This document shows positions 1-64,000 of a DNA stretch of 64,000 nt, one piece after another; within the stretch, counting starts at the first letter, position 1, and each line of letters opens with the position of its first letter. Below the pieces are notes generated by a model, which had not been told where the DNA came from, did not search any database, and was given only the letters and a program-made list of their open reading frames with translations. Both the position numbers and the translations under genes were made by a program. The DNA is from a virus: IMG/VR virus record IMGVR_UViG_3300029822_000003, positions 29,172 through 93,171 of that record, one strand, 5' to 3'.

Positions 1-156
1 AAGATTTTCACCACTTACAATATGCTTTTTCCCGCAATCGCATTTACATAACCACACAACTTGAGTTTTTCCACTTGGTAATTTTCTGCTTGGTAATTTT
101 TCTTTTACAACCAGTCTCCCAAACCTTTTACCTGTTAAGTCTTTTAAGGCGGTCAT
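1..156 (-). CDS. AP2/HNH-associated Cys-rich protein, N-terminal part (runs off window)
   Basis: Manual translation MTALKDLTGKRFGRLVV...VVWLCKCDCGKKHIVSGENL; same DLTG.xF.RL..W.C.CDCG motif as 39346-40014. Confidence 0.7.
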   Translation of the reverse strand, partial: MTALKDLTGKRFGRLVVKEKLPSRKLPSGKTQVVWLCKCDCGKKHIVSGENL

Positions 157-175
157 ATTAATAAATTCCTTCTTT

Positions 176-682
176 CTAAACAATTTTGTATGTTATTGAG
201 TTCAAAAGTGTAGAACTATCAATTAGAGGATGTGTGCCATTTTTACGAGATAGGGTAAACCAGTGATTAGGTGGAGAATAAGTATCTAATACAGTTTGTT
301 TTGTAATATCAACTAACTTTTGCCCTAATTCATTAAAGAAAATATTTATATCTATCTTAAAAGTGAGAAGCAAATTTAAGTTTGTTTCAAGTAAAGTAGA
401 TATTTCATTATCTTTCTCATTTGCAGTTTTACGTATAAAGCTTCTCTGCGGTATATGTATAGCTGTAGTGCTATCTTTAACGTGTAATCCGTTTGCATGG
501 AGCCACGCTCTCATTTTAGGTGTTATATTAATGTTCATCCCGAATTCGGATACACCAGCGTACATGCATACAAAAGGTGTGTCTGTAAATATTCCAACTT
601 CTATTTTTTTGCTTTTAAGTTCTTCCAAAATATTTTCAAGCTTAGGCAAATTATTTTGTCGTATTATCTTTTTTACAGGCAT
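176..682 (-). CDS. Neck / virion morphogenesis protein (HK97 gp10-like)
   Basis: HIPQRSFIR and HPLIDSSTL motifs; position after head-tail connector. Confidence 0.6.
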   Translation of the reverse strand: MPVKKIIRQNNLPKLENILEELKSKKIEVGIFTDTPFVCMYAGVSEFGMNINITPKMRAWLHANGLHVKDSTTAIHIPQRSFIRKTANEKDNEISTLLETNLNLLLTFKIDINIFFNELGQKLVDITKQTVLDTYSPPNHWFTLSRKNGTHPLIDSSTLLNSITYKIV

Positions 683-1284
683 TAAAATCTCACATCCTTA
701 TACGATTTTATAATTTTCAGTTGGTCTTCCGAAAACTTAATTTCGCCCTTATATTCCATAGAAATGTCGTCTATTTTATAGCTCTTTAATAATGTTCCTT
801 TGCTGTTGTCCATACTAAATAAATCACTTATATACTGCATACATAACAGTTTTAATTCAAAAGGTACATCTGTATAACCTGCATTATATGTAACCCTTAT
901 ATGTCGCCTTGGAAAGTCTACCTTATCACTCATATATCTTATTGAATATCCTTCTAAGAGCCATCCATCATCTTTTATTAAAAAACCGCCATCTTCATTT
1001 AATTCATACTCATAATCATCCAAGGTTCTGTACACCTCGTTTTCATACACGTATTCCACCATATCCACGGTATTTACAGGATAATTATTTAAGACTAATT
1101 CTGGCATATTTGTTCCCTTGTACCTTTCTACATAGTCTTTGGCGAATATATTTCTACCTATTTGTTTTTGTATCTGCTGGCTTATACCGCTTATATAAAG
1201 TGTTAAAATAGTATCTTTACTTGTATCCGTTATTCCCATAAAGTCTTTTAGCTCTTGTAATGTACATAAATCCATTGTTTTCAC
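682..1284 (-). CDS. Head-tail connector (gp6-like)
   Basis: TLQELKDFMGI...D.IL..YI N-terminus; VTYNAGY..VP.EL; position downstream of capsid. Confidence 0.75.
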   Translation of the reverse strand: MKTMDLCTLQELKDFMGITDTSKDTILTLYISGISQQIQKQIGRNIFAKDYVERYKGTNMPELVLNNYPVNTVDMVEYVYENEVYRTLDDYEYELNEDGGFLIKDDGWLLEGYSIRYMSDKVDFPRRHIRVTYNAGYTDVPFELKLLCMQYISDLFSMDNSKGTLLKSYKIDDISMEYKGEIKFSEDQLKIIKSYKDVRF

Positions 1285-1323
1285 CTCTTAATTTACATTT
1301 TAAGGTAAAAGAAAAAAGCTGGC

Positions 1324-1554
1324 TTATTTGCCAACTTTTGTATCTTTTTTTGGGGTTTCTTTGGTACTTTTTGTTTCTGCCGGTTCTACCACTTTAGTTT
1401 CAACGCTAACTTCAAACTTAGTTTCACCCTTTTTAACTAATAAATCTGCAAATTCCTTGTCGTTAACTGTTATTTTCTCACCTTTTATATAATGCTTTGT
1501 ATGTATTCCATCCTCTGCTGCGTAAAAACTTTTTTGTGCTATTAAACTAAACAT
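1324..1554 (-). CDS. Small hypothetical head-module protein
   Basis: ORF with RBS between capsid and connector. Confidence 0.55.
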   Translation of the reverse strand: MFSLIAQKSFYAAEDGIHTKHYIKGEKITVNDKEFADLLVKKGETKFEVSVETKVVEPAETKSTKETPKKDTKVGK

Positions 1555-1564
1555 TCAATCACCT

Positions 1565-1954
1565 CTAAACAGTTGGTTCTACTGAAGGATGAGAAAGAAT
1601 TATGCTTGCACTTACAGGTGTACTTACAGTTCCAGTTACGGTTAATTTTATAGCTACATATTCTTTTACACCTCTATAACCTATCTTGTAGCTTCCTGCT
1701 GCTGTAATGTCAAACGAACCACTGCCTAAATAATCCTCTGCTGCAACATCTGTTAAAGTTCCTGCCGTATCACCTTCAACCAAAGAAACAGTTAACTTAT
1801 TGGACGTTGTTAGCCCTGCCCCAGCATTGATTATTCCGGTAACACTTTCATATGTTGCTGTATCTACTGCTGTTCCTGTTGCTGTAGCTGAAAGGGTTTG
1901 CGCTGCTATGCATTGTCTAGCAGCTATCCCGTTAAATAAATCTTTCATTGCCAT
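1565..1954 (-). CDS. Putative capsid decoration / minor head protein
   Basis: Ala/Thr/Gly-rich, beta-type; directly after major capsid gene. Confidence 0.5.
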   Translation of the reverse strand: MAMKDLFNGIAARQCIAAQTLSATATGTAVDTATYESVTGIINAGAGLTTSNKLTVSLVEGDTAGTLTDVAAEDYLGSGSFDITAAGSYKIGYRGVKEYVAIKLTVTGTVSTPVSASIILSHPSVEPTV

Positions 1955-1967
1955 AATTAAGCACCTC

Positions 1968-3092
1968 CTATGCCTGTTTGAAAATCTTTAAAGCATCTGG
2001 CATTTCTATACCGCCGCCAACTTCTCTAGTTGTATAGAAAAGTATATTAGGCTTTTTGGTAAGTTCATCTCTAAGGGTATACATTCCAGCTCCATCAACG
2101 ATTGTATATGCTTGTGCAAAATCTCCGAAAGCTATTGATAAAGCATTTGTACCAGGAGTTGGCATATCGGTTGCAAGATTATAATTATAGCCTAATATTG
2201 TGTTAGGTTTTCCAACTTGCGTAGAAGGTTCCCACAAATACCTCCCTTGATTATCTTTAAGTTTTCTTATATCTCTTAAAGTTAATCTGTTCAAAAGCCA
2301 TGTAGCATTTGGAAGATATTCTTCGAGCAACGATGCCTGTAAATCCATCAATCCATCAAAGCTAAAAGCTTCATTTACTACGCCAATCCCTTGTGTGGTT
2401 GGATTGGACAAGAATCCTAGTGGCTTATTCACACCGTCACCAGTTACAAACGCTGTAGCTTCTTGCCTTGCAAATTTATTCGCAACTTTCCTATTTATAT
2501 AAGCTTCCCAGTCAAAATTACTATCTATCATTAATTTTCGAGTAAGTGCTGGCTGTGCATATTGTTCGTGCAATGGAATTTTAACCATCTGTAAAGTGCC
2601 ATTATCAGTTACGGTTCTTTCAGCTCTTTCACCTATCCATCCAGAATCAAAATCATCTGTATTTTCTCTTGGTACTTTATACTCTCCGGCACTGGAAATT
2701 GTTACTATGTTAGCTATCTGCCTGATAGGTGACATCTGTCTTACTCTCTCTACTATTTTGTTTGCCATTATGCTAGGAACCATATATCCGCCATCAGGAT
2801 TACTGTCAGTAGCCATCTGCTTTTTTTCAAGATGCTCGTCAACTATTCCTTTTCTAGCGTATATATCAAAAGCGGTCTTGTACTCCATTTCTTCTTTAGA
2901 TAGTTGTTTACCTTCTATCATATTTGGAGTAGTGTCTGGTCTTTGCATTTTGACTTCTAAATCATCAAGCCTAGTTTGAAGCTTTTCTATGGTTTCTGGA
3001 TTGGCGTTTTTCTTTTCCATTTCATCTTTTAAGGCTTTGTAATTTTTGTTTATTTCTTCTATCATTTCAAGGGGAGTTTTTTGTTCTGCCAT
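1968..3092 (-). CDS. Major capsid protein, HK97 family
   Basis: Coiled-coil delta domain, DGGYMVP, LKDNQGRYLW, IAFGDF motifs. Confidence 0.95.
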   Translation of the reverse strand: MAEQKTPLEMIEEINKNYKALKDEMEKKNANPETIEKLQTRLDDLEVKMQRPDTTPNMIEGKQLSKEEMEYKTAFDIYARKGIVDEHLEKKQMATDSNPDGGYMVPSIMANKIVERVRQMSPIRQIANIVTISSAGEYKVPRENTDDFDSGWIGERAERTVTDNGTLQMVKIPLHEQYAQPALTRKLMIDSNFDWEAYINRKVANKFARQEATAFVTGDGVNKPLGFLSNPTTQGIGVVNEAFSFDGLMDLQASLLEEYLPNATWLLNRLTLRDIRKLKDNQGRYLWEPSTQVGKPNTILGYNYNLATDMPTPGTNALSIAFGDFAQAYTIVDGAGMYTLRDELTKKPNILFYTTREVGGGIEMPDALKIFKQA

Positions 3093-4628
3093 TTATATCA
3101 CATCCTTATTTTCATTTATAGTGTTGCAAAGTGCTTCAAGTGCCTTAATTTCTTCACTCTTTAGTTCCAGTGTACCATTATTTGATTTCTTTTGCATATC
3201 TTCAATATTTTGGAATTTATTGTCATAGTTTTGAGCACTTTTTATTGGTTCTTTGCCACCACAAGCTTTCCCATCTTCTTCGGTATTATCTTCTGAATCT
3301 TCATCATCACATAAAGCCGCTAATACTGCTATTGCATCTGATAAAGCATCCTTACACCTGGTCATTTGTTCTTTATTTGCTTTGCTTATCTTTTTGCCTG
3401 CTTTCCTTTCCATATATGATGATTTAGTCTCAAATTCATAATTTAAAGCTTTCTGTGACATTGCCATAATTAATCCTGCCATAACCTGCTTATACATCAT
3501 CGAAAAAGAATCTATAGTGTTATTAGTTGCTGTTATTTTATCTTCTACGGTCATTTCTTCATCTTGTACTATAGAATCTAAAGACTGATCTAAAGCACTT
3601 TCAGCATCCCACCTAGCTTCTCTGTTTTGCCTTGTCTGATACACTGCATTAAAATCTAATGCTTTTATATCTAATTTATTAGGGTTAGATTTTTTATTCT
3701 TATCAGTAGTATCTGTATTGCTATTATCTGAATTATCAGATTTAATTTGGTCGTCTGTTATTTCGTCGAATTCAAGTTTTTTAAGATAAACATTAATTTT
3801 CTTAGCAACTTTCTTTTTATCTTCATCAGATATATCTACAGGATTTCTAGCACCTCTTATCGCATTTGCGGCCGCTTTTATACCGTTTGGTATAGCTGTT
3901 AGTTTATCATCAACTATATCTGCAAATCCTAGTTTATAGCTTCCTTTTTCGTTTGGTTTAGTTGTGTCTACCCAAAAGAAAGCTTTTTTTGCTTCTGCTG
4001 AAATATTTCCTTTATCGTCTGTATATTTATCAAATACGTTTTTTGATGCCACGGAGCCATCCCATTTAACCGCTTTGTCAGCTATAGGCAATGTAGTAGA
4101 ACCACTAGCACCTTTATTCTCAATTGTCAAATTATCACCTCCAGAATTATTTTGAGATTTAACACTTGATACAGTAGCAGCTTCATTCATAGGAAAGGTA
4201 ACAAGGCTTACCTCCATAATTTCAATCGACTTTAAGTTTCTTATTGTCTGTCCATTTTCAGTAACATATTCAAAATCAAGTGTTTTATACCCTATAGAAA
4301 GTTTTAATAGTCCCTTTTTTAACAATGCATATGCCGTGGCTGCTAAAGGTACCATATATTGGCCATCTGAATTTTTGTCTAATATTAATTGGCCTGTTGT
4401 TTGAACTCCTGCTTGGGTATCCAACAATGTTTGGTTGCCTAAAACTTTAGTTATGTCATGTTGATAGAGTATAGGCACTTGTTTACCATTGTTTATTGGC
4501 CCAATTGAAGGTAAAACACGGTCATTTCCATCATCTATATTGTTATAAGGACTTGCTAAACCAACAAATACACCTTGGTCGTTTATTTCTTTTATTTCTA
4601 AAGGTATACTTTTATATTCTAATGCCAA
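3093..4628 (-). CDS. HK97-type prohead protease with long C-terminal extension
   Basis: G.F.GLASPY...D...D; ILYQHD; LSIGY; EVSLVTFPMNE; then about 350 extra aa. Confidence 0.9.
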   Translation of the reverse strand: MALEYKSIPLEIKEINDQGVFVGLASPYNNIDDGNDRVLPSIGPINNGKQVPILYQHDITKVLGNQTLLDTQAGVQTTGQLILDKNSDGQYMVPLAATAYALLKKGLLKLSIGYKTLDFEYVTENGQTIRNLKSIEIMEVSLVTFPMNEAATVSSVKSQNNSGGDNLTIENKGASGSTTLPIADKAVKWDGSVASKNVFDKYTDDKGNISAEAKKAFFWVDTTKPNEKGSYKLGFADIVDDKLTAIPNGIKAAANAIRGARNPVDISDEDKKKVAKKINVYLKKLEFDEITDDQIKSDNSDNSNTDTTDKNKKSNPNKLDIKALDFNAVYQTRQNREARWDAESALDQSLDSIVQDEEMTVEDKITATNNTIDSFSMMYKQVMAGLIMAMSQKALNYEFETKSSYMERKAGKKISKANKEQMTRCKDALSDAIAVLAALCDDEDSEDNTEEDGKACGGKEPIKSAQNYDNKFQNIEDMQKKSNNGTLELKSEEIKALEALCNTINENKDVI

Positions 4629-4702
4629 TTTCTCACCTTCTCTCGTACTGCCTTAACATTACCATAATTTGATAATTTACGCTTAAATAGCTATATTTTT
4701 GG

Positions 4703-5788
4703 TTACAATAAAATGCTTCTAGTTGTGCCTATAGTCCCGTAAAAATGTGTACCATCAAATTCTATTAAGCCGTTGCTTTGCCCTGAAGCAATCTGCTCGT
4801 TAGGTACTAAAGCTGATGCTCTTAATTTTAAGCTACTCATAGGCAAAGTAATTGAGCCTAAGCCACCATTTAATGTAGATGCTCCACCTACTCCCGTTGA
4901 AGTATATAACAATGCTACATCCACTAATACTCCCGCTCCTGTAAATGCTGGTGAAGCTGTGGTTGTTATAGTATCATTTATAACCGTTACTGTTCCTGTT
5001 GAATTTGTAACCAATACCGGGATAGAAGCTGTAACCATAGATACCATTCCAATTGTCGCGCTTGCTGAACCTGCTACAGTTACTTGGCCTATTATTTGGT
5101 CACTTGTGTGTGTAAATGATACCGAACCACCAAGGGCTATACATACATTATTCGGATTGTCTAGTTTAAAAGAAACTCTATTGGCTATAAGCGACCCTTT
5201 TGCCGTTGATGCAGTATATACACATCTTGCCGAACTTCCAGACGTAGAAACATTACAAGTACCATCTTCAAAGTAAATTTTTGAACTAGTATTTGTGTTA
5301 GTCCAATTTATAGCATCACCGCTAGTTGAATTTACACTTGAACCTAAGAATTGGAGGTTTTGCGCCCCTGTTCCACTAAATGAAAGCGTGTTCCCTGTAC
5401 TTGAATTTAATACTACATTGTCAAATATAATTGTTCCTGTAAAGTTAGCTATATGATTTCCTATAATATAAACTCCGAACTTAACAGGACTTGTAATGTT
5501 TACTCCTGCTTTTAAAGTTAAATTCTCCGTATAAGTACCAGGGAAAGGAAATATAGTAGTTCCAGAAGTTGCTGTATCTATTGCTTTTTGTATTGTTAAA
5601 AAAGGAAAATTCGCACTACCATCTCCTGTAGTATCGTTTCCACCTTTACTTGTATATAAATAATTGGTGGGCTTTACTACTCCGGCTCCTGCTACAATAT
5701 CGGACCATAAATCTGCCAAATTAACCACTTCCCCATTTTCTCTTAACATTCTTCCAGAGCTTGGTGTATAACTATCAATATCAGACAT
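4703..5788 (-). CDS. Right-handed beta-helix (pectin lyase-like) virion protein
   Basis: GNDTTGDGS..PFLTIQKAID....G.TI...PGTY.E cap motif followed by S/T/G-rich coils. Confidence 0.7.
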   Translation of the reverse strand: MSDIDSYTPSSGRMLRENGEVVNLADLWSDIVAGAGVVKPTNYLYTSKGGNDTTGDGSANFPFLTIQKAIDTATSGTTIFPFPGTYTENLTLKAGVNITSPVKFGVYIIGNHIANFTGTIIFDNVVLNSSTGNTLSFSGTGAQNLQFLGSSVNSTSGDAINWTNTNTSSKIYFEDGTCNVSTSGSSARCVYTASTAKGSLIANRVSFKLDNPNNVCIALGGSVSFTHTSDQIIGQVTVAGSASATIGMVSMVTASIPVLVTNSTGTVTVINDTITTTASPAFTGAGVLVDVALLYTSTGVGGASTLNGGLGSITLPMSSLKLRASALVPNEQIASGQSNGLIEFDGTHFYGTIGTTRSILL

Positions 5789-6383
5789 ATAACCACCTCC
5801 AAATTAAAAAACACTATATATAAATTTTATATATTTCCTTTATTTTACATTAAAATAGAAAATCTCGCACAGTTTGGCTTATTTGTTAATTCTATTGGAT
5901 TTAAATATAAAAAATAGTCCTATATAATTACAGGACTATAAATTTTAATATGTTTATGTAGTTATTTTAAAATACGTGTTTTACATCTAAGCCAATACAT
6001 CTTAAAGAACTCTTACCTAACTCCTTTAGCTTCAGTAACTGTAGCATCTTCAAACTGAATCTTATTTCTAAGATTTCTTAGCAGTGTATTTTTAGCTGTA
6101 TAGAACGTGTATTCTCCTGCATAACCTGTAACCCAATCCAGCGCTGTTTCTGTAGTACCTCGTTTCATTATCAAGTAGAATCTTTCATGTTTATCTGACC
6201 ATAATTTCTTTCTTATGATAAATTCTGTTTTTACTTCTCCATTTGATTTTTTCAAATTAATCCCTACTTTCTTTTTTATTTATTATTTGTTGGCTTTGAT
6301 ACTCTTTGATTTTGTGCCACAAGTTTGAAAGCTGTGTAGCTTCTTCAGCACTAAGAGCCATAAGTGCATCTTCACTACTAAAT

Positions 6384-7691
6384 TTATATATTTTGCTCAT
6401 TATCTTTCTCCTTATTAAATTCCGTTTCATAATGTATATCTTCCATTAAATAATTAAAAGTCTTATTGGGTCCAAACCCAAAGAGCTGGCAAAAATCTTT
6501 TTCTGAACAGTTTAGAAAATCTTTTATACTCATATTGCAAATGCTTCTTCTACATTCTACTAGCTTTTTATAATCTTCTGCACGTCTAGGAGCACTATTA
6601 TTGCCACCTTTTTGTATTTCTTCATGCAATTCATTTAATTTAAGAGTTAGATATTTAAAGAATTTCTTCCTTAATTCCTCGGCTTTTTCTTCCATAATCA
6701 TATCTATCATACAATCTTTTATAGTACGTTCATTTTGCTTTAATGTTGCGGTTACGTTTTCTACAGGGTCAAACATATTTTTTATATTTTTAGCTATACA
6801 TTCTCTTGCTTTTTCAGCATCATCTTTAGAACTACAAGTGACGCTTACATTAATATCTGCCTTACCGCTACTATTTGCCTCAATTTTTGCATTGTTTAAT
6901 TTATTGAACGAATTCTGCATCTCTTGTAATTTTGACCCAATTTCATCTAGTAGTTTTATACCTTTTTCAAAATCAATATTTAGTTTGGCCGTTAATCCTG
7001 CCCCTAACTTTGCATTTTCTATGGGGTCAAATATATCTTTAGCTATAGTTCTTTCGTCAAGCTCTACAGTACCGCTTTCTGTTATATTGCTATGCTGTTT
7101 ACCATCTATGAGTTTAAAACAACTTTCAAATATCTCTTCTGGTAGTACATATATGTCGTTCTTTTCTCTTATTATGTAATCATTTGGATGTACTGGTATT
7201 TTTACATCATTTTCGTCACTGCCTTTAAGTGCTATTTCAGTAACAGTATGTAATATACTAATATTTCTTATTAAACCTTCTCCTAATTTAAGTGCATCGT
7301 CACTATCTCTCAAATCTTCATAGGTTGAAACGTCTATATTTTTTAATGCTGAAACTACATTTCCGTTAGCCTTATTGACGTAGTACTTTATTTTATTTTT
7401 CATAGTATCATTTTCCTCCTCAATTAATTCAAAATATTTATCAAATTCTTTTCTAGGTACTTTATATACACATCTGTATCCTTTTACGAGGTAATCTCCT
7501 TCTAAACAATATATATTTTCTCTTTCTGCTTCAATTACAAAGAGATAAGATTCGTTAAGGTTAAATCCTCTAGTCTCAACACTATGTATCAATCCCGACC
7601 CAAACTTCATTATATCCATTGTTGTATTAACTTTGGCGGTAATTTGCATAGCTTCTACTATAACACCAGTATCTTTATTTCTATATTTCAT
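6384..7691 (-). CDS. Hypothetical protein with two tandem N-terminal phage domains
   Basis: Two copies of KY.NK..G.VV.A...(G/N)DY.V/I...Y......F...F.LI, related to 20150-20401. Confidence 0.55.
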   Translation of the reverse strand: MKYRNKDTGVIVEAMQITAKVNTTMDIMKFGSGLIHSVETRGFNLNESYLFVIEAERENIYCLEGDYLVKGYRCVYKVPRKEFDKYFELIEEENDTMKNKIKYYVNKANGNVVSALKNIDVSTYEDLRDSDDALKLGEGLIRNISILHTVTEIALKGSDENDVKIPVHPNDYIIREKNDIYVLPEEIFESCFKLIDGKQHSNITESGTVELDERTIAKDIFDPIENAKLGAGLTAKLNIDFEKGIKLLDEIGSKLQEMQNSFNKLNNAKIEANSSGKADINVSVTCSSKDDAEKARECIAKNIKNMFDPVENVTATLKQNERTIKDCMIDMIMEEKAEELRKKFFKYLTLKLNELHEEIQKGGNNSAPRRAEDYKKLVECRRSICNMSIKDFLNCSEKDFCQLFGFGPNKTFNYLMEDIHYETEFNKEKDNEQNI

Positions 7692-10600
7692 TATTTGTCC
7701 TCCATATATTCTACAAAAGTAACCGCTGTACTTTCTACGCTACCTATCAGTTCATCATCATCTGAAAGTAATATATATCTGTATACTTTTCCAGTTACGT
7801 CACAATTAGGCAATATCTTTCGTATTATATTAGTCCTGCCAAAATATTCACCGCATCCAAGACGTTTCCCATCTATAGTTCTTATACTTTTTATTTCTAA
7901 CTTGTTTATATCTATTCCACTAGAATATTTCATTTAATCCCTGCTTTCTTTTTCTAATTCATTTATATTTTCTTTTAGATATTTAGAAACTTTTTGATAA
8001 CCTTCTGTATTATCTTCCTCACTAAATCCTCTGAATTTTGTTCTCGCTGGATAAGCATCAGTTATTGTTCCATCTTCTTCAATTTCTACAACTAGAGTCC
8101 ATCCAAACAAATGTAAAATAGTATTTGTAAACCATAGTAACCCTGTTTTCCTAAACTCTTGCCATTCTTTCTTATATATCATTTTATTATTTTCCATTTA
8201 TTTATCTTCCTTTCTAGGCAACTCGTTCCCCATTCTAATAATTCAACTGCCGTCTGATTAATAGCTTTAAATAGGCTTGTTCCATGTTCTCTAAATATCT
8301 TTCTAAACAACTTGCCCTCGTCTTTAAATCCTTTAGGTACTGTAGGCGGTTTATTTGCAAACATTATGTAACAGTTTGGATTGTTTTGGTATGAATGACC
8401 AGAACATGAATATTTTGTTTTATATCCTTTCTGGTTAAGTTTTACAATCGTTGGTACTAATAGTTCATCTATCCAAACAACTTCCCCTCCGCATCCAATA
8501 TGAGGGCACGGATGGTAATAACCCATTTTGTCTGTATATTTAATTGTTTCTGATTTTTTAACTGTGCTTTCTTCTATAACTTTGTAACATTTTAAACATA
8601 AATATGGCATATAAACTCCTATCTCCACGAAATTATTATCATATCTTTATTCTCATTTATAATATTAAAATTTGATTTCAATTCTTTAATAAGTTCTGGA
8701 AACATATGGTCTTTCTCTAAATATACTTCTGACCATTGATTCGATACTGCATTTTTGATTTTGCTGTTTACATAATCAATACAAGATTCTTTCCATTGTG
8801 TATTGATATTTTCTTTTGTGATAAGTTCTGTACCTCCGATTCGCATTTTTATTTCTCCCCCTTTTATTTTTGATGCACTTTGTACTCCTTTTTCAAAAGC
8901 TTCACCCGGATTATATCTTTCATATATTTCGCTTATTTGTCCACTAGGGCTATGCATCCTTTTAATTCTTTCTATAAATTCAGCATCAGTTTCATCATGT
9001 TTTTTTAATATTTTGGGTATACTTAATTTATCTAGCATTTTTAGTCCCCCTTATTTAAATTTGCTCTAATTGTTTTTTTAAATTTGTTAAATGTTCTCTT
9101 AAAACGTCTAAAACTTTGTCTTTCATTTCTGTATTTAGGTTATATTCTGCTGAATCTATACCACCATAGCCATTAGATTTAAAAATATATTTTGTATCTC
9201 TTTTTATTATTTTCCCTGTCCATACCATTCCAGCAGTACGTATAAAACTTTCTAATTCTCTTATTTCTTTTTTAAGGCTGTTGGCTTTTTCTAAATCTTT
9301 ATCAGTCATTTAATTTATCCCTTTCATATTTATTTTTTAGGATTGCCGCCATCTTTTACTATTCTAGTTGGTGGCGGCTTCGGTAACATTATTTCTAAAT
9401 TGCTATTGTTTCTATATCTGCATCTGTTTGGGTCTATCGGAATGCCATCACCGGCTTTTGCGTATGTCTCAATCTGTTCTTTAGTTTTAGCACATTCCAT
9501 ACATACATGAAATATCCCCCTAGTATTGCTTTCTATTTGCCACATATCTTCTTTTTTAAGTTCATTCTTGCACATAAAGCATTTATGCCAGAAAAATCTA
9601 GGGTGTATCTTCTTTATTTTATAATTCTTAGGTTCTCTTTTCATTTACTTATTTTCCTTTTCTCTCATTTTTACTTCTAAAATAAATCCCTGTATCAACG
9701 TAGCAATGCAATAACACGCTATTGAAAGGTTTATATTATTGGTTGCCATATCGTAAATTCCCATTCCAGTTGAAACATAGCACGCTATATTAAGTATAAT
9801 TATGCAACGCTTTTCAAAAGCTTTAAGTTTCATAAAACCACATCACCTCTTTTCTGCATCTACAGCTAAGCAATAAGTTATGCTAGTTGCTAAAAACATT
9901 AATATTACACCTACAATATTTAAATTATAGAAGCAGTTAATGCCACCAAATCCATATAAGATGCCAATTATAAAAGTCTTTATCATTGGCTTAAAGTGTT
10001 TTATCAATATAAGTGTCTCCTTCTTTTTATTGTTCGTATTTTTACCATTTTAGTTAAAACTTATTTGTATTGCCATATATAGAAAATACCACTTTTAGTT
10101 AAAATTTACGAACATTATTTGAATTATATAATATATTATTCGTATTAATTAAATTCTCTTGCTGTTAGTATGTGATTATGCATAGTATGGAAAATACTAA
10201 TATAGGCAGGAAAACTACTAAATTTACTATTCGTTGTTGCTCTGAATATGTTTCGTTGAACATTGCATTTATAGACATGACCATAGAAATTATTCCTGTG
10301 TAAAATGCTAAAATTATCATTTGTTTAACATCCTAAACAATATTTAAATAGCCTAAGAAGAATATAAGTATAGGCAAAGAAAGTGCTATACATATAAACC
10401 TCACAAGACCTTTATTTTCACTATTCATTATAGTAAGAGCTATACCTATAACCGTATAAATCAATCCGTATATTGCTAAATATTTCATTTTTTTACCTCC
10501 AATCCAAGTTCATTTGCTATTTCTACTAAATCATTTCCTGTGATGTTGGGGCAAATCTCGCCAAAGCAATGTATTGTTATGTTTGCAAACCAGTCTTTTA

Positions 10601-11384
10601 ATTCTCGTTTGCTGATTCCTTTATGTATTTCTCCAAGAGAAAATCCTCTTGACAATTCATTTATTACTTGCCTTTTTTCTTTCTGTGTATATTCAATCTC
10701 TTCCATATAAAAATCGTTGAAATCTATATCTTTACTTTGTTCTTTACAATCGTCACATACTTTGCTTGCTTCTTTTGAATCTTGTTCTGGTAATTTATTA
10801 TTAGAAGGAGTTGTAAAACTATTGACTTGATTAAAAAACGTTAATTGTATATAGTTATCATTATTTTTCTTTAGTTTATAAGATGCTTTGTCTAAATTTC
10901 GGCTGTTGTTTTTTTTACTCATCTTGTCACCTATTACCATCTAGTGCTTTTATCTTGTGTAAATAATTCAACTAGAAAGCAGTTTCCTAAATCATGCACT
11001 GCCTTAATTGTTTTTTCTCTTTTTTGTTTTGCTAATTCAAGGGCGAGTTCCATTTGTTCATCTAGGCTAAAATAAGGTATACCCTCTATTCTTCTCACTT
11101 CCTACCACCACCATTTCCGTTATTTTTCCAGCAAAACAATGTTATTGTAATGGTGATAACTGCTAAAAATCCTAAAATTTTATCTTGCATAATTTCATCA
11201 CCTATGATATATTATACTCTGTAGAAATGAGTAAATCAAGTTAATATCGAGCATTTTGATTTAAATTTATGCAATAAAAAAGACTAGAAAATAACCTAGT
11301 CTTGATTTACATATTAAATATTATGTGAATATGATTTTTGTAAACCTGCCCCGCACAACGTTTTTAGAGGGTTACATTGTTTTA

Positions 11385-11412
11385 AATTAGCATAATATTA
11401 ATTATGTTCACT
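11385..11412. other. dif-like 11-6-11 tyrosine recombinase site
   Basis: AATTAGCATAA-TATTAA-TTATGTTCACT; right arm resembles XerD arm TTATGTTAAAT/TTATGTAAACT. Confidence 0.45.
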
Positions 11413-11434
11413 TATGAATATTGCTCAATATACC

Positions 11435-12262
11435 TTAATTATAAATAAGCCAACACCTACAATTTATTACAAGGTCAGGACTGGCGTTACTGTCACCAGG
11501 ATATGAAAGCCCTGGCAAAAATTCTTCTCCTATAGGTATTGTAACCCCATCTAATTCAGTATGAGCTGGACGTACTAAAGCATCATCACATGTCATCCAT
11601 GTTTTAGTTTTCATATCTTTATATATAGCACTAAGGAAATTTATTTTGCCTACTGCATTATGTATTTCTGTCATTGCAATTGTTCTACTTCTACTACTCG
11701 ATATATTTTCTATATGTTTAAATAAATCATCTGCAATTTTATCGTAGTTGTCTCCATTGGATAATCCATTTTTTATTATTCTTTGTACTTGATTCCTGGT
11801 AGTATTGTTTATATACTCTATTTCTTGTTTGGAATAATCTTTTAGCCATTCCGTGTAATCTACTTCTACATCTTCATATTTTATATAATCGCCCTCATTT
11901 GAGTAATGAAGTGAATTAAAGAAGTCTATTCCTGTCTTTCCTGCTTGTAAATATATTGGCATAATTAATTTATTATAATATTCAGTTCCTAAGAGTGCCA
12001 CAATTAAAATAAATATCTTTTCTGTAATATCGTTTGATTGATTTTCTATTTCTTCCTCATTGCTTTCTACATCCTCATCTTTTTTCTGCCGTAAGCTTAA
12101 CAGAGCCTTTTTAAGAGCTTTTGCTTGTGATAGTAGTATAGTTGCTATCTGCTTTTTAAAACTCTTTTCTAGATTAAGTACGAGCCTATCATACAGCTTA
12201 CTGAAATTCTTTTTTATCTTTTCTCGCTTATCATCTGCCTTTCTTTCTAATATTGAAAAGAC
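11435..12262 (-). CDS. MuF / SPP1 gp7 minor head protein; frame open 87 codons upstream of first GTG (12001)
   Basis: RSRTIAMTE, KTW...D..VRPAH..LDG, PGD...INCRC motifs; manual translation upstream to TAA at 12263-12265. Confidence 0.85.
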   Translation of the reverse strand, partial: VFSILERKADDKREKIKKNFSKLYDRLVLNLEKSFKKQIATILLSQAKALKKALLSLRQKKDEDVESNEEEIENQSNDITEKIFILIVALLGTEYYNKLIMPIYLQAGKTGIDFFNSLHYSNEGDYIKYEDVEVDYTEWLKDYSKQEIEYINNTTRNQVQRIIKNGLSNGDNYDKIADDLFKHIENISSSRSRTIAMTEIHNAVGKINFLSAIYKDMKTKTWMTCDDALVRPAHTELDGVTIPIGEEFLPGLSYPGDSNASPDLVINCRCWLIYN

Positions 12263-13560
12263 TTATTTTGCTTTTGTGAGTTATCAAGTGTTTCTTGACT
12301 GCTGATTTCATCATCTACGGGAATTAAATTTGCAGGTAAATATACTTTACCTTTTATAATAGCAAAAGAACCTTCTGGTGCAACTATATCTCCACCCTCA
12401 ACATTTTCTAATCCTCTAGCTTTCCTTTTCTCGTTTATCTCCATGTAATTATTATTTAATTTTTCATTTATTTTCCCTATATCTTCCTGCAAAACCGGGA
12501 TTTCAGAATAATCTATATCAATAAATTCTCCGTCTTCAAGTCCCAAAAATGGAGTTAATTGTCCTGCTAAACCTTGCATTAGAGGAATAATGCTTTTGGT
12601 GTACAGTCCCTTCTCTGCTTCACTTTTATTATTATAACTTGATTGCTCGTTAAAACCTATTATTATAGGGTCTATTCCCATGCCTATACATATATCTCGC
12701 ATAGTGCTTTCCTTACCTTTTATCCAGTCCATGTCTTTGGGATTAGTGCCTGTCTGTAATACACTTGTTCTATCTCCTTCAACAAGCATCCATTTGCCTA
12801 CATTTGGAGTTCCAGAATACTTTGAATTTAAGTCCGCTTGTGCCCTTTCTCTTGCACCATTGTTAGGGAATTCTCCAACACTTATTACGCCACTTACTTG
12901 ACCACCGTTTTGCATTAAAGAAACATTCCAATCAAGCATGGCGGCTAATAAGTCTCCGTTTTTTAGAATAGGTTTTAAAGGTGACATTCCTCTGCCTAAA
13001 CCATCATACTCGTCTAAAGGATTAAAACTTTTCCATAAAGTAAAGTCCTCTGGTTTAAAATTCTTAGGGTTCTGTCCCTCGTATCTTATGTCCGTATAAG
13101 GCATATCTACTTTACCAGTTAACCCTATACTCATTTTGTCTGGTCTGTATGTATATAATTCTTTTACTAGTTTACCGCCCCTAACTGCCATTCTAACTAT
13201 TGGAGCATCTCCACCGAGATAATAAAATGCTATGGCTCTCCTAATGAATTCAGCTCGGCTGTATAAAGGGTTTGGCTTGTCTAGTAACACCTGTACTGGA
13301 TGATTAGGTATAGGCACTTTTTTACCATCTTTATCCTTTTTACACACGTTCCATTTTAATTGTATTGCTGCCTGTGTTATCTCTTGCAAACATCTAAATA
13401 TAATCCAGTTTTCAGCATATCCTTCTTTTGCTATAATTCTATACTTAGCATCACTATACTGTGGCGTATTCTTTCCATGTATGTTAACTATGTGTGGATA
13501 TAAACCACCGCTTGATTCTCTTTGTGCTTGTTTTCTTTCAAATATATTTGGTATTTTCAT
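12247..13560 (-). CDS. Portal protein, HK97 family
   Basis: HPV..LL.KPNP, GMSPL, NGG..SGVI, INEKR.ARGL..VEGGD; start taken at MKIPN after AAAGGAAGTG RBS. Confidence 0.92.
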   Translation of the reverse strand: MKIPNIFERKQAQRESSGGLYPHIVNIHGKNTPQYSDAKYRIIAKEGYAENWIIFRCLQEITQAAIQLKWNVCKKDKDGKKVPIPNHPVQVLLDKPNPLYSRAEFIRRAIAFYYLGGDAPIVRMAVRGGKLVKELYTYRPDKMSIGLTGKVDMPYTDIRYEGQNPKNFKPEDFTLWKSFNPLDEYDGLGRGMSPLKPILKNGDLLAAMLDWNVSLMQNGGQVSGVISVGEFPNNGARERAQADLNSKYSGTPNVGKWMLVEGDRTSVLQTGTNPKDMDWIKGKESTMRDICIGMGIDPIIIGFNEQSSYNNKSEAEKGLYTKSIIPLMQGLAGQLTPFLGLEDGEFIDIDYSEIPVLQEDIGKINEKLNNNYMEINEKRKARGLENVEGGDIVAPEGSFAIIKGKVYLPANLIPVDDEISSQETLDNSQKQNKSFQY

Positions 13561-14591
13561 TACATCACTTCCTTTAAAGTACATTGGACTTCATTTGTAT
13601 ACTTACTAATTCTTTTATTTCCTAATTCATACCATTTTTTATCTGTTTCAAACCCTATGTATTGTCTATTCCCTTTATCATTATTGTTTAGGTTTAATAA
13701 ACTTATAATATTGTTAGCCGATCCAGTAAAAGGGAATAAACATTTACTATCTTTTCTTGTATGCACTTCAAACATATCATAATATAATTGTAATGGCTTC
13801 TCAGTTTTATGTTTAGTTTTTTTACTCATTGGATAATTCCATATACAACTTCTATAATTATTTTTATTTGAGTTATATGTATATCTCATATTTTCATATC
13901 GTTTTAATAATTTATTATAGTCTATTGGTAAATCTAATATGGTCTTTAATTCTTTATATGTATCTTCAGTTGGAAACATCCATTGACTTTTAGTATAAAA
14001 GGTATGCTCTGCTTGTCTATGCCCTAATAATTGATTTATTTTAGTAGTAGATAATCCAGCTTTCTTTTGTGCTTTATAAAAATATTCTTTTATTATTTTA
14101 AAAGGATCTTTAGAATTATACATAGTTAATTCCTCATTTTGTTTAGTATAATATAAAACATATTCGCACATCTTTTGATAATTTCTATTCATATTACTTT
14201 GTATAAATCCATTAAGAAAACCATATTGGTTATTAATTGTACCATCATTATTATATTTATAATATTTGTTCCATATACATTGTTGTTTTAATTTTAAATC
14301 AGTATTATTTTTTATTAATTGTATAAAATCTGATAATACTAAAATATCATTATGCCATAAGAACAACGTCCCATTATCACTCATTAATTGATTTGATAAA
14401 TTTATTACTTCTTTAATAAAATTTAAATATTCTCCACGTGATTTAAATTTGTCCCATTCATCTTTGCTTATATTATAGGGTGGGTCTATTTCTATAAATT
14501 CAAAATACTTTGAATATCCTTCTCTAATTAGATTCTTCATTCCTTTTATGCAATTGATGTTATAAATTCTATTTAGTTCTATATGTACCAC
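13560..14591 (-). CDS. DNA amino-methyltransferase (N6A/N4C, beta class)
   Basis: DPPY motif IV, HKTEKP, degenerate motif I FPFTGS, YIGFE. Confidence 0.85.
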   Translation of the reverse strand: MVHIELNRIYNINCIKGMKNLIREGYSKYFEFIEIDPPYNISKDEWDKFKSRGEYLNFIKEVINLSNQLMSDNGTLFLWHNDILVLSDFIQLIKNNTDLKLKQQCIWNKYYKYNNDGTINNQYGFLNGFIQSNMNRNYQKMCEYVLYYTKQNEELTMYNSKDPFKIIKEYFYKAQKKAGLSTTKINQLLGHRQAEHTFYTKSQWMFPTEDTYKELKTILDLPIDYNKLLKRYENMRYTYNSNKNNYRSCIWNYPMSKKTKHKTEKPLQLYYDMFEVHTRKDSKCLFPFTGSANNIISLLNLNNNDKGNRQYIGFETDKKWYELGNKRISKYTNEVQCTLKEVM

Positions 14592-16735
14592 CTTCTTTAA
14601 ATTAAGGCATAAATAAAGCCCCTATATTAAGTATAAGAGCTTTTACATATATTTGCTTATATGGTATTTAATTATAGATATATTGTGGGTTTAACGTTTT
14701 TTATTTTTTCTATTTGCTAACCATAATGAAATTTTTACCCATTTTTCACTGTATGGCTCATATCGCTGGCAAATTGCACAATTGCACTTTATTTTTGAGT
14801 CAAATTTCTTAATGTTTTCTATATTCATAGTTATTTTAAACCTCCTTTAATAACGCAAAAGTTTCATTTAATAAATTATTCTAATTTATATTATTTTTTC
14901 ATGCTTCAAATATGCTCTATCTGCCTCAAATTTAAATTTTTTTATAATATTTATTCTTTCTCTAAGTTCTTCTTTAGTTACTTCTTTATTATTAAGCATC
15001 TTTTTATCTATTTCAGATAACTTTTTAAATTCTTCATTTGAAATCATGTAATCATACTCCTTTGCAATAATTATTCGCCCATTAATTCAAGTTCATAAGC
15101 TAAATCGCTATTTTGAAATTCCTCATTTTGTTCATCTGAAAGTACTAACATAGTTTTTTCTCTGCATTTTTGGCATAATGCAATTGGCTTTATTTTCCCA
15201 CCAAAATTAATTGCTTTAACATCTTTATCACTACCACATAATCCACATTTAGTATAAGAATCGTTCTTAATTACTTCTATCATAGTTTCATTTTCCCCCT
15301 TCTATATTTTCACTATGGCCATTTATTTTATGCTCTTTGCATATTGCATGATAGCACCCTTTTAGAAGAATAATTTCCTTTGGCGTTAGTCCTATATCTT
15401 CATATTCTGCAAGTCTTATTATTTTACTTTCTACATCTCTTCTAACTTCGTGAAATTTATCTAAATCCTTTTTTGAGTTTATTTCCATTGGTATATTAGG
15501 TAATAGAACTTTATCACCAAATTTTTTAGTTAATCTTTCCATAACTTTATTTCTCTCCTTTTAAAGCTTCACAATTGCTACAACATAGGCAAGAACTTTT
15601 ATCATGTTTTTCATTGCACCTGTCTGCACCTTTAATAACATATTCATCTTGAAAATTGCAATAAAAAACTTTAATCCCTTTTCCTTTTAATTTGTCTAGT
15701 ACCCAATTTATATATTTTCCTTTATAGTGTCCCCTAGTTAATCCCTGCCATGATTGTATTCCAAAACTTATTTCTTTATACTTAGATGTGTCAATTTCTC
15801 CGATAGCGACTAATTTAGAAAATTCTTCTTTACAATCATCTATAATATCAAGTATTTCCACGTATTCTATGCTAAATTCTTTTTTACACTTAGGGCATAT
15901 AAATCTATATTCATATTGAAGATTACCATATCCAAGAGGTACAGTACCAATATTGTATAACTTATAGTCATGTTCACATTTTCTCTTCTTGAATATATCT
16001 AAAATCATATCTTTTATTTTCCTCCTTTTACTACTTTAAAATTGCTTTTATGTGTATTTATTCTACGCGTTTTGCCTGTACTATCTACTATATATTTATT
16101 ACTGTTACTATCTTCATGTACAGTGCATGTGCCTATGCCTACATCATCAAAAAACTGTTCTGTAGCACTCTTTCTGCCTTTTGCTATCTCCAATTCATCC
16201 AATGTATCACTTAAATTGAAAAAATAATCCATTAATACATTGTTTACATATTGCCATAATACCCTTAAAACTTTACCTTCTCCTATAGAATTATTCTGTG
16301 GTAAAGAGTTCATATATTTTTTGGTATAGTAATAATCTTTAGCTTGATATTTTTCACCATCATAAGTTTTTTCTATAGGATACAAATTCATAAGTTCCCG
16401 CGGTGTTAATTGTCCTATAAAATAATTTATCATTCCCATAAGGCCAAATTTTGCTTCTAGTTTATCTAAAGTCATTTCTTGTTCTGGTTCAAGATTTATA
16501 ACTTTAATTCCATAAGTGATAAGTTTGTTTATGTTATCAGGTTTTTCTGGAAAATCATCTTTGTTTTTATTCATTTCTCTATCAAAAGCATTAACATATA
16601 TATTATATAATTTCGTTCTCTTAATTTCTTTTTCATCTTCTTTATTGCTATTACCTTTCATTATTTTAAATTTATCCATAATTTCCTCCTATAATTGTGT
16701 TGGGAGCTCATAAAGCAACTCCCAACTATATTGTT

Positions 16736-17446
16736 TTAGTTAAAGAATCCCATCTGACTGTTTACAATTTCAATTTGTTCTTTTAGCTCCTGTGGAGGTT
16801 TCCATTTAGTTAGAAAATCTCTACCCACTTCAAAATCTTTTACAGCAGTATTTTTATATGAATTGACTAAAATCCTATTTTTATAACCGCCCCACATTTC
16901 AGAAAAAGTTTTATTTCTGATGTGTTTATCGCGATATGCAGGGCTATTAATCCCGCCTAAAGCACTAACTACTTTAGATTTTCCTAAGTTCTGTAATGCA
17001 AGTTGCTTGGTATAATCTATTGTTTTAGTTTCTTCTAAACTTTTTACTCTACTTTCTACATTTGCTAATTTATTTTGCACTATTTTATACAGTTGTAGTT
17101 CTTTTTTATTTTCTTTAACTTTAAAATAAGTTTCCTCTAAGTTATCAAATTGTTCCCATGCCATGTCAGTATCTAAAATCTTACAATGTCTATCTGCCCC
17201 ACGCTCTGTCCATAGATACAATTTGTTTACATTTTTGGCGACTCCGATATTATCGTATTCGCGTTTAAAACTTCTCAATGCATCACCTTGTAGTAAATAA
17301 TAATGCTTTCCTTTCTCAAATCTATCTAAATGATTGTTAAAGTTATCAGATATGTTTCTTTCGTTACACTCATAGACTTTTGCAAGTTGCTCGGTAGTTA
17401 ATATCCTTTCTCCATTATAAATTACAGGTGTCATTTCATTTGCCAT
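16736..17446 (-). CDS. ORF6N/ORF6C-domain antirepressor-like protein
   Basis: ERILTTEQLA..Y...NF.N...RF..GKHY; LYLWTERGA.RHCKILDTD.AWEQF. Confidence 0.85.
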   Translation of the reverse strand: MANEMTPVIYNGERILTTEQLAKVYECNERNISDNFNNHLDRFEKGKHYYLLQGDALRSFKREYDNIGVAKNVNKLYLWTERGADRHCKILDTDMAWEQFDNLEETYFKVKENKKELQLYKIVQNKLANVESRVKSLEETKTIDYTKQLALQNLGKSKVVSALGGINSPAYRDKHIRNKTFSEMWGGYKNRILVNSYKNTAVKDFEVGRDFLTKWKPPQELKEQIEIVNSQMGFFN

Positions 17447-17466
17447 ATGTTTTATCTCTCCTTGTA

Positions 17467-17495
17467 TTGAAATTTCACAAGGAACGTGGTATATT
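17467..17495 (+). promoter_or_regulatory. Antisense sigma-A promoter in ORF6N leader
   Basis: TTGAAA-17-TATATT with extended -10 TG. Confidence 0.55.
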
Positions 17496-17973
17496 TAGTA
17501 TGTAAAGGTACTAAATCATTGCGCCCTTGTGCTTGTAAGATAAAGTCAAGGGTTTTTAATTTTTATAGTATTTATCTCTTATACTTTTTAAATTAATTAT
17601 TAAAGGCAAAATATCCTTTTTATAGCCATATTCTATAGGGTTTATTTCCATAAGTCCTATATGATCACGAATTATTAAAGTCATAAATTTTAAATCTAGG
17701 ATATTAAGTGAAACACTTAAAAACTTTTTTAAATCTCTATAATCAATATCTCCTATAGTAAATTGAAAATCGGACTTTTCAAATTCATTTAATTTTATAC
17801 AAATATTGTGAATTTTATAATAAGTAAGTTTTTCATATTGTAGCTTATTTAAAATCCCTTCAAGCTTAATCATTTTATCAATCCAAAAATTATATTCTTT
17901 AGTTCCTTCTTTAAATCCATTACTTACCAAAGCAGATTTTCTTCCCATATATTAATATTTTCACCTCCATTTA

Positions 17974-18183
17974 TCATGCTCTTTTATTTTCTTTCATCCA
18001 TTGAATCACCTCACTTTTTAAAAACAGTATTTTACCTTTTTTAGCTGCACTCAATTTAAATGCAGGAAGTCCTTCTTTTCTTAATCTGTCAATTGTTCTT
18101 TCTTCACATTTTAAAAATTTTGCCATTTCTTCTTTGCTTAAAAATTCTTCGCTTGTATCTACTGTGCCAATATCTTTATCCAT
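17974..18183 (-). CDS. Excisionase-like HTH (HTH_17/AlpA) protein
   Basis: FLSKEEMAKFLKC..RTI.RLRKEGLP..K....ILF...EV..W. Confidence 0.75.
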   Translation of the reverse strand: MDKDIGTVDTSEEFLSKEEMAKFLKCEERTIDRLRKEGLPAFKLSAAKKGKILFLKSEVIQWMKENKRA

Positions 18184-20149
18184 TTTCCTTAACTCCCTCT
18201 ACTTTATCTTATACTTAATTATACCAAACATTTGTTTACTTGTCAATACTTTACATGAATTTTATATAGCTTTTATTTGATTTTACTGGATATTAAATAC
18301 AATTTATATAAAATAAAAAGAACATAGAAATTAATCTATGTTCTAAAATATATTTGATGATATACCTAATAACTTAGTTTTTTGCATTAATATGTTCATA
18401 ACTTCATCTGCATTAACTGTATCTTTGCAATATAAACAAGTAACTTTGGGTAGTTGTGTTGACTGCGGTTCGTATATAAGATGCGCTCTTTTCTTATTTT
18501 CTTCAAATATTTCTAACATAGCTCTTTGTTGTTCTGATAACTTTATGCCTAATATATTTTGCATAAAGTCTGTATAACTCATATCTTCATATTTCATTTA
18601 TTTATCTCCTTATTTTACTGTAGCAGATACATTACTTTTACTTGTATCCTTTGAAGCATCTTCTACTTTAGGTTGGCTACTTGTTGCATTATTTGTACTA
18701 GCTTCTTGTTTAACCTCTGTTTTAGGCTCTGTAGTGGCTTTTTCTTCTACTTTTGGTGTAACTGGTTGGCTACTTTCTTTTTTATCCGTCGTGGCTGTCT
18801 GTGCTTGCTCTGTAGGATGCGTAAAACCTTCTTTAGCTACTCCATATTTACAACTATCTGTATCTTTTACTTTTGGGTCTTGATAATGCATAGCTTTTAT
18901 GTAACATACTCTGCCATCTTTTCCCACTTCACTTTTTTTACAATATTTACACCTTACCATTATTTTCTACCTCTTTTCAATAATCTCTATTTTATCAATC
19001 TCTAATTCTCTAAGTCTTTCCTTTGGCTTACCGTATTTTTGGCAAACCATATCTTTTAAGTTTAAATCAAGCTGTATACTTACGAATTTACAATCTGGCC
19101 AAATCTCCTGTCCTTCTCCTAAACCCATAGTTTCAAATTCTAATGTTCCCTCTCTATAAGGTATAACATCATTATAAAAACTTACACAATAATGAATTAA
19201 TCTTTTTATGTATTTATATAGCTGCTTACCTTCAGTTAACTTTTTAGGTGGCTCTTCATCTTCTGGAAAATCTAAAAAGTTTGCATCTTCTAATGGTTTA
19301 AAAAATTTGTAAAATTCAGTTGGCGTTAATGTTGCATCTGCATGAGAAACTCCCCAATCTGCTTCTACTCGGTAATTTCCAATCTCTCTATCATTTAAAC
19401 TACACTCTATCTTCTCATATTCTGCAATTTGCTTGGTTGTCTTATTTATACATTTTGGCATTACTTATTTACCTCCTTATTAATCGTTTTTAGCTTTTAA
19501 AAGTTCCTCTTGAATTTCTTTCATCTTATTTAGCATTAATAGAGCAGTTTCTTTCTTGTCTTTGTTTTCTTTAGTTGTTGACTTACTATTTAATTCATGT
19601 TCTAAGAGTTCATTTTTAATATTGCCAACTTCAATTGCTAATTTTTTTACAAAATTTTCTTGCTCAGTCATTAAATTTAGTAATTCTTCCAAGCACTTTT
19701 CTATTTGCTCATTATTCATGCTTTTTCCTCCTCAAAATGTTTTTTACATTGTTTGCACTGCTCATTACGCAATTTTATCATTTCTTCATCTAGTTTTAGT
19801 TGTTTTTGAACATCTTCTTCAGTCAAAAATATTTCTTTCCCATACTCACCCCTAGGGAACCATAAGGGGCATATATTAACTTTTGGATAATATTTACATT
19901 CTTGCATTATTTCTGCCCCTCCTTATATTTATTAATGGATTCCTTAATTATTTTCTTAGCTTCTTTATTAGAGAATACTTTTTCATTTCCTTTAAACCGT
20001 TTTACTTTTGGTCCCATTACTAGCTCCGGTCCGCTTTCATCTCCTAAGTAATGTATACAATTTCTGTGTGTTGGTCCTACATCATAGTCACAATAATTAG
20101 TTTGGGTACCTTGCGGTTGTCCATATGTATATATAGTAGAGTTGCTCAT

Positions 20150-20401
20150 TTAATCACCTATTTTTTCATAAGTCTTTTTGAATATATCTGGTTTACATGG
20201 ATAAAATTCTCCATTTACACCTTTAATTATGTAATCTCCTTTAGTAGCTGTCATTGTACCTTCTAACGTTTTTATTTTTACTGTTCCTTTGCTAAACGTC
20301 ATTTCATTTGTGCATCTTAATAAATCATTTATTTCTGCCATGTTTCCACCCTTAAATTGTATAGCTTCTATTTCTACTGGTTTCTTTCTATACTTTGCCA
20401 T
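20150..20401 (-). CDS. Conserved phage protein ([11 protein letters not shown]...[18 protein letters not shown] family)
   Basis: Motif recognition. Confidence 0.7.
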
Positions 20402-20427
20402 TTATGTCCCTCCAATTAATTATAAAT

Positions 20428-20667
20428 CTATTTAATATTTTCCGCTCTTTCCATAAGTGCTTGTGGTCTAAACCCGCAGGTCATTATATATCCACCCTCT
20501 AGGAATATTACACTTAATGTTTTCCTACCCTTGTTTGCATATATTAAAGTTCCTCTTTCCTTTGCACCCTGTACACTTCTTTTTACTGGTGTACTGTCTG
20601 GTGGAAGTATAGAAAGCACCTTGCTTTCATTTACATATTGTTTAAATCCTATATCTAATAAATTCAT
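20428..20667 (-). CDS. remA: RemA (DUF370) extracellular-matrix regulator homolog
   Basis: LLDIGF..YV....V.SI..PDS.PVKR....AK..G.LI.A..GRKT.SVI. Confidence 0.85.
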   Translation of the reverse strand: MNLLDIGFKQYVNESKVLSILPPDSTPVKRSVQGAKERGTLIYANKGRKTLSVIFLEGGYIMTCGFRPQALMERAENIK

Positions 20668-21227
20668 ATAATTATCCCCCTTAAAATTTATATCCTGCGT
20701 TTACAAGTGACTTTTTTACCACTGCTAAATCTTCTTTACTAATCATAACTCTGCCTATATTTTTATTATCTATAGGTGTGTTTTCCAATACATTCATCCA
20801 TTGCTTTATCATAGTGAACATTGAACTATTTATTTGTATTAGACTTACATTACGTTCTTTAAACTTCTCCAGCTCTTTATGAAGCCTATTTGAGTTAGTT
20901 ACAGCATCAATCATATATTCTAAAGTCTCCCTGCTGTCTGAATCCGCTTCTTTTCCGTTTAAAGCATCTTTCCATATTTCTAGTGTAGCGTCTATTGCTT
21001 TTTGAATTAACATTTTATCACCCTCTAAATTTAAAATTTTAATTTTTAGTTTTACACTTATGTACTTTTATTCCATTCAAAATATTTTGAAACCAACTTT
21101 TCTAAGAGAATTCATGTCCCATATTTTAGGCTATTTCATTCTCAATTAGCTTAATTTCAGCTTATTTTAGCCTATGTAATTTATTTCCATGACGTCAATC
21201 CCAGTGATACCAACGGCCCAATTCTTA

Positions 21228-21255
21228 ACTTCGCTAAATGAATCTTTAGCGAAGT
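21228..21255. other. Palindromic 11-6-11 recombinase-type site
   Basis: ACTTCGCTAAA-TGAATC-TTTAGCGAAGT. Confidence 0.5.
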
Positions 21256-22941
21256 TAGATTTGTCTTATAGTACCGACTAAACATACTCTCCTTTCAAAG
21301 TACAAATTAAACAATTATTTTTGTTCCATTCTAAATCTACTATTGATTTAACTTTGAAGCTATTTTCTTTACCGTCAATTGCATCTTTAACTTTTAGTAT
21401 TTTTTTAGGTGTAGGCAATTCTCCCTGCAAAGGTACTAAATATAAAATTTCATCCATATTAACTCTCCTTTATCTTGTCTTATAAGTAATATAACTTGCT
21501 ACATCTGCAATTAACTCTGGTAGCCATAGGAAAGCGTGTAGTGTTCCTGTAAGTATTGCAAATATAACATTACCTAGTAAATATACATATTTGTCCATTG
21601 CATATCCATACCTAAACCCTATAATAAATCCTGTAACTAAATATATGTAAATTAAAAAGTATAGTAAGTATCTCATTTAATCACCGTTCCTGTGCCTGTT
21701 ATTTAATTTTATTAGTTTCCCTTCCATTCTTTTTACTTGTATTATCATTTCTCTCAATTCTTTTTTATGTCTTTTATCTTTTCTATAAGTTATAATGGAG
21801 TCTATTATAAAATAAAGAAGTATAAGTGTTAATATTACTAGTACTGCTATATTCATTTATTCACCTTCTTTTGCTTCAAAATTATCACATGAATTATTCT
21901 CTATATCTTCTATATATTTATTTCCTAGCATATTATCTTCAAGTAAGCAGTTATATCCATCCCAGTAGTTTAAGTTATTGCAATTTTTGCAACATCTTCT
22001 CATTTAATCCACCATCCTATTACAAATATAATTACTAGCAAGTTCCCTGTTATCTGCATAAGTGTAAAGTAAAATTCTTTAAATTTAAGCATATCTTTAA
22101 GTTTAGCGTGTATTCCTGATAATATTTTAATAGTGCCTACAGTATCGTATATGCCTGTAACTAATAAGATTATTGCTATTATTTTCATTTAATCAGCTCT
22201 CTTCTTCATCTAGCCATTTAATCATTTCATTTAAACACTTTTTACGTTGTTTTATTTCACATTTTGATATTAGAAAACAATTTCCACATCTTTCCCACAC
22301 TAGTTGTTTTGCTAGTTCTTCTTTGCTACTTATTAATTTTTCAAAATTTTTCATTTCTTATTTTTCTCCTTATCATGTAACCACTTTGCTAGTTCTACTG
22401 TACAATCTTCACATAATTCAAATTTACCCTTGGCTCTCATATTGTAGTGAAACGCATCTTCTTCATTTTTATCTATCCTTTGCATTACAGTAACAATATC
22501 TTTTATAAATCTTTTATAGTTCATAGTAAATTTAATATTAATCATGCTACTAGGGTCAATAGGTTTCTTACATCTATCGCAGCATTTCATTTAATTACCC
22601 CCTTCAATCTTTTCCTGTACCTTCAATATACTCTGTAATGCACTCACTTCTACTTGTAAAGATTTCATCATTGCATGAGCCGCCTTTAATGTTTCCTGAT
22701 TTAAATCCCTATTGAATTTCAAATCTGCTACATTTTCATTTCCACGTGCCAAATCACTTATTAATGTAGTTGGCATACCTTGTGCCCTAAGTTTTGCAAT
22801 TTCTTTCGCCAGTGCTATTCTATAATCTTTTTCACTCTGTGCATATCCTTTAGCTTTAGAAGTTATTACATTAATTCCTTCATTTAATCTTTTAGAAGTT
22901 TTGTATAATGCATCTGTAACTTCCATAGGTTCTACTGCCAT

Positions 22942-23322
22942 CTATTCACTTCCTAACTTTCTTAATAGTTCTCCATATTTCTTAGTGCATTTATCTATAG
23001 CCTGTTTTACTTTCTCTGTATCTGCTTCTATATAAGTGTTTTTGACTTTCTCACCTACTAATACCCATAATTTCTTTTTACCTAGTTTAATTTCTAAGAA
23101 GTCAAGTTTATCTAATGTAATACATAAGTCTTTTCTGTTTCTTCTTACTTCACTTGTTGACTTCGTAAACCCTATCTCTTTTAAAATTTTAGGAAGATAC
23201 CTTTCATTTGTGAAATATGTTTTATCTAATTCCTTTTTCCAATCTTCTTCAAACCCATTAGAAAACATTTCTTTAGGAGATACAAGTGGTTTGCCTATTA
23301 CTATATTTTCTATATGTTGCAT
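22942..23322 (-). CDS. S4-like RNA-binding protein (resembles TyrRS C-terminal domain)
   Basis: LPKILKEIGFTKSTSEVRR...LEIKLGKKK. Confidence 0.5.
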   Translation of the reverse strand: MQHIENIVIGKPLVSPKEMFSNGFEEDWKKELDKTYFTNERYLPKILKEIGFTKSTSEVRRNRKDLCITLDKLDFLEIKLGKKKLWVLVGEKVKNTYIEADTEKVKQAIDKCTKKYGELLRKLGSE

Positions 23323-23851
23323 TTAATCATCTTCTTCCTCTAGTTCCTTCATAAAATCATCCCAATTTCTTTTAGGCAATTTGCCTTGTCTCATTAATTG
23401 CATTTCTTTTAAACTCTGTTCTATAGATTCTTTTACAGTACATGGCCTTTCGCCGCTTTCCTCTCTTGCGTCTATACTACGGTTAGTACACTCTTCTTCT
23501 ACTATCTTTTTAACTTGTTCTTTAGTAAATCCGTTTTCTTTTATAACTTTCTGGTTAAAATCCATTAATTCTTCTATTTCACACTTTGATTTATTTTTCA
23601 TGTATTCATCTTCTCCTTATCTTTCTACCACTGTTTAATAGCTGTACATTAAGGATTACAACTTTATCTGGAGATACACCATCTTTATTTGCAATAAACT
23701 TTTTTATAGTTTTCTGTATATCATTAAAGAGTGATACATTTCTTATCGGCTTAGACACATTTATACAAATTGAACCTTGGATTAATTTATTACTAATGTA
23801 CGCATTATAAAGTACTAAATATCTCATTTTACAGTTCACCTTAAATCCCCC

Positions 23852-24286
23852 TTATACTATTTTTCTGCGTCTAGTTGGTATTGTAGAAGCTTCTTCCATG
23901 CTCCAACCTAAATGTACTCTACTTTTAAATGTATTGGCATGAATTCCGTTCTCTTGTGCAATTTTTGAATACGTCTTAAAGCTTTCTTGTGTAGTAGTGT
24001 TTTTCACTTTACGATTTAATTTTCTTACAGGAGTAGTGGCAGCCTTTTTTCTATCCCATTTCAAGCCATACACTCTACTTGCAAACGTAGTAAATGGAAT
24101 ATTGTTTTCTTTAAGTGTTTCTATAAGTTTCTCAGACCATGTTTGATACCCTCTTATGGGAGTATTGATAGCTTTCCTTTTGCTCCATCCACCTTGCCTT
24201 ATTCTACCTTCTAAGGTTTTTCTACATATACCATTCTTTTCAGCTTGGGTATATTCTTCTGGACTAATATACCAGCTATAATCCAT
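23852..24286 (-). CDS. Phage protein with three tandem small HTH-like repeats
   Basis: 3x (A..NGI...T...R....GW....A..TP). Confidence 0.6.
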   Translation of the reverse strand: MDYSWYISPEEYTQAEKNGICRKTLEGRIRQGGWSKRKAINTPIRGYQTWSEKLIETLKENNIPFTTFASRVYGLKWDRKKAATTPVRKLNRKVKNTTTQESFKTYSKIAQENGIHANTFKSRVHLGWSMEEASTIPTRRRKIV

Positions 24287-24811
24287 AATTATTCACTCCT
24301 TTAAAATTGAAACATTCTAACTACTGGTGTTAACCATCTTAAATATTTAGGAAGTGTTTTATAGAAATAGCAGTCATTATTTATATTTAATTGTGACGGG
24401 CTTCCATAAATCTTTTTATCTGTATAACTATGTATATATTTTATATGGCTCTTAATAAATTTTTGACCTACTTTATCGACTTTTCCTACTTTCTTTCCGA
24501 CTGCTTTTCCAAAGGCTTTATTTGTATTAAATCTATCTCCTATAGGTATCCCACAACTAGGTATCTCACATTGGTCTACTCCTGTAAAATACCACCTAAT
24601 ACAATTGCTACAATATACTTTGTTTTGTAGTAATGTTTGTTTATTATTTTTCATACTTATTCACTCCTTTTAACAGTTTGAAATTGGCATGATGTAGATA
24701 AATATAATCGTCCTGCTGTAGTAGCATATATCTGCTGTCTTTTAGTGTCTCTTTGGCTTCTATTTCTTCTCCTGTCTTTATATCTTTAATGTTAGGCCTT
24801 GTAGTTGGGAC

Positions 24812-25375
24812 CTAATAACTATAATATTCTTTTAACTTTTTCAAGCTTGCAGTTTTTCTTTTAATTAAAGTTGGAACCACAGATTTTTTATGTTCAGCTA
24901 TATCAACTAACCTCATATCTTTAAAATAATAATCAATTATTAATTTTCTTTGCTTTTCAGTTAAGATTTTCATTCCATCTTCAATAACAATTCTGTCTAA
25001 TACCTGCTTATAGCTATCCACAGTATCAGGTATAACATCTTTTACTAATAATTTTTCATTAAAATGGTATGTACTTTCAATTGGCACAAATTTTATGTTC
25101 TTTGTGTTCTTTTGCTCACTATTATGTTTTCTACCGTAATTAAAGAAATGCCTATCAATGCATCGAGCTGCAAAAGTGGAAAATTCATAGCCATAATTAA
25201 TGTCATACTTTTGATATGCTATATATAATCCAATACCTGATTCTTGTATTGCATCGTCACGTTCAAGGAAAGAATATTTTTTAAATCTATAATAGAATGT
25301 ATCTTTGAATAATTCATACACTTCTTCAAAGCTTAGAACCTTTACTTTTTTCTTAATAAGTAACGATTTAATCAT
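24812..25375 (-). CDS. Sigma-70 family RNA polymerase sigma factor
   Basis: DAIQE..IGLY.A..KYD...G.EFSTFA..CI (region 2); LTEKQR.LI..YYF.D..L.DIA (region 4). Confidence 0.85.
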   Translation of the reverse strand: MIKSLLIKKKVKVLSFEEVYELFKDTFYYRFKKYSFLERDDAIQESGIGLYIAYQKYDINYGYEFSTFAARCIDRHFFNYGRKHNSEQKNTKNIKFVPIESTYHFNEKLLVKDVIPDTVDSYKQVLDRIVIEDGMKILTEKQRKLIIDYYFKDMRLVDIAEHKKSVVPTLIKRKTASLKKLKEYYSY

Positions 25376-25418
25376 GTTATCACCTGCTTATTAATTTATA
25401 TAAATTTTATATTTTTCC

Positions 25419-26201
25419 TTAAATATAATCTTCTTTCATAATTCTTTCACTATCTCCAGTAATCATAAAATATCTAGGTTGTGATACCTGTAAGAAATAA
25501 ACTATATCTCCGTCATTATTCTCTGGTAAATCTTCAAAGTATTCTTCTACTGTTTCTGTAAACATATCTAAATCAACGCTACTGCCTATTAATTTGTTTA
25601 CTGCATCATTTATAAACTTCACATATTTCTCTCTAATTCGCTTATGCCTTTTATTTCTAAACATATTTCTAATTTCTAAATAAGATTTTATATAAGGTTC
25701 TACCTCATCAGACCAGCCGATCTTGTATAAAGATTGTAAACTCTCAGTCTCGTTATTTTTAGTTTTATTTAATTCAGTATAGTTAGTAGGCATATTATTC
25801 CTGTTTAGTTCGGCATTATTTGCCTCTACTGAGCGGTATATTTTGCCGTTCATAGTGTTTTCAATGTCTATAGGTATACCAACATATATTTTATTTGGTT
25901 TTGTAAGCCCTTGACGTACTTCTTTTATGAGTTCATATTCAGCCAATTCTTTCATGTATTTTCTTACGCTTCTTTCACTTATATTTAAATCTTGTGCCAT
26001 TTTATCTCTTGCGTAATATATAAATACGTTTCCACTTTCATCTACCCAATTATTCTTTATGCTTAAACTTACTCTATCTTTTAAAAACGAATATACAACT
26101 TTAGCTCCTAAAGACATATCTTTATATGCATTTGTAAATAAAACTTTAGGTATTTGGTAGAAAGACATATTTGTTACTTCATTTATTTTTATATATTGCA
26201 T
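25419..26201 (-). CDS. RepA_N replication initiator protein
   Basis: FYQIPK.LF...YK.MS..AK..YS.L.DR..LS.KN.WVDE.G.VFIYY...RQGLTKPNKIY. Confidence 0.85.
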   Translation of the reverse strand: MQYIKINEVTNMSFYQIPKVLFTNAYKDMSLGAKVVYSFLKDRVSLSIKNNWVDESGNVFIYYARDKMAQDLNISERSVRKYMKELAEYELIKEVRQGLTKPNKIYVGIPIDIENTMNGKIYRSVEANNAELNRNNMPTNYTELNKTKNNETESLQSLYKIGWSDEVEPYIKSYLEIRNMFRNKRHKRIREKYVKFINDAVNKLIGSSVDLDMFTETVEEYFEDLPENNDGDIVYFLQVSQPRYFMITGDSERIMKEDYI

Positions 26202-26223
26202 TTATTCCACTTCCTGTTAGTAT

Positions 26224-26763
26224 CTATTTGTCCAAATTATTTTTTATCATATAGTTAACTACTTCATCACTTTGAAACCCATTTTGGGATATATTTATTA
26301 ATTCTTTAAATAACTTATCTACGTTAGTGGTAGAAAAATCAAATAATTCTCTCGTAGTATTGTATTTTTTAAATATAAAGTGAATTAGTGATTCATAATA
26401 ATATTTGTCTGGTACATTTATGTAAAATAATAATCTCATGTTTCCAAATTCTTGTTTTAAATTTTTCATTCTATCCTTGGAGTTATCAGAACATCCTATT
26501 TTAATTAATCCATTATCTAATTGAGCAAAATAGACTTCTCCGTTTCTATTCCTTTTAGGTCTATATGATTCACATTTTAAAAATACTTCTAAAGAAAATT
26601 CACGTCTTAATATTTCAATATCTTTTTGATTAAGATTGGATTCACTTTTTAGCACTTTCATTACCTCGGAGCATTGATTTTTGTCTAATACAATTCCGTT
26701 CTTATCATAAATCAAGTTGTCATTTCTATCTAAATAAAATAATTCAACATCTCTTCTATTCAT
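26224..26763 (-). CDS. GIY-YIG / T5orf172-domain protein
   Basis: GEVYF......IKIG.S.N...R...L...E..IH..F......E.F. Confidence 0.7.
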   Translation of the reverse strand: MNRRDVELFYLDRNDNLIYDKNGIVLDKNQCSEVMKVLKSESNLNQKDIEILRREFSLEVFLKCESYRPKRNRNGEVYFAQLDNGLIKIGCSDNSKDRMKNLKQEFGNMRLLFYINVPDKYYYESLIHFIFKKYNTTRELFDFSTTNVDKLFKELINISQNGFQSDEVVNYMIKNNLDK

Positions 26764-26938
26764 CTATGCCACTTCCTTACTTTCAATTATCTTCAGTAGT
26801 TTCTACAGGTTCATAATTATTTTTTAGTTGCCTAGGATTCTCTGCACATTCTGAATAACTACAATAATCACAAGGGCAATCTTTGCAATCTTTAATATTG
26901 CAGTGTTGGCATTTATAATACTTGCAGTCCGTAACCAT

Positions 26939-27664
26939 TTATTTTCCTCCTTTTAATGGTCTAAAATTATTTAAGAAATCCATTTGCTGATATGGTCTAT
27001 CTTTCTTTATTACGTCTATGCTTTCGTCTATAACTTTCATAGAGTTACTTAATACATCCATTGATATATCTTCCCATTTTTTGACTTGTAAAATAATAAA
27101 TATTCTTTGCTTCACAAGGTCATATTCTTTATTGGCTCTATTTATTCCCAATCTATCTTTTATATATTTTCCTATGCTAAATTTAGTAGCACATGAAGGC
27201 TTATAATAAGTAGAACATTTATTTTCTACCTTCCCTATTTCCTTTTATACTTCACTTTTGACTATATTAGAAATTTCAGATTTGAATTGCCCCATTAGCT
27301 CGGATTTTATAAGTATTGCTTCATGCTTTCTTATCTTATCAAGTACTTCCCATACCCAATCTATAAAAGCATTTGCGTTATGTTGTTGGCTCCATCTGCA
27401 TATTTCATAAATCCCTTTAGGTGTATAAAGCATTGTATTATAAGCTTTCCCATCAGTACCCGTCACTTTGGTGGTAACTGAAAATTTGTTCAATCTTTCT
27501 TTATGCCTAGAGTGTAATTTATCAATAGCCTTTTGTGGTTCACTATATTCCAAAGCTCTCCCTATTTGTTCTCTAGTAATTAAAATATCATCCTTGTTAC
27601 TTCTATAAAAGTCACATTCTATATTGCAAAATTTTTCTGTTGTAATTAATCTTAATTCTGGCAT
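26939..27664 (-). pseudogene. BRO-N antirepressor interrupted by one in-frame TAA (27245-27247)
   Basis: ITREQIGRALEY..P..AI..LH.RH..RL...GIYEICRWS; frame stays open after the stop and runs into ORF 26939-27151. Confidence 0.7.
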
Positions 27665-27916
27665 TGTTATTTATCATCAACCTTTCTTTATTTTATTGGC
27701 CATCCTTTCGGGTAACATCTTCTAGCAATTCTTATAGTCAATAGATTCTGTATAGTGTGTAGGGCAACCATGAATTCTTCTATTTCGTTTGGATGCTGCC
27801 GTGGTAATTTGCAATACTTATTCCAAGCTGAAAGTAAATCATCCATTACCTCTCCCTCTGCATCTGTAAGACCATCATTCCTAGTTATCTTTTCTAAATC
27901 GTTCATCTTATACCTC

Positions 27917-28069
27917 CTAACATTTTTCCATAATGATTTTATTTTCTTCCATAGAAAATAACAATGTATCTCCTTTTTCGATTTCTAATTTATCTGTCAT
28001 TTCTTTAGGAATATTTATGTATCTATTGTGGTTGATTGAATTTTCTTGTACTTTCATTGTCCTTTTCAC
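27917..28069 (-). CDS. AbrB/MazE/SpoVT-like DNA-binding protein (50 aa, not in ORF track)
   Basis: MKRTMKVQENSINHNRYINIPKEMTDKLEIEKGDTLLFSMEENKIIMEKC with AAGGGAAGTG RBS. Confidence 0.75.
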   Translation of the reverse strand: MKRTMKVQENSINHNRYINIPKEMTDKLEIEKGDTLLFSMEENKIIMEKC

Positions 28070-28381
28070 TTCATCACTTCCCTTCTACTTATATTATACC
28101 ATAATATTGAGTTAAATACTCGTTATTTATGAATGTTATTCAAAATATTTAAATTTATTTTAAAGCAAATAAAGAGCGGTTTTAATCTAAATAGTATAAT
28201 TACACTACTTAACAATTAAAATCGCTCTATGATGCTTCTACACTTCATATAGGCATAAAAATAGAAGGTACTAAACCTTTAAGTATAAGTCTAGCACCTT
28301 CTATAACCCTTCATCTTTATTTATTATTACCTATTGAGGGCATTTATATTCGTTTTTAAATTAATTAATGTACGTTTTTGA

Positions 28382-28409
28382 ACGTCGCTAAATCTAAGTT
28401 TAGCGAAAC
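28382..28409. other. 11-6-11 recombinase-type site
   Basis: ACGTCGCTAAA-TCTAAG-TTTAGCGAAAC. Confidence 0.45.
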
Positions 28410-30914
28410 TCATTATTATTAATCATCTATTTCTTTATGCAGCCAATTACTTTTATATCTTCCATTTTCTATACTCCAATTCATAATATCTTTATCTTCT
28501 GATATTTCTATACTTCCACATCTTTGCTCTAACATTTGTGCACATTCATCATGTTCTCTTTCTCTAGCTAAATTACATCCATGTACTTGTGATGAATTAA
28601 AGTTATTAATAAAAGCAATTTTGTCTCTATTGTAATCTATAAGAAATATTCTATCCTCATCCATCAATATAATATCTCTGCAATTAAGGGTGTGTTCTTT
28701 TCCATGTATATCTCTTATTAATATTTGTTCATCATCAAATATTTTTTTCTTCTCTTTTACTTTTACAATTCCAGTGCTAATTAATATTTCCATAAAAGTT
28801 TTATTTCTAATAATATCCTGTCCTACTACATACATATCTATCATACATTATCGCTCCCGTTTTATATTATCTATTTTCTTTTGCAAATCATATTTTTTAA
28901 TCAATTCTTTCCAAGGCATCCCGTCTGCTATATCATTATACATTTTTACCTCTATAAAAGCATTGTCAGCTAATACCGATAGTGCATATTTAATTCTTAA
29001 TTTATATTCTGGACACGTTTCTCTAAAATCAACGCTTTTGCAATTCTTAGCTTGACATTTTCCACCTGGAAACATCCACGGAGTTGAAAAGAATTCGTCA
29101 CAAGTATTACACGTTTTCTCTATTTTAAGTAATTTGTTTGGGTCTTCCATTTACATATCACTCCCAAGAATTTCATTATCAGTTCTTTCATTAAGAGCTT
29201 TAGCCACTATTCTAAAATACTCTTGTACATTTTCTTCTTCCATAATTTCTTCTTTTGTAGGTTTACGCCCTAGACATTTAATTTTTAATGGTATATTCAT
29301 TTATATATCACTCCTTCTTTATAACTTTTCCTATTGTTCCAGGTTTATATTTAATTACATCTATACCGCTATCTGTAGAGTTTTATTGTATAGATTCAAC
29401 GCATTGTCTTTGTTTATGTTCCAGCCTTTACAATCAAATAGTTCTAAGTATTTAGTGAAAGCTTTCTTTGATTTCAGTGTGAATATGCTATTAAATAAAG
29501 GCCATAATCCTTTCCATTCATCAATAAACCCGCAAGCAAATGGAGGATTTATCCAATAAGATTCATACCCTATTAGTTCATACAGATAAAGTACATCATT
29601 ATAGGTTAAATCTTTTCCCCAGTTTTCTTTTATCCATTGTAAAGTATGATGTTCTTCCATGCAATCAACTCCTTAATATTTAGATTTTCTTCTCTTTATT
29701 TCAAACTTTTTAGCTGTCTTATTTAAATATCTTTGTGTTTGAATGTACCTATATATTCTTTTAAATATGTTCAATTATAGTCAGCTCCTATTTATTATTA
29801 AGTACATTATAATATATTCCTACCGCTTTTAATTCTGCTACGTTGTCACATTTTAGTAGTATATTTTTATCTGCACCAATTTTTAATGAAGTTTCAATAG
29901 TTGAAAGTATGTCGTTAGGTGTTAGTTCTCCATCTTTATGCGATATTCTCAATGCTAAAATTTTTAATTCTTCATCTATGGTAATGTTATTCTCTGCTAA
30001 TTTTCTTCCACATTTAGGGCAATACTCAATTTCTCCTGAGGATTCACCGGCATAATAGGAATTTGATGTAAGGTAATACGTTATTATGCCTTTAATATAT
30101 TCTTTTTCTAAGTAAGTTTCAACGTCACAATCATCTATTATTGGCTCTCCTCTTGATGTATCTTCATCTATAATGTCTTTAAAATCGCAGTATTTACACA
30201 TTTAATCAACTCCTATCTATAATTCTTTTAGTCCGCGTTCTCGCCTTACTTTATTTATAGAAGTGCCTTTATATTCTTCTACACTTTCATTAAGCTTATT
30301 GGCTATTTCTAGTTCATCATTATAATTTAAAAGTCTCCACCTTTTTATGCACTTTGATTTTAAATATTCCTTTTTTACGTCTGGACCGATACTAGGATTA
30401 TTTTCTTTAGCTTTCATATACCATTCTAAAGAATCATTCTGTAGTCTAATTATAAGTGCATCTATGCTTTCAACATCTATGGCTATAATCTTACTTTCAC
30501 TATTAAGCAATTCAGCCTTTACTAGCATAATATCAGCTCCTTTTACATCCAACTATTGAATATTAATATAGAATCATCATCTAGTATAACAGGGTTTACA
30601 TCTAAAGCTTTGCTTAATTGAAATATGTCTACAAGATAATCCAATTCTATAGTTCCTACAAATACAATGTTATCTTCATCAATATAATTGAATATTTTGC
30701 CTTTCTTATGGAAATACGTATCTCTTGTCATTGATTCTTCAAAACCGTATTTATTTAACACAGGTCTTATGCTATCAAGTTTTTCTTTAGAATCTGCCAT
30801 GTATATTTCTACTTTCATTCTAATCTCTCCTTTAATCATATTAATATTTTACAAGAATTACAAGTTATCTTTTTCATATTTTTCAAAGAACTTTTTTAGC
30901 TTCGTTTCGGATAT

Positions 30915-30946
30915 TAAAATAAGGTAAGCACATTGCCTACCTTATT
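30915..30946 (-). terminator. Intrinsic terminator closing the ncRNA operon
   Basis: AATAAGGTAGGCA-ATG-TGCTTACCTTATT-TT. Confidence 0.65.
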
Positions 30947-31085
30947 AGGGGTTATCTATTGGGGGATGGGATATTTACAACCCTATCTGAGTTGTTGGCG
31001 GCCATATTTATCGGCTACAGCCAAACCATAAAAAATCAATAGAAAGGAGTTAAAAATATGAAATCTCAATCATTTATCTGTCTAG

Positions 31086-31173
31086 TGGTGGATAGAGTAG
31101 GACTTGAACCTACAGTGTTTTTTATGTAAGTGATTTACAGTCACCCTTCTTCAGCCAATTTGAATATCTATCC
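31086..31173 (-). tRNA. tRNA-Tyr (GTA) with encoded CCA
   Basis: Acceptor GGATAGA/TCTATCC-A-CCA; anticodon arm GGTGA-CTGTAAA-TCACT; long variable region; T arm GTAGG-TTCAAGT-CCTAC. Confidence 0.85.
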
Positions 31174-31714
31174 ATATAGTGGGGAATCGAACCCCAAAAA
31201 GAAATTGGTTACAAGCTTAAAACAAACCCTTGTTTTTGCTTATCTGGGGCGGTAAAGGATAGCCTTAATTATCGCTTATCTCCTACAAACATATCCTGAT
31301 TATGTTATATAGTTCTTATACGATTCCTTTATCCTTATTTTGTTTATATATTCAATTTAGCTTATCAGGTCACTAAATATCTTATATAAGTTTATCTTTT
31401 CATCTATGCCTAAAGACCGCTGGGACTAGATTTATTTTAATTCCCTCTAGTTACAGGAATTGTTAAGTCTCATGGTGGCGGTTGCATTTTTATTTTACGT
31501 GTCCTGCAACCACAGGCACAGCTTTTGAAATCATCTTATCTTTCGTCCTTTTGAATTATTGCACGCATTTGTGCTACGACTTTTACTTCTTCTATTACAT
31601 CGTCTAAAAGTCTAATTGGTGCTTTGTGTTCTGCAAGTATATCGCATATTTCTTCTGCTATTTCAGTAGTATCTATTGCATTCATTGTTTCTCACCTCAA
31701 ACTATTCTTTGTCT

Positions 31715-31948
31715 TTAGTGTTTCTGATAAAATATTTTTATGTTGTTGCATTGTATGCTTACTATTATGTGGCCTTTTCTGTCAACTAAGTTGTACATAA
31801 AAGGTACACCACTTTGTGATGTAAAAGGTATGATGAATCTTATTTCTTTGTCTTGGAAAGTATCCCCTACTGTGTATTCTTTTGCATCATCACATACTAT
31901 TTTTCTTATGTATCTTAATACTTCGGTACTATCTTCCATAGTTTTCAT
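31715..31948 (-). CDS. Hypothetical protein inside the ncRNA operon
   Basis: ORF with GGAGG RBS; two more short RBS-led ORFs flank it. Confidence 0.55.
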   Translation of the reverse strand: MKTMEDSTEVLRYIRKIVCDDAKEYTVGDTFQDKEIRFIIPFTSQSGVPFMYNLVDRKGHIIVSIQCNNIKIFYQKH

Positions 31949-32229
31949 TTTATACCTCCACTTTTTATCATATGTATTAGAGATTTAAACTGTTGATCTC
32001 ACTTATATAGTTATTTCTTCTTCATTTATTATTTCACCAGTAGTTAATTCAAGCTTAAAGTCGACGATTTTTTCACTAGTTTCTTTTAATTCATCAACTA
32101 ATGAATTAAATTTTTTTAGCAATAGTTCCAATTCAGCAGAGTTAGATTTTGTTATTATTCTTTTTATTTTAATCACCCCCTGTAACTTGTTTTTTTATCT
32201 TTAGTTTGTATTTATCTTTGCTTATGTAT

Positions 32230-32359
32230 TAGAGTGGGTGAAGATTTGCACTTCACATGTTACAACCAACACCATATATGCTACCTTGCCGCATAATTGC
32301 AAGTTCCCCACTTTCAACACGAGTTGTAGAAGCTGTTGGAAAGTGTAATTGCCCGCTCC
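32230..32359 (-). ncRNA. Enlarged tRNA-like RNA (about 130 nt)
   Basis: Acceptor-like GGAGCGG/CCACTCT stacked on T-like arm GTGAAG-TGCAAAT-CTTCAC; three internal stems. Confidence 0.55.
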
Positions 32360-32919
32360 TGGTATGCAATTACTTTAGTGTGCAACTGCATAAATCTCAC
32401 TTTACTCGTTGAAATATAATAATTGACTATATATAAAAATAAAGGGTGGTATAAGATTGCTTTTATAGTGTGCAACCTTAGTAAGTATCACTTCCAAAAT
32501 CACATTTCAGGAGGAACTGAAAATCAATCTTGATATTAATGCTGGTTGTATGCAGTTTCTTTTTTAGTGTGAAGCTGTAATAAATATCACTGTGAACAAA
32601 TTCAAATAAAAAATCAATAAAAGGAGTATGTTATAACGTGAACAACGCTAAAAGCTGTATGCCTTTCGGCTGGTGACCAGCTATTATTTATAGTGCTCCT
32701 GGTCAGTAACACTCATTAAGATTATAGGAGACTTTATACAAGTTTGAAATTTGCATTGTTATTGCTTTTATTAAGGCAATTTGCCTTTGGTGACCGTATT
32801 TATAGGCTACGGTCAAACCCTTTCTAAATTGGAAGATTAGAAAACGAACAAAATTAAAATCTACACAGTATCCCTGCTGTGATTACCACCAAAAATTAAT
32901 TATCTTATCTACAATTATT

Positions 32920-32948
32920 ATTGTACTCGATATTGATGAGTTATGCAA
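32920..32948 (-). promoter_or_regulatory. Sigma-A promoter of ncRNA operon with operator-like boxes
   Basis: TTGCAT-17-TACAAT; ATATCGAG boxes at 32925-32933 and 32952-32960. Confidence 0.7.
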
Positions 32949-33158
32949 TAGATATCGAGCAAAAATAAAATATTAGTACAAGCTTTTTTATTTTTTAAAA
33001 TATTACTTGAATCCAGTTTTATTTATTGTTCGTGTTTTTAGACTTTTGCAGAGTGAAATTTTGTATTAGCATATACGGTAAAATCCATTTCACTCGAAAA
33101 TATACGAACATTATTACATTATTTTGATTTATTGTTTATGTTTTACTGTATATTTTGA

Positions 33159-33186
33159 ACTTCGCTAAAACATTATTTAGCGAACT
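33159..33186. other. 11-6-11 recombinase-type site abutting terL stop
   Basis: ACTTCGCTAAA-ACATTA-TTTAGCGAACT. Confidence 0.5.
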
Positions 33187-34727
33187 TAGTCTGGGATTGT
33201 GATGCTAATATTATTTGGTTTTCTAAACCTTTCACAGCCATAACGCAAACTGTCGCACGCATCATCATTGACCTTAACCGGTTTTGGCAGTCTTTCCCCT
33301 GTCTTCTTATCTTTCTCCCATTGATAGGATTCTAACTCATTCTTTAGTCCAATACAGCTTTTATCTACATACATACCACGCTCTTGTATCCATTCTATCC
33401 CTTCCATTACACTATTAGTTCCCTTAGTGCAAGCCCTAATTCCATTAATTCCTTGTCTTTTCATTTCTTCTATTGCTTCAGGTCTTGCATTGTCTGCGTA
33501 TATTTTTATGTCATTGTAAGCTGGGCCTATAGAATTTTGTATCTCCCTTTCTATGTACTTCCAGTTTATATCCCGCTCATATACTTTTTCTCTCTGAAAT
33601 ATTTCTAGGTTACATGCTTTTGCGTATTTTTTTTTAACCAAATAAAATAGTTGCATACTTTTTGATATATCTGAACCACTATCTATATATTTTTTTAACT
33701 TCTCAATTTCTTCTTTTACCCAAGGAAATATCTTTTTTAACTCATTTGCTATATCTATGGCTGTGAGCTTAGGCTTATACAATTCTTTTAGAATATATAA
33801 ATCATCATCCTTTATGCCTATCTGATGGAATGCTGTATGATGTTCCCATCCAAAATCCAATCCATAGGAAATATCGTCATACCAAGATAAATCTTTGTTG
33901 CAGTCTATTACTTCCCAATTTTCATATATAAGTTCACCAAGTACGCCCCAGTTTCCGTTGCACTGTACACCATATTTTCTAGGGTTGCGGAGTTTCATTT
34001 TATTTCTAAGTTTTTCATCTTTATACTGGCCATTATAATATTTGTTGTCTCTCCAAGTGGTTTTTAATATAAACGTGTTCTCTGGTTCCAATACATTATC
34101 TTTCCATATTTCCTCACTCATATCTATTCCATTTTGAAAGAAGTATGTACGAATCCAATGCGTTTTAAATATAGGGTTAAACATCATAAATACTTTTAAT
34201 TCCTTACCCCAGGCATGGTTGCCTGGCGGTGTGCCCCTTAATCTATCTTGTATATCTTCCAAGTCTTCTTGTGTAAAGTCTGTTACTTCTTCTAGTACAA
34301 GTACATTTACATTATCAATACCCTTCAGCTTTTCTGGATTATCATATCCGGTCATTCTTATAATAGAGCCACTAGCAAATTTAATATGTTTTAGAGTTCT
34401 GTTATAAGTAAAGTCTCTGCCCTCTACAAGACCATGGCTTGAATGAATATTTTTAAAATACTTTGTCATTATATTTAATATAGGAATTTCAACTGTGTTT
34501 TTTAATGTGGTTGCATACTTTCTAGCTATGAGAATATCAAAAGTAGAATGGCATACACACATTTCAATTAGTTTGGACCATATGCTGAATGACTTACTGG
34601 AACCTGTGCCCCCATAGAATATATTATATTTCTTAGGGATGTACCCAGGTTCAAACATAAATCTATATTTTTCGTTTACATAAGGCCGCCGCAGCCTAAT
34701 CTTCTTTTTTATCTTCATCAGTACCAC
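33186..34727 (-). CDS. terL: Terminase large subunit, PBSX family
   Basis: YGGTGSSKS Walker A, LVLEE Walker B, FNP, GLDFGW, DNARPE, DDACDSLRY. Confidence 0.93.
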   Translation of the reverse strand: MVLMKIKKKIRLRRPYVNEKYRFMFEPGYIPKKYNIFYGGTGSSKSFSIWSKLIEMCVCHSTFDILIARKYATTLKNTVEIPILNIMTKYFKNIHSSHGLVEGRDFTYNRTLKHIKFASGSIIRMTGYDNPEKLKGIDNVNVLVLEEVTDFTQEDLEDIQDRLRGTPPGNHAWGKELKVFMMFNPIFKTHWIRTYFFQNGIDMSEEIWKDNVLEPENTFILKTTWRDNKYYNGQYKDEKLRNKMKLRNPRKYGVQCNGNWGVLGELIYENWEVIDCNKDLSWYDDISYGLDFGWEHHTAFHQIGIKDDDLYILKELYKPKLTAIDIANELKKIFPWVKEEIEKLKKYIDSGSDISKSMQLFYLVKKKYAKACNLEIFQREKVYERDINWKYIEREIQNSIGPAYNDIKIYADNARPEAIEEMKRQGINGIRACTKGTNSVMEGIEWIQERGMYVDKSCIGLKNELESYQWEKDKKTGERLPKPVKVNDDACDSLRYGCERFRKPNNISITIPD

Positions 34728-35613
34728 CTTCTACAGCATATTCAATGTCATCGTCCAAGGTATCTGCACTCTTTTCTGCAAGTTCCATCTTCCTACGTTC
34801 AATATCAAGTTTAGCTTGTGTAGGCTTATCCAGTAGCCCTTGATATTTAGCTAAGAATTCTAGTGCGAACTTCTTATCCATAAGCTTTAATTTAATACCA
34901 TCTTTTCCCTCGCTTACTTCTGTGACAAGTGTCCCATCCACTTTAGATGAATCATTTAGTATTACATAGTTATCAATGTAATACCTTGGATTGCCGTCTT
35001 GGTCGAGTTTTTGTTCACCTGTTTTCTTATCTATTACCGGAATCTTCTTATGTCCATACTCCATGAAGTCGTTCATATCACTTAATGCTATATCTATATA
35101 CTTTTGCAAAAGGTCTTGTATAGATAACATAGCTCCTTTGAATTTATCAGCCTTTAAACGCTGTATTTCCGCTCTAATTCTATCATTGCCTATCAGTCTT
35201 GGTCCGTTGGCTGTCGCTGACATATAATCACATCCATAGGCTTTCTGGTATGCCTTTGTTGCATTAAAGCATTTTATATAATACATGCAGAATAATTTCT
35301 GTTTATCATTTAACTCTTTATTTTCAAGAACTTTTTCTACTGCTTTATCTATAACTTTATTCTCAATTTTTCCTTCTTCTTTTTCCTGTGCAACCTCTTT
35401 GTTTTGTTTCGCAACCGCTTTTTTCTGTTTCTTTGTACTGGTTGCAACCTTAAACCATTTATTTCCGTTATCTTTATCTCTTTTAGCCCAGCTTTTTATA
35501 GTCCCTAGTTTTACATTGTATTTATCCGCTAGTTCCTTGAAGCTTCCCTCTCCATGTTCATAAGCTGATCTTATTTGCTCTTTTATGTCTTCCATCCTTT
35601 TCACCTCTTGCAA
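34696..35613 (-). CDS. terS: Terminase small subunit with N-terminal HTH
   Basis: LNDKQKLFC..Y...FNATKAY.KAY; N-terminal LADKYNV..GTIKSW.KR. Confidence 0.88.
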   Translation of the reverse strand: MQEVKRMEDIKEQIRSAYEHGEGSFKELADKYNVKLGTIKSWAKRDKDNGNKWFKVATSTKKQKKAVAKQNKEVAQEKEEGKIENKVIDKAVEKVLENKELNDKQKLFCMYYIKCFNATKAYQKAYGCDYMSATANGPRLIGNDRIRAEIQRLKADKFKGAMLSIQDLLQKYIDIALSDMNDFMEYGHKKIPVIDKKTGEQKLDQDGNPRYYIDNYVILNDSSKVDGTLVTEVSEGKDGIKLKLMDKKFALEFLAKYQGLLDKPTQAKLDIERRKMELAEKSADTLDDDIEYAVEGGTDEDKKED

Positions 35614-36349
35614 CCGAATATATTATTTCTTACTTATATTGTAAATTAAATTTGTGTAGGTTGCAGAAAATAGGTTGCGTGTAAAATTCATAGTGTCAGT
35701 TTGACGTATAACCGCTTTTATTTAATTTAGTAATGTAATTATACCTTTTAATTATAAAGTGCCTTATTTAGCTTGTATTTTAGGCGTAAAAAAAGAACAC
35801 CCTTGAAGTGCTCTTTTAATGCTATTCTTGTTTGACATATATAATAAAGAATGATAATATAATATTAAGTTTTAGATTTCCTATAAGGAATTGAAACATT
35901 TTTAAAAAAATTTTTAATTTTAAGAGGGAGTGTAGTTTTCTATACTCCTTCTTTCATATATTTAAATGCATTTCTCTTTAACTTCTATCTTATTAAATTT
36001 ATCTTTATTTTCATCTATATTTATACCACTAGGTATTAAACACATCCAATATTGTATAAAATGATTAGCTTTCGCTTCTAATAAATCACCTTTAAAATCT
36101 CTAAGTTTTTTAATTACCCTATACAGGGTGTTATTATCTTTAAATTTCAGCAATAACCCATTCATAGGTTTTACTATTGTGGCGTTTTCGCTTTGAAACA
36201 AAACTACATTACCCGTTGTTTTATGTGCATATATAGCTTCTATCCCCATAAAACACATATCTATAACTGGGTTTCCTTTCTTTGTGATATTCAATTCCTT
36301 TACAAAAATTTTAGTACCATCCTCTGTTACAAAATTTTTTGTTTCCATT

Positions 36350-36778
36350 TTAATTTCCCCCTAAAAATAATAATCTATCTATAAATTTACTTTCCGAATA
36401 GAAAAAACTACTCGGAGGTTTAAACTCACCTTCTTTATACTGGTCTTTATATATCCAGCAGAAACCTCCTGCTGTTTTTGTATTTCCTTTGATGCAATGA
36501 TCTATATTACTTATAGACACTTTCGATAGTTTTGCAGCGGTAGCAAGGTCTTGATAATCCATAATCACTTTTCCTGTTTTTCTATCTAACTTCAAAACGT
36601 GTCTGTGATTATATGAACTAGATGGATGCTCGCAGCTTAAATCCGATACATATTTATGTACCGTATTCCTAGACCATCCTGTTTCTTTTACAGTTTTTTC
36701 GATACTTTTACATTGAATATAAGTTTGCCTTATATCTTCAATGTCTTTTTGAGTAGCACGTTTTGTACATTTATTCAT
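36350..36778 (-). CDS. HTH plus NUMOD1-domain protein
   Basis: V...D..TG.VI..Y.....AA......SNI..C.KG..KTAGGF.W.Y. Confidence 0.65.
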   Translation of the reverse strand: MNKCTKRATQKDIEDIRQTYIQCKSIEKTVKETGWSRNTVHKYVSDLSCEHPSSSYNHRHVLKLDRKTGKVIMDYQDLATAAKLSKVSISNIDHCIKGNTKTAGGFCWIYKDQYKEGEFKPPSSFFYSESKFIDRLLFLGGN

Positions 36779-36913
36779 TTATATTTACCCCTTTCTTTAT
36801 TACAATTATAGTATATATCATTTTAAACATAATGTCAACTAAAATCAACAAAGTGCTTAAAATACTTTTCATTTTGCTAATTTTGATATATAATGTATTT
36901 AGGAGGTACTCTA

Positions 36914-37126
36914 ATGAAAATAATAAAGGTAAATTTAGAAGTAGAAATGGCTAAAGCTAAAATCAAGAGCATTAGTGAACTGGCAAGGAGAACAGGTATA
37001 AGTAGATATAGCTTAACTAAATATTGCTCTCCAGAAGGAATGGCAGATATAACCCTAAAAAATCTTCTCAAAATATGTACTGTTTTGAAATGTGATATAA
37101 ATGATATTATTGAAATAGAAAAATAG
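36914..37126 (+). CDS. Cro/C1-type HTH regulator
   Basis: SISELARRTGISR..L....L.KIC..L.CDINDIIE; GGAGG RBS. Confidence 0.8.
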   Translation: MKIIKVNLEVEMAKAKIKSISELARRTGISRYSLTKYCSPEGMADITLKNLLKICTVLKCDINDIIEIEK

Positions 37127-37144
37127 AGGGAAAAATAATTCTCT

Positions 37145-37576
37145 CTATTTAGGTTCTCCATATAATCTTTTCATGGCAGCTATAGTTACTTTCCAGTCCC
37201 TACCTTCTTTTTTACACTCTTCTTTTTTTATTCTCCCGTCGAATATAGCACGCCTAATTGTGCTATCTTTCAGCCCCCATTTCTCTGTGGCTTCTGTAGC
37301 AAGTATGAATTCATGCTGTTCAAACCACTCTGGACTTCCTTTCTCTATATTAGCTTTAAACCATACTAAATTTTCTTTCTCTATAATAGGCTCAAATTTT
37401 TCATCATAAACTTTTCTAGCAGCTTCAATCATTTCTTTTAAACTGTTTTCGCTCCTTTCGCTATAGAAGTTTAAATCTTGATACATCTCCTCTATTTTCT
37501 TTGTCATTTCTTGTATTTGGTAGTCCAATGCTCCAGCAATAATATCAAAGTCTTCCCTAGTAAGTTCTATTTTCAT
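37145..37576 (-). CDS. Protein with C-terminal winged HTH domain
   Basis: TEA.EKWGL..STIR.AI..GR....EC.K.GR.W.VT..AM.RLYG. Confidence 0.65.
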   Translation of the reverse strand: MKIELTREDFDIIAGALDYQIQEMTKKIEEMYQDLNFYSERSENSLKEMIEAARKVYDEKFEPIIEKENLVWFKANIEKGSPEWFEQHEFILATEATEKWGLKDSTIRRAIFDGRIKKEECKKEGRDWKVTIAAMKRLYGEPK

Positions 37577-37639
37577 ATTGTCCTCCTTTTACGGTTTTCT
37601 GGATTACCGTGAACCATATTTTTAATAAAAAGTTATTTT

Positions 37640-38389
37640 TTATAATTTCCACATGTGAAACGGGTTGGTAATGCTTACTTTCTCTTTTTTACCTCGATTC
37701 CAGAACCCATCATAATACATATATAATGTATCTTTTGCAAAAGTATACTCAGCTCTATATTCTTCATTTGTTCTTTTACTGAAATCTCCCCATCCTATGA
37801 TTATTTTATCGTCTGTGATCTGGACACATTGTCCAAAGTCAATACGATTATTTATATATTTAAATTCTCGATTAGCTATGGTAGTCATTGCAAGAATATA
37901 GTTTTCTATTTTCTTTCTATATTCTCCATCGGAGAAATTTTGGACAATAGAGGAAGAGCATAAGTCATTTTGTAATTTATATTTGTAATATGCGGACATT
38001 TTTTCTGTGTTCGCATAAAATGTATCAACGCTATCTATAACTATTTCATTCGTTATTTCGCACCATTTACAAGAGATACACGCAATAGTGTCTCCGTCTG
38101 GTAAAATATATTCATCATTGGATCGACATTCATATTCACGAGGACAATATTGATCTTCCTCTACATGAATATTAACAATAAGCAAAGGAGATGATTTACA
38201 TTTTTCCCCTGTATAACAGATATATTTATACCTTTCATAGTCTTGTGATGCTTCTATTGTAAGTGATTCATCTGAAATCTTTTTATATATTTCTCTTATC
38301 TTTTCTTGAAGTTCTTTAAGAGAAAGAGTTTGAGTATCAATATTTTTTACATCTTTTTTTATGTCGTCCACAGTTAGCCAATTTATCAT
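37640..38389 (-). CDS. Hypothetical protein
   Basis: Long ORF; start at MINWLT after AAGGAGG. Confidence 0.6.
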   Translation of the reverse strand: MINWLTVDDIKKDVKNIDTQTLSLKELQEKIREIYKKISDESLTIEASQDYERYKYICYTGEKCKSSPLLIVNIHVEEDQYCPREYECRSNDEYILPDGDTIACISCKWCEITNEIVIDSVDTFYANTEKMSAYYKYKLQNDLCSSSIVQNFSDGEYRKKIENYILAMTTIANREFKYINNRIDFGQCVQITDDKIIIGWGDFSKRTNEEYRAEYTFAKDTLYMYYDGFWNRGKKEKVSITNPFHMWKL

Positions 38390-38437
38390 AATAGCCTCCT
38401 TAAATACGGTTTTTATGGCTGACCGCAAACCATATTT

Positions 38438-38872
38438 TTAATATCTATCTGCAAAAGCTTTTTCTGTTCCTATATCAAAGCAATATCTATTAAGTTTCTT
38501 TTTCATATCTGCCCTTGCAAGTGATATAATCGAGTGATCTTTCAAGTCAATCCAATTTGAAGCACTTTCAATAGAAAAAATTCTTTCAGTTGCACTAGTA
38601 AGTTCGGCGACATATTTCTGATTTTTAGCATCTTTCATATCTTCTTTTTCTTTTTCCCAAGCTGCCATTTTTTCGCTTCTGATTTTTTCAGCCCAAGCAA
38701 TTTGCTTTTCGCTTCCTACTAACTCTACCATTATGTTTTCTACCTCCTCAATTTTAGAAAGGAGATATTTAACATCTAATCCAAACTGGAATTTATAATC
38801 TACTTCTGGATATTCTCTTTTTATCTCCTTTGCCATCTTGTGAGCATCACTTGCTAATTTCTTATTAAACAT
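38438..38872 (-). CDS. Conserved phage protein (L.GSEKQIAWA..IR motif)
   Basis: Motif; own promoter/RBS cassette. Confidence 0.6.
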   Translation of the reverse strand: MFNKKLASDAHKMAKEIKREYPEVDYKFQFGLDVKYLLSKIEEVENIMVELVGSEKQIAWAEKIRSEKMAAWEKEKEDMKDAKNQKYVAELTSATERIFSIESASNWIDLKDHSIISLARADMKKKLNRYCFDIGTEKAFADRY

Positions 38873-39345
38873 TTTAATATCCCCTTTCCTTATCTTCTCT
38901 TTTATTATATCACGTTAACGTTACGAAAGCAATAGTTTTTTAGAAATTTAAATAAAAAATAAGAGTACCTTTTTAGATACTCTTTAACTGGATTTTTCAC
39001 ATATTTCAACTATCCTTTAGATTACTTTTGCAGAACCTTTTTCAGTTCTTCATTTTCTTTTGTTTTCACTTCGTTCTCTTTTGTTTTTACTTCAAAATAT
39101 TTTGCTAGAGCTTCTATTGCATCTTTCTGTATATCTCTTAACTTGTCCATATTTTTATCTGCAATATGTTCTTCTGCATATACTATGTTATTTATTTCCT
39201 TATAGTATTTTACTGTTAGTTGTTCTAAGTTTCCTTTCTCTCCTAGCTTTTGTAATTCATCCATATATAACATCCCCTTTCTATTTACTATTTCTACAAA
39301 TAATTCTATTTTCCTGCAAGAAAAAAGAGATGCAATTAAGTATCT

Positions 39346-40014
39346 CTAATTATTTTTGATGTTGTGCTGCTCTAGAAACGGTTTAAATAATTTATCTTCT
39401 GCTGCCTTTCTTATCTTTACAGCATCTTCTTTTTCCTTATATCTGCCTAGAAAATACCACTTATTTTTAAAGCGTATTTCTGCTATCCATTTTTGCCTAC
39501 TCTTATCCCACCTTACACCAGTTATACCGCTTGTATTGCTGCTTATTATTTCTTTTCTACTTATTGCGGGTATATTAGTTCCTTCAATTATATTTTCCTT
39601 TAAGTGTACCTCTGTAGCCTTTTTTATATTCTCTTTAGATGTTTCTGATATTAAGCATCCACAGCTTTTAACTTTTCCGCTTGTTAAATCTCCCATGGAT
39701 ACATATGTTATTTCCCCACAATCACATTTGCATTTCCATATTATAGAGCCGTTACTAGATTTTTTGCTTGTAGGTTCTATTGTTGTTAAATTATTAAACT
39801 TTTTATTTCTTATATCTACGGGCTTGAATTGAGTTTCTTTGCCTAAGCATCCGCAGCTCTTTGTATTTCCACTAGTTAAGCAATCAGAACGTACCCATAA
39901 TTCATTTTTACAATCGCATCTGCAATAATAGTAGGTACGCTTATTTTCTCTTTTTCTTTTAAGCACAGTTAATCTATTAAATTTTTGCCCAGTTAAATCA
40001 ATTCCTTTTCCCAT
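39346..40014 (-). CDS. AP2-domain protein with two CxCDC repeats
   Basis: DLTGQKFNRL, 2x C.CDC...L.SG..KSCGC, NTSG.TGV.W.....KW.A.I.......LG.Y. Confidence 0.8.
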   Translation of the reverse strand: MGKGIDLTGQKFNRLTVLKRKRENKRTYYYCRCDCKNELWVRSDCLTSGNTKSCGCLGKETQFKPVDIRNKKFNNLTTIEPTSKKSSNGSIIWKCKCDCGEITYVSMGDLTSGKVKSCGCLISETSKENIKKATEVHLKENIIEGTNIPAISRKEIISSNTSGITGVRWDKSRQKWIAEIRFKNKWYFLGRYKEKEDAVKIRKAAEDKLFKPFLEQHNIKNN

Positions 40015-41284
40015 TTTGTTTACCTTCTAATTTTATACTTATATATATTATTCCCTATATTGTAATAAAATCCTTTATATAAAAAAGAGATACTATTTAG
40101 AGTACCTCTTGTAATTCCATTTTCCATAAAACTTTATATACTTATTGTTTTGATTCTATTGATACAATTTCTTTTTTACTATTTGTAACCACGTAGAAAT
40201 ATTGTTTTATAGTGTTTTGTATAATACCGTATTTAGATTCTTTATTGATTTTTTTACTTTTTTCTACTAAGATTGTGTCTCCCCCATATGGACTATCATG
40301 GCAAACATTATTAGAAGATAAAATTTCCCCTTTAGTAACGCCATATTCCTCTATTTGTTTATCTGTTAACGGAATTGGGGAATTCGCAATAAATATTTCT
40401 TTGCTACTATCATTTGTAGCATATTGTGGAAGCCATGCTGTAGTGGAAACAAATTCTTTATACCCGCACTTTTTGCATTTATGATATATGCCAGAGTGTA
40501 AACCACCCCAATCATTATTTTGTTGAAAATTCCCCCATTGGTGGTTACATCCACTTCTTTGTTCATCTATTTGGTCACGTAATTCTGTTACATACGCAAC
40601 TAATTTTCCTGCTTGTTCGGGTGCAACGTGTAATGAATATCCCTGTTCTTCTTCTATATCTTCTGGCCTAATATCTGAATAATTCTGATCCCATGGTATA
40701 ATTTCATCTTCCCTTTTAACAACCTTTAAATTTTCTATATTGAGATATACAGATTTTTTAAAGGTTTTCCCAAACTCTCTAATAGTGTCTCCAATCTGTA
40801 CAGACCAAACCCCTGCTTCTTTGTGATGTTTTACTTTAAACATAATAAAATTCCCCCTTTTGTTTGCTAATGAATTTTTATTTATCGTTTCTATAAATAT
40901 AGTTATAGCAATCTTCCATACTCCATACAGCAACTGGTTTTATAAATTCAGTAACATACTCATCTTGGTGTCCATTAACTCCAGTGTCGTCACCCTCAAA
41001 TACTAGTACAACATAGCTATCGTCAAACTGGTCAGCCCACTCCCAAACACCCTCTAAAGTGTCCATACAACTTTTACCTGGTAGAACTGCTTCATCTTCT
41101 GAAAGTCCATCATCTTCGCAATTTTCTATAGCTTCTTCTTCAGAACCATATATCATTCCCCAACTTTTAGAATCTTGATCTAATTCCCAGTTAGGATTTT
41201 GAAATCTAAAGAAAATGTTGCTATCCTCGTTAAATTTTTCTACCATTTCTTCTGTTGGCTTCCCAGTTACTTTATACATTCTTG

Positions 41285-41341
41285 ATATCCCCTTTCCTTA
41301 TCTACAATTATATTATACCACTGTGGTGGAATAAGTCAATA
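41285..41341 (-). promoter_or_regulatory. 57-bp promoter+RBS module, copy 1
   Basis: TTGACT-17-(TG)TATAAT...AAGGAAAGGGG; identical to 42061-42117. Confidence 0.8.
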
Positions 41342-41367
41342 GATTTTAGGAGATTTTTTAAATTATT

Positions 41368-41787
41368 TTAACTTTTGTGTTCTTCTTCCCACTGCCTTTC
41401 CAACTTTAACATCTCCTCAAATGCTATTTCCTTTTCCATTCCAACATAATTGCTAAAGTCTTCTCTAACTATCGGTTTTCCACAATCTGTACTTCCTGGC
41501 TGTATGTTTATATCTAAATCTTCATTTGCTTCCTCTGTAGCTTTTCTCCACTCGCAGTACATTCTATAAAGAACTTCCTGCGAAATTTTCTCTTTTCCTT
41601 CTATAAGATCTTCTATTCTACAACTTAAAGCTGTAGCAATTTTTAAAAGTGTCTCCCCTGCTGCCTTGTTTATATTTTTCTCTCCACTTTCGTACTTTGT
41701 TACAAGGCTCCTGCTAACACCACTAAGTTTAACTAAATCATTTTGACTAAGGCATCTTTCTCCTCTTATTTCTGCTAATTTTCCCAT
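41368..41787 (-). CDS. XRE-family HTH protein
   Basis: LSQ.DL..LSGVSRS.V.KYESG...L.KIA.AL.C.IEDL. Confidence 0.8.
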   Translation of the reverse strand: MGKLAEIRGERCLSQNDLVKLSGVSRSLVTKYESGEKNINKAAGETLLKIATALSCRIEDLIEGKEKISQEVLYRMYCEWRKATEEANEDLDINIQPGSTDCGKPIVREDFSNYVGMEKEIAFEEMLKLERQWEEEHKS

Positions 41788-42060
41788 CTATGCAGCCTCC
41801 TGTAAATTTACATAAAATCCTTTATTGTTCTGGTATCTGCTTCTAAAAGAACAAGTGTAATAAGCTCTTATTTTCCCATATCTTGACCATATATTGAACT
41901 TTACTTCTCCTTCTGGTTCTTGATACTCTTTTCTTAATTCCATTGCTTTTCTTGCTAGTTTCCATGCCATTTTTAATGCTATTGAAAAAGTGTTTTTTAA
42001 TTCTCTTTTTATTTCCCAAGCTTTCTTAAATATTTCTGATTTATTATATTTCATCTTTAC

Positions 42061-42117
42061 ATATCCCCTTTCCTTATCTACAATTATATTATACCACTGT
42101 GGTGGAATAAGTCAATA
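42061..42117 (-). promoter_or_regulatory. 57-bp promoter+RBS module, copy 2
   Basis: Identical to 41285-41341. Confidence 0.8.
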
Positions 42118-43619
42118 AGTTTTAGAGAATATTTTAAAAGTTTTTATTAAAAAAGTGCAGAAATTAATCTACACTTTCGTATTTTATATTCATTTTTATA
42201 AGTTGCACCAGAAGAATAGCTCTCTGTAAGTTTAGTCCTTCTCTATATAATCTTTCTACTTCATCTATCCAAAAATTTAAGTCCGTAGTTTAACCTCTAT
42301 TTTCGTACTTTTCTTTAAGCTTTAGATATTGCCTGTACTCATTTTCTTCCTGTTGCTTTTTATATTTTTCATCCTGTTTTTTTCTTTCTTTTTCAAGTTC
42401 TTTCTTGTATTCTTTAATTTCCTCATTTGTAATAATCTTCAACTTATTTAATTGCTTTCTTAGCCATTCATTCCCCAATATATATCTTCTAGCTGTAGGG
42501 GCTCTGTATATGCTTATTCCTTCATTATCATCCTCGTCTATTTCTGCATTGAATACAAATATACCTTTATCTTTAGTTACTATCGTCATGGCCTCTGCAA
42601 ATCTAGCAAAATGTGTAAATGCTATTTCTTTTCCAATTAAATCTTCTTCTTTATCTATAAAATACATCTTATTTAACCTCCCAAATTTTTCTATTTAAAT
42701 CTGCTACATCTAATTTATTATCTTTTATTAGAAATACTATATTAGCTGTTAAATCCCTCTTGGGTATAAAATTATCCCAATCTTTATGCTTTATTTTTCT
42801 ACTTCCTATTTTTGCTATTCTTATTGCAGCTTCTAAAGTAAAACATTTAGGTTCTATAAGTTTGAATTGAAGTTGCATCAATTTTTCTAAAGGCATGCAT
42901 TCATCATCAACAGTCAATTTTCCTTCAAGGTTATCTTTTTTATAAATAGCTTTTATATCTTTACCGTTTTTTATATAACATTGTCGTACACAGTGATGAT
43001 ATAAATAAAACTCTTGGCCTTCTTTTATTTCACTCTTCCTTATCATAGCAAGTATTTCATCACCATAATATAATCTAGGCTCTTTAGTTTCTCTAATAGC
43101 TTTTTTCATTAATCTTGACCTTTCACTGATTTTTCCGGTTCCATTGCAGAAATTACATAGGCTAATTCCATCCCCTTCAGTGTCTTTATCTTCATAATGT
43201 GATATAGTACGTCCTTTGCCTTGACAATAAGGGCATATATCATCATTTTTAAATTTAATATCTTTTATAGCATCATACCAACATTTTTTACAATTAGTAG
43301 TTGGGGTCTTGCACTCACCATCTTCAAGCCGAAATTCTTCTTTCAATCCGATTTTATTAGGGCATGCAATAGTAATAGATTTACCATTATCACACAACCA
43401 CAAGCATCCATCTTCATCTATGCAATTCATAAATTCTTCTCTTGTCATTTTCTTTGCTATTTCATTTATATCTAACATTTATCTTTCTCCTTTCTTTGTG
43501 CTAGGTGATAAAAGTACTAATATCATAACATCTACAAACCTTACATCTTGATTAAATACAAGTTTTGAAATACATATAATAATAACTATGGCAATTATAT
43601 CTCCAATAACTTTTTTCAT

Positions 43620-44126
43620 TTATTTACCTCCGACATATGTTTTATCTGTATATCCATATTTACATTTTCCTTTAAATCCTGTTGGATAAGGAATATTATA
43701 TTTTTTAAGTATCTCAAATATATCACATTCTTTATGATGCTTATTACAGTTTCTACAGTTACTATCTAGTAAATTTTCTATAATGCTTCTAAAGTCTACA
43801 TCATCTATAACTTTATAATCCGATTTTATATCCTCACCTATAAGCATTTTACCGTCATATTCTTTTGATAATTCTAATACCCTGGTATCTATATGTTTAA
43901 TTCTTTCCTTGCTTATTTTATGCTCTCTCATGGCTATATGAAGCCAATTTTCTATAAGTTGCCACGTATGGTTATTTGTTTCTGTTATAGAATTTTCTTT
44001 TTCTGTAGCTGCTTTGTGTAGTTCCCCTTCCATTTGCAATACTTTGCTTTCTACTTGCTTATTTATATAAGCTTTAATTTCCATTTGTTCTGCTATATTT
44101 AATTTAAGTAAAACATTTGAAACCAT
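43620..44126 (-). CDS. DUF5651-like Zn-binding phage protein
   Basis: C..C.....C.I...L....IP.......C.Y. Confidence 0.5.
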   Translation of the reverse strand: MVSNVLLKLNIAEQMEIKAYINKQVESKVLQMEGELHKAATEKENSITETNNHTWQLIENWLHIAMREHKISKERIKHIDTRVLELSKEYDGKMLIGEDIKSDYKVIDDVDFRSIIENLLDSNCRNCNKHHKECDIFEILKKYNIPYPTGFKGKCKYGYTDKTYVGGK

Positions 44127-44339
44127 GTTTACATCCCCTTCAAAACATTTTTATTTGTTCTGTTTGCTGTACTTTGGTAAAATCGGAGCATCCCATTGTT
44201 TTTAAATCTGCATCTTTAGCTACCCATCCGCATATATAGCCACTTTTACATTTTTTACATCCATATCTATAGCAATTAATAGTTCCCTCTTTTTTTAATT
44301 TATCTAAATTTTCACATTCATTACATGAATTAATCATAA

Positions 44340-44741
44340 TTACACCTCTTTTAAAACTTTTAAATCTACGTTTGGGTATCTAAGTTTGAATTGCTTGTAT
44401 GTTCTTTTCCATTGTTCAGATTCATAGCCTTTTGTGTCCTCTACCTCATATGTGCCATCATTATTTAATATAAGGAAGTCTGCTTTATAAGTAATACAAC
44501 GATTTTTCTCATTTCCTTCCTGCAATATGAACTGAGGCTGGAGAATAAATCCAGAAATTTCCCCAGAGTTAAATAATATTTTTAGCTGACAATACCTTCT
44601 CATCTCTAGTTGGCTCCTAAAGTACAATCCATCATACCAAGTGCCTTTATTCTTGTATTTCTGGACTTTTGCTTTAGGCTTTTCTATTTTGTGGTCACGC
44701 CTTTTTAGGTATGCATCTAATTCCTCTTGCGTCCAGTTCAT
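44340..44741 (-). CDS. DUF1064 PD-(D/E)XK nuclease (putative resolvase)
   Basis: KYKNK...DG..F.S..E..RY..L; LQPQF.LQ; Y.ADF; VEDTKG. Confidence 0.8.
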   Translation of the reverse strand: MNWTQEELDAYLKRRDHKIEKPKAKVQKYKNKGTWYDGLYFRSQLEMRRYCQLKILFNSGEISGFILQPQFILQEGNEKNRCITYKADFLILNNDGTYEVEDTKGYESEQWKRTYKQFKLRYPNVDLKVLKEV

Positions 44742-45157
44742 TAAATCACATCCTTATCTTTTAATTCTTCCTCTATGTATATATGGCCACCCATGCAAGT
44801 TCTCAAAATATCGTCTCTGTTGTATGCCCCTCTATCTATATTCATAAGCTTTGAAAGGCTTCTTACTGCATTTTGAGATATATCTAACTTCTTTCTTATT
44901 TCTTCTAATGTGTATCTATCTTGATAGAATGTTTCTTCTAGCCATTGTTGAAATTCTAATTTAAGTTTTAAATCTAATTCGTGTCCATGTTTATTATGGA
45001 TAGCATAAGGCTTGTTTCTGTGGCAGTCTTGGCATAAATAAGCTATATTATATTTGCAATGTGCTAGAGGTTTACACTGGCTTTTAAAAATTTTATGGTG
45101 TTTTTCTAGTCGTCTTGTAGAACCACAATTTTCGCAAAACTTATACTCTGTTTCCAT
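44741..45157 (-). CDS. HNH-type Zn-finger nuclease-like protein
   Basis: CENCG....LE.HH.IF...LC..CH. Confidence 0.6.
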   Translation of the reverse strand: METEYKFCENCGSTRRLEKHHKIFKSQCKPLAHCKYNIAYLCQDCHRNKPYAIHNKHGHELDLKLKLEFQQWLEETFYQDRYTLEEIRKKLDISQNAVRSLSKLMNIDRGAYNRDDILRTCMGGHIYIEEELKDKDVI

Positions 45158-45244
45158 TCAACCATCCCTTTGTTATATATGTTTTATATCAACTAGAACA
45201 AAGAGTTTAAAATCGTTCCTCATCCTAGTTGATATACTCACCTT

Positions 45245-46063
45245 TTAAATTTTTAGTTGTTCTTCTATTTTATTTGCTTGCCGCTTTTTTGATTTTCTCT
45301 CGCTCATTCTCTGGTATATATCTGCTATGATAATACCTGTTTTTGTTAAATCAGCATCATTTTGTATTAATTTATTACTGTTTAGAATTAATAGTTGGCG
45401 TCTCGATACTAGGATTAAATTATTAATGTCAAAATTAGTCCTATCTCTATCTCCAAATATTACGGCATGATTTTTGGGAATTTTGCCATTGTGCTTTTCC
45501 CAAACAACTTGATGCTTCAATCTCCACTTGTTAGGTTCTTTAACTTTTACATAAGTGTATCCATCTACGTCTATTCTCTCACTGCCAACTTCTCTATGCT
45601 GAACTGGCACATTTCCTTTTTTAAACCATGTTTTTTCACATCCCTTGGCACATATCCCCTTCATGCCCTTATTGAAAGGAATATTGCCTTTAGGAAAATA
45701 TCCGTTCAATCCACTACTTATATGTTCTCTACATTTTAATGCTTCAATTTGAGAGGTTTTTATTTCCGTTTTGAAATGATTATTGAATTTTTGAGTTAGT
45801 TTTTTATTGCTTAATCCTTTAGCATTATCTTTAACAAATTTAATTTGTTCAGCTGTAAATAATTTTTTTACAAATTTTTTCATTAGTTCGCTGCGGTTTA
45901 TACCACCTTTGAGCCCATGATTTGCCATATAACTTTTAATCTGGCTGCGTGTTATATTTGAATAGAATTTTTTATTAAAAAGTTCTACAATCTCATATGT
46001 TGTTCTTCCACTACAATTATTCTTAATAAACTCTTTTTCTTTATCTGTATATCTATGTGCCAT
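45245..46063 (-). CDS. HNH endonuclease (HNH_3 type)
   Basis: F.KG..P.N; GSERI..DGY..VK; H..VWE...G.IP....V.F.D....N....NL. Confidence 0.8.
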   Translation of the reverse strand: MAHRYTDKEKEFIKNNCSGRTTYEIVELFNKKFYSNITRSQIKSYMANHGLKGGINRSELMKKFVKKLFTAEQIKFVKDNAKGLSNKKLTQKFNNHFKTEIKTSQIEALKCREHISSGLNGYFPKGNIPFNKGMKGICAKGCEKTWFKKGNVPVQHREVGSERIDVDGYTYVKVKEPNKWRLKHQVVWEKHNGKIPKNHAVIFGDRDRTNFDINNLILVSRRQLLILNSNKLIQNDADLTKTGIIIADIYQRMSERKSKKRQANKIEEQLKI

Positions 46064-47204
46064 GTTAGCCCTCCAACATCTTAGGAAGCAATTTACTTTT
46101 GATTTTCTGAGGTATGCTCATGTTTCTCTCCTTCTAGCATTGGCGGTAATTTAATGCTAGTGTCTAATCTATTATCCATAAATTTCTTCGCTGCAAGTAC
46201 TAGCGAACCATTAGATATAATTTGTGTAGCAACCTCATTTACTGCTTTTGCTCTAGTAATTTCCTCTTGAAGCTTTTCGTCTTTTAATTCCTCGTCTCCT
46301 AGTCTTTCTAGCTCGGCAAAAAGATGTAAGTTTAAATCGCCTAATGTATTTCTCATATTAACACTCCTACTTTCTTATTACACTAATACAGTAATGCTGT
46401 GTTTATAATATGGTTATACTGTATTAGTGCTTAATTATAATATATTTGAATTATTTTTAGCCTTCCTGCCTGTAATTGTTCATTTGACCTTCTATACATG
46501 GTTTTGGGGGATTACATTCTTCCTCTCCTCCAACAAAGTAAGGGCATCCATAGCAAATACTATCATCATCCAATAAAAATCTAGGTTCATCTTTCTCAAC
46601 TAATCTTCCATCAATATCGATCATTATACTATTCCTCCTTATTTTTACTTTCTCTTATTTCTTTAATTCTGTAATATTCACTAGCCTTTACTTCTTTAAA
46701 TCCCTCTGGAGTATCATCTTCTTTTAGATTTTTACTTTCAATTTTTACATACCAATTATCTTTATAGAAAAATGCCTGATATCCAGCTCTAGTCCAATGT
46801 AAAGATTTAAAATAATCTCTTATATCTGGCTCATATAGATTTACTACTACCCTTTCATCTATACATCTTTGTTGAAGTTCTTTACTTATACTAGAGTTTT
46901 TCCTAAATTGACGCATATCGTATTTATCAGGTTTGCCAAGCATTTTGCCAAATTTGTTTAAATTATTTTCTGTAGTCTCTACTGATAAAGTGATATTTTT
47001 CTTTTCGTATTCTTCAAACGGCCTATTCATAAAGCCATCCCCACTAATTAAATAGTGCTGTCCATCTATGCCTTTTTCTTTAAAAAACTTATTTATAAAC
47101 TTTTTCTGCTCGTTTGCCTTTTCTATATATCTGTTATAATCTTTTAATCATTTACTTTCCTTAGTTGCTATAAAACATCTTTCCATATTATCCCTCCTAT
47201 TTAA

Positions 47205-47591
47205 TTAGCTCTTTAGCTGTAATCCTTCTTTATTTTCTATATATTTAATTGCATCTGCTTTGGTATCAAACTCGCTGTATTTAACAAATCCATTTTCCTC
47301 ATGTCCTAGTTTTATTTCTTCATCATAATAATTTATAACTATATTCCATTTGTGCGATGTTCTGTTGAATTTTGGTCTGGCTTCATAGGTTTTAGGTTCT
47401 TTCAATTCGTAAGTTGCTACTTGTTTACTTGTTAAAGGTTGTTCGTATTCCAAATATCCATAAGCTTCAGCCTTTATCTCTGGTACATATGTTTTTAAAT
47501 CAAAGTTTTCTATATTTACAGGCTTGTTATCTTTAGGTTTAGGATATGTGCCTATGCTTACAGGTCTTTCAGTTGAATAATATTTATACAT
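47205..47591 (-). CDS. DarA C-terminal-like domain protein
   Basis: Y....RP.SIGTYP......AYG.LEY..PLT..Q...YEL. Confidence 0.55.
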   Translation of the reverse strand: MYKYYSTERPVSIGTYPKPKDNKPVNIENFDLKTYVPEIKAEAYGYLEYEQPLTSKQVATYELKEPKTYEARPKFNRTSHKWNIVINYYDEEIKLGHEENGFVKYSEFDTKADAIKYIENKEGLQLKS

Positions 47592-47885
47592 ATTTAATCC
47601 TCCTATCTATTCCCAGTTAATTAACATTCCTAAATCTGTTTTCAAACTTATAAGTTGTTTATATGAAAGTCCTTCAATTTTACTCTCAACATCTTCTTTC
47701 TTGTTTCCTAGTTCAATAGATAAATCAATTACTTCTTCCTTAATTTTTTCTAAATCATTCATAACAAGTTCTCCTACTATATTAGTACTTTAAAACAGTG
47801 GTACAGCTTATTTAAAGCTATCCAATTTTTAGTAGACTAATTATACCTTTTAGTTATTATTTTTTAAATAAGCCATACTCTTGCT

Positions 47886-48158
47886 TCACATATCGGCTTC
47901 TATTCTCTTTTTCAGCCTATCAATTTTATAATCCAGCCAATAGTTCATCTTTTTCATATCGTAAATATTAAATAACTGCTCAATCATAATCAGTACATCT
48001 GCAATTTCTTCTTCTGCGTTATGTTGTTTTCTATTTAAATCCTTGCAGATAGCTTGAATAAGTTCTGAACATTCTTCAATAGCCTGCTTCTTTTGAGATT
48101 CTTCTCCATAGTGCTTTACCGCTTCTTGACATATTCCTTTTAATTTGTTTATATTCAA
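47886..48158 (-). CDS. MazG-like nucleotide pyrophosphohydrolase
   Basis: Q...AIEEC.EL.QAI.K....EEIADV.IM..QL. Confidence 0.75.
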   Translation of the reverse strand: MNINKLKGICQEAVKHYGEESQKKQAIEECSELIQAICKDLNRKQHNAEEEIADVLIMIEQLFNIYDMKKMNYWLDYKIDRLKKRIEADM

Positions 48159-48455
48159 TTATTTATCCTCACTTTCTCTGTTTATAATCTTATTTAATGT
48201 ATCTAATACCATTTTTAATCCATTTGTCTCTCCTTCCAACCTTCCACAATTCCATATATTCATGCAACCACCTTTCCTTTTATCAATTTCTTTTATTTTT
48301 TCTTCTATTTTTTTATGAAGTTCTTTTATGTCAAAAGTACTCTGTTGTGTTATGCATACACTACAACTACATCTTGCACATTCCATCGTTTTCCCCTGTT
48401 CATCTATCATTTCATCACATTTTTTTCTATCTTCTTTTTGTTGTCTAGTTAGCAT

Positions 48456-48917
48456 TTATTTATCCTCCTTAAAACCATAATTCCATAATCTCTGTTGTCC
48501 TTTTACTGGTATAGGTTCTTTTAACATTTCGGTATCATCAAGTTTCCAAGCATATCTGCCTTTTGTATAATCGCCAAATTTAAGCTCGTTTCCAATTATT
48601 TCTGTATCATCTTCTAAAACTGCTTTTGTAATTCCTATTCCAAAATCTAATGTTGATTCTTTTACTTTTAAACAGTCCGCAAGATTTACTTTTGCGATTA
48701 TAAGTCCTAATGGTAATTTATCTCTAGTTGTATATCCATGTTTCTCTAGTATGCATCCGAAAGAATCTAACTCACATAAATGCATATACTGTATTCCTTT
48801 TCCTGCATGAATCAATAAATCCCCTCTATATTTTGTTGGCCAGCATCTAGTCTCAAAATGTTTTTCTCCTAATGCTATTAGAGTTGCAAAAGGTTGCATT
48901 ATTGTTATAACTTTCAA
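48456..48917 (-). CDS. ASCH-domain protein
   Basis: MK.ITI.QP.A.LI..G.K..ETR.W.T.YRG.L.IHAGK...KGQQ.LW. Confidence 0.88.
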   Translation of the reverse strand: MKVITIMQPFATLIALGEKHFETRCWPTKYRGDLLIHAGKGIQYMHLCELDSFGCILEKHGYTTRDKLPLGLIIAKVNLADCLKVKESTLDFGIGITKAVLEDDTEIIGNELKFGDYTKGRYAWKLDDTEMLKEPIPVKGQQRLWNYGFKEDK

Positions 48918-49785
48918 TTATTTATCCTCACTTTCTTCTACTCCGCTATCTTTTAAAGCATTTAATTTTTTCTCACTTTCTAAAAGTCCTTCGTATTCAT
49001 CTTTAGAAATTGTAATCTCGTCTTCACTTACAGGTATTTCTATTTTTATATTAAGGCTATCAATGTACTTGTATATCTCTTCAATCTTGCTACACACAGT
49101 TTCAAAGTCCTTTAATCCTGTACCTATAACCTCTCTATTTACTAACCCCTTTAATGCTCCCTGTGGCGTTGAATAGTAACCTAGTCTTTTCCATGTTTCT
49201 TCACCTTCGGTATTAGCTCTTTTTAAGATACATATATTCCTACTGTCTACCGCTTCAATTTTAATATCTTCGTTTATTTTCAATTATTTATCCTCCTTAT
49301 CTGTCTTTTCGTCTTTCTTGTCAAACCTTCCACATTTATTGCAGTGAACACATGTTTCTCCAAAACTTTCTTCTAGGTTCTCACAGTTTTCCAATGCTCC
49401 TATTTCATCAAATACCATCATTTATTTATCTCCCTTCACTTTTTTTATAGCTTCTATAATTCCACATCCTATCTCGCAATACATTAATGCTAAATTTATC
49501 TTGTCTTTTAAAAGATTTTCTTTAACTTTTAGCTTCTTTTCCGCATCTGGAGAATAGGTGTCACATATTGTTGAATACATTATTTACTCACCTTCTTTAA
49601 AATATTAAGATATTCCCGCATTGGCATTTTATAAAAGCATCTTCATTATAAGAATCTGTTTTAAGTTCAATTCCTTTTTTATTAATAACAGGCTCTTTAA
49701 ATTTCCATTTCTTGTTCTTTTTATTTGCTACTTGAATAGCCTTGCCACATTTGTTACATTTAATGGTAAAACCTTCATTGCTCAT

Positions 49786-50172
49786 TTAATCACCTTCTTT
49801 CAAAAGCTCTGGATTTTCATATATATTGCCTATTAATTCACATTTGCAGAACCCTAAATAGCATACTTTAAAGGGAGCTTTTTCTGATATATTTTTTGAA
49901 TCCCAATATCCTTTTTCATCAAAATATACTTTAGTTGTTGTAAATGGCGTATTCTTTTTCCCATAAAAGGCTTGTAAAATATCGCCCTCATATATCTCTT
50001 TACCGTTCTTATCTTTTAATCCTGTATATTGCCTGGCAACAATTAAGTGCCATGTAGGTGGCATGGTATTTTCTTTTACTCCATCTAGTAACTCATCTAA
50101 TGTCCATTTCTTTTCCACAATATCTCCTGTTGAATCGTGTTGAAATAATAAGCTGAATTTAATATCTCTCAA
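49786..50172 (-). CDS. YopX family protein
   Basis: QYTGLKDKNGKEIYEGDI...IGNIYENPELL. Confidence 0.88.
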   Translation of the reverse strand: MRDIKFSLLFQHDSTGDIVEKKWTLDELLDGVKENTMPPTWHLIVARQYTGLKDKNGKEIYEGDILQAFYGKKNTPFTTTKVYFDEKGYWDSKNISEKAPFKVCYLGFCKCELIGNIYENPELLKEGD

Positions 50173-51255
50173 TGTTTATACCTCCAATTCTTTTAATGTT
50201 TGGCCACAATGCCTACAATATTTATCTCTTTTGGTAATCTTACCTTTACATCTTGGACACTTATAATATTTTCTGCCATTATATTCAAGACAAATAATAT
50301 CTTTCTCGTCTTGGAAATTATGGCCTTTCCTAACTAAATTCTTCACAGGTTCAATCCTAAATTGTCCATGCTCCCAATCACTTCCTATCCCTGCACATGA
50401 AACTTCACTAGAAGCTCTAGCACCTGCCGACCATTCAGATAAAGTTATTAAGACTTCTATATCTTTAGGATTTTCGTATTCGTGTAATTGACTAATTGCA
50501 AAATCAACATCATGTTTTAATTCTTCTAAATTCATTTTCAATCCCTCCTATCCTAAAATTGATACATCTTTGGTAAATATATCTCTAAAGTTTACATTCT
50601 TTGGATAATTGCATTTAACAGTAATAAAATAATTTGTAATTTGTATTACTTTCCCTTCACTTTGACCTTTGTTGTCTTTGAATTTAAGTATTTCGTTAAC
50701 ATTTATTTCTTTTAAAATTTCACTTTTTAATTTTGCATATTTTATCTCTGCTTCAGTAGCCGACTTTTTCATTTCCACCATTCCTTGGAAATTGTGGTTA
50801 AAAAACTTTCTGTCAAGTACATCATTTTCCTTTGAATTTATAAACTTATGGCATGGAGCCGGACAATTCTCTTTCCCACACTCTATACAACATTTAAACT
50901 TTTTTACCTCCATCTTTTTTATCCCCCTCTGATAATTCACTTAAAAGATTTAATATTCTATTGTAATTATCTAAATCTATTTTATTAGTTGTGTTTGATA
51001 TGGCATCCACAGTAATATTAAATATCTCCATAAGTACTTCTTTAAAATTTATATTAAACCCATTAGAAATTTGATTTTCTGTCATATTCTCTCGAGTCAT
51101 ATTTTTATATTCTTCCATAAGTCCACTTAATTGTTTTATTATTTTTGTATAGTCTGAAAGCCACTTGTCTACTTCTTTGCTGTTTGCTTTCTGCATCCAT
51201 TGTTCCGCTTTTTGTTCTCTTTCTAAAAGCTTGCTATACTTTATTTTAATTTCTT

Positions 51256-53076
51256 CTAATCCCAAGGTGCTTTTTCTTCTACCTCCTCATATTCTTCCTT
51301 TTTGTTGGTTTTAAGCCATCCATATTTTTTATTTCCTTCGCGTGAATTGCCATACATTCTCTTACTGTCCTTGTCAAATAATAATGGTATAGTCATATCT
51401 TGAACACCATACATTCTGTTTTTTAATATGGAAAGCTTGTTATCATAATCATGTAATTTGTCTTTATAGTTGCCATCTTTATCTACACTTTTATTTACCC
51501 TGGACATTGAAAATACATTATCTGCTCTATTTGTTATATCTCCAGTACCGCTAATATCATTTTTCTGTATGTCTCCAAATTGCTTTCTAGGATGTGCTAC
51601 TAAGTTGATGTGTACATTGTATCTATTTGCAAAATCTATTAATTCACCAACAAATGCACTCTGCTGCCTATAATAATCTCTTTCGCCACCATCATAAAAT
51701 GTAGTCATAAGATTATCCACCAGGAACATCTTACAATCATATCTTTTGACGGCATATTCAAATACTTTTAAAAGTTCTGTATTCTTAGTACTTCCAAAAC
51801 TATCATGTAAAAATAATTTATCATAGTACCATGATCGCATTTTTACTTTATCTTGCTTTGAAACTTTAGGCATATCTTTTTCAAGTATAGGGTTGTACTC
51901 ATAAACTAAATTATCTTTTCCTGCCATTTGCAACTCTATCCAGTTTCTAAATCTTTGGCTTGAAAGTTCTCCAGAATATGCACATACTCCAAATCCTTGG
52001 TCTATAGCTTCAATTACTAATTGCCCTAAGAGGGTACTTTTACCGCTTGCGTTAGCACCGGTCCAAACACTTAGTTCTCCTAATGCTAGGCCTCCTATTG
52101 CTTTATCTAAATCACATATACCAGTTCTTATTTTAGGTATCTTGCTAAAATCTATATCTTCTACATCCGCAAGGCGTACAAGTCCTTGTATTGGCACTTC
52201 TCTTGCAGAATTAAACAATTCTAAAACTTTTTCTTTTCCGTCTTTATATAAAGTAACATTTGCATCTTTCCTATTTCCATCTACTATCCAGCATCTTTCT
52301 ACACCTAGTCTATTTATAATACTTCTCACCATTTCTTGGCCAGCGGTATCTTTATCTCCCCAAATAATTATTTTCTTAAATTTTTCAAGCCATTCCCAAC
52401 AAATATCTATCCATGTTAAATCTTGTGAGCCACTTGGAACTGAAACAACATTTTCTATTCCACACGTAGCAAGTGCAAGTGTATCCGGCTCACCCTCTGT
52501 CAAAGTGAGAGGTTTGCCTTCATCACACAACCACATTCCCCATAATACTGGTTTTGTATCTGTTTCACGCCATGATTTTATTTTGTCTTTTCCTTTTATG
52601 TATTTATGTGAAAGTTTAAATTTATTCATAACGTGGTTGTTGTTTTCATCATAGTAGGGAAATATTATATTGCCATGTTCATCTGCCCCAACTTTATACT
52701 TTTTTATAGCTTCATCACTTATTTTCCGTAAATGTAAATAGTCTAATACTTTTTCCGTGGGAGTAAGCGGCGTTATAGCAGGTTTTTTATAATTTTTAAT
52801 TTTAGGTTTTTTATATTCATAGTTTTCTTTCTTTTTTTCAAATTCTAGTGAGCTATCAGCTTTCTCTCCAAATTCTTCACATAACTGCCAAAATGCTCCA
52901 GACACTCCACAGCTTCCTCTTTTACAGTTATAAGTATGTTTATCCATGTTGAGTGCGAAACTATACTGGTCATGGTGTGAACCTCCGTGACATTCTGGAC
53001 AATATTTTGGAATTATTTCAGAACCTTTTATTTTATATTTACCTAAATGTCTATTTGCAAATTCTAATTCATCCAA
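51256..53076 (-). CDS. Toprim primase - SF4 helicase fusion (T7 gp4/Twinkle-like)
   Basis: N-terminal CP.C Zn ribbon, EGE.D, D.D.AG, KDAN, G..ASGKS, VDNL, LVAHPRK, SGT.DITNRADN. Confidence 0.9.
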   Translation of the reverse strand: MDELEFANRHLGKYKIKGSEIIPKYCPECHGGSHHDQYSFALNMDKHTYNCKRGSCGVSGAFWQLCEEFGEKADSSLEFEKKKENYEYKKPKIKNYKKPAITPLTPTEKVLDYLHLRKISDEAIKKYKVGADEHGNIIFPYYDENNNHVMNKFKLSHKYIKGKDKIKSWRETDTKPVLWGMWLCDEGKPLTLTEGEPDTLALATCGIENVVSVPSGSQDLTWIDICWEWLEKFKKIIIWGDKDTAGQEMVRSIINRLGVERCWIVDGNRKDANVTLYKDGKEKVLELFNSAREVPIQGLVRLADVEDIDFSKIPKIRTGICDLDKAIGGLALGELSVWTGANASGKSTLLGQLVIEAIDQGFGVCAYSGELSSQRFRNWIELQMAGKDNLVYEYNPILEKDMPKVSKQDKVKMRSWYYDKLFLHDSFGSTKNTELLKVFEYAVKRYDCKMFLVDNLMTTFYDGGERDYYRQQSAFVGELIDFANRYNVHINLVAHPRKQFGDIQKNDISGTGDITNRADNVFSMSRVNKSVDKDGNYKDKLHDYDNKLSILKNRMYGVQDMTIPLLFDKDSKRMYGNSREGNKKYGWLKTNKKEEYEEVEEKAPWD

Positions 53077-53129
53077 GGCTATCTCCTCAATTCATGGAAT
53101 ATATTTCTTTTCACATTTAATGCCTCCTT

Positions 53130-53939
53130 TTAAATCCTTTCTATAGGTCTGTCTAATCCTACTATGGTTTGATTGCTATATTGTGTATCGGTCTTTTCTT
53201 TTTTTAAAGGAAACACGCTGCACCAACTATTTAAAATACTTTGATTAAGTAATTCTATTTTCTCTGTATCTGTAGAACCTAATTTATCTAATTTGCCTGT
53301 AAGCAAATTCATAGCTTTATCTGTCATAGGCTTTTTAATAGACTTTCTCATTTTAATAAAATCTCTAAGTGTTTCTTTTAGCTCTTCATTACTGGTATAA
53401 TAATCTATTAAAATATCTAATCCAGTTTCCTTTTTCTTTTTTTTATTTTCTATCTCTTTATCTTTTTCTATATCTATATCTCTAGCTCTATCTCTTTCTC
53501 TAAATTCTATCTCTTTCTCTGTTTGGAGTTTTTTTGGAATTAGTTTGGAATTACTTTGGAGATTTTCCAATTCAGGAGATTTTCTTTTATATTTAGCCCA
53601 TTTACTTTCAGAGCCAACCATATTTTGCAGTTGTGTTAAATATATTTCTCCGTTTTCTAAAATTTGTACTAAGTTTGCTTTTTTTAATAATTCCATAGCA
53701 ACTCTAACAGTATCTATATCAGTTCTAGTTAATTCAGCTATTTTTTTTGCACTGTAAGGTATCAGCATATTACCTACTGTCCTTATTAATAAGCCATTTC
53801 CTTTTAAAGATTTTAAGCATAGTTTCAAATAAAACAATGCATACTCGCTTCCATTTGGTTGTTCTTCTATCCATTGGATAGCATCATCATCAAAGAAATT
53901 TTCTTTAAGTTTTAACCAATAATATTTTTTATCTGCCAC
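53130..53939 (-). CDS. Phage replisome organiser (Phage_rep_org_N) initiator
   Basis: YYWLKL.ENFFDD..I..IE..PNG..Y..FYLKL.L; charged repeat linker. Confidence 0.85.
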   Translation of the reverse strand: MADKKYYWLKLKENFFDDDAIQWIEEQPNGSEYALFYLKLCLKSLKGNGLLIRTVGNMLIPYSAKKIAELTRTDIDTVRVAMELLKKANLVQILENGEIYLTQLQNMVGSESKWAKYKRKSPELENLQSNSKLIPKKLQTEKEIEFRERDRARDIDIEKDKEIENKKKKKETGLDILIDYYTSNEELKETLRDFIKMRKSIKKPMTDKAMNLLTGKLDKLGSTDTEKIELLNQSILNSWCSVFPLKKEKTDTQYSNQTIVGLDRPIERI

Positions 53940-53953
53940 TTTATCACCTGCTT

Positions 53954-54118
53954 TTAAGCTTCTCTTTTTTCTACTTCAGTTATCTTTTCTTCTATTGCAT
54001 CTATTATAAATTCCTTTAAAGTCTTGTTGTTATCCTTTTTAGCAGCCTTCTTCATTCTTTCATGGAAAAGAGCTGGCATAACTACAGGACAATTTATAAC
54101 TCTATTTTCTATATTCAT
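53954..54118 (-). CDS. Ribbon-helix-helix-like protein (54 aa, not in ORF track)
   Basis: MNIENRVINCPVVMPALFHERMKKAAKKDNNKTLKEFIIDAIEEKI. Confidence 0.55.
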   Translation of the reverse strand: MNIENRVINCPVVMPALFHERMKKAAKKDNNKTLKEFIIDAIEEKITEVEKREA

Positions 54119-54252
54119 TATTACACCTCTTTTCTACTAACACCTTACTTATATTATACTATAAAACCTATTTACTCGCTATAAACATATTATTAAATAT
54201 CGAGTGATTCAAGCTTGTAGCGAGTAAATAGGCGTGATTTTTCCTTTATTTC

Positions 54253-54528
54253 TTAGTTTATCTGATTATTTAAGGATGCCCTAATTTGTAAATATTTCTT
54301 TCTTGTAGCTTCACCGCCCCTAATGTTTCTAACACTTTTATGGTAGTCCAAAACTTCTCTTACTGCTTCTGCAAGTAAAGGACTTACTTTGGGTAATCTT
54401 TCTATGCAATCCTTGTGTACGGTACTCTTGCTATATCCAAATACTACAGCGGTTTGCCTTATAGTTGTACCATGTGTTGAAATATAATTTCCTACTTCTT
54501 TAACTCTCTCTTCCATATAATTATCCAT
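54253..54528 (-). CDS. spoIIID: Sporulation transcription factor SpoIIID homolog
   Basis: EER....G.YI.....T.RQ.A..FG.SKSTVHKD..ERLP.....LA..V..VLDYH.S.R.IRGGEAT.KKY. Confidence 0.92.
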   Translation of the reverse strand: MDNYMEERVKEVGNYISTHGTTIRQTAVVFGYSKSTVHKDCIERLPKVSPLLAEAVREVLDYHKSVRNIRGGEATRKKYLQIRASLNNQIN

Positions 54529-55437
54529 GGTTAATCCTCCTTTATAAACCATTTGCCATTGATCATTTCTCTTTGTGCATCTTCACTCTTTACGCCCAAT
54601 ATGCTAATAACTTCTTTTAAAGAATTATATATGTTCCAACTTTTATATCTTATTAGTTTTCCGCTATTTACAGCTTCCATAAAATTCACCGGTTCTTGTG
54701 CTAGTTCCCATTCCTCGAATCCTGTAAGGTCTGATGCTTTGCACCTATTTATCATTAATCCGTAATATGGTCCTTCATCATTTCCAAATAGCTCTAATTT
54801 AGCTACTTGACCTTTTAAAGATGTATCTGTAATGCTTTTAGTGCATTTAAATTTCTTTCCTACAAGTTCTTTCCCTTTTGCGAGTATGTCTATAGTTTTT
54901 AACACCCTACCATCCCTTCCTTTATCTTTCGAGCTTTTTCTAGTCTACAAGTTGCAGCCACCCACAAATCCTCACACAAATCTATTTCTTGCCTTACAAG
55001 TACAGGTAGTGAACTATTCGTAAATATACCCATAAGGTGTAACATATGTTTTGCAACTGTTAAATTTGCATACTCTGCTAATATAATTTCTGCGTTTCTC
55101 TCATTATTACATATAGAATATTTTGAAACTTTGTCACCTTCATAGAATGGCTTTATATATAATTCCTCAAAAGCAACATTGTATTCTTCTCCTCTTAGAG
55201 TTCTAATTATCATCCTTAGTTACTCCTTTCTTTACCACAGTTCCTAATACAACTTTCTTCTTACCTTTCTTTATACTTCCAACACAAACTCGTATTTTCA
55301 TTTTATCACCCCTTTATTTAATCATACAGGCTATTTTAAGAACGTTATTCGCTCTAGGCATATATTTGTATGTCTAAAATATAGTTGCTCAAAATAGCCT
55401 TGTTTCACTCAATATAAACTTATTTCATTTTACAATT

Positions 55438-56139
55438 TTATTTAACTTCTTTCTGGCAATCCATACACAAAGACTGCCCAAACTTACTTTTACTATAGCT
55501 TGCTACTTTTTCTGGTATATCTCTTCCGCATTTTTTACATTTAAAATTATTTGATTTAATAGTTGACTTATTTTCTTTGCTTTGAGCATTATGATTATTT
55601 GTAAAATTCCCAACTGTAGATTTTCCAAATGAATATCTAACTTTGTTATTTCCATCTACTATTTCTAATTCTTTTATTTCTCTATTTTCTGTATATCCTA
55701 TAGATTTAACTTTAAAATGTACTCTTGGTGATAAAGCAATACTGCTACCTTTTTGATAAGTTTCTCCCTGCTCTAAATTAATCCAAATAAAAGGAGATGT
55801 ATAAAGTTCTCTGCCTATTCCAACATTAAATCCTGCTCTTTTAAACGCATCACTTGCCTGTCCCTTTTCTTTTTCCGTATAACTTTCTACTCCTACATCC
55901 TGCTTTCTAATCCATTGCTTTTTCTCGTCATCCCAAATATCGATATTGCAAAATAATCGTCCATTTATAAGTTCGTGAGTTCTTTTCCAGCCTGTCATTC
56001 CAAATGTTTCATCAAGCATTTTCATATCAACCCTTGCGTCTTTATATAACAGTAATATGCATCCTGTGCTTGACTTTGTTTGTTTTACTGACTGTACACG
56101 TACCTCAATTTCACCTGGTGTTAAAAGCCTTATATCCAT
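55438..56139 (-). CDS. Sak/Rad52-like ssDNA annealing protein
   Basis: LLLYKDAR.D...LDE..G..GW; K.DVG.ES....EKG.ASDAFKRA....GIGRELY. Confidence 0.85.
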   Translation of the reverse strand: MDIRLLTPGEIEVRVQSVKQTKSSTGCILLLYKDARVDMKMLDETFGMTGWKRTHELINGRLFCNIDIWDDEKKQWIRKQDVGVESYTEKEKGQASDAFKRAGFNVGIGRELYTSPFIWINLEQGETYQKGSSIALSPRVHFKVKSIGYTENREIKELEIVDGNNKVRYSFGKSTVGNFTNNHNAQSKENKSTIKSNNFKCKKCGRDIPEKVASYSKSKFGQSLCMDCQKEVK

Positions 56140-56157
56140 CTATTTTGCCTCCCTATA

Positions 56158-56772
56158 TTATCTTTTAATTTGAACAGGCTTTATTAAATCTTTATCTTTC
56201 CAACCATATCTAGCTCTAGCTAAAATAGTATGATAATTAATTCCACTAATCTTTGACCACTCTTTTAGACAATGTGTTTCTCCATTTATAGTAGCCATTC
56301 TATAAGCCTTGTATCTCTGCTTTGCGTGTAACCCAGTATGTTCCGCTCTCGTCATAAGTTTTAGATTTTCAAGTCTATTATCTGATCTTTTAAAATTTAT
56401 ATGATGAACAACTTCATCTTTCTTTAATTTTCTTCCTAAGTGCTTCTCCATTATATAAATGTGTTCTCTTACTGGATAACCATTGACGTATATCATCTTA
56501 TATCCGTTCTGCATATAAGCTTCGCTAAATTGTTGATGCTTTTTTAATCTTCCTTTGTAATAACATTCTCTTGAACAATATTTATTCATATGTTGCTTTC
56601 TAATATATGTTTTAAACTCTTTTCCACAAGTTTCGCATTTATAAGCTTGCATTTTGGATTTTTGATTATATCTAATTAATTTACATTCATTAGAACAACA
56701 TCTTTGCCCTTTTTTATAATCGCTTTTACTAACTGAAAACTGTTTTCCACACACAATACAATTAATTTTCAT
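56158..56772 (-). CDS. HNH homing endonuclease
   Basis: Zn-ribbon repeats; EH..IME..LGR.L...EVVHHIN..RSDNR.ENL. Confidence 0.85.
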   Translation of the reverse strand: MKINCIVCGKQFSVSKSDYKKGQRCCSNECKLIRYNQKSKMQAYKCETCGKEFKTYIRKQHMNKYCSRECYYKGRLKKHQQFSEAYMQNGYKMIYVNGYPVREHIYIMEKHLGRKLKKDEVVHHINFKRSDNRLENLKLMTRAEHTGLHAKQRYKAYRMATINGETHCLKEWSKISGINYHTILARARYGWKDKDLIKPVQIKR

Positions 56773-56783
56773 TTTTTCACCTC

Positions 56784-57359
56784 TTAAATTTCGGTTACTC
56801 TGGCACACCATAAATCGCTAAAATGTAGTAATAATTGTAATGGCGTTTCTTTACCATTTATTGAATATTTTAATTCTCCATATAAGGAATTGTGATATAA
56901 AATTGCGTGTTGTTCTTGTTCTGTTAATTCTATAAATTTTGCTGCAATCTGGATTGATCTTATTTCGTGAGGCACGTGTAAAAGTTCTTTGTTTGTTTCA
57001 TAAGGCTTGTTGTCTGAACGTTTCCCAGATTTAAGAATATTTTCTATATAATTAGGTTTTCCGAATTGCCCCATCTTTCCTAAGTCATGAAGTAGTGAAG
57101 TAATAATCACACTATTCAAAAAATCATATCCGTTTTCTGTAGCGTCCATATTTTCACCATATACTGCAAAAGTAAAATTAGTCATTGCTTTATAAACATT
57201 TAAGCTATGCTCTGCAAGTCCACCTTCTTTACATAAATGATATTGTCCACTACAAGGTGCTGTAAAAAATCCGTTTTCATCCATATATTCAATAAGTTCG
57301 TTTATTCCCTCTCTATCTGTGCTTTTCAAAAGTTCTATAATTTCATCTTCAATCATTTT
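56784..57359 (-). CDS. HD-domain phosphohydrolase
   Basis: FF.APCS..YH....GGL.EHS.NV; LLHDLGK; LLH..D. Confidence 0.85.
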   Translation of the reverse strand, partial: KMIEDEIIELLKSTDREGINELIEYMDENGFFTAPCSGQYHLCKEGGLAEHSLNVYKAMTNFTFAVYGENMDATENGYDFLNSVIITSLLHDLGKMGQFGKPNYIENILKSGKRSDNKPYETNKELLHVPHEIRSIQIAAKFIELTEQEQHAILYHNSLYGELKYSINGKETPLQLLLHFSDLWCARVTEI

Positions 57360-57885
57360 CATATCTCCTTTAATTTTCTGGCATTTCATAAACCGGGTCT
57401 ACATGTTCGTCCCAGTCTATACGACAAATGTGCTCTTGTATTTCGTCTAATACTTCAAGTGCTCTTTCCTCTGTTGCATATTCTCCTAAGAAATCTTGGT
57501 CTTTTATTTCGTTATCTACGCAACTGTTTAAATTGATTATTTGATATCTTTCCTTTGAAGCGTATAGTACTGAATTAATAGTAATTCTTTTAGCATCTAC
57601 TAAGATCATTTTGTCTTGGCTTCTAATCAACATAACATCAATCCTCCATTCCTTTTAAAATGCTGTCTATAAGCTTGTTTTGGCTCTTTGCTTTATCTGC
57701 AAATCCCTTGTAATACCCTTCTTCGTATCCAGAATTCTTGTCCATTTCTGAATATGATTTAATAGAAGTATCGTTGCTACTTTTAAGGCTTTTTAAAAAG
57801 CCTATAAGTTGAAACTTGTCCGCTCTATCCTTAGAAATATTTAATTCCATATTTAATCTCTCCTTTAATTTAAATTTAAAATGTG

Positions 57886-58110
57886 CTATAATTTTGATGA
57901 AATCTTTTGATATGTTTCTTGATATGCTTGTATTATTTTTTCATTTGGAAACCTTTCTTGAATTTTCCAGGCCAATGGAAATGAAGGAAGGCTTCTATTT
58001 TTTTCTATATTACACAAATAAGTTTGTGCGGTATTTAATTCCTCTGCTAGTTGCTTTTGCGTAATACCTTGTATATTTCTAGCAATTCTTACTGCTGTTC
58101 CGAATTCCAC
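57886..58110 (-). CDS. Cro-like HTH repressor
   Basis: R...GITQKQLA..L.....YL.NIE....PS; divergent from cI-like gene. Confidence 0.8.
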   Translation of the reverse strand: MEFGTAVRIARNIQGITQKQLAEELNTAQTYLCNIEKNRSLPSFPLAWKIQERFPNEKIIQAYQETYQKISSKL

Positions 58111-58135
58111 TTTTTCACTTCCTTTCCATACTCAT

Positions 58136-58271
58136 ATTATATTCTTATATAGAGTAAAATTCAAGTATACCGAGTGCCATTTACTCGATATATTTGCTAA
58201 AATAAGATATAGAGTGCAAATATATCACTAATGCTTATTGTTACAACCATTTAATAAACAATACTCCGTAT
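58136..58271. promoter_or_regulatory. Lysis-lysogeny switch with five ATA(T/C)NGAGT boxes
   Basis: TTGAAT-17-TATAAT (minus); boxes at 58147, 58167, 58183, 58207, 58263. Confidence 0.65.
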
Positions 58272-58368
58272 TTAACTTAAAATTTAGTGTTGCAGTATAA
58301 AAAGTTATGTTGTATAATAAACTATGTTAAATATAAATGAAAATTAAATTAAAAAGGAGATTATAAAG

Positions 58369-58782
58369 ATGAATATATGTTTTGGAAGCAGAGTAAAGGA
58401 ACAGAGAGAAAGATTAGGCTGGAGCATGGCAAGATTGGGTGAAGAAGCTGGCGTAAGCAGTGGATATGTAAGTGATATAGAGCATGGAAAAGTATCACCC
58501 AGCCTAGACAAGGCCGCAGTAATAGCAAACGCTCTGGATGTTACAGTAGGATGGCTTTTAAATGAAAAACCATATGTTAAAAGTAGTAAGACTATTAATG
58601 CAGAAATAGATGCTATACAGTCTTCTGATTTTATGTACAATATGTTTTTACAAAGAAATAAATTTCCAAATGGTATGACATATGGGGAAATGTGTAAAGA
58701 ATTAAAAGAGAAAAAAGAACTGGAAGTAATGTTAAATAAATTTAAAAAAGTGTTTAGTAAAAATACTAAAGACGGTGAATAG
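58369..58782 (+). CDS. cI-like XRE repressor (no peptidase domain)
   Basis: FG.RVKE.R...G.S...L....GVS.GY.SDIE.GK..PSL....IA.AL.VTV.WLL. Confidence 0.85.
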   Translation: MNICFGSRVKEQRERLGWSMARLGEEAGVSSGYVSDIEHGKVSPSLDKAAVIANALDVTVGWLLNEKPYVKSSKTINAEIDAIQSSDFMYNMFLQRNKFPNGMTYGEMCKELKEKKELEVMLNKFKKVFSKNTKDGE

Positions 58783-58810
58783 GGATAATACCTACACCGT
58801 CTTTTATTTT
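58771..58810 (+). terminator. Terminator between convergent cI-like and holin genes
   Basis: GACGGTG...CACCGTC followed by TTTTATTTT. Confidence 0.6.
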
Positions 58811-59441
58811 AGTTTGCTTTAACTGGTTCTACTATATTGTTTACATTTGCTTGCGTTTGTGCTGGTTGAGATTCTGAATTATTCGTTCCTTGTGTTGGAG
58901 TACTTTGCACTGGGTTTAAAGTATTTTGAACGGTATTTAAAGTTTGTTTTAATTGCTCGTTTTCTTGCTTTGTGCTTTCTAGTTTCTGCTGAATTTGCTG
59001 TATTTTATTATCCTTGTCGGCTTCACTCGCTGGTACATGGCCTAAGTCATTCACTGCTTCGTGTATAAAATCACCAATAAGTTTTTCTTGATTGGCCGTA
59101 GGTTCTACTTTAATTTCTTTAAGTGCCGCAAGTACAGTACTTTGAGCAAATTTAAACCTATCTTCATCTGTTTTTAAATCTCCTGCATGATAAAGTTGTT
59201 CTGCTGCTTTAACACCTGCCTTGGCTTTCTGCTCCATCCAGTCTATTAAAGAAGCTTCTTTTTTTAGTCCAGGCATTGTTTTGCCTATAGATATAAAAGG
59301 TTCTGATATGGTCAATCCTTTTTCTATTGTATTTAATGCTCCGTCTACATTAATATTTTTCTTCTTTAAATATGGAACTAAACCAAATATAGCTCCTATA
59401 ACACCTATCGCAACACCTATTATTGCTATAATATTATACAT
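58809..59441 (-). CDS. Holin-like protein (LL-H type) with Q/N-rich tail
   Basis: One N-terminal TM; V.AAEQLY; I...IHEAV; downstream of endolysin. Confidence 0.7.
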   Translation of the reverse strand: MYNIIAIIGVAIGVIGAIFGLVPYLKKKNINVDGALNTIEKGLTISEPFISIGKTMPGLKKEASLIDWMEQKAKAGVKAAEQLYHAGDLKTDEDRFKFAQSTVLAALKEIKVEPTANQEKLIGDFIHEAVNDLGHVPASEADKDNKIQQIQQKLESTKQENEQLKQTLNTVQNTLNPVQSTPTQGTNNSESQPAQTQANVNNIVEPVKAN

Positions 59442-59456
59442 ACATTGTCCATCTCC

Positions 59457-60374
59457 TTAATTATTTAATAGTATATTCCAAGTTTGTTCACCTAATATTC
59501 CATCCGTAGATTTTCCCCATTTTTTTTGAAGTTCAGTTATAGCTTGAAAAGTCGGCTCATCATAAACCATTGAAGTATAAGAATTCTTTTTTAAATATCC
59601 ATATCCTTCAAGTTTTTGTTGTATCCATAGTACTACATGAGACTTGTGTCCTTTAACAATAATATTTTGTATTCCCAGCAAAGCTTCCATGGTAGCGGTT
59701 CCTGCATCTCCATCTACAACTAGTCCTGCTTTATAATCTAAGTTTAAATCATATTGTAAGGATTTAATGCTTTCTATAAACTTATTGGGTTTTGCGGGTG
59801 TAACATCTCCTGTAAAAATATCATCTATAAAGTAATCTAAATCTACATAGCCTACAGCACCGTTCAATCTCCCTGTTTCTGAATATTGCCATGATGCCCT
59901 GTTTGGATATAAAGAAGGTTGTCTGCCATAACTAGCTATCCATAGCGGAACCTCTGGAATATTACCTTTAAGGTAATTATTGTAAAATGAATTTCCGGTA
60001 TATATTCCTATTTTGAAGCCTTGTGACTGTATGTATTTAATAAATGAATTAGCAAAATTAATGGCTTTGTTTTTACTCCATTTATCTTCTATTTCTATAT
60101 CAAGCCATAAAACAGTGTCACTTTTTAATCCTGCAATAGATTCTAAGAAATGTTTAGCTTCTCCAATTGGATTAGTTGAATTATATTGAGCGAAATGATA
60201 AAATCCTAATTTAAGTCCTGCTTCTCTAATTTTTGCATACCTATAATTTAGCAAGCTATCTACATGAGTTGTACCTTGGGTTGCTTTTTGAATAACTACT
60301 TCTATGCCATCTGTATTTTTTATAACGCTCCAATCTGAAATATTATTTCCTTCATAAATATCTATGCCTTTCAT
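59457..60374 (-). CDS. Endolysin, GH25 muramidase with PG-binding domains
   Basis: KGID, KATQG, G.YHF, LDIE, LWIA.Y, WQYS..G, VDLD; DG..G..T repeats. Confidence 0.93.
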   Translation of the reverse strand: MKGIDIYEGNNISDWSVIKNTDGIEVVIQKATQGTTHVDSLLNYRYAKIREAGLKLGFYHFAQYNSTNPIGEAKHFLESIAGLKSDTVLWLDIEIEDKWSKNKAINFANSFIKYIQSQGFKIGIYTGNSFYNNYLKGNIPEVPLWIASYGRQPSLYPNRASWQYSETGRLNGAVGYVDLDYFIDDIFTGDVTPAKPNKFIESIKSLQYDLNLDYKAGLVVDGDAGTATMEALLGIQNIIVKGHKSHVVLWIQQKLEGYGYLKKNSYTSMVYDEPTFQAITELQKKWGKSTDGILGEQTWNILLNN

Positions 60375-60706
60375 TATTTCACCTTCTCTTTTAAATAACT
60401 TATATCTGCTTGCATAACTGGTATAACTTGCATATTTTTACTTATTTCTTTTAAACTTTCTGTGTTTTCCTGTAAACTAGTAGTACATTTATCAATTTGG
60501 TTCATAAGTTTTTCTTCTCTGGCCTTACCTTCATCTTGTACTTTATTTACCAATGCTTGATATTTTTCAGCATCTTGTTTATGACTTTCTCTATCCTTTT
60601 CACGTTCTTTGGCGTTGCTATCAAAAAATCCTTTAAGGACAAATATAAGGATTACCGAAACAATAACTATAGGAGAACCTTTGCTAATTGCTGATATAAA
60701 ATCCAT
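60374..60706 (-). CDS. BhlA/UviB-like holin
   Basis: Single TM then REEKLM coiled coil; directly upstream of endolysin. Confidence 0.65.
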   Translation of the reverse strand: MDFISAISKGSPIVIVSVILIFVLKGFFDSNAKEREKDRESHKQDAEKYQALVNKVQDEGKAREEKLMNQIDKCTTSLQENTESLKEISKNMQVIPVMQADISYLKEKVK

Positions 60707-61039
60707 TCATTCCACCACCACCTTATCTTTTATAGTTTCATATACTTTGCCACCAACTACGTTTAAAAGTTGAGAAATGTTTGTATATGGTCTATGCTGA
60801 ATTATTTTCTTTGCTTTTACTTCTCCTATTCCTGGAAGAGATTCTAATTCTTTTTGAGTTGCTGTATTTAAGTTTATTTTACTTTCTAAGTTTGAAGAAG
60901 TGTTTATATTTACGTTCTGATTTTGATTAATAGAATTTTTAGGAGATTTTATAGTATCGAAAAATTGCCCCAAAATTATTCCAAGGAGGATGGCTATTAT
61001 CACTATTAAAAGTATAAAAATTATGTTTTTCTTTTTCAT
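60707..61039 (-). CDS. ComEA-like membrane-anchored helix-hairpin-helix protein
   Basis: N-terminal TM; KINLNTAT..ELESLPGIG..KA.KII..RPY. Confidence 0.85.
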   Translation of the reverse strand: MKKKNIIFILLIVIIAILLGIILGQFFDTIKSPKNSINQNQNVNINTSSNLESKINLNTATQKELESLPGIGEVKAKKIIQHRPYTNISQLLNVVGGKVYETIKDKVVVE

Positions 61040-61195
61040 AACACGCCCCCCTTATATTTCTAATTTAAGTATACTTTTTTTGTAAATTTATTGCAGATTT
61101 TACCTTTTGTTTAGATAGAAAAGAGCGGATGTAATTGGGAGTTGTTCCTTTTCTGTATTATTTTTAAGAGTGTTATTTTTAAAGTGTTAATTATC

Positions 61196-61283
61196 TATGT
61201 TCATTCAGTGAACTAGGTATGTTCATTAAATGAACTAGGGTATGTTCATTCAGTGAACTAGATAGTTCATTCAGTGAACTAGG
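61196..61283. repeat. Four 21-23 bp iterons (putative replication origin)
   Basis: TATGTTCATTCAGTGAACTAGG x4 with internal palindrome GTTCA-N5-TGAAC, next to AT-rich repeats. Confidence 0.8.
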
Positions 61284-61330
61284 TATCAAAAACGATAAAT
61301 TTACTATAAAATAAAAAAGAGTAGGAAAAA

Positions 61331-61801
61331 CTACTCTTTAAAATATTTACACGGAGTATTAAGCAATTGTTTTCTGGTATCTGTATCTTTGTACTTACTT
61401 TCAAAGTATTTTTCTACTTCCCTAAATTTTATATTGTTCTTTTCAAAATGTTTTAAAACTAAATCTATATTTTTCAAGCTTAACATATAGTAGTTGCTTA
61501 TCTTTTTATGCGTAGCTGGGTCTGCTCTATTAATTCTTTCAAGCCATTTTAACCATATAAAAAAATCAATACATTTCATAATAGTTGCCCTTGAAGTACT
61601 TCCTATGTTATTCATTAATTTCTTATAGCTTGGAAATGCTGGTTTCTTTCCAGCTCCTGCATATCTCCGTAACATTAATAAAAACAATTTTTTATTTGCA
61701 CTTAGTCCCTCAATATCAAATATATAATTTTCTATAATGGTATAAGGTATCTCTTCATCGACTTCAATTCCTATTTTTTCAAGTTCTAAAGAATTACTCA
61801 T
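61331..61801 (-). CDS. HTH_36-type replication initiator
   Basis: YTIIEN.I....GLS...KL....L.RYA......AFPSY..L....G..SR.TI.K.I....SN.Y.L; start MSNSL after AAGGAG. Confidence 0.75.
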   Translation of the reverse strand: MSNSLELEKIGIEVDEEIPYTIIENYIFDIEGLSANKKLFLLMLRRYAGAGKKPAFPSYKKLMNNIGSTSRATIMKCIDFFIWLKWLERINRADPATHKKISNYYMLSLKNIDLVLKHFEKNNIKFREVEKYFESKYKDTDTRKQLLNTPCKYFKE

Positions 61802-62022
61802 TTTATCTCCTTCCTTTTTATTTAAAGTAAAGGGAATAAATATCTGTTGATTGAATAATATAATTGGTGTAAAATATAAGTAACTTAATAGACATTTATT
61901 CTTTGCCTTGTTATGTTGCAAGTCCGTCAAAACTTATAGCAACTTGCAAGGTTTTTACTTTATAAAATAATAAAAGCTTCCATACTAGGAAGCTAATTTC
62001 TTACTTATTTTTGATATAATTA

Positions 62023-62136
62023 TTGACTATAAAAATATAATATACTATAATTACTTATATCAAAAGAAAAACAAGGAATCAATTTCCTAGCACCCGTTGA
62101 GTATTAAGTTTGCCGACTGTCACTCAACGGGTTTTG
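62023..62136 (+). ncRNA. Putative small RNA with consensus promoter and terminator
   Basis: TTGACT-17-TATAAT at 62023-62051; hairpin ACCCGTTGAGT...ACTCAACGGGT-TTT; no ORF. Confidence 0.55.
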
Positions 62137-62523
62137 ATTTTATATTTAAATTTTCGATTGCTTTTATAACTTATGTATTTATTTTATATTAAAATAGAAT
62201 ATTTTGCAATATAGATTTGTGGATAACCTTAGAAATTTTAAAGGCTATCCACAAATCTTATTTAATTGAAGAAAGTAAGATAAAACTTAGCTTTTTATTT
62301 TATTTGGTTTATTTACATATTTTGTAATAAGTTATGCTTCCAGTTTAAATTTTTACTCTGTATGTTGAATAAGTTAAACTACTATCGAAACTTTTTACTC
62401 TATATATATTGACAACGCTCTTTGATTGATTTATAATAAAATAAATATGCACAAATATGCACAAAAGTATTGACAATAGGAATATTATGTTATAAAATAG
62501 TATATGAAAGGAAGATAACTTAT

Positions 62524-62700
62524 ATGGAAAAGGAAATTTTAAATGTTGATGAAGCTTGCGAATTACTAAGCATTTCAAGGCGAAAATTATATAAATTAAA
62601 GAAGGAGGGACTACCATATATAAAATTAGGAGGTTCAATTAGATTTGACAAAGAAAAAGTTTTGGAATGGGTTAGACAATTTGAAGTTTCAGACAAATAA
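62524..62700 (+). CDS. Excisionase-like HTH_17 protein
   Basis: ILNVDEACELL.ISRR.LYKL..EGLP..KLG..IRF.K..V.EW. Confidence 0.8.
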   Translation: MEKEILNVDEACELLSISRRKLYKLKKEGLPYIKLGGSIRFDKEKVLEWVRQFEVSDK

Positions 62701-62826
62701 AAATAGCCCACTCTTTAAAGTAGACTATAGCTTCCTTTACAGAAGCAGGGACTATACTATTACTAATCTTCCAACTAAAATTAGTGTAGCATAATTCCTG
62801 TGAAAAATCAACACAGGAGTGATAAA

Positions 62827-63705
62827 ATGAGTAAAAACTTAATACCAGTAACTTATAATAATGAAAGAATACTTACCACAAAGCAATTAGCAGAAATCTA
62901 TGAAACTACAGAAGGAAATATATCTAATAATTTTAATAACAATAAAGAACGTTTCCAAGAAAAGAAACATTTCTATTTTCTTAAAGGTGAAGAGCTAAAA
63001 CAATTTTTGCAATCCTACGAGATAGGAGTACAAAATTCATCAAAAGTAAGAAGCCTTTATCTCTGGACAAAGCGTGGAGCAAGCCGTCATTGCAAGATTT
63101 TAGATACTGATATGGCATGGGAGCAATTTGACAACCTAGAGGAAAATTATTTCAATCCAAAACAAGAAAGAGTAAAGCTTTCAAAAGAGTTACAGGCAAT
63201 ATTTGTACTTGATGAAAGGACGCAGAAAATAGAAACTAAAGTTAATACCCTAGAAGACAATGTGAAAGATATCAAGGAGAATAGTCCTCTATATAACGTA
63301 GAGTGTGACGAGCTTCAAGGCGTTGTAAGGAAAGTGGGTATAAAAGCATTGGGTGGCTATGGAACGCCAGCTTATAAGAACAATTCTTTACGTCAAAAAG
63401 TATACAGAGATATACAAAATCAGCTTAGAAGGGAATTTGGAGTAAAGAAGTACAAGGCTATAAAAAGATGTCAATTAGCTACAGCAAAAGAAATTGTAGA
63501 AAACTACAAAATACCTACAGTTTTTCAAGATGAAGTTGTACTGGCTAATAATCAAGTTAAGTTTAACCTGCTCTTGTGCAAAATTCTCCCATCCTCTATA
63601 GGTGGGAGATGGATAGCACTTGTCGGTAGGCAACATATTACTTATTATACTTTTTTAGTATTAATTCAATTGCTTCATCAAGTAGCCTTGACTGCGGTAT
63701 TCTAG
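62827..63705 (+). CDS. ORF6N/ORF6C antirepressor-like protein; last 46 or so aa derive from IS DNA
   Basis: Paralog of 16736-17446; similarity ends at NNQVKFN. Confidence 0.85.
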   Translation: MSKNLIPVTYNNERILTTKQLAEIYETTEGNISNNFNNNKERFQEKKHFYFLKGEELKQFLQSYEIGVQNSSKVRSLYLWTKRGASRHCKILDTDMAWEQFDNLEENYFNPKQERVKLSKELQAIFVLDERTQKIETKVNTLEDNVKDIKENSPLYNVECDELQGVVRKVGIKALGGYGTPAYKNNSLRQKVYRDIQNQLRREFGVKKYKAIKRCQLATAKEIVENYKIPTVFQDEVVLANNQVKFNLLLCKILPSSIGGRWIALVGRQHITYYTFLVLIQLLHQVALTAVF

Positions 63706-63790
63706 TTTCTTTTGAAAGCTCTTTAAATTTTTTCAATAATTCAATATCAATTGAGTTAGTATAACGTTCTCTGCTTTTTAAGCTACTCAT
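63638..63790 (-). CDS. Ribbon-helix-helix protein (50 aa) inside IS
   Basis: MSSLKSRERYTNSIDIELLKKFKELSKETRIPQSRLLDEAIELILKKYNK. Confidence 0.8.
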   Translation of the reverse strand: MSSLKSRERYTNSIDIELLKKFKELSKETRIPQSRLLDEAIELILKKYNK

Positions 63791-63887
63791 AATATCACCT
63801 CAAAAACATTATACAATATACTTAATATTATTGCAAGTTGCGTAACTTTATGGTATAATAGTATTAGAAAGTGAGGTGAGAATATTT

Positions 63888-64000
63888 ATGCTAAAAGCTT
63901 ATAAATATAGGATTTATCCAAACAAAGAACAAAGAATTTATTTTGCTAAAACTTTCGGATGCGTTAGGTTCGTTTATAATCAAATGCTAGCAGATAGAAT
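63888..64000 (+). CDS. tnpB: RNA-guided endonuclease TnpB, N-terminus (runs off window)
   Basis: MLKAYKYRIYPNKEQ..YFAKTFGCVRFVYN.ML; GAGGTGA RBS. Confidence 0.9.
   Translation, partial: MLKAYKYRIYPNKEQRIYFAKTFGCVRFVYNQMLADR

Follow-up and report, generated by a model that had tools for sequence, protein, structure and literature searches.

Tymoviruses such as TYMV close their plus-strand RNA genomes, at the extreme 3' end, with a tRNA-like structure (TLS) in which an H-type pseudoknot builds the acceptor helix and its 3' strand leads through a discriminator base to CCA; the whole forms a full L-shape with analogues of the T, D and anticodon arms and is aminoacylated. In the TMERs of murid herpesvirus 68 and in MALAT1/mascRNA, a tRNA-like element beside hairpins or at the end of another RNA lets tRNA-processing enzymes release and delimit neighbouring RNAs. 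The phage T4 makes the species 1 and 2 RNAs (rnaC, rnaD), small stable RNAs of unknown function that are co-transcribed and matured with the phage tRNAs. H-type knots with an A-rich loop 3 in the groove of stem 1 are also found in preQ1-I aptamers and in the T4 gene 32 operator. RNase P accepts TYMV-type structures as substrates in vitro, and Kosek et al. 2025 engineered synthetic RNase P knots from a biotin aptamer and RCCA, which are slowly cleaved (PMC12710915). Both the type A and the type B RNase P RNAs of bacteria cut an H-type pseudoknot in loop 1 only when RCCA comes after it, with a preference for U(-1); whether RNase P targets pseudoknots in vivo is stated there as an open question (PMC12710915). 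The context of mascRNA is treated in PMC8457004.

We analysed a stretch of 64,000 nucleotides (the window; positions 29,172 to 93,171 of the IMG/VR record IMGVR_UViG_3300029822_000003) from an uncultured phage with a 93-kb terminase-encoding record. Directly after terS and terL, an operon of about 2 kb runs on the minus strand from promoter to terminator and carries strand-specific, conserved H-type pseudoknots in which N-CCA follows stem 2 in the style of an acceptor stem. The order of knot 3' strand, discriminator and CCA is that of the tymovirus TLS, but the phage units consist of two stems in 33-48 nt, with a long stem 2 (6-10 bp) and an A-rich loop 3, and they are internal, present in many copies and part of a DNA-phage transcript. 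With the TMERs they have in common a viral array of several tRNA-like units beside hairpins, whereas TMERs and mascRNA are eukaryotic, cloverleaf-like and receive CCA after cleavage, and the phage units are minimal knots with an encoded CCA. T4 species 1 and 2 and similar RNAs have a tRNA body or large folds of 120-290 nt; the phage array has about 8 copies of its small knots, with cargo between them. ToxI, CptI and AntiQ are likewise serial small pseudoknot RNAs, and type III antitoxins are cut from one transcript, but these are near-identical tandem repeats beside a toxin gene, while the phage units are divergent, spaced by cargo, CCA-ended and in a neighbourhood without toxin. Firmicute small RNAs with a C-rich seed (RsaE/RoxS-like) each have their own promoter and terminator; the phage array has one of each overall. 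The small H-type knot, U(-1) and RCCA are shared with the substrates of Kosek et al. (PMC12710915).

The operon contains a string of small RNAs together with a tRNA-like RNA, three small ORFs and tRNA-Tyr, and the tRNA-like RNA and the ORFs interrupt the array (Table 1). At the promoter position, the related locus L002 has identical hexamers and L008 has the consensus TTGACA/TATAAT. A scan for consensus promoters and terminators listed neither our promoter-like site nor the terminator-like hairpin, the former because its -35 hexamer shares just 3 of 6 positions with TTGACA. The T-arm-like helix of the tRNA-like RNA covaries (GTGGGG/CCTCAC in L002, GTGAGG/CCTCAC in L008), and this RNA was called by neither ARAGORN nor Rfam; the only cloverleaf that ARAGORN and RF00005 called is tRNA-Tyr. 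Clear ribosome-binding sites are present on two of the three small ORFs, none of which matched a Pfam family above its cut-off. The 77-aa ORF is an orphan; the 49-aa ORF has 82% identity in L037 and a homologous ORF at the same position in L002. Conserved U-G pairs, for example at S1 column 6-17 in 11 of the 12 short units, would become C-A mismatches on the opposite strand, which identifies the minus strand as the one that makes the RNA. Because these pairs render the structure strand-specific, we rejected a DNA-level reading as pac/cos or recombination sites. A first-pass annotation, made from the sequence without database searches, had already placed the units on the minus strand from their G-U wobbles, under one promoter and one terminator shared with a true tRNA-Tyr and partly abutting the next RNA. 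The conserved U-G pairs bear this out, the promoter-like and terminator-like sites are present and have counterparts at matching places in L002 and L008, and the CCA of unit 4 runs directly into the tRNA-like RNA.

Table 1. Features of the small-RNA operon in the window, in the direction of transcription; stem strands are in capitals and L numbers are related loci.
Feature	Position	Strand	Sequence or content	Basis or remark
Promoter-like site, upstream of array	32920..32948	-	TTGCAT-17 nt-TACAAT	read in sequence
Unit 1, short type	32788..32820	-	GGGT-tt-GACCGTA-GCCT-ataaa-TACGGTC-a-CCA	CM R1, 53.4 bits
Hairpin, first base directly 3' of unit 1 CCA	32773..32787	-	AAGGCA-aat-TGCCTT	L002 ortholog AGGGCA...TGCCCT
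Unit 2, medium type	32671..32713	-	AGTGTT-act-GACCAG-g-AGCACT-ataaataatag-CTGGTC-a-CCA	sequence and orthologs
Hairpin directly after unit 2	32661-32670	-	GCC-GAAA-GGC	
Decayed long-type unit	32543..32591	-	S1 AGTG/CACT; S2 with two A-C mismatches; 5 nt before CCA	alignment A3
Small hairpin, CCUCC motif in loop	32506..32521	-	TTCAG-ttcctc-CTGAA	kept in L002
Unit 3, long type	32447..32492	-	AGTG-atacttac-TAAGGTTGC-a-CACT-ataaaa-GCAATCTTA-ta-CCA	sequence, alignment
Unit 4, long type	32360..32401	-	AGTG-agattt-ATGCAGTTGC-a-CACT-aaa-GTAATTGCAT-a-CCA	next RNA begins directly 3' of CCA
tRNA-like RNA	32230..32359	-	T-arm-like hairpin GTGAAG-tgcaaat-CTTCAC; no encoded CCA	operon member, not a pseudoknot-CCA unit
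Three small ORFs	31536..32176	-	57, 77, 49 aa	unit 5 directly after last ORF
Unit 5, medium type	31473..31520	-	TGTGCCT-gt-GGTTGCA-GGACACG-taaaataaaaa-TGCAACC-g-CCA-CCA	compared with L008
Unit 6, medium type	31421..31461	-	AATTCCT-gta-ACTAGA-GGGAATT-aaaataaa-TCTAGT-c-CCA	orthologs
tRNA-Tyr(GTA)	31086..31173	-	encoded CCA	ARAGORN; Rfam RF00005, 55.2 bits
Unit 8, short type	30996..31028	-	TGGT-tt-GGCTGTA-GCCG-ataaa-TATGGCC-g-CCA	CM R1, 48.1 bits; L002 and L008 orthologs covary
Hairpin directly after unit 8 CCA, then C-rich run	30961..30995	-	ACAAC...GTTGT, then UCCCAUCCCCC	same layout in L002 and L008
Terminator-like hairpin with T-run, closes operon	30915..30946	-		T-runs more distinct at this position in L002 and L008

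Between 30960 and 32820 the minus strand carries seven strong units with hairpin and N-CCA plus one decayed unit, so that a realistic count is 7 to 8. The first-pass annotation had arrived at about 11. All seven that it spelled out are present on the minus strand at the coordinates it gave, and its weaker unit at 32543 is the decayed one, the homolog of which is an intact unit at 5097-5129 of L002. Its remaining three have no support: the candidate at 31206 is part of a different conserved hairpin and loses the CCA in L008, and those at 31245 and 30960 are without a convincing pseudoknot. Orthologs of the strong units differ in base sequence and retain the pairing. The L002 ortholog of unit 1 has three compensatory pair changes in stem 2 within nearly identical flanks, and the orthologs of unit 2 (L002, L017, L025) have changed bases with both stems kept. 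In both the window and L002, unit 5 comes immediately after the stop codon that ends the last small ORF. The window unit differs from its L008 counterpart by two compensatory pairs in stem 1 and three in stem 2. For unit 6 the stems read TATTCTT/GAGAATA and CTGGA/TCCAG in L002, and ATACCT/GGGTAT and GTTGCA/TGCAAC in L008. Unit 8 is preceded by CAU...CUCCUUUC. The small hairpin with the CCUCC loop reads GTTC-ctcct-GAAC in L008, where the stem bases differ and the loop motif is the same.

How far do these structures exceed chance? Under a strict rule for stem 2 and CCA (a stem of 6 bp or more that contains no fewer than 3 G-C and no more than 2 G-U pairs, a loop of 3-22 nt, and CCA after a further 1-2 nt), the 2-kb region gave 7 matches; the CCACCA unit accounts for two of these, which leaves 6 units. 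In 1000 dinucleotide shuffles the mean was 0.12 and the maximum 2, and the rest of the 93-kb genome, searched on both strands (184 kb), gave about 8 matches. The pairing score of stem 1 is 29 for the window units versus 18.8 ± 3.0 with the upstream sequence shuffled (3 of 2000 shuffles reach 29), and 74.5 for 17 diverse units versus 47.7 ± 4.8 (0 of 2000). Compensatory changes in homologous arrays back both helices of the H-type pseudoknot. In the short type, stem 2 shows double changes at 6 of 7 pairs, and stem 1 is 100% paired with one pair covarying; in the long type, stem 2 shows double changes at 7 of 9 pairs, and stem 1 changes from AGTG/CACT to AGAG/CTCT in L004. That stems differ while their pairing is kept had been put forward from the single sequence, and the homologous arrays bear this out.

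The loops follow the geometry of a pseudoknot. Loop 3 lengthens with stem 1 (rho 0.74, n=24) and is 76% A, compared to 39% in the region, and loop 1 measures 6-9 nt with a long stem 2 (8-10 bp) and 1-3 nt with a stem 2 of 5-7 bp. In the short type (alignment A2), an invariant U (T8) precedes stem 2, G is found at +1 in 11 of 12 units, as many have A or G as discriminator, and every unit has CCA. The discriminator is mostly A, and A, G, C and T all occur in this position within one phage, along with many different stems. The short type also has a conserved GG able to pair with the CC of the tail as well as with a CC of the loop; the CCA could be sequestered there rather than free.

The segments around the knots have regular features of their own. 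Of 26 distinct units, 10 (about 40%; 1.1 expected) have a hairpin directly 3' of their CCA, and wherever one follows, the ACCA linker sits between two helices. A C-rich motif (CUCC, CCUCC or UCCCC), defined post hoc, occurs in 19 of 21 spacers versus 5.8 ± 1.9 expected; in one case it lies within a hairpin loop, and it is absent from the two leaders before unit 1. Enrichment of exact anti-Shine-Dalgarno 5-mers was not significant. The last C-rich segment is closed by the terminator, which takes the place of a pseudoknot-CCA. Elsewhere in the phage, the knot scaffold without CCA lies directly upstream of two ribosome-binding sites, which suggests a general RNA-stability module.

Arrays of this kind also follow terL in related viral and fermentation-metagenome contigs. 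Their content differs strongly among close relatives, which have 8 units, 2 or none. TerL relatives at 58-72% identity are without the array except for L008 and L023. L004, L005 and L027 have one long-type unit each, upstream of terL; in L003 the post-terL slot contains small ORFs, and one relative has a HEARO/IscB RNA there. The operon of relatives also contains an abiF-motif RNA at borderline scores (37.2, 36.0 and 34.7 bits; cut-off 37). The array marks the post-terL slot in this phage clade as a fast-changing RNA cargo island. Rfam searches of the window and relatives, at gathering thresholds and at E up to 10, returned only tRNA-Tyr and, in relatives, the borderline abiF RNA and HEARO. 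The units matched neither the TLS models nor the preQ1-I riboswitch model at E up to 10, so that the fold shared with the latter is a resemblance only, and no Rfam model of a known small RNA matched the array. We found no Rfam family or paper describing pseudoknot-CCA units, in line with the first reading, which had recognised no described phage element of this form.

Among the loci gathered, the covariance model CM R1, which describes the short type, matched array units only. Clostridium rectalis and 149 Clostridiaceae genomes yielded no R1 match among the candidates scored. IMG/VR pattern scans returned only this clade, for the 14-base scan among the matches listed; two further IMG/VR pattern matches (L020 and L166) are GC-rich and due to chance. 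DNA similarity to a cultured-phage collection was confined to the tRNA-Tyr of Fusobacterium phages, the tRNA region of which (L016) contains no units, and TerL identity to any cultured phage is at most 32%. Neither a CCA-adding enzyme nor RtcB or an RNA ligase was detectable in the phage genome; therefore host enzymes would have to act.

We hypothesize, with somewhat less than even confidence, that the pseudoknot-CCA modules act as tRNA-like processing and 3'-protection signals in a polycistronic small-RNA operon. A minimal knot of 33-48 nt closes the segments; in it stem 2 stacks on stem 1 (4-7 bp) to give a helix of 11-14 bp, with the A-rich loop 3 along stem 1, and the 3' strand of stem 2 leads through a discriminator-like base into CCA, much like a tRNA acceptor end. 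The host machinery for tRNA-end maturation would read these modules and cut the long transcript into separate pieces with 3' ends that the knot may protect; the hairpin with which the following piece often starts may protect its 5' end. The candidates for this are RNase P, cleavage of the RNase Z kind, or trimming by exonucleases that halts at CCA. Well-studied RNase Z enzymes are inhibited by an encoded CCA. Short-type units have the features of an RNase P pseudoknot substrate (H-type knot, U at -1 and RCCA; PMC12710915), and the long-type units, with a linker of 2-3 nt and A or T at +1, fit this definition less well. On the other hand, an RNase P cut in loop 1 would detach stem 1a and destroy the knot. 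Because the pieces carry CUCC/CCUCC, they resemble Shine-Dalgarno-binding small RNAs and are candidates for that role. Of the functions first listed for the array, stabilisation of upstream small RNAs suits the new evidence best, because of the C-rich motif in 19 of 21 spacers, the post-CCA hairpins and the terminator that replaces the last module. A wider proposal, which we hold only tentatively and consider rather unlikely as a whole, is that the phage makes regulatory or decoy small RNAs from one transcript, that a hitherto unknown minimal knot-CCA mimic of tRNA serves as portable cut signal and 3' cap, and that the products might titrate factors that target acceptor ends.

Could the CCA ends themselves be the product? 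Released knot-CCA minihelices might soak up host acceptor-end factors, with defence toxins that pyrophosphorylate CCA ends or extend them (toxSAS/CapRel, MenT/AbiEii), RNase P, the CCA-adding enzyme and synthetases as candidate targets. The first-pass annotation had named such toxin decoys, and engagement of T-boxes or synthetases, as candidate functions. We consider a decoy role for the CCA ends possible but unlikely. The stacked helix with N-CCA resembles the 12-bp acceptor/T arm, the varied discriminators and many stems in one phage would suit such a sponge, the array varies between close relatives as accessory or counter-defence loci do, an abiF-motif RNA lies in the relatives' operon, and FaRel2 and MenT toxins read acceptor stems according to the literature. 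However, the C-rich spacers and post-CCA hairpins would be left unexplained, the stems swap by compensatory substitution between phages with TerL 94% identical, and they are less GC-rich than the true acceptor stems of a Clostridium genome; with such fast change and lower GC, imitation of specific tRNAs is unlikely. Comparison with 25-26 distinct tRNA genes of Clostridium rectalis revealed only a weak likeness to tRNA-Phe, whose acceptor stem (GGCTGGA/TCCAGCC-A) is the only near match. This proximity of the short-type stem 2 would also suit an origin as degenerate tRNA genes, reduced to acceptor stems by internal deletions, or as neutral structured spacers of a tRNA operon, as would the operon shared with tRNA-Tyr, the tRNA-like RNA and a stray T-arm-like hairpin, and the presence of one decayed unit. 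We nevertheless regard this origin as very improbable: compensatory change maintains both stems among phages whose TerL identity falls as low as 58-71%, all units retain CCA, the loop lengths obey pseudoknot geometry, and a tRNA remnant has no need of a stem 1 partner 5' of the would-be acceptor stem.

If the CCA were not a 3' end and instead a recognition motif or part of a switch, the units could be knots recognised by an RNA-binding protein of phage or host, or small ligand-binding aptamers of the riboswitch kind. The architecture common to preQ1-I aptamers and the T4 gene 32 operator, the same scaffold upstream of two ribosome-binding sites, the GG of the short type that pairs with the loop CC or the tail CC, and the ACCA linker between two helices where a hairpin follows all agree with this. 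It is still improbable in our judgement, since no Rfam riboswitch matched at E up to 10, stems and loops are too divergent between units for a single ligand pocket, the CCA of the medium and long types is without an alternative partner, and no candidate binding protein was identified. Mimicry of type III (ToxI/CptI-like) antitoxins, by which the knots would neutralise a host endoribonuclease toxin, had also been suggested at first, and small pseudoknots with A-rich stretches and the abiF-motif RNA in relatives' arrays are in keeping with it. TRF and a repeat finder revealed no tandem near-identical repeats of about 34-40 nt, only three paralogous 15-nt cores; Pfam and PHROG showed no ToxN/AbiQ/CptN-like gene in or beside the operon; and the units differ in sequence and all bear a CCA that known type III antitoxins do not need. 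This suggestion has accordingly been set aside as the least probable of all, with a very slight chance of being right.

Under the wider proposal, the modules would be the first pseudoknot found in nature on which bacterial tRNA-processing enzymes act, and a bacterial counterpart of tRNA-punctuated RNA arrays. If the modules are indeed processing and 3'-protection signals, they would provide natural test substrates for the question raised in PMC12710915, namely whether RNase P and other tRNA-end enzymes act on pseudoknots in vivo, and a small building block, flexible in sequence, with which several small RNAs could be released from one transcript in Gram-positive hosts. Bacterial viruses would then have reduced tRNA mimicry to a two-stem knot that serves as a modular tag for RNA processing and stability.

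All seven units spelled out by the first-pass annotation are found in the sequence as described. A strict search pattern (stem of 6 bp or more, including three or more G-C pairs, 3-22 nt of loop, 1-2 nt, then CCA) matched seven times in the 2-kb region; these are six units, the CCACCA unit being counted twice. Across 1000 dinucleotide shuffles the mean was 0.12 matches and the highest count 2; elsewhere in the phage, 184 kb counting both strands, there are about eight. The second helix, scored by pairing the first hairpin-loop bases with the sequence just upstream, reached 29 in the seven window units vs. 18.8 ± 3.0 with shuffled upstream sequence (3/2000 reach 29), and 74.5 vs. 47.7 ± 4.8 in 17 diverse units from several phages (0/2000). 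Swapping upstream sequences between units had the same outcome as shuffling. The earlier count of about 11 units was too high, and 7 to 8 is realistic, because the long-type copy at 32543 has decayed (two A-C mismatches) and the other weak candidates are unsupported: 31206 is a different conserved hairpin, its CCA missing in the related contig L008, and no knot is seen at 31245 or 30960.

The short type (units 1 and 8) reads NGGT-NN-S2a(7)-GCCN-A-rich(3-5)-S2b(7)-N-CCA. The medium type (units 2, 5 and 6) has a stem 1 of 6-7 bp and a loop 3 of 8-13 nt, and the long type (units 3, 4 and the decayed copy) has stem 1 AGTG/CACT, a stem 2 of 9-10 bp and a loop 1 of 6-8 nt. In sequence-based alignments the stems vary but keep their pairing, as had been proposed. 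For the short type (n = 12), 99% of cells are paired, with double changes at 6/7 pairs of stem 2, while stem 1 is 100% paired with one covarying pair. Stem 2 of the long type (n = 8) shows double changes at 7/9 pairs, and its stem 1 becomes AGAG/CTCT in L004. Among orthologs of unit 5, compensatory changes affect two pairs of stem 1 and three of stem 2, and the AATTCCT/GGGAATT stem 1 of window unit 6 corresponds to TATTCTT/GAGAATA in L002 and to ATACCT/GGGTAT in L008. Pairing collapses in every case when the partner columns are slid by 1-3 positions. Conserved U-G pairs fix the RNA strand as minus, in line with the first-pass reading. The loops obey pseudoknot stereochemistry: loop 3 (76% A vs. 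39% across the region) is longer where stem 1 is longer (rho 0.74, n = 24), loop 1 has 6-9 nt with stems of 8-10 bp and 1-3 nt with stems of 5-7 bp, and the two stems total 11-14 bp. In the short type the invariant GG has two possible partners, the tail CC or the loop CC; because it could pair with the tail, this type could conceivably form an extended hairpin hiding the CCA instead of a pseudoknot. No alternative partner of this kind exists in the medium and long types.

The short units (n = 12) resemble tRNA precursors: U invariably precedes stem 2, the stem opens with G in 11/12, CCA is preceded by A or G in 11/12, and all 12 have the CCA. Bacterial type A and type B RNase P RNAs cleave an engineered H-type pseudoknot in loop 1, only when RCCA follows and with a preference for U at -1; whether this occurs in vivo was left open (Kosek et al., PMC12710915). 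The short phage units are like that substrate, with U before stem 2 and mostly R before CCA. Both the units and the phage tRNA-Tyr encode CCA, as do all tRNA genes examined in a Clostridium genome with a related prophage terminase. Unit 5 ends in CCACCA (31473-31478, minus strand) and its stem 2 starts with GG. A GG start with CCACCA is the mark put by the CCA-adding enzyme on unstable tRNAs. The combination is not conserved, as L002 has a single CCA.

Searches with TerL among viral and metagenome contigs turned up arrays of the same kind after terL, most of them from fermentation metagenomes. Three separate contigs (L002/L019, L017/L037 and L024), with TerL, where on the contig, 92-94% identical, carry very similar arrays; others occur in L025, L026 and L022 (TerL 89-91%) and in L008/L018/L023 (71%). 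L002 and L008 have about eight units each and L026 has two. In L004, L005 and L027 (58%) a single long-type unit lies upstream of terL, and in L003 (70%) small ORFs fill the slot. A HEARO (IscB-associated omega) RNA between terL and unit 1 of L026 (6625-6845, 100 bits) indicates insertion of an IscB-type mobile element. An abiF-motif RNA (RF03085; cut-off 37 bits), which could be a phage-carried antitoxin-like RNA, lies inside the arrays of L002 (5167-5203, 37.2 bits), L024 (4571-4607, 36.0) and L008 (8421-8457, 34.7) and is absent from the window. No relative was found among the cultured phages searched, and none of the candidates scored in 149 Clostridiaceae genomes, a part of all candidates, matched a unit. 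The anatomy of the array and its conservation are direct observations.

Features of the array and its surroundings (window positions)
Feature	Position	Strand	Remarks
Small terminase gene	34696-35613		directly upstream of array, with large terminase
Large terminase gene	33186-34727		array directly downstream, minus strand
Promoter-like site	32920-32948	-	conserved in relatives
Unit 1	32788-32820	-	short
Unit 2	32671-32713	-	medium
Decayed copy	32543-32591	-	long
Unit 3	32447-32492	-	long
Unit 4	32360-32401	-	long
Small ORF	32003-32176		no family match
Small ORF	31715-31948		no family match; 77-aa orphan
Small ORF	31536-31685		no family match
Unit 5	31473-31520	-	medium
Unit 6	31421-31461	-	medium
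tRNA-Tyr(GTA)	31086-31173	-	ARAGORN and Rfam
Unit 8	30996-31028	-	short
Terminator-like hairpin	30915-30946	-	conserved in relatives

The virus record is 93 kb long with 30.5% G+C, and the array region looks like one operon. The proposed shared promoter and terminator stand in so far as both sites are conserved in relatives; a consensus scan listed neither. An inverted repeat, CTCGATAT...ATATCGAG, flanks the -35 hexamer of the promoter (32915-32960, minus strand; similar in L002) and may be its operator. The flagged stretch is partly coding, with three small ORFs (0/3 matched in family searches), and the tRNA-Tyr is the sole known RNA that ARAGORN and Rfam identify there; a permissive Rfam scan (E up to 10) gave nothing credible beyond it.

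Beyond what the first-pass annotation noted, a small G+C-rich hairpin starts at the base next to CCA in 10/26 distinct units (1.1 expected; 0/2000 shuffles), differing in sequence between orthologs with its pairing kept. A tRNA-like RNA (32230-32359, minus strand) directly abuts the CCA of unit 4, starting at the next base. Its T-arm-like hairpin, GTGAAG-tgcaaat-CTTCAC, shows covariation in both L002 and L008; the closing stem, GGAGCGG/CCACTCT, contains a single mismatch, and CCA is not encoded. The L002 counterpart is a stretch of about 1 kb. A C-rich motif (CUCC, CCUCC or UCCCC) occurs in 19/21 inter-unit spacers of the window, L002 and L008 (shuffles: 5.8 ± 1.9; opposite strand: 7); it is missing only from the two leaders that precede unit 1. 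The motif is best taken as a lead and not as proof: it was chosen with the data already in view, and a stricter 5-mer test gave no significant result. One copy lies within a small hairpin's loop, the stem of which is different in L008, and the hairpin and C-rich layout recurs after the last unit, closed by the terminator.

Other elements accompany the array. Just ahead of tRNA-Tyr (31181-31243, minus strand) come a conserved hairpin, AAGC-aaaaacaagggtttgtttt-AGCTT, and after it an isolated T-arm-like GGGGTTCGATTCCCC; both are kept in L008 and not called as tRNA. CAU-N6-8-CUCCUUUC precedes the last unit in three phages (window 31040-31065, minus strand; L002 6530-6552; L008 9460-9485). Read on the opposite strand, it gives a strong GAAAGGAG ribosome-binding site and an ATG, from which short, non-conserved ORFs run antisense to the region of tRNA-Tyr. 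Two consecutive genes each have a similar scaffold, lacking CCA, 4-5 nt ahead of their Shine-Dalgarno sequence (38406-38433 and 37591-37617, minus strand). These scaffolds may be 5'-end stabilisers or translational elements; the former, TATGGTTT-GCGGT-c-AGCCAT-aaaa-ACCGT, has a stem 1 of 6 bp and is clearly a pseudoknot, the latter has a weak stem 1 of 3 bp only.

Could the units be decoys of tRNA-end-targeting toxins or enzymes? This is possible, and would fit a locus that is accessory in character and varies between phages, as well as the borderline abiF-motif RNA that relatives carry; however, the unit stems resemble real acceptor stems only weakly, and mimicry of particular tRNAs is unlikely because the stems change too fast among close relatives. 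A role in binding a protein or ligand is conceivable. Maintenance of stem 1 and of CCA contradicts an origin as tRNA remnants, and the type III antitoxin mimicry suggested by the first-pass annotation failed both defining tests run.

The likeliest reading, inferred as regards cuts, enzymes and targets, is that the transcript would be diced at the pseudoknot-CCA modules. Each module, read as a minimal acceptor-arm mimic, would recruit host tRNA-end enzymes and afterwards shield the upstream piece at its 3' end, in the role of the intrinsic terminator in ordinary small RNAs, while the hairpin after CCA would shield the following piece at its 5' end. The resulting RNAs would be roughly 50-130 nt, each with a C-rich motif that could bind Shine-Dalgarno sequences, and unit 5 would cap the small mRNA. 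No CCA-adding enzyme, RtcB or RNA ligase was detected in the phage, and therefore these steps would fall to host enzymes. A pseudoknot-CCA element is described by no Rfam family and by no paper found, in line with the first-pass annotation, which recognised no described phage element of this form. We rate it as a variant of the viral tRNA-like structure idea outside every described family; compared with known viral tRNA-like structures, the phage form is minimal and repeated.

Follow-up and report, generated by a model that had tools for sequence, protein, structure and literature searches.

The locus lies in an uncultured 93-kb phage, on the minus strand of the 64-kb window, which is the whole stretch of DNA that was analysed. 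As the first-pass annotation had stated, the local genes are all encoded on the minus strand, including TerS (34696-35613) and TerL (33186-34727), the latter having no cultured relative above 32% identity. The array-bearing phages come from fermentation metagenomes. A sigma-A-like promoter of the array can be read from the sequence at 32920..32948 (minus; TTGCAT, 17 nt, TACAAT); it was not listed by the promoter scan because its first hexamer matches at only three of six bases, and the related phage L010 carries TTGACA-16-TATAAT at the equivalent relative place. At the other end, a terminal module (30908..30995, minus) comprises a 5' hairpin, an unpaired stretch (UCCCAUCCCCC at 30961-30971 and CCCC at 30948-30951, minus), a terminator hairpin (30918-30946, minus; z -4.0 upon folding) and a U run. 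Folding of three lineages gave the same layout in L004 and L010, and by these predictions the terminal module is a textbook C-rich sRNA layout in all three, with a 5' hairpin, unpaired C-runs and a strong terminator. The promoter-like site and the intrinsic terminator belong to the entire array and not to individual spacers. The array thus appears to form one self-contained non-coding transcript from the minus strand, which would start at the promoter near 32948 and end at the intrinsic terminator near 30918.

Within these borders, each module consists of either a tRNA-Tyr (GUA; 31086..31173, minus; 55.2 bits) with encoded CCA or a small H-type pseudoknot ending in NCCA, joined to an A/U-rich spacer with one C-rich tract that is predicted to be exposed; in most modules a short hairpin follows directly after the CCA. 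In an Rfam search of the window only the tRNA reached the gathering threshold and nothing relevant was found at E values up to 10; known sRNA families including RsaE gave no match to the array. Two pattern scans of the viral contig collection were made for further arrays. Among the matches listed, the first returned mostly chance similarities, and the second found true units only in L181, L215 (the L010 contig) and L223 (the L004 contig), the remainder being mostly chance. In this collection, the array family is restricted to a small clade. Whatever its function, this conserved module, in which a pseudoknot-CCA is combined with a hairpin and a C-rich tract, represents a new and defined RNA architecture.

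Pseudoknot units ending in NCCA

On the sense strand of the 64-kb window, a strict pseudoknot scanner returned nine hits representing eight units, with eight of the hits inside 30996-32821; the antisense strand gave a single hit. The long stem of the type-1 units is 97.7% paired with compensatory changes at six of eight pairs, compared with 23-46% pairing in slid controls, and the short stems of the type-2 units vary in sequence while their complementarity is kept (AGUG/CACU, AGAG/CUCU, GUCUGU/GCAGAC and AUACCU/GGGUAU). The units are therefore real H-type pseudoknots with covariation support, in which the 3' strand runs into NCCA, and they do adjoin the C-rich tracts as had been proposed. Neither their sequence nor their length (30-48 nt) is constant, and at least two types can be distinguished. 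At the DNA level the CCA is internal, with a hairpin directly 3' of it.

In the order of transcription from the minus strand, the type-1 unit U1 (32788..32821), ending in ACCA followed by a small hairpin, shows compensatory changes versus L004 and L010. U2 (32671..32713), found by the strict scanner, ends in ACCA before a GAAA-loop hairpin. The type-2 unit U3 (32543..32591; AGUG/CACU) was missed by the scanner because of one C-A mismatch in its long stem, and its L004 homologue at 5084-5129 is well formed. Two further type-2 units follow, U4 (32447..32492; strict scanner), which ends in UAUACCA, and U5 (32360..32401), which is 96% identical to L004 4891-4936. The scanner additionally identified units ending in GCCACCA (31473..31520) and CCCA (31421..31461). 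The last unit (30996..31027), of type 1 and ending in GCCA, contains three G-U pairs, which identify the minus strand as the functional one. A mirror-image reading of the locus as a plus-strand leader plus Shine-Dalgarno (SD) sequence was dropped, because these G-U pairs would turn into A-C mismatches.

Bacterial RNase P cleaves pseudoknot substrates with a 3' RCCA in loop 1, and the RCCA is needed (PMC12710915). By analogy, such a cut would sever each spacer from its pseudoknot, which makes it doubtful that the pseudoknot-CCA serves as a protective 3' handle of a spacer RNA, as the first-pass annotation had suggested; moreover, the last C-rich stretch precedes the terminator and not a pseudoknot. 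The tRNA-like units probably act as punctuation for processing or stability, with RNase P as the enzyme, unless their role is a separate one.

C-rich tracts in the spacers

The four plus-strand strings resembling ribosome-binding sites that drew attention to the spacers are located exactly at 31030-31060, 32608-32630, 32508-32516 and 32723-32730. On the minus strand, and in the order of transcription, they read UCUCCU, CUCCUUUU, UUCCUCCU and CUCCUUUCU, with the next unit 12, 27, 16 and 13 nt downstream, in agreement with the proposed distance of about 10-40 nt from a pseudoknot. UCUCCU (32726..32731, minus; TATAGGAG on the plus strand) lies 12 nt before U2 and is identical in L140, with CCCCUUUUU in its place in L004 and L139. 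CUCCUUUU together with the U-rich box AUUGAUUUUUUAU (32606..32626, minus) is indeed a near-duplicate of CUCCUUUCU with the same box (31028..31049, minus), the complement of which is the first of the four strings: 17 nt match at 94%, or 22 of 23 when one 1-nt indel is allowed, and L004 has two copies of this composite as well. UUCCUCCU (32509..32516, minus) forms the core of an invariant 12-mer, GUUCCUCCUGAA, and a further tract, CCCUUU (32441..32446, minus), directly follows the CCA of U4. Overall, the tracts conform to about YCUCCUU or UCCCCUU and occur about once per spacer, with one or more before the final terminator. Several are followed after 3-10 nt by a second conserved element, the U-rich box UUGAUUUUUU or UGAUUUUG. 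The idea that this box is a -35 element was dropped because a -10 element is missing at 17 nt; base pairing between the tracts and GGAG strings inside the neighbouring pseudoknots was likewise dropped, as it amounts to at most 4 bp and is not conserved.

C-rich pyrimidine tracts are enriched in all three arrays, with seven observed versus 1.2 expected on the sense strand of the window array (1.35 kb; Poisson P 2.6e-4), eight versus 0.86 in L010 (P 3.5e-6) and five versus 0.9 in L004 (P 2.4e-3); CTCCT occurs four times on the sense strand of the window array versus 0.44 expected (P 1e-3). The cores GUUCCUCCUGAA and ACUCCUUUC are kept between phages at 71% TerL identity while the flanks diverge, and the tract cores are the best-conserved blocks of the spacers at this distance, in a comparison across two or three lineages from a single small clade. 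Besides the invariant 12-mer, UUUCAUA-N5-6-ACUCCUUUC is kept, with ACUCCUUUC retained by L004 and L010. The spacers of L010 that are not homologous to those of the window phage each have a tract of their own (UCCCCUU, UCUCCUU, UCCCCCUUU and UCUCCCC). According to the folding predictions, the tracts are mostly unpaired or placed in hairpin loops, with a mean unpaired probability of 0.62 versus 0.49 for the background; this is a modest gain, and for some tracts pairing is predicted (0.26-0.48). In each of three lineages, folding places UUCCUCCU in a hairpin loop, with stems that differ between the window phage and L004 on the one side and L010 on the other. The minus-strand tracts resembling an anti-SD sequence thus hold up as a recurrent and conserved part of the spacers that is, by prediction, mostly unpaired.

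A likeness to the 3' tail of the 16S rRNA had also been proposed. Taking CCTCCTTTCTA to be the relevant 11-mer of that tail, ACTCCTTTCTA at 31050-31040 (minus) is within one mismatch of it and is one of only two such matches on the sense strand of the 93-kb genome, the second being inside a coding frame. In most tracts the first C of CCUCC is missing and the similarity ends after CUCCUU, so that they fit a complement of AAGGAG better than a copy of the 16S tail. AAGGAG, to which CUCCUU is exactly complementary, is present 60 times on the sense strand.

Possible functions and relation to known RNAs

The spacers had been interpreted as variable antisense guides against translation-initiation regions. 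They are conserved between related phages instead of variable, and their tracts are generic anti-SD motifs. With the core fixed and the flanks shuffled as control, none of six tracts paired better with any of 236 phage translation-initiation regions, and duplex energies of whole spacers against the phage start regions were no better than those of shuffles. Searching the spacers with blastn-short yielded nothing beyond SD level, only AT-rich 11-15-mers and two SD-level matches, at ~-27246 (15 nt, 93%, E 0.7) and 53144-53128 (17 nt, 94%, E 0.054). For phage targets, complementarity extending beyond the SD is therefore absent, which the first-pass annotation itself had named as evidence against guides, and the complementarity to G-rich sequences found in the 236 phage start regions is of the generic SD kind. 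The complement of the longest motif had over 120 matches in 185,579 species genomes, scattered from archaea to Bacteroidota, and a scan that hits all phyla is uninformative about a target. CRISPR-like and other guide arrays share the alternation of structured units with spacers; however, the handles of the phage array are not constant repeats or near-identical but vary in sequence, length and type, and its spacers have cores conserved across lineages and match no target.

Tentatively, we favor the interpretation that the tracts are the working motifs of a regulatory RNA with C-rich seeds, acting as generic, multi-copy anti-SD elements and not as target-specific guides, a reading that we hold to be possible and well short of established. 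The tracts would pair with the G-rich SD region (AAGGAG, GGAGG) of messages, and this pairing would lower translation initiation. The tracts themselves, their enrichment, their conservation, their predicted accessibility and their place in a self-contained transcription unit are observations; that the array is transcribed and processed, that the tracts pair with SD regions and that translation is affected are inferences. The enrichment in three arrays, the conserved cores, the predicted openness, the layout of the terminal module and the complementarity of CUCCUU to AAGGAG speak for anti-SD motifs, whereas the lack of excess pairing with phage targets, the missing relation to Rfam families, the small comparative depth and the modest accessibility count against them. 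In addition, a generic anti-SD RNA would also strike the phage's own strongly SD-led genes, and after an RNase P cut at the next unit the unprotected 3' end of the spacer would be open to 3' exonucleases.

Alternatively, the tracts could be cis-acting parts for maturation or stability of the array that do not pair with SD sequences, such as a ribonuclease recognition or stop signal, a site for a pyrimidine-tract-binding protein of host or phage (with the array as CsrB-like sponge), or a boxA-like anti-termination element after each hairpin. We regard this as unlikely, though deserving serious consideration: the presence of a single motif in each module, at a distance from the structured units that varies, resembles repeated protein-binding motifs, the composite with the U-rich box contains an element that anti-SD pairing leaves unexplained, target-specific complementarity to phage start regions is absent, and the order of hairpin and pyrimidine box recalls the boxB-boxA arrangement of rRNA leaders. 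On the other hand, one transcript would need no more than a single anti-termination site, it would be left to coincidence that the motif is exactly complementary to the commonest SD form, and we know of no candidate protein or nuclease that prefers CUCCUU.

We consider it improbable that the tracts mimic the 3' tail of the 16S rRNA and so decoy a host nuclease or toxin directed against the ends of stable RNAs, with the whole locus being an anti-defence RNA island. To our knowledge, no Bacillota defence nuclease targets the 16S tail, and the divergence of most tracts from that tail described above counts against mimicry, although ACUCCUUUCUA matches the 11-mer at 10 of 11 positions and is conserved in L010. 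On this reading, the neighbours of the tracts would be structures that resemble tRNA acceptors, an extra tRNA-Tyr and, in the related phages, an abiF antitoxin motif that is an orphan; the promoter of the array, as read from its sequence, may also point to early expression. The abiF RNA motif was detected in the arrays of L004, L139 and L010 (37.2, 36 and 34.7 bits; cut-off 37), and no sense-strand ORF in L004 4600-6700 exceeds 72 aa; the window itself lacks the motif in the Rfam search. The AbiF toxin is neutralised by RCd22, an RNA that contains abiF motifs (bioRxiv 10.1101/2025.04.15.648962). Whatever the tracts do, the orphan motif next to the array in the relatives makes the locus a candidate for an RNA anti-defence island.

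Equally doubtful is the proposal that the tracts themselves are functionless, having been inherited when modules were duplicated or arising simply because a structured-RNA region has a higher G+C content. The C content of the array is 17.1% versus 12.6% in the genome, some spacers are clearly duplicates, and the comparison comes from one small clade; but conserved cores within diverged flanks, a separate tract in every non-homologous L010 spacer, the partition of G-rich tracts into structured units and C-rich tracts into spacers, and Poisson P values down to 3.5e-6 speak against it. Finally, the strings are very improbable as plus-strand ribosome-binding sites of antisense micro-ORFs, the alternative named in the first-pass annotation, as the geometry fits at only one of the four sites, before the last unit, where GGAG precedes ATG by 8, 6 and 8 nt in the window phage, L004 and L010 with a linker that differs in sequence, as in a real start region, and even there the ORFs are unrelated (23, 24 and 5 codons) and not kept in relatives, that of the window phage crossing the tRNA in antisense; at the duplicate site GGAG is 1-3 nt from ATG and the ORFs span just 2 and 6 codons, a suitably spaced start codon is missing from the CAGGAGGAA and TATAGGAG sites, the promoter scan found no plus-strand promoter-like site within 30569-31942, and the G-U pairs of the units put the selected structure on the minus strand.

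Returning to anti-SD motifs, the closest parallels are trans-acting sRNAs of Bacillota, RsaE/RoxS and the loops of S. aureus RNAIII, which likewise carry several short, unpaired C-rich motifs per RNA that are complementary to the G-rich SD (PMC5419742, PMC6158497); in RoxS, four C-rich regions pair with G-rich target sequences (PMC5419742). The terminal module additionally shares its 5' hairpin, single-stranded C-rich stretch and intrinsic terminator with the C-rich sRNAs of Bacillota. The array differs from RsaE/RoxS in having no sequence or Rfam relation to them, in distributing its motifs one per spacer over a phage transcript of roughly 2 kb instead of one sRNA of ~100 nt, in motifs that are mostly CUCCUU and not UCCC/CCCC, and in having no known target.

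The joining of tRNA-like elements to regulatory RNA in one viral precursor, of which host tRNA-processing enzymes can define the ends, is known from the TMERs of murine gammaherpesvirus 68, in which a tRNA-like element is followed by pre-miRNA hairpins (PMC4337559); bacterial sRNAs derived from tRNA spacers are a further example of tRNA-linked small-RNA precursors. TMERs are units of eukaryotic pol III that RNase Z and Dicer process, whereas the tRNA-like part of the array is a pseudoknot of 30-48 nt with encoded CCA, for which, by analogy, RNase P is the likely enzyme. TYMV-type tRNA-like structures and the model pseudoknot substrates of RNase P share with the array an H-type pseudoknot with the 3' strand leading into NCCA (PMC12710915). 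The array units lack analogues of the T-, anticodon- or D-arm, in the primary transcript their CCA is not terminal but is at once followed by a hairpin, and many of them occur together in a DNA phage. It is conceivable, if rather unlikely as a whole, that the phage operon is a bacterial counterpart of tRNA-linked sRNA precursors, in which CCA pseudoknots act as RNase P punctuation to release anti-SD RNAs early and to damp strongly SD-led host messages, along with RNA decoys against host defences (the tRNA-Tyr and, in relatives, the abiF antitoxin motif). Should the tracts work as the anti-SD motifs proposed above, one early transcript of this phage would hold numerous copies of a motif that damps translation, with stripped-down tRNA mimics to cut or stabilise the RNA pieces, a compact, purely RNA-based device for host takeover and a natural analogue of engineered tRNA-guide arrays. 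The new part is the arrayed layout of anti-SD-like tracts punctuated by tRNA-like units.

The gene-poor array 3' of the terminase genes

The window, with 31% G+C and nearly all of its genes on the minus strand, makes up the right-hand two thirds of an IMG/VR phage record of 93,171 bp. The genes for small and large terminase end at 33186 and are followed on that strand by about 2.3 kb of almost gene-free sequence, which is non-coding at 33185-32177 and 31535-30910, on either side of three tiny ORFs. A sigma-A-like promoter read from the sequence (TTGCAT-17-TACAAT, 32948-32920, minus strand) leads into this region and has the consensus form TTGACA-16-TATAAT at the same place in the related phage contig L010; at the other end, folding predicts a strong terminator hairpin (30946-30918, minus strand). 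In between are one true tRNA-Tyr and a row of small pseudoknots of the H type that end in NCCA. Near the predicted transcript start, the sequence UGGUGGU (32885-32891, minus strand), which is kept in the group of contig L004, is complementary to ACCACCA, in which several of these units end. A hairpin with a T-arm-like GGGGUUCGAUUCCCC adjoins the 5' end of tRNA-Tyr (31181-31247, minus strand); it received no tRNA call, its sole Rfam signal was a weak match to a tmRNA T-arm, and positions 31247-31086, with 92.6% identity to L010, are the best-conserved part of the array. The 'enlarged tRNA-like' RNA pointed out by the first-pass annotation (32230-32359, minus strand) is the short form, since the same flanks (GGAG.. 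on the 5' side, a T-arm and CYACUCU on the 3' side) surround 0.4-1 kb of structured non-coding sequence in L004, L139 and L010.

The pseudoknot-CCA units on which the same annotation relies are real. A strict scanner returned nine sense-strand matches in the 64-kb window, eight of them within 30996-32821, versus one on the antisense strand. In an alignment of eight units, the long stem of the type-1 pseudoknots was 97.7% paired with compensatory changes at six of eight pairs (23-46% paired in a control with slid partner), and in other units the short stem varied with retained complementarity (AGUG/CACU, AGAG/CUCU, GUCUGU/GCAGAC, AUACCU/GGGUAU). Rfam contained no family covering units or spacers. 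The type-1 sequence (GGUUUGCGGU..AGCC..AAAAACCGU) is repeated without CCA at 38406-38433 and 37591-37617 (both minus strand), where it stands 3-4 nt 5' of AAGGAGG in front of two ordinary genes and has no adjoining C-rich tract.

C-rich tracts in the spacers

The four plus-strand strings resembling ribosome-binding sites that had been noticed earlier are all present exactly at their reported positions, and the corresponding minus-strand tracts are UCUCCU (32731-32726, 12 nt to the next unit), CUCCUUUU (32626-32619, 27 nt), UUCCUCCU (32516-32509, 16 nt) and CUCCUUUCU (31049-31041, 13 nt). Not listed at that time were CCCUUU, immediately 3' of the CCA of unit U4, and, 3' of the last unit and before the terminator, a run of C-tracts made up of UCCCAUCCCCC and then CCCC. 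Of the 34 occurrences of CTCCT on the genome's sense strand, four fall in the array spacers (1.35 kb), where 0.44 would be expected (P = 1e-3). When tracts were defined as runs of six or more pyrimidines that include three or more C and a CUCC, CCUC, UCCC, CCCC or CCCU core, the array contained seven versus 1.2 expected (P = 2.6e-4; P = 8e-3 compared with other non-coding DNA). Within the array, C-rich tracts are located in spacers, whereas G-rich purine tracts fall inside the structured units.

Searches with TerL yielded homologous arrays from two further lineages, L004 with L139, L140, L141, L137 and L181 (TerL identity 87-94%) and L010/L138 (71%). The comparison as a whole covers one small clade. 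Tracts occur in these arrays at about one per spacer (five versus 0.9 expected in L004; eight versus 0.86 in L010, P = 3.5e-6). In alignable spacers the tract is the best-conserved block: GUUCCUCCUGAA is invariant across all three lineages with differing flanks, and UUUCAUA-N5-6-ACUCCUUUC is present in each of them 5' of the last unit. No alignment with spacers of the window is possible for the first four spacers of L010, yet each contains a tract of its own (UCCCCUU, UCUCCUU, UCCCCCUUU and UCUCCCC), which speaks for selection on the motif rather than on the sequence of any one spacer. Several tracts have another conserved box, UUGAUUUUUU or UGAUUUUG, 3-10 nt to their 3' side, which is accounted for by none of the explanations offered here.

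In partition-function folding, the mean unpaired probability of 20 tracts was 0.62, versus 0.49 for the arrays overall. UUCCUCCU is located in a predicted hairpin loop with the stem UUUCAG/CUGAAA in the window and L004 and AUGUUC/GAACGU in L010, indicating that different stems maintain the loop. The terminal module was folded in all three lineages into a 5' hairpin and an open stretch of 20-50 nt containing the C-runs, followed by a strong terminator (z -2.9 to -4.0).

Insertions and abiF motifs in related arrays

The arrays of the relatives are mosaic and differ in unit order. In some, two pseudoknot units are separated by an inserted small ORF of ~80 aa that begins with MKLNETSEMMNSKDYKERF (L140:3937-4310, L137:1868-2170), and in L141 a HEARO RNA (6625-6845, 100 bits) with a downstream HNH/RuvC IscB-like ORF interrupts the array in what looks like an IS200/IS605-type insertion between promoter and first pseudoknot. 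The more distant L006 (TerL 58%; 2498-2561 and 2927-2971), L007 and L142 carry a single type-2 pseudoknot ending in UUACCA; in L006 its short stem is changed to AGAG/CUCU, and it adjoins a near-threshold DUF3800-VIII RNA match (37.1 versus 40.2 bits) and abiF-region-like sequence.

An abiF RNA motif was detected just 3' of the last type-2 pseudoknot, at the start of a 0.4-1 kb structured insert, in L004 (5167-5203, 37.2 bits), L139 (4571-4607, 36.0) and L010 (8421-8457, 34.7; cut-off 37). No sense-strand ORF longer than 72 aa was found near it, and the window's own array has no abiF motif. RCd22, an RNA that neutralises the AbiF toxin, contains two abiF motifs (bioRxiv 10.1101/2025.04.15.648962). 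Since the antitoxin motif is an orphan and resides in a phage, it suggests a decoy against AbiF.

Possible functions of the tracts

The proposal that the spacers are variable antisense guides was not borne out: they are conserved, and no pairing with candidate phage start regions was better than in flank-shuffled controls. Apart from two matches at SD level, blastn-short of every spacer against the whole-phage sense strand returned only 11-15-mers rich in A/T, whole-spacer duplex energies were no better than those of shuffles, and with fixed core and shuffled flanks none of six tracts surpassed the controls at any of 236 candidate phage start regions (for the best tract, 5 of 30 shuffles were equally good). 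The complement of the longest motif, searched in one genome per species, had more than 120 matches scattered over all phyla. Taken together, and at least where phage targets are concerned, complementarity stops at the SD. It is likewise doubtful that the pseudoknot-CCA serves as a protective 3' handle, because bacterial RNase P cuts small pseudoknots in loop 1 if they end in RCCA (PMC12710915), which would separate the spacer from the bulk of the pseudoknot, and because the terminator, and not a pseudoknot, comes after the final C-rich stretch.

We tentatively favor the reading that the tracts are exposed generic anti-SD or C-rich motifs within a regulatory RNA of the phage, in which a polycistronic non-coding transcript would deliver one motif per module and the tRNA-like units would supply processing or stability. 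A cis-acting processing or protein-binding motif, favored by the U-rich partner box that is itself unexplained, seems rather unlikely. We consider it improbable that the tracts act as a 16S-tail decoy in an RNA anti-defence island, to which the abiF motifs in related arrays lend some color, and tracts without any function appear just as improbable. Ribosome-binding sites of plus-strand micro-ORFs are very improbable: GGAG with an ATG at 6-8 nt at 31043-31060 recurs in L004 and L010, but this is the only site with proper geometry, its ORFs of 23, 24 and 5 codons are unrelated and that of the window runs antisense to the tRNA, spacing is 1-3 nt at the duplicate site, the remaining two lack a usable start codon, no plus-strand promoter-like site is nearby, and G-U pairs in the units show selection to act on the minus strand.

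Literature searches brought up no earlier account of an array of this kind. As exposed anti-SD or C-rich motifs, the tracts would share a related working principle with RsaE/RoxS and the loops of RNAIII (PMC5419742, PMC6158497). The terminal module has the classic layout of a Bacillota C-rich sRNA, and the layout of the array is reminiscent of murine gammaherpesvirus 68, whose miRNA precursors are tRNA-linked (PMC4337559).
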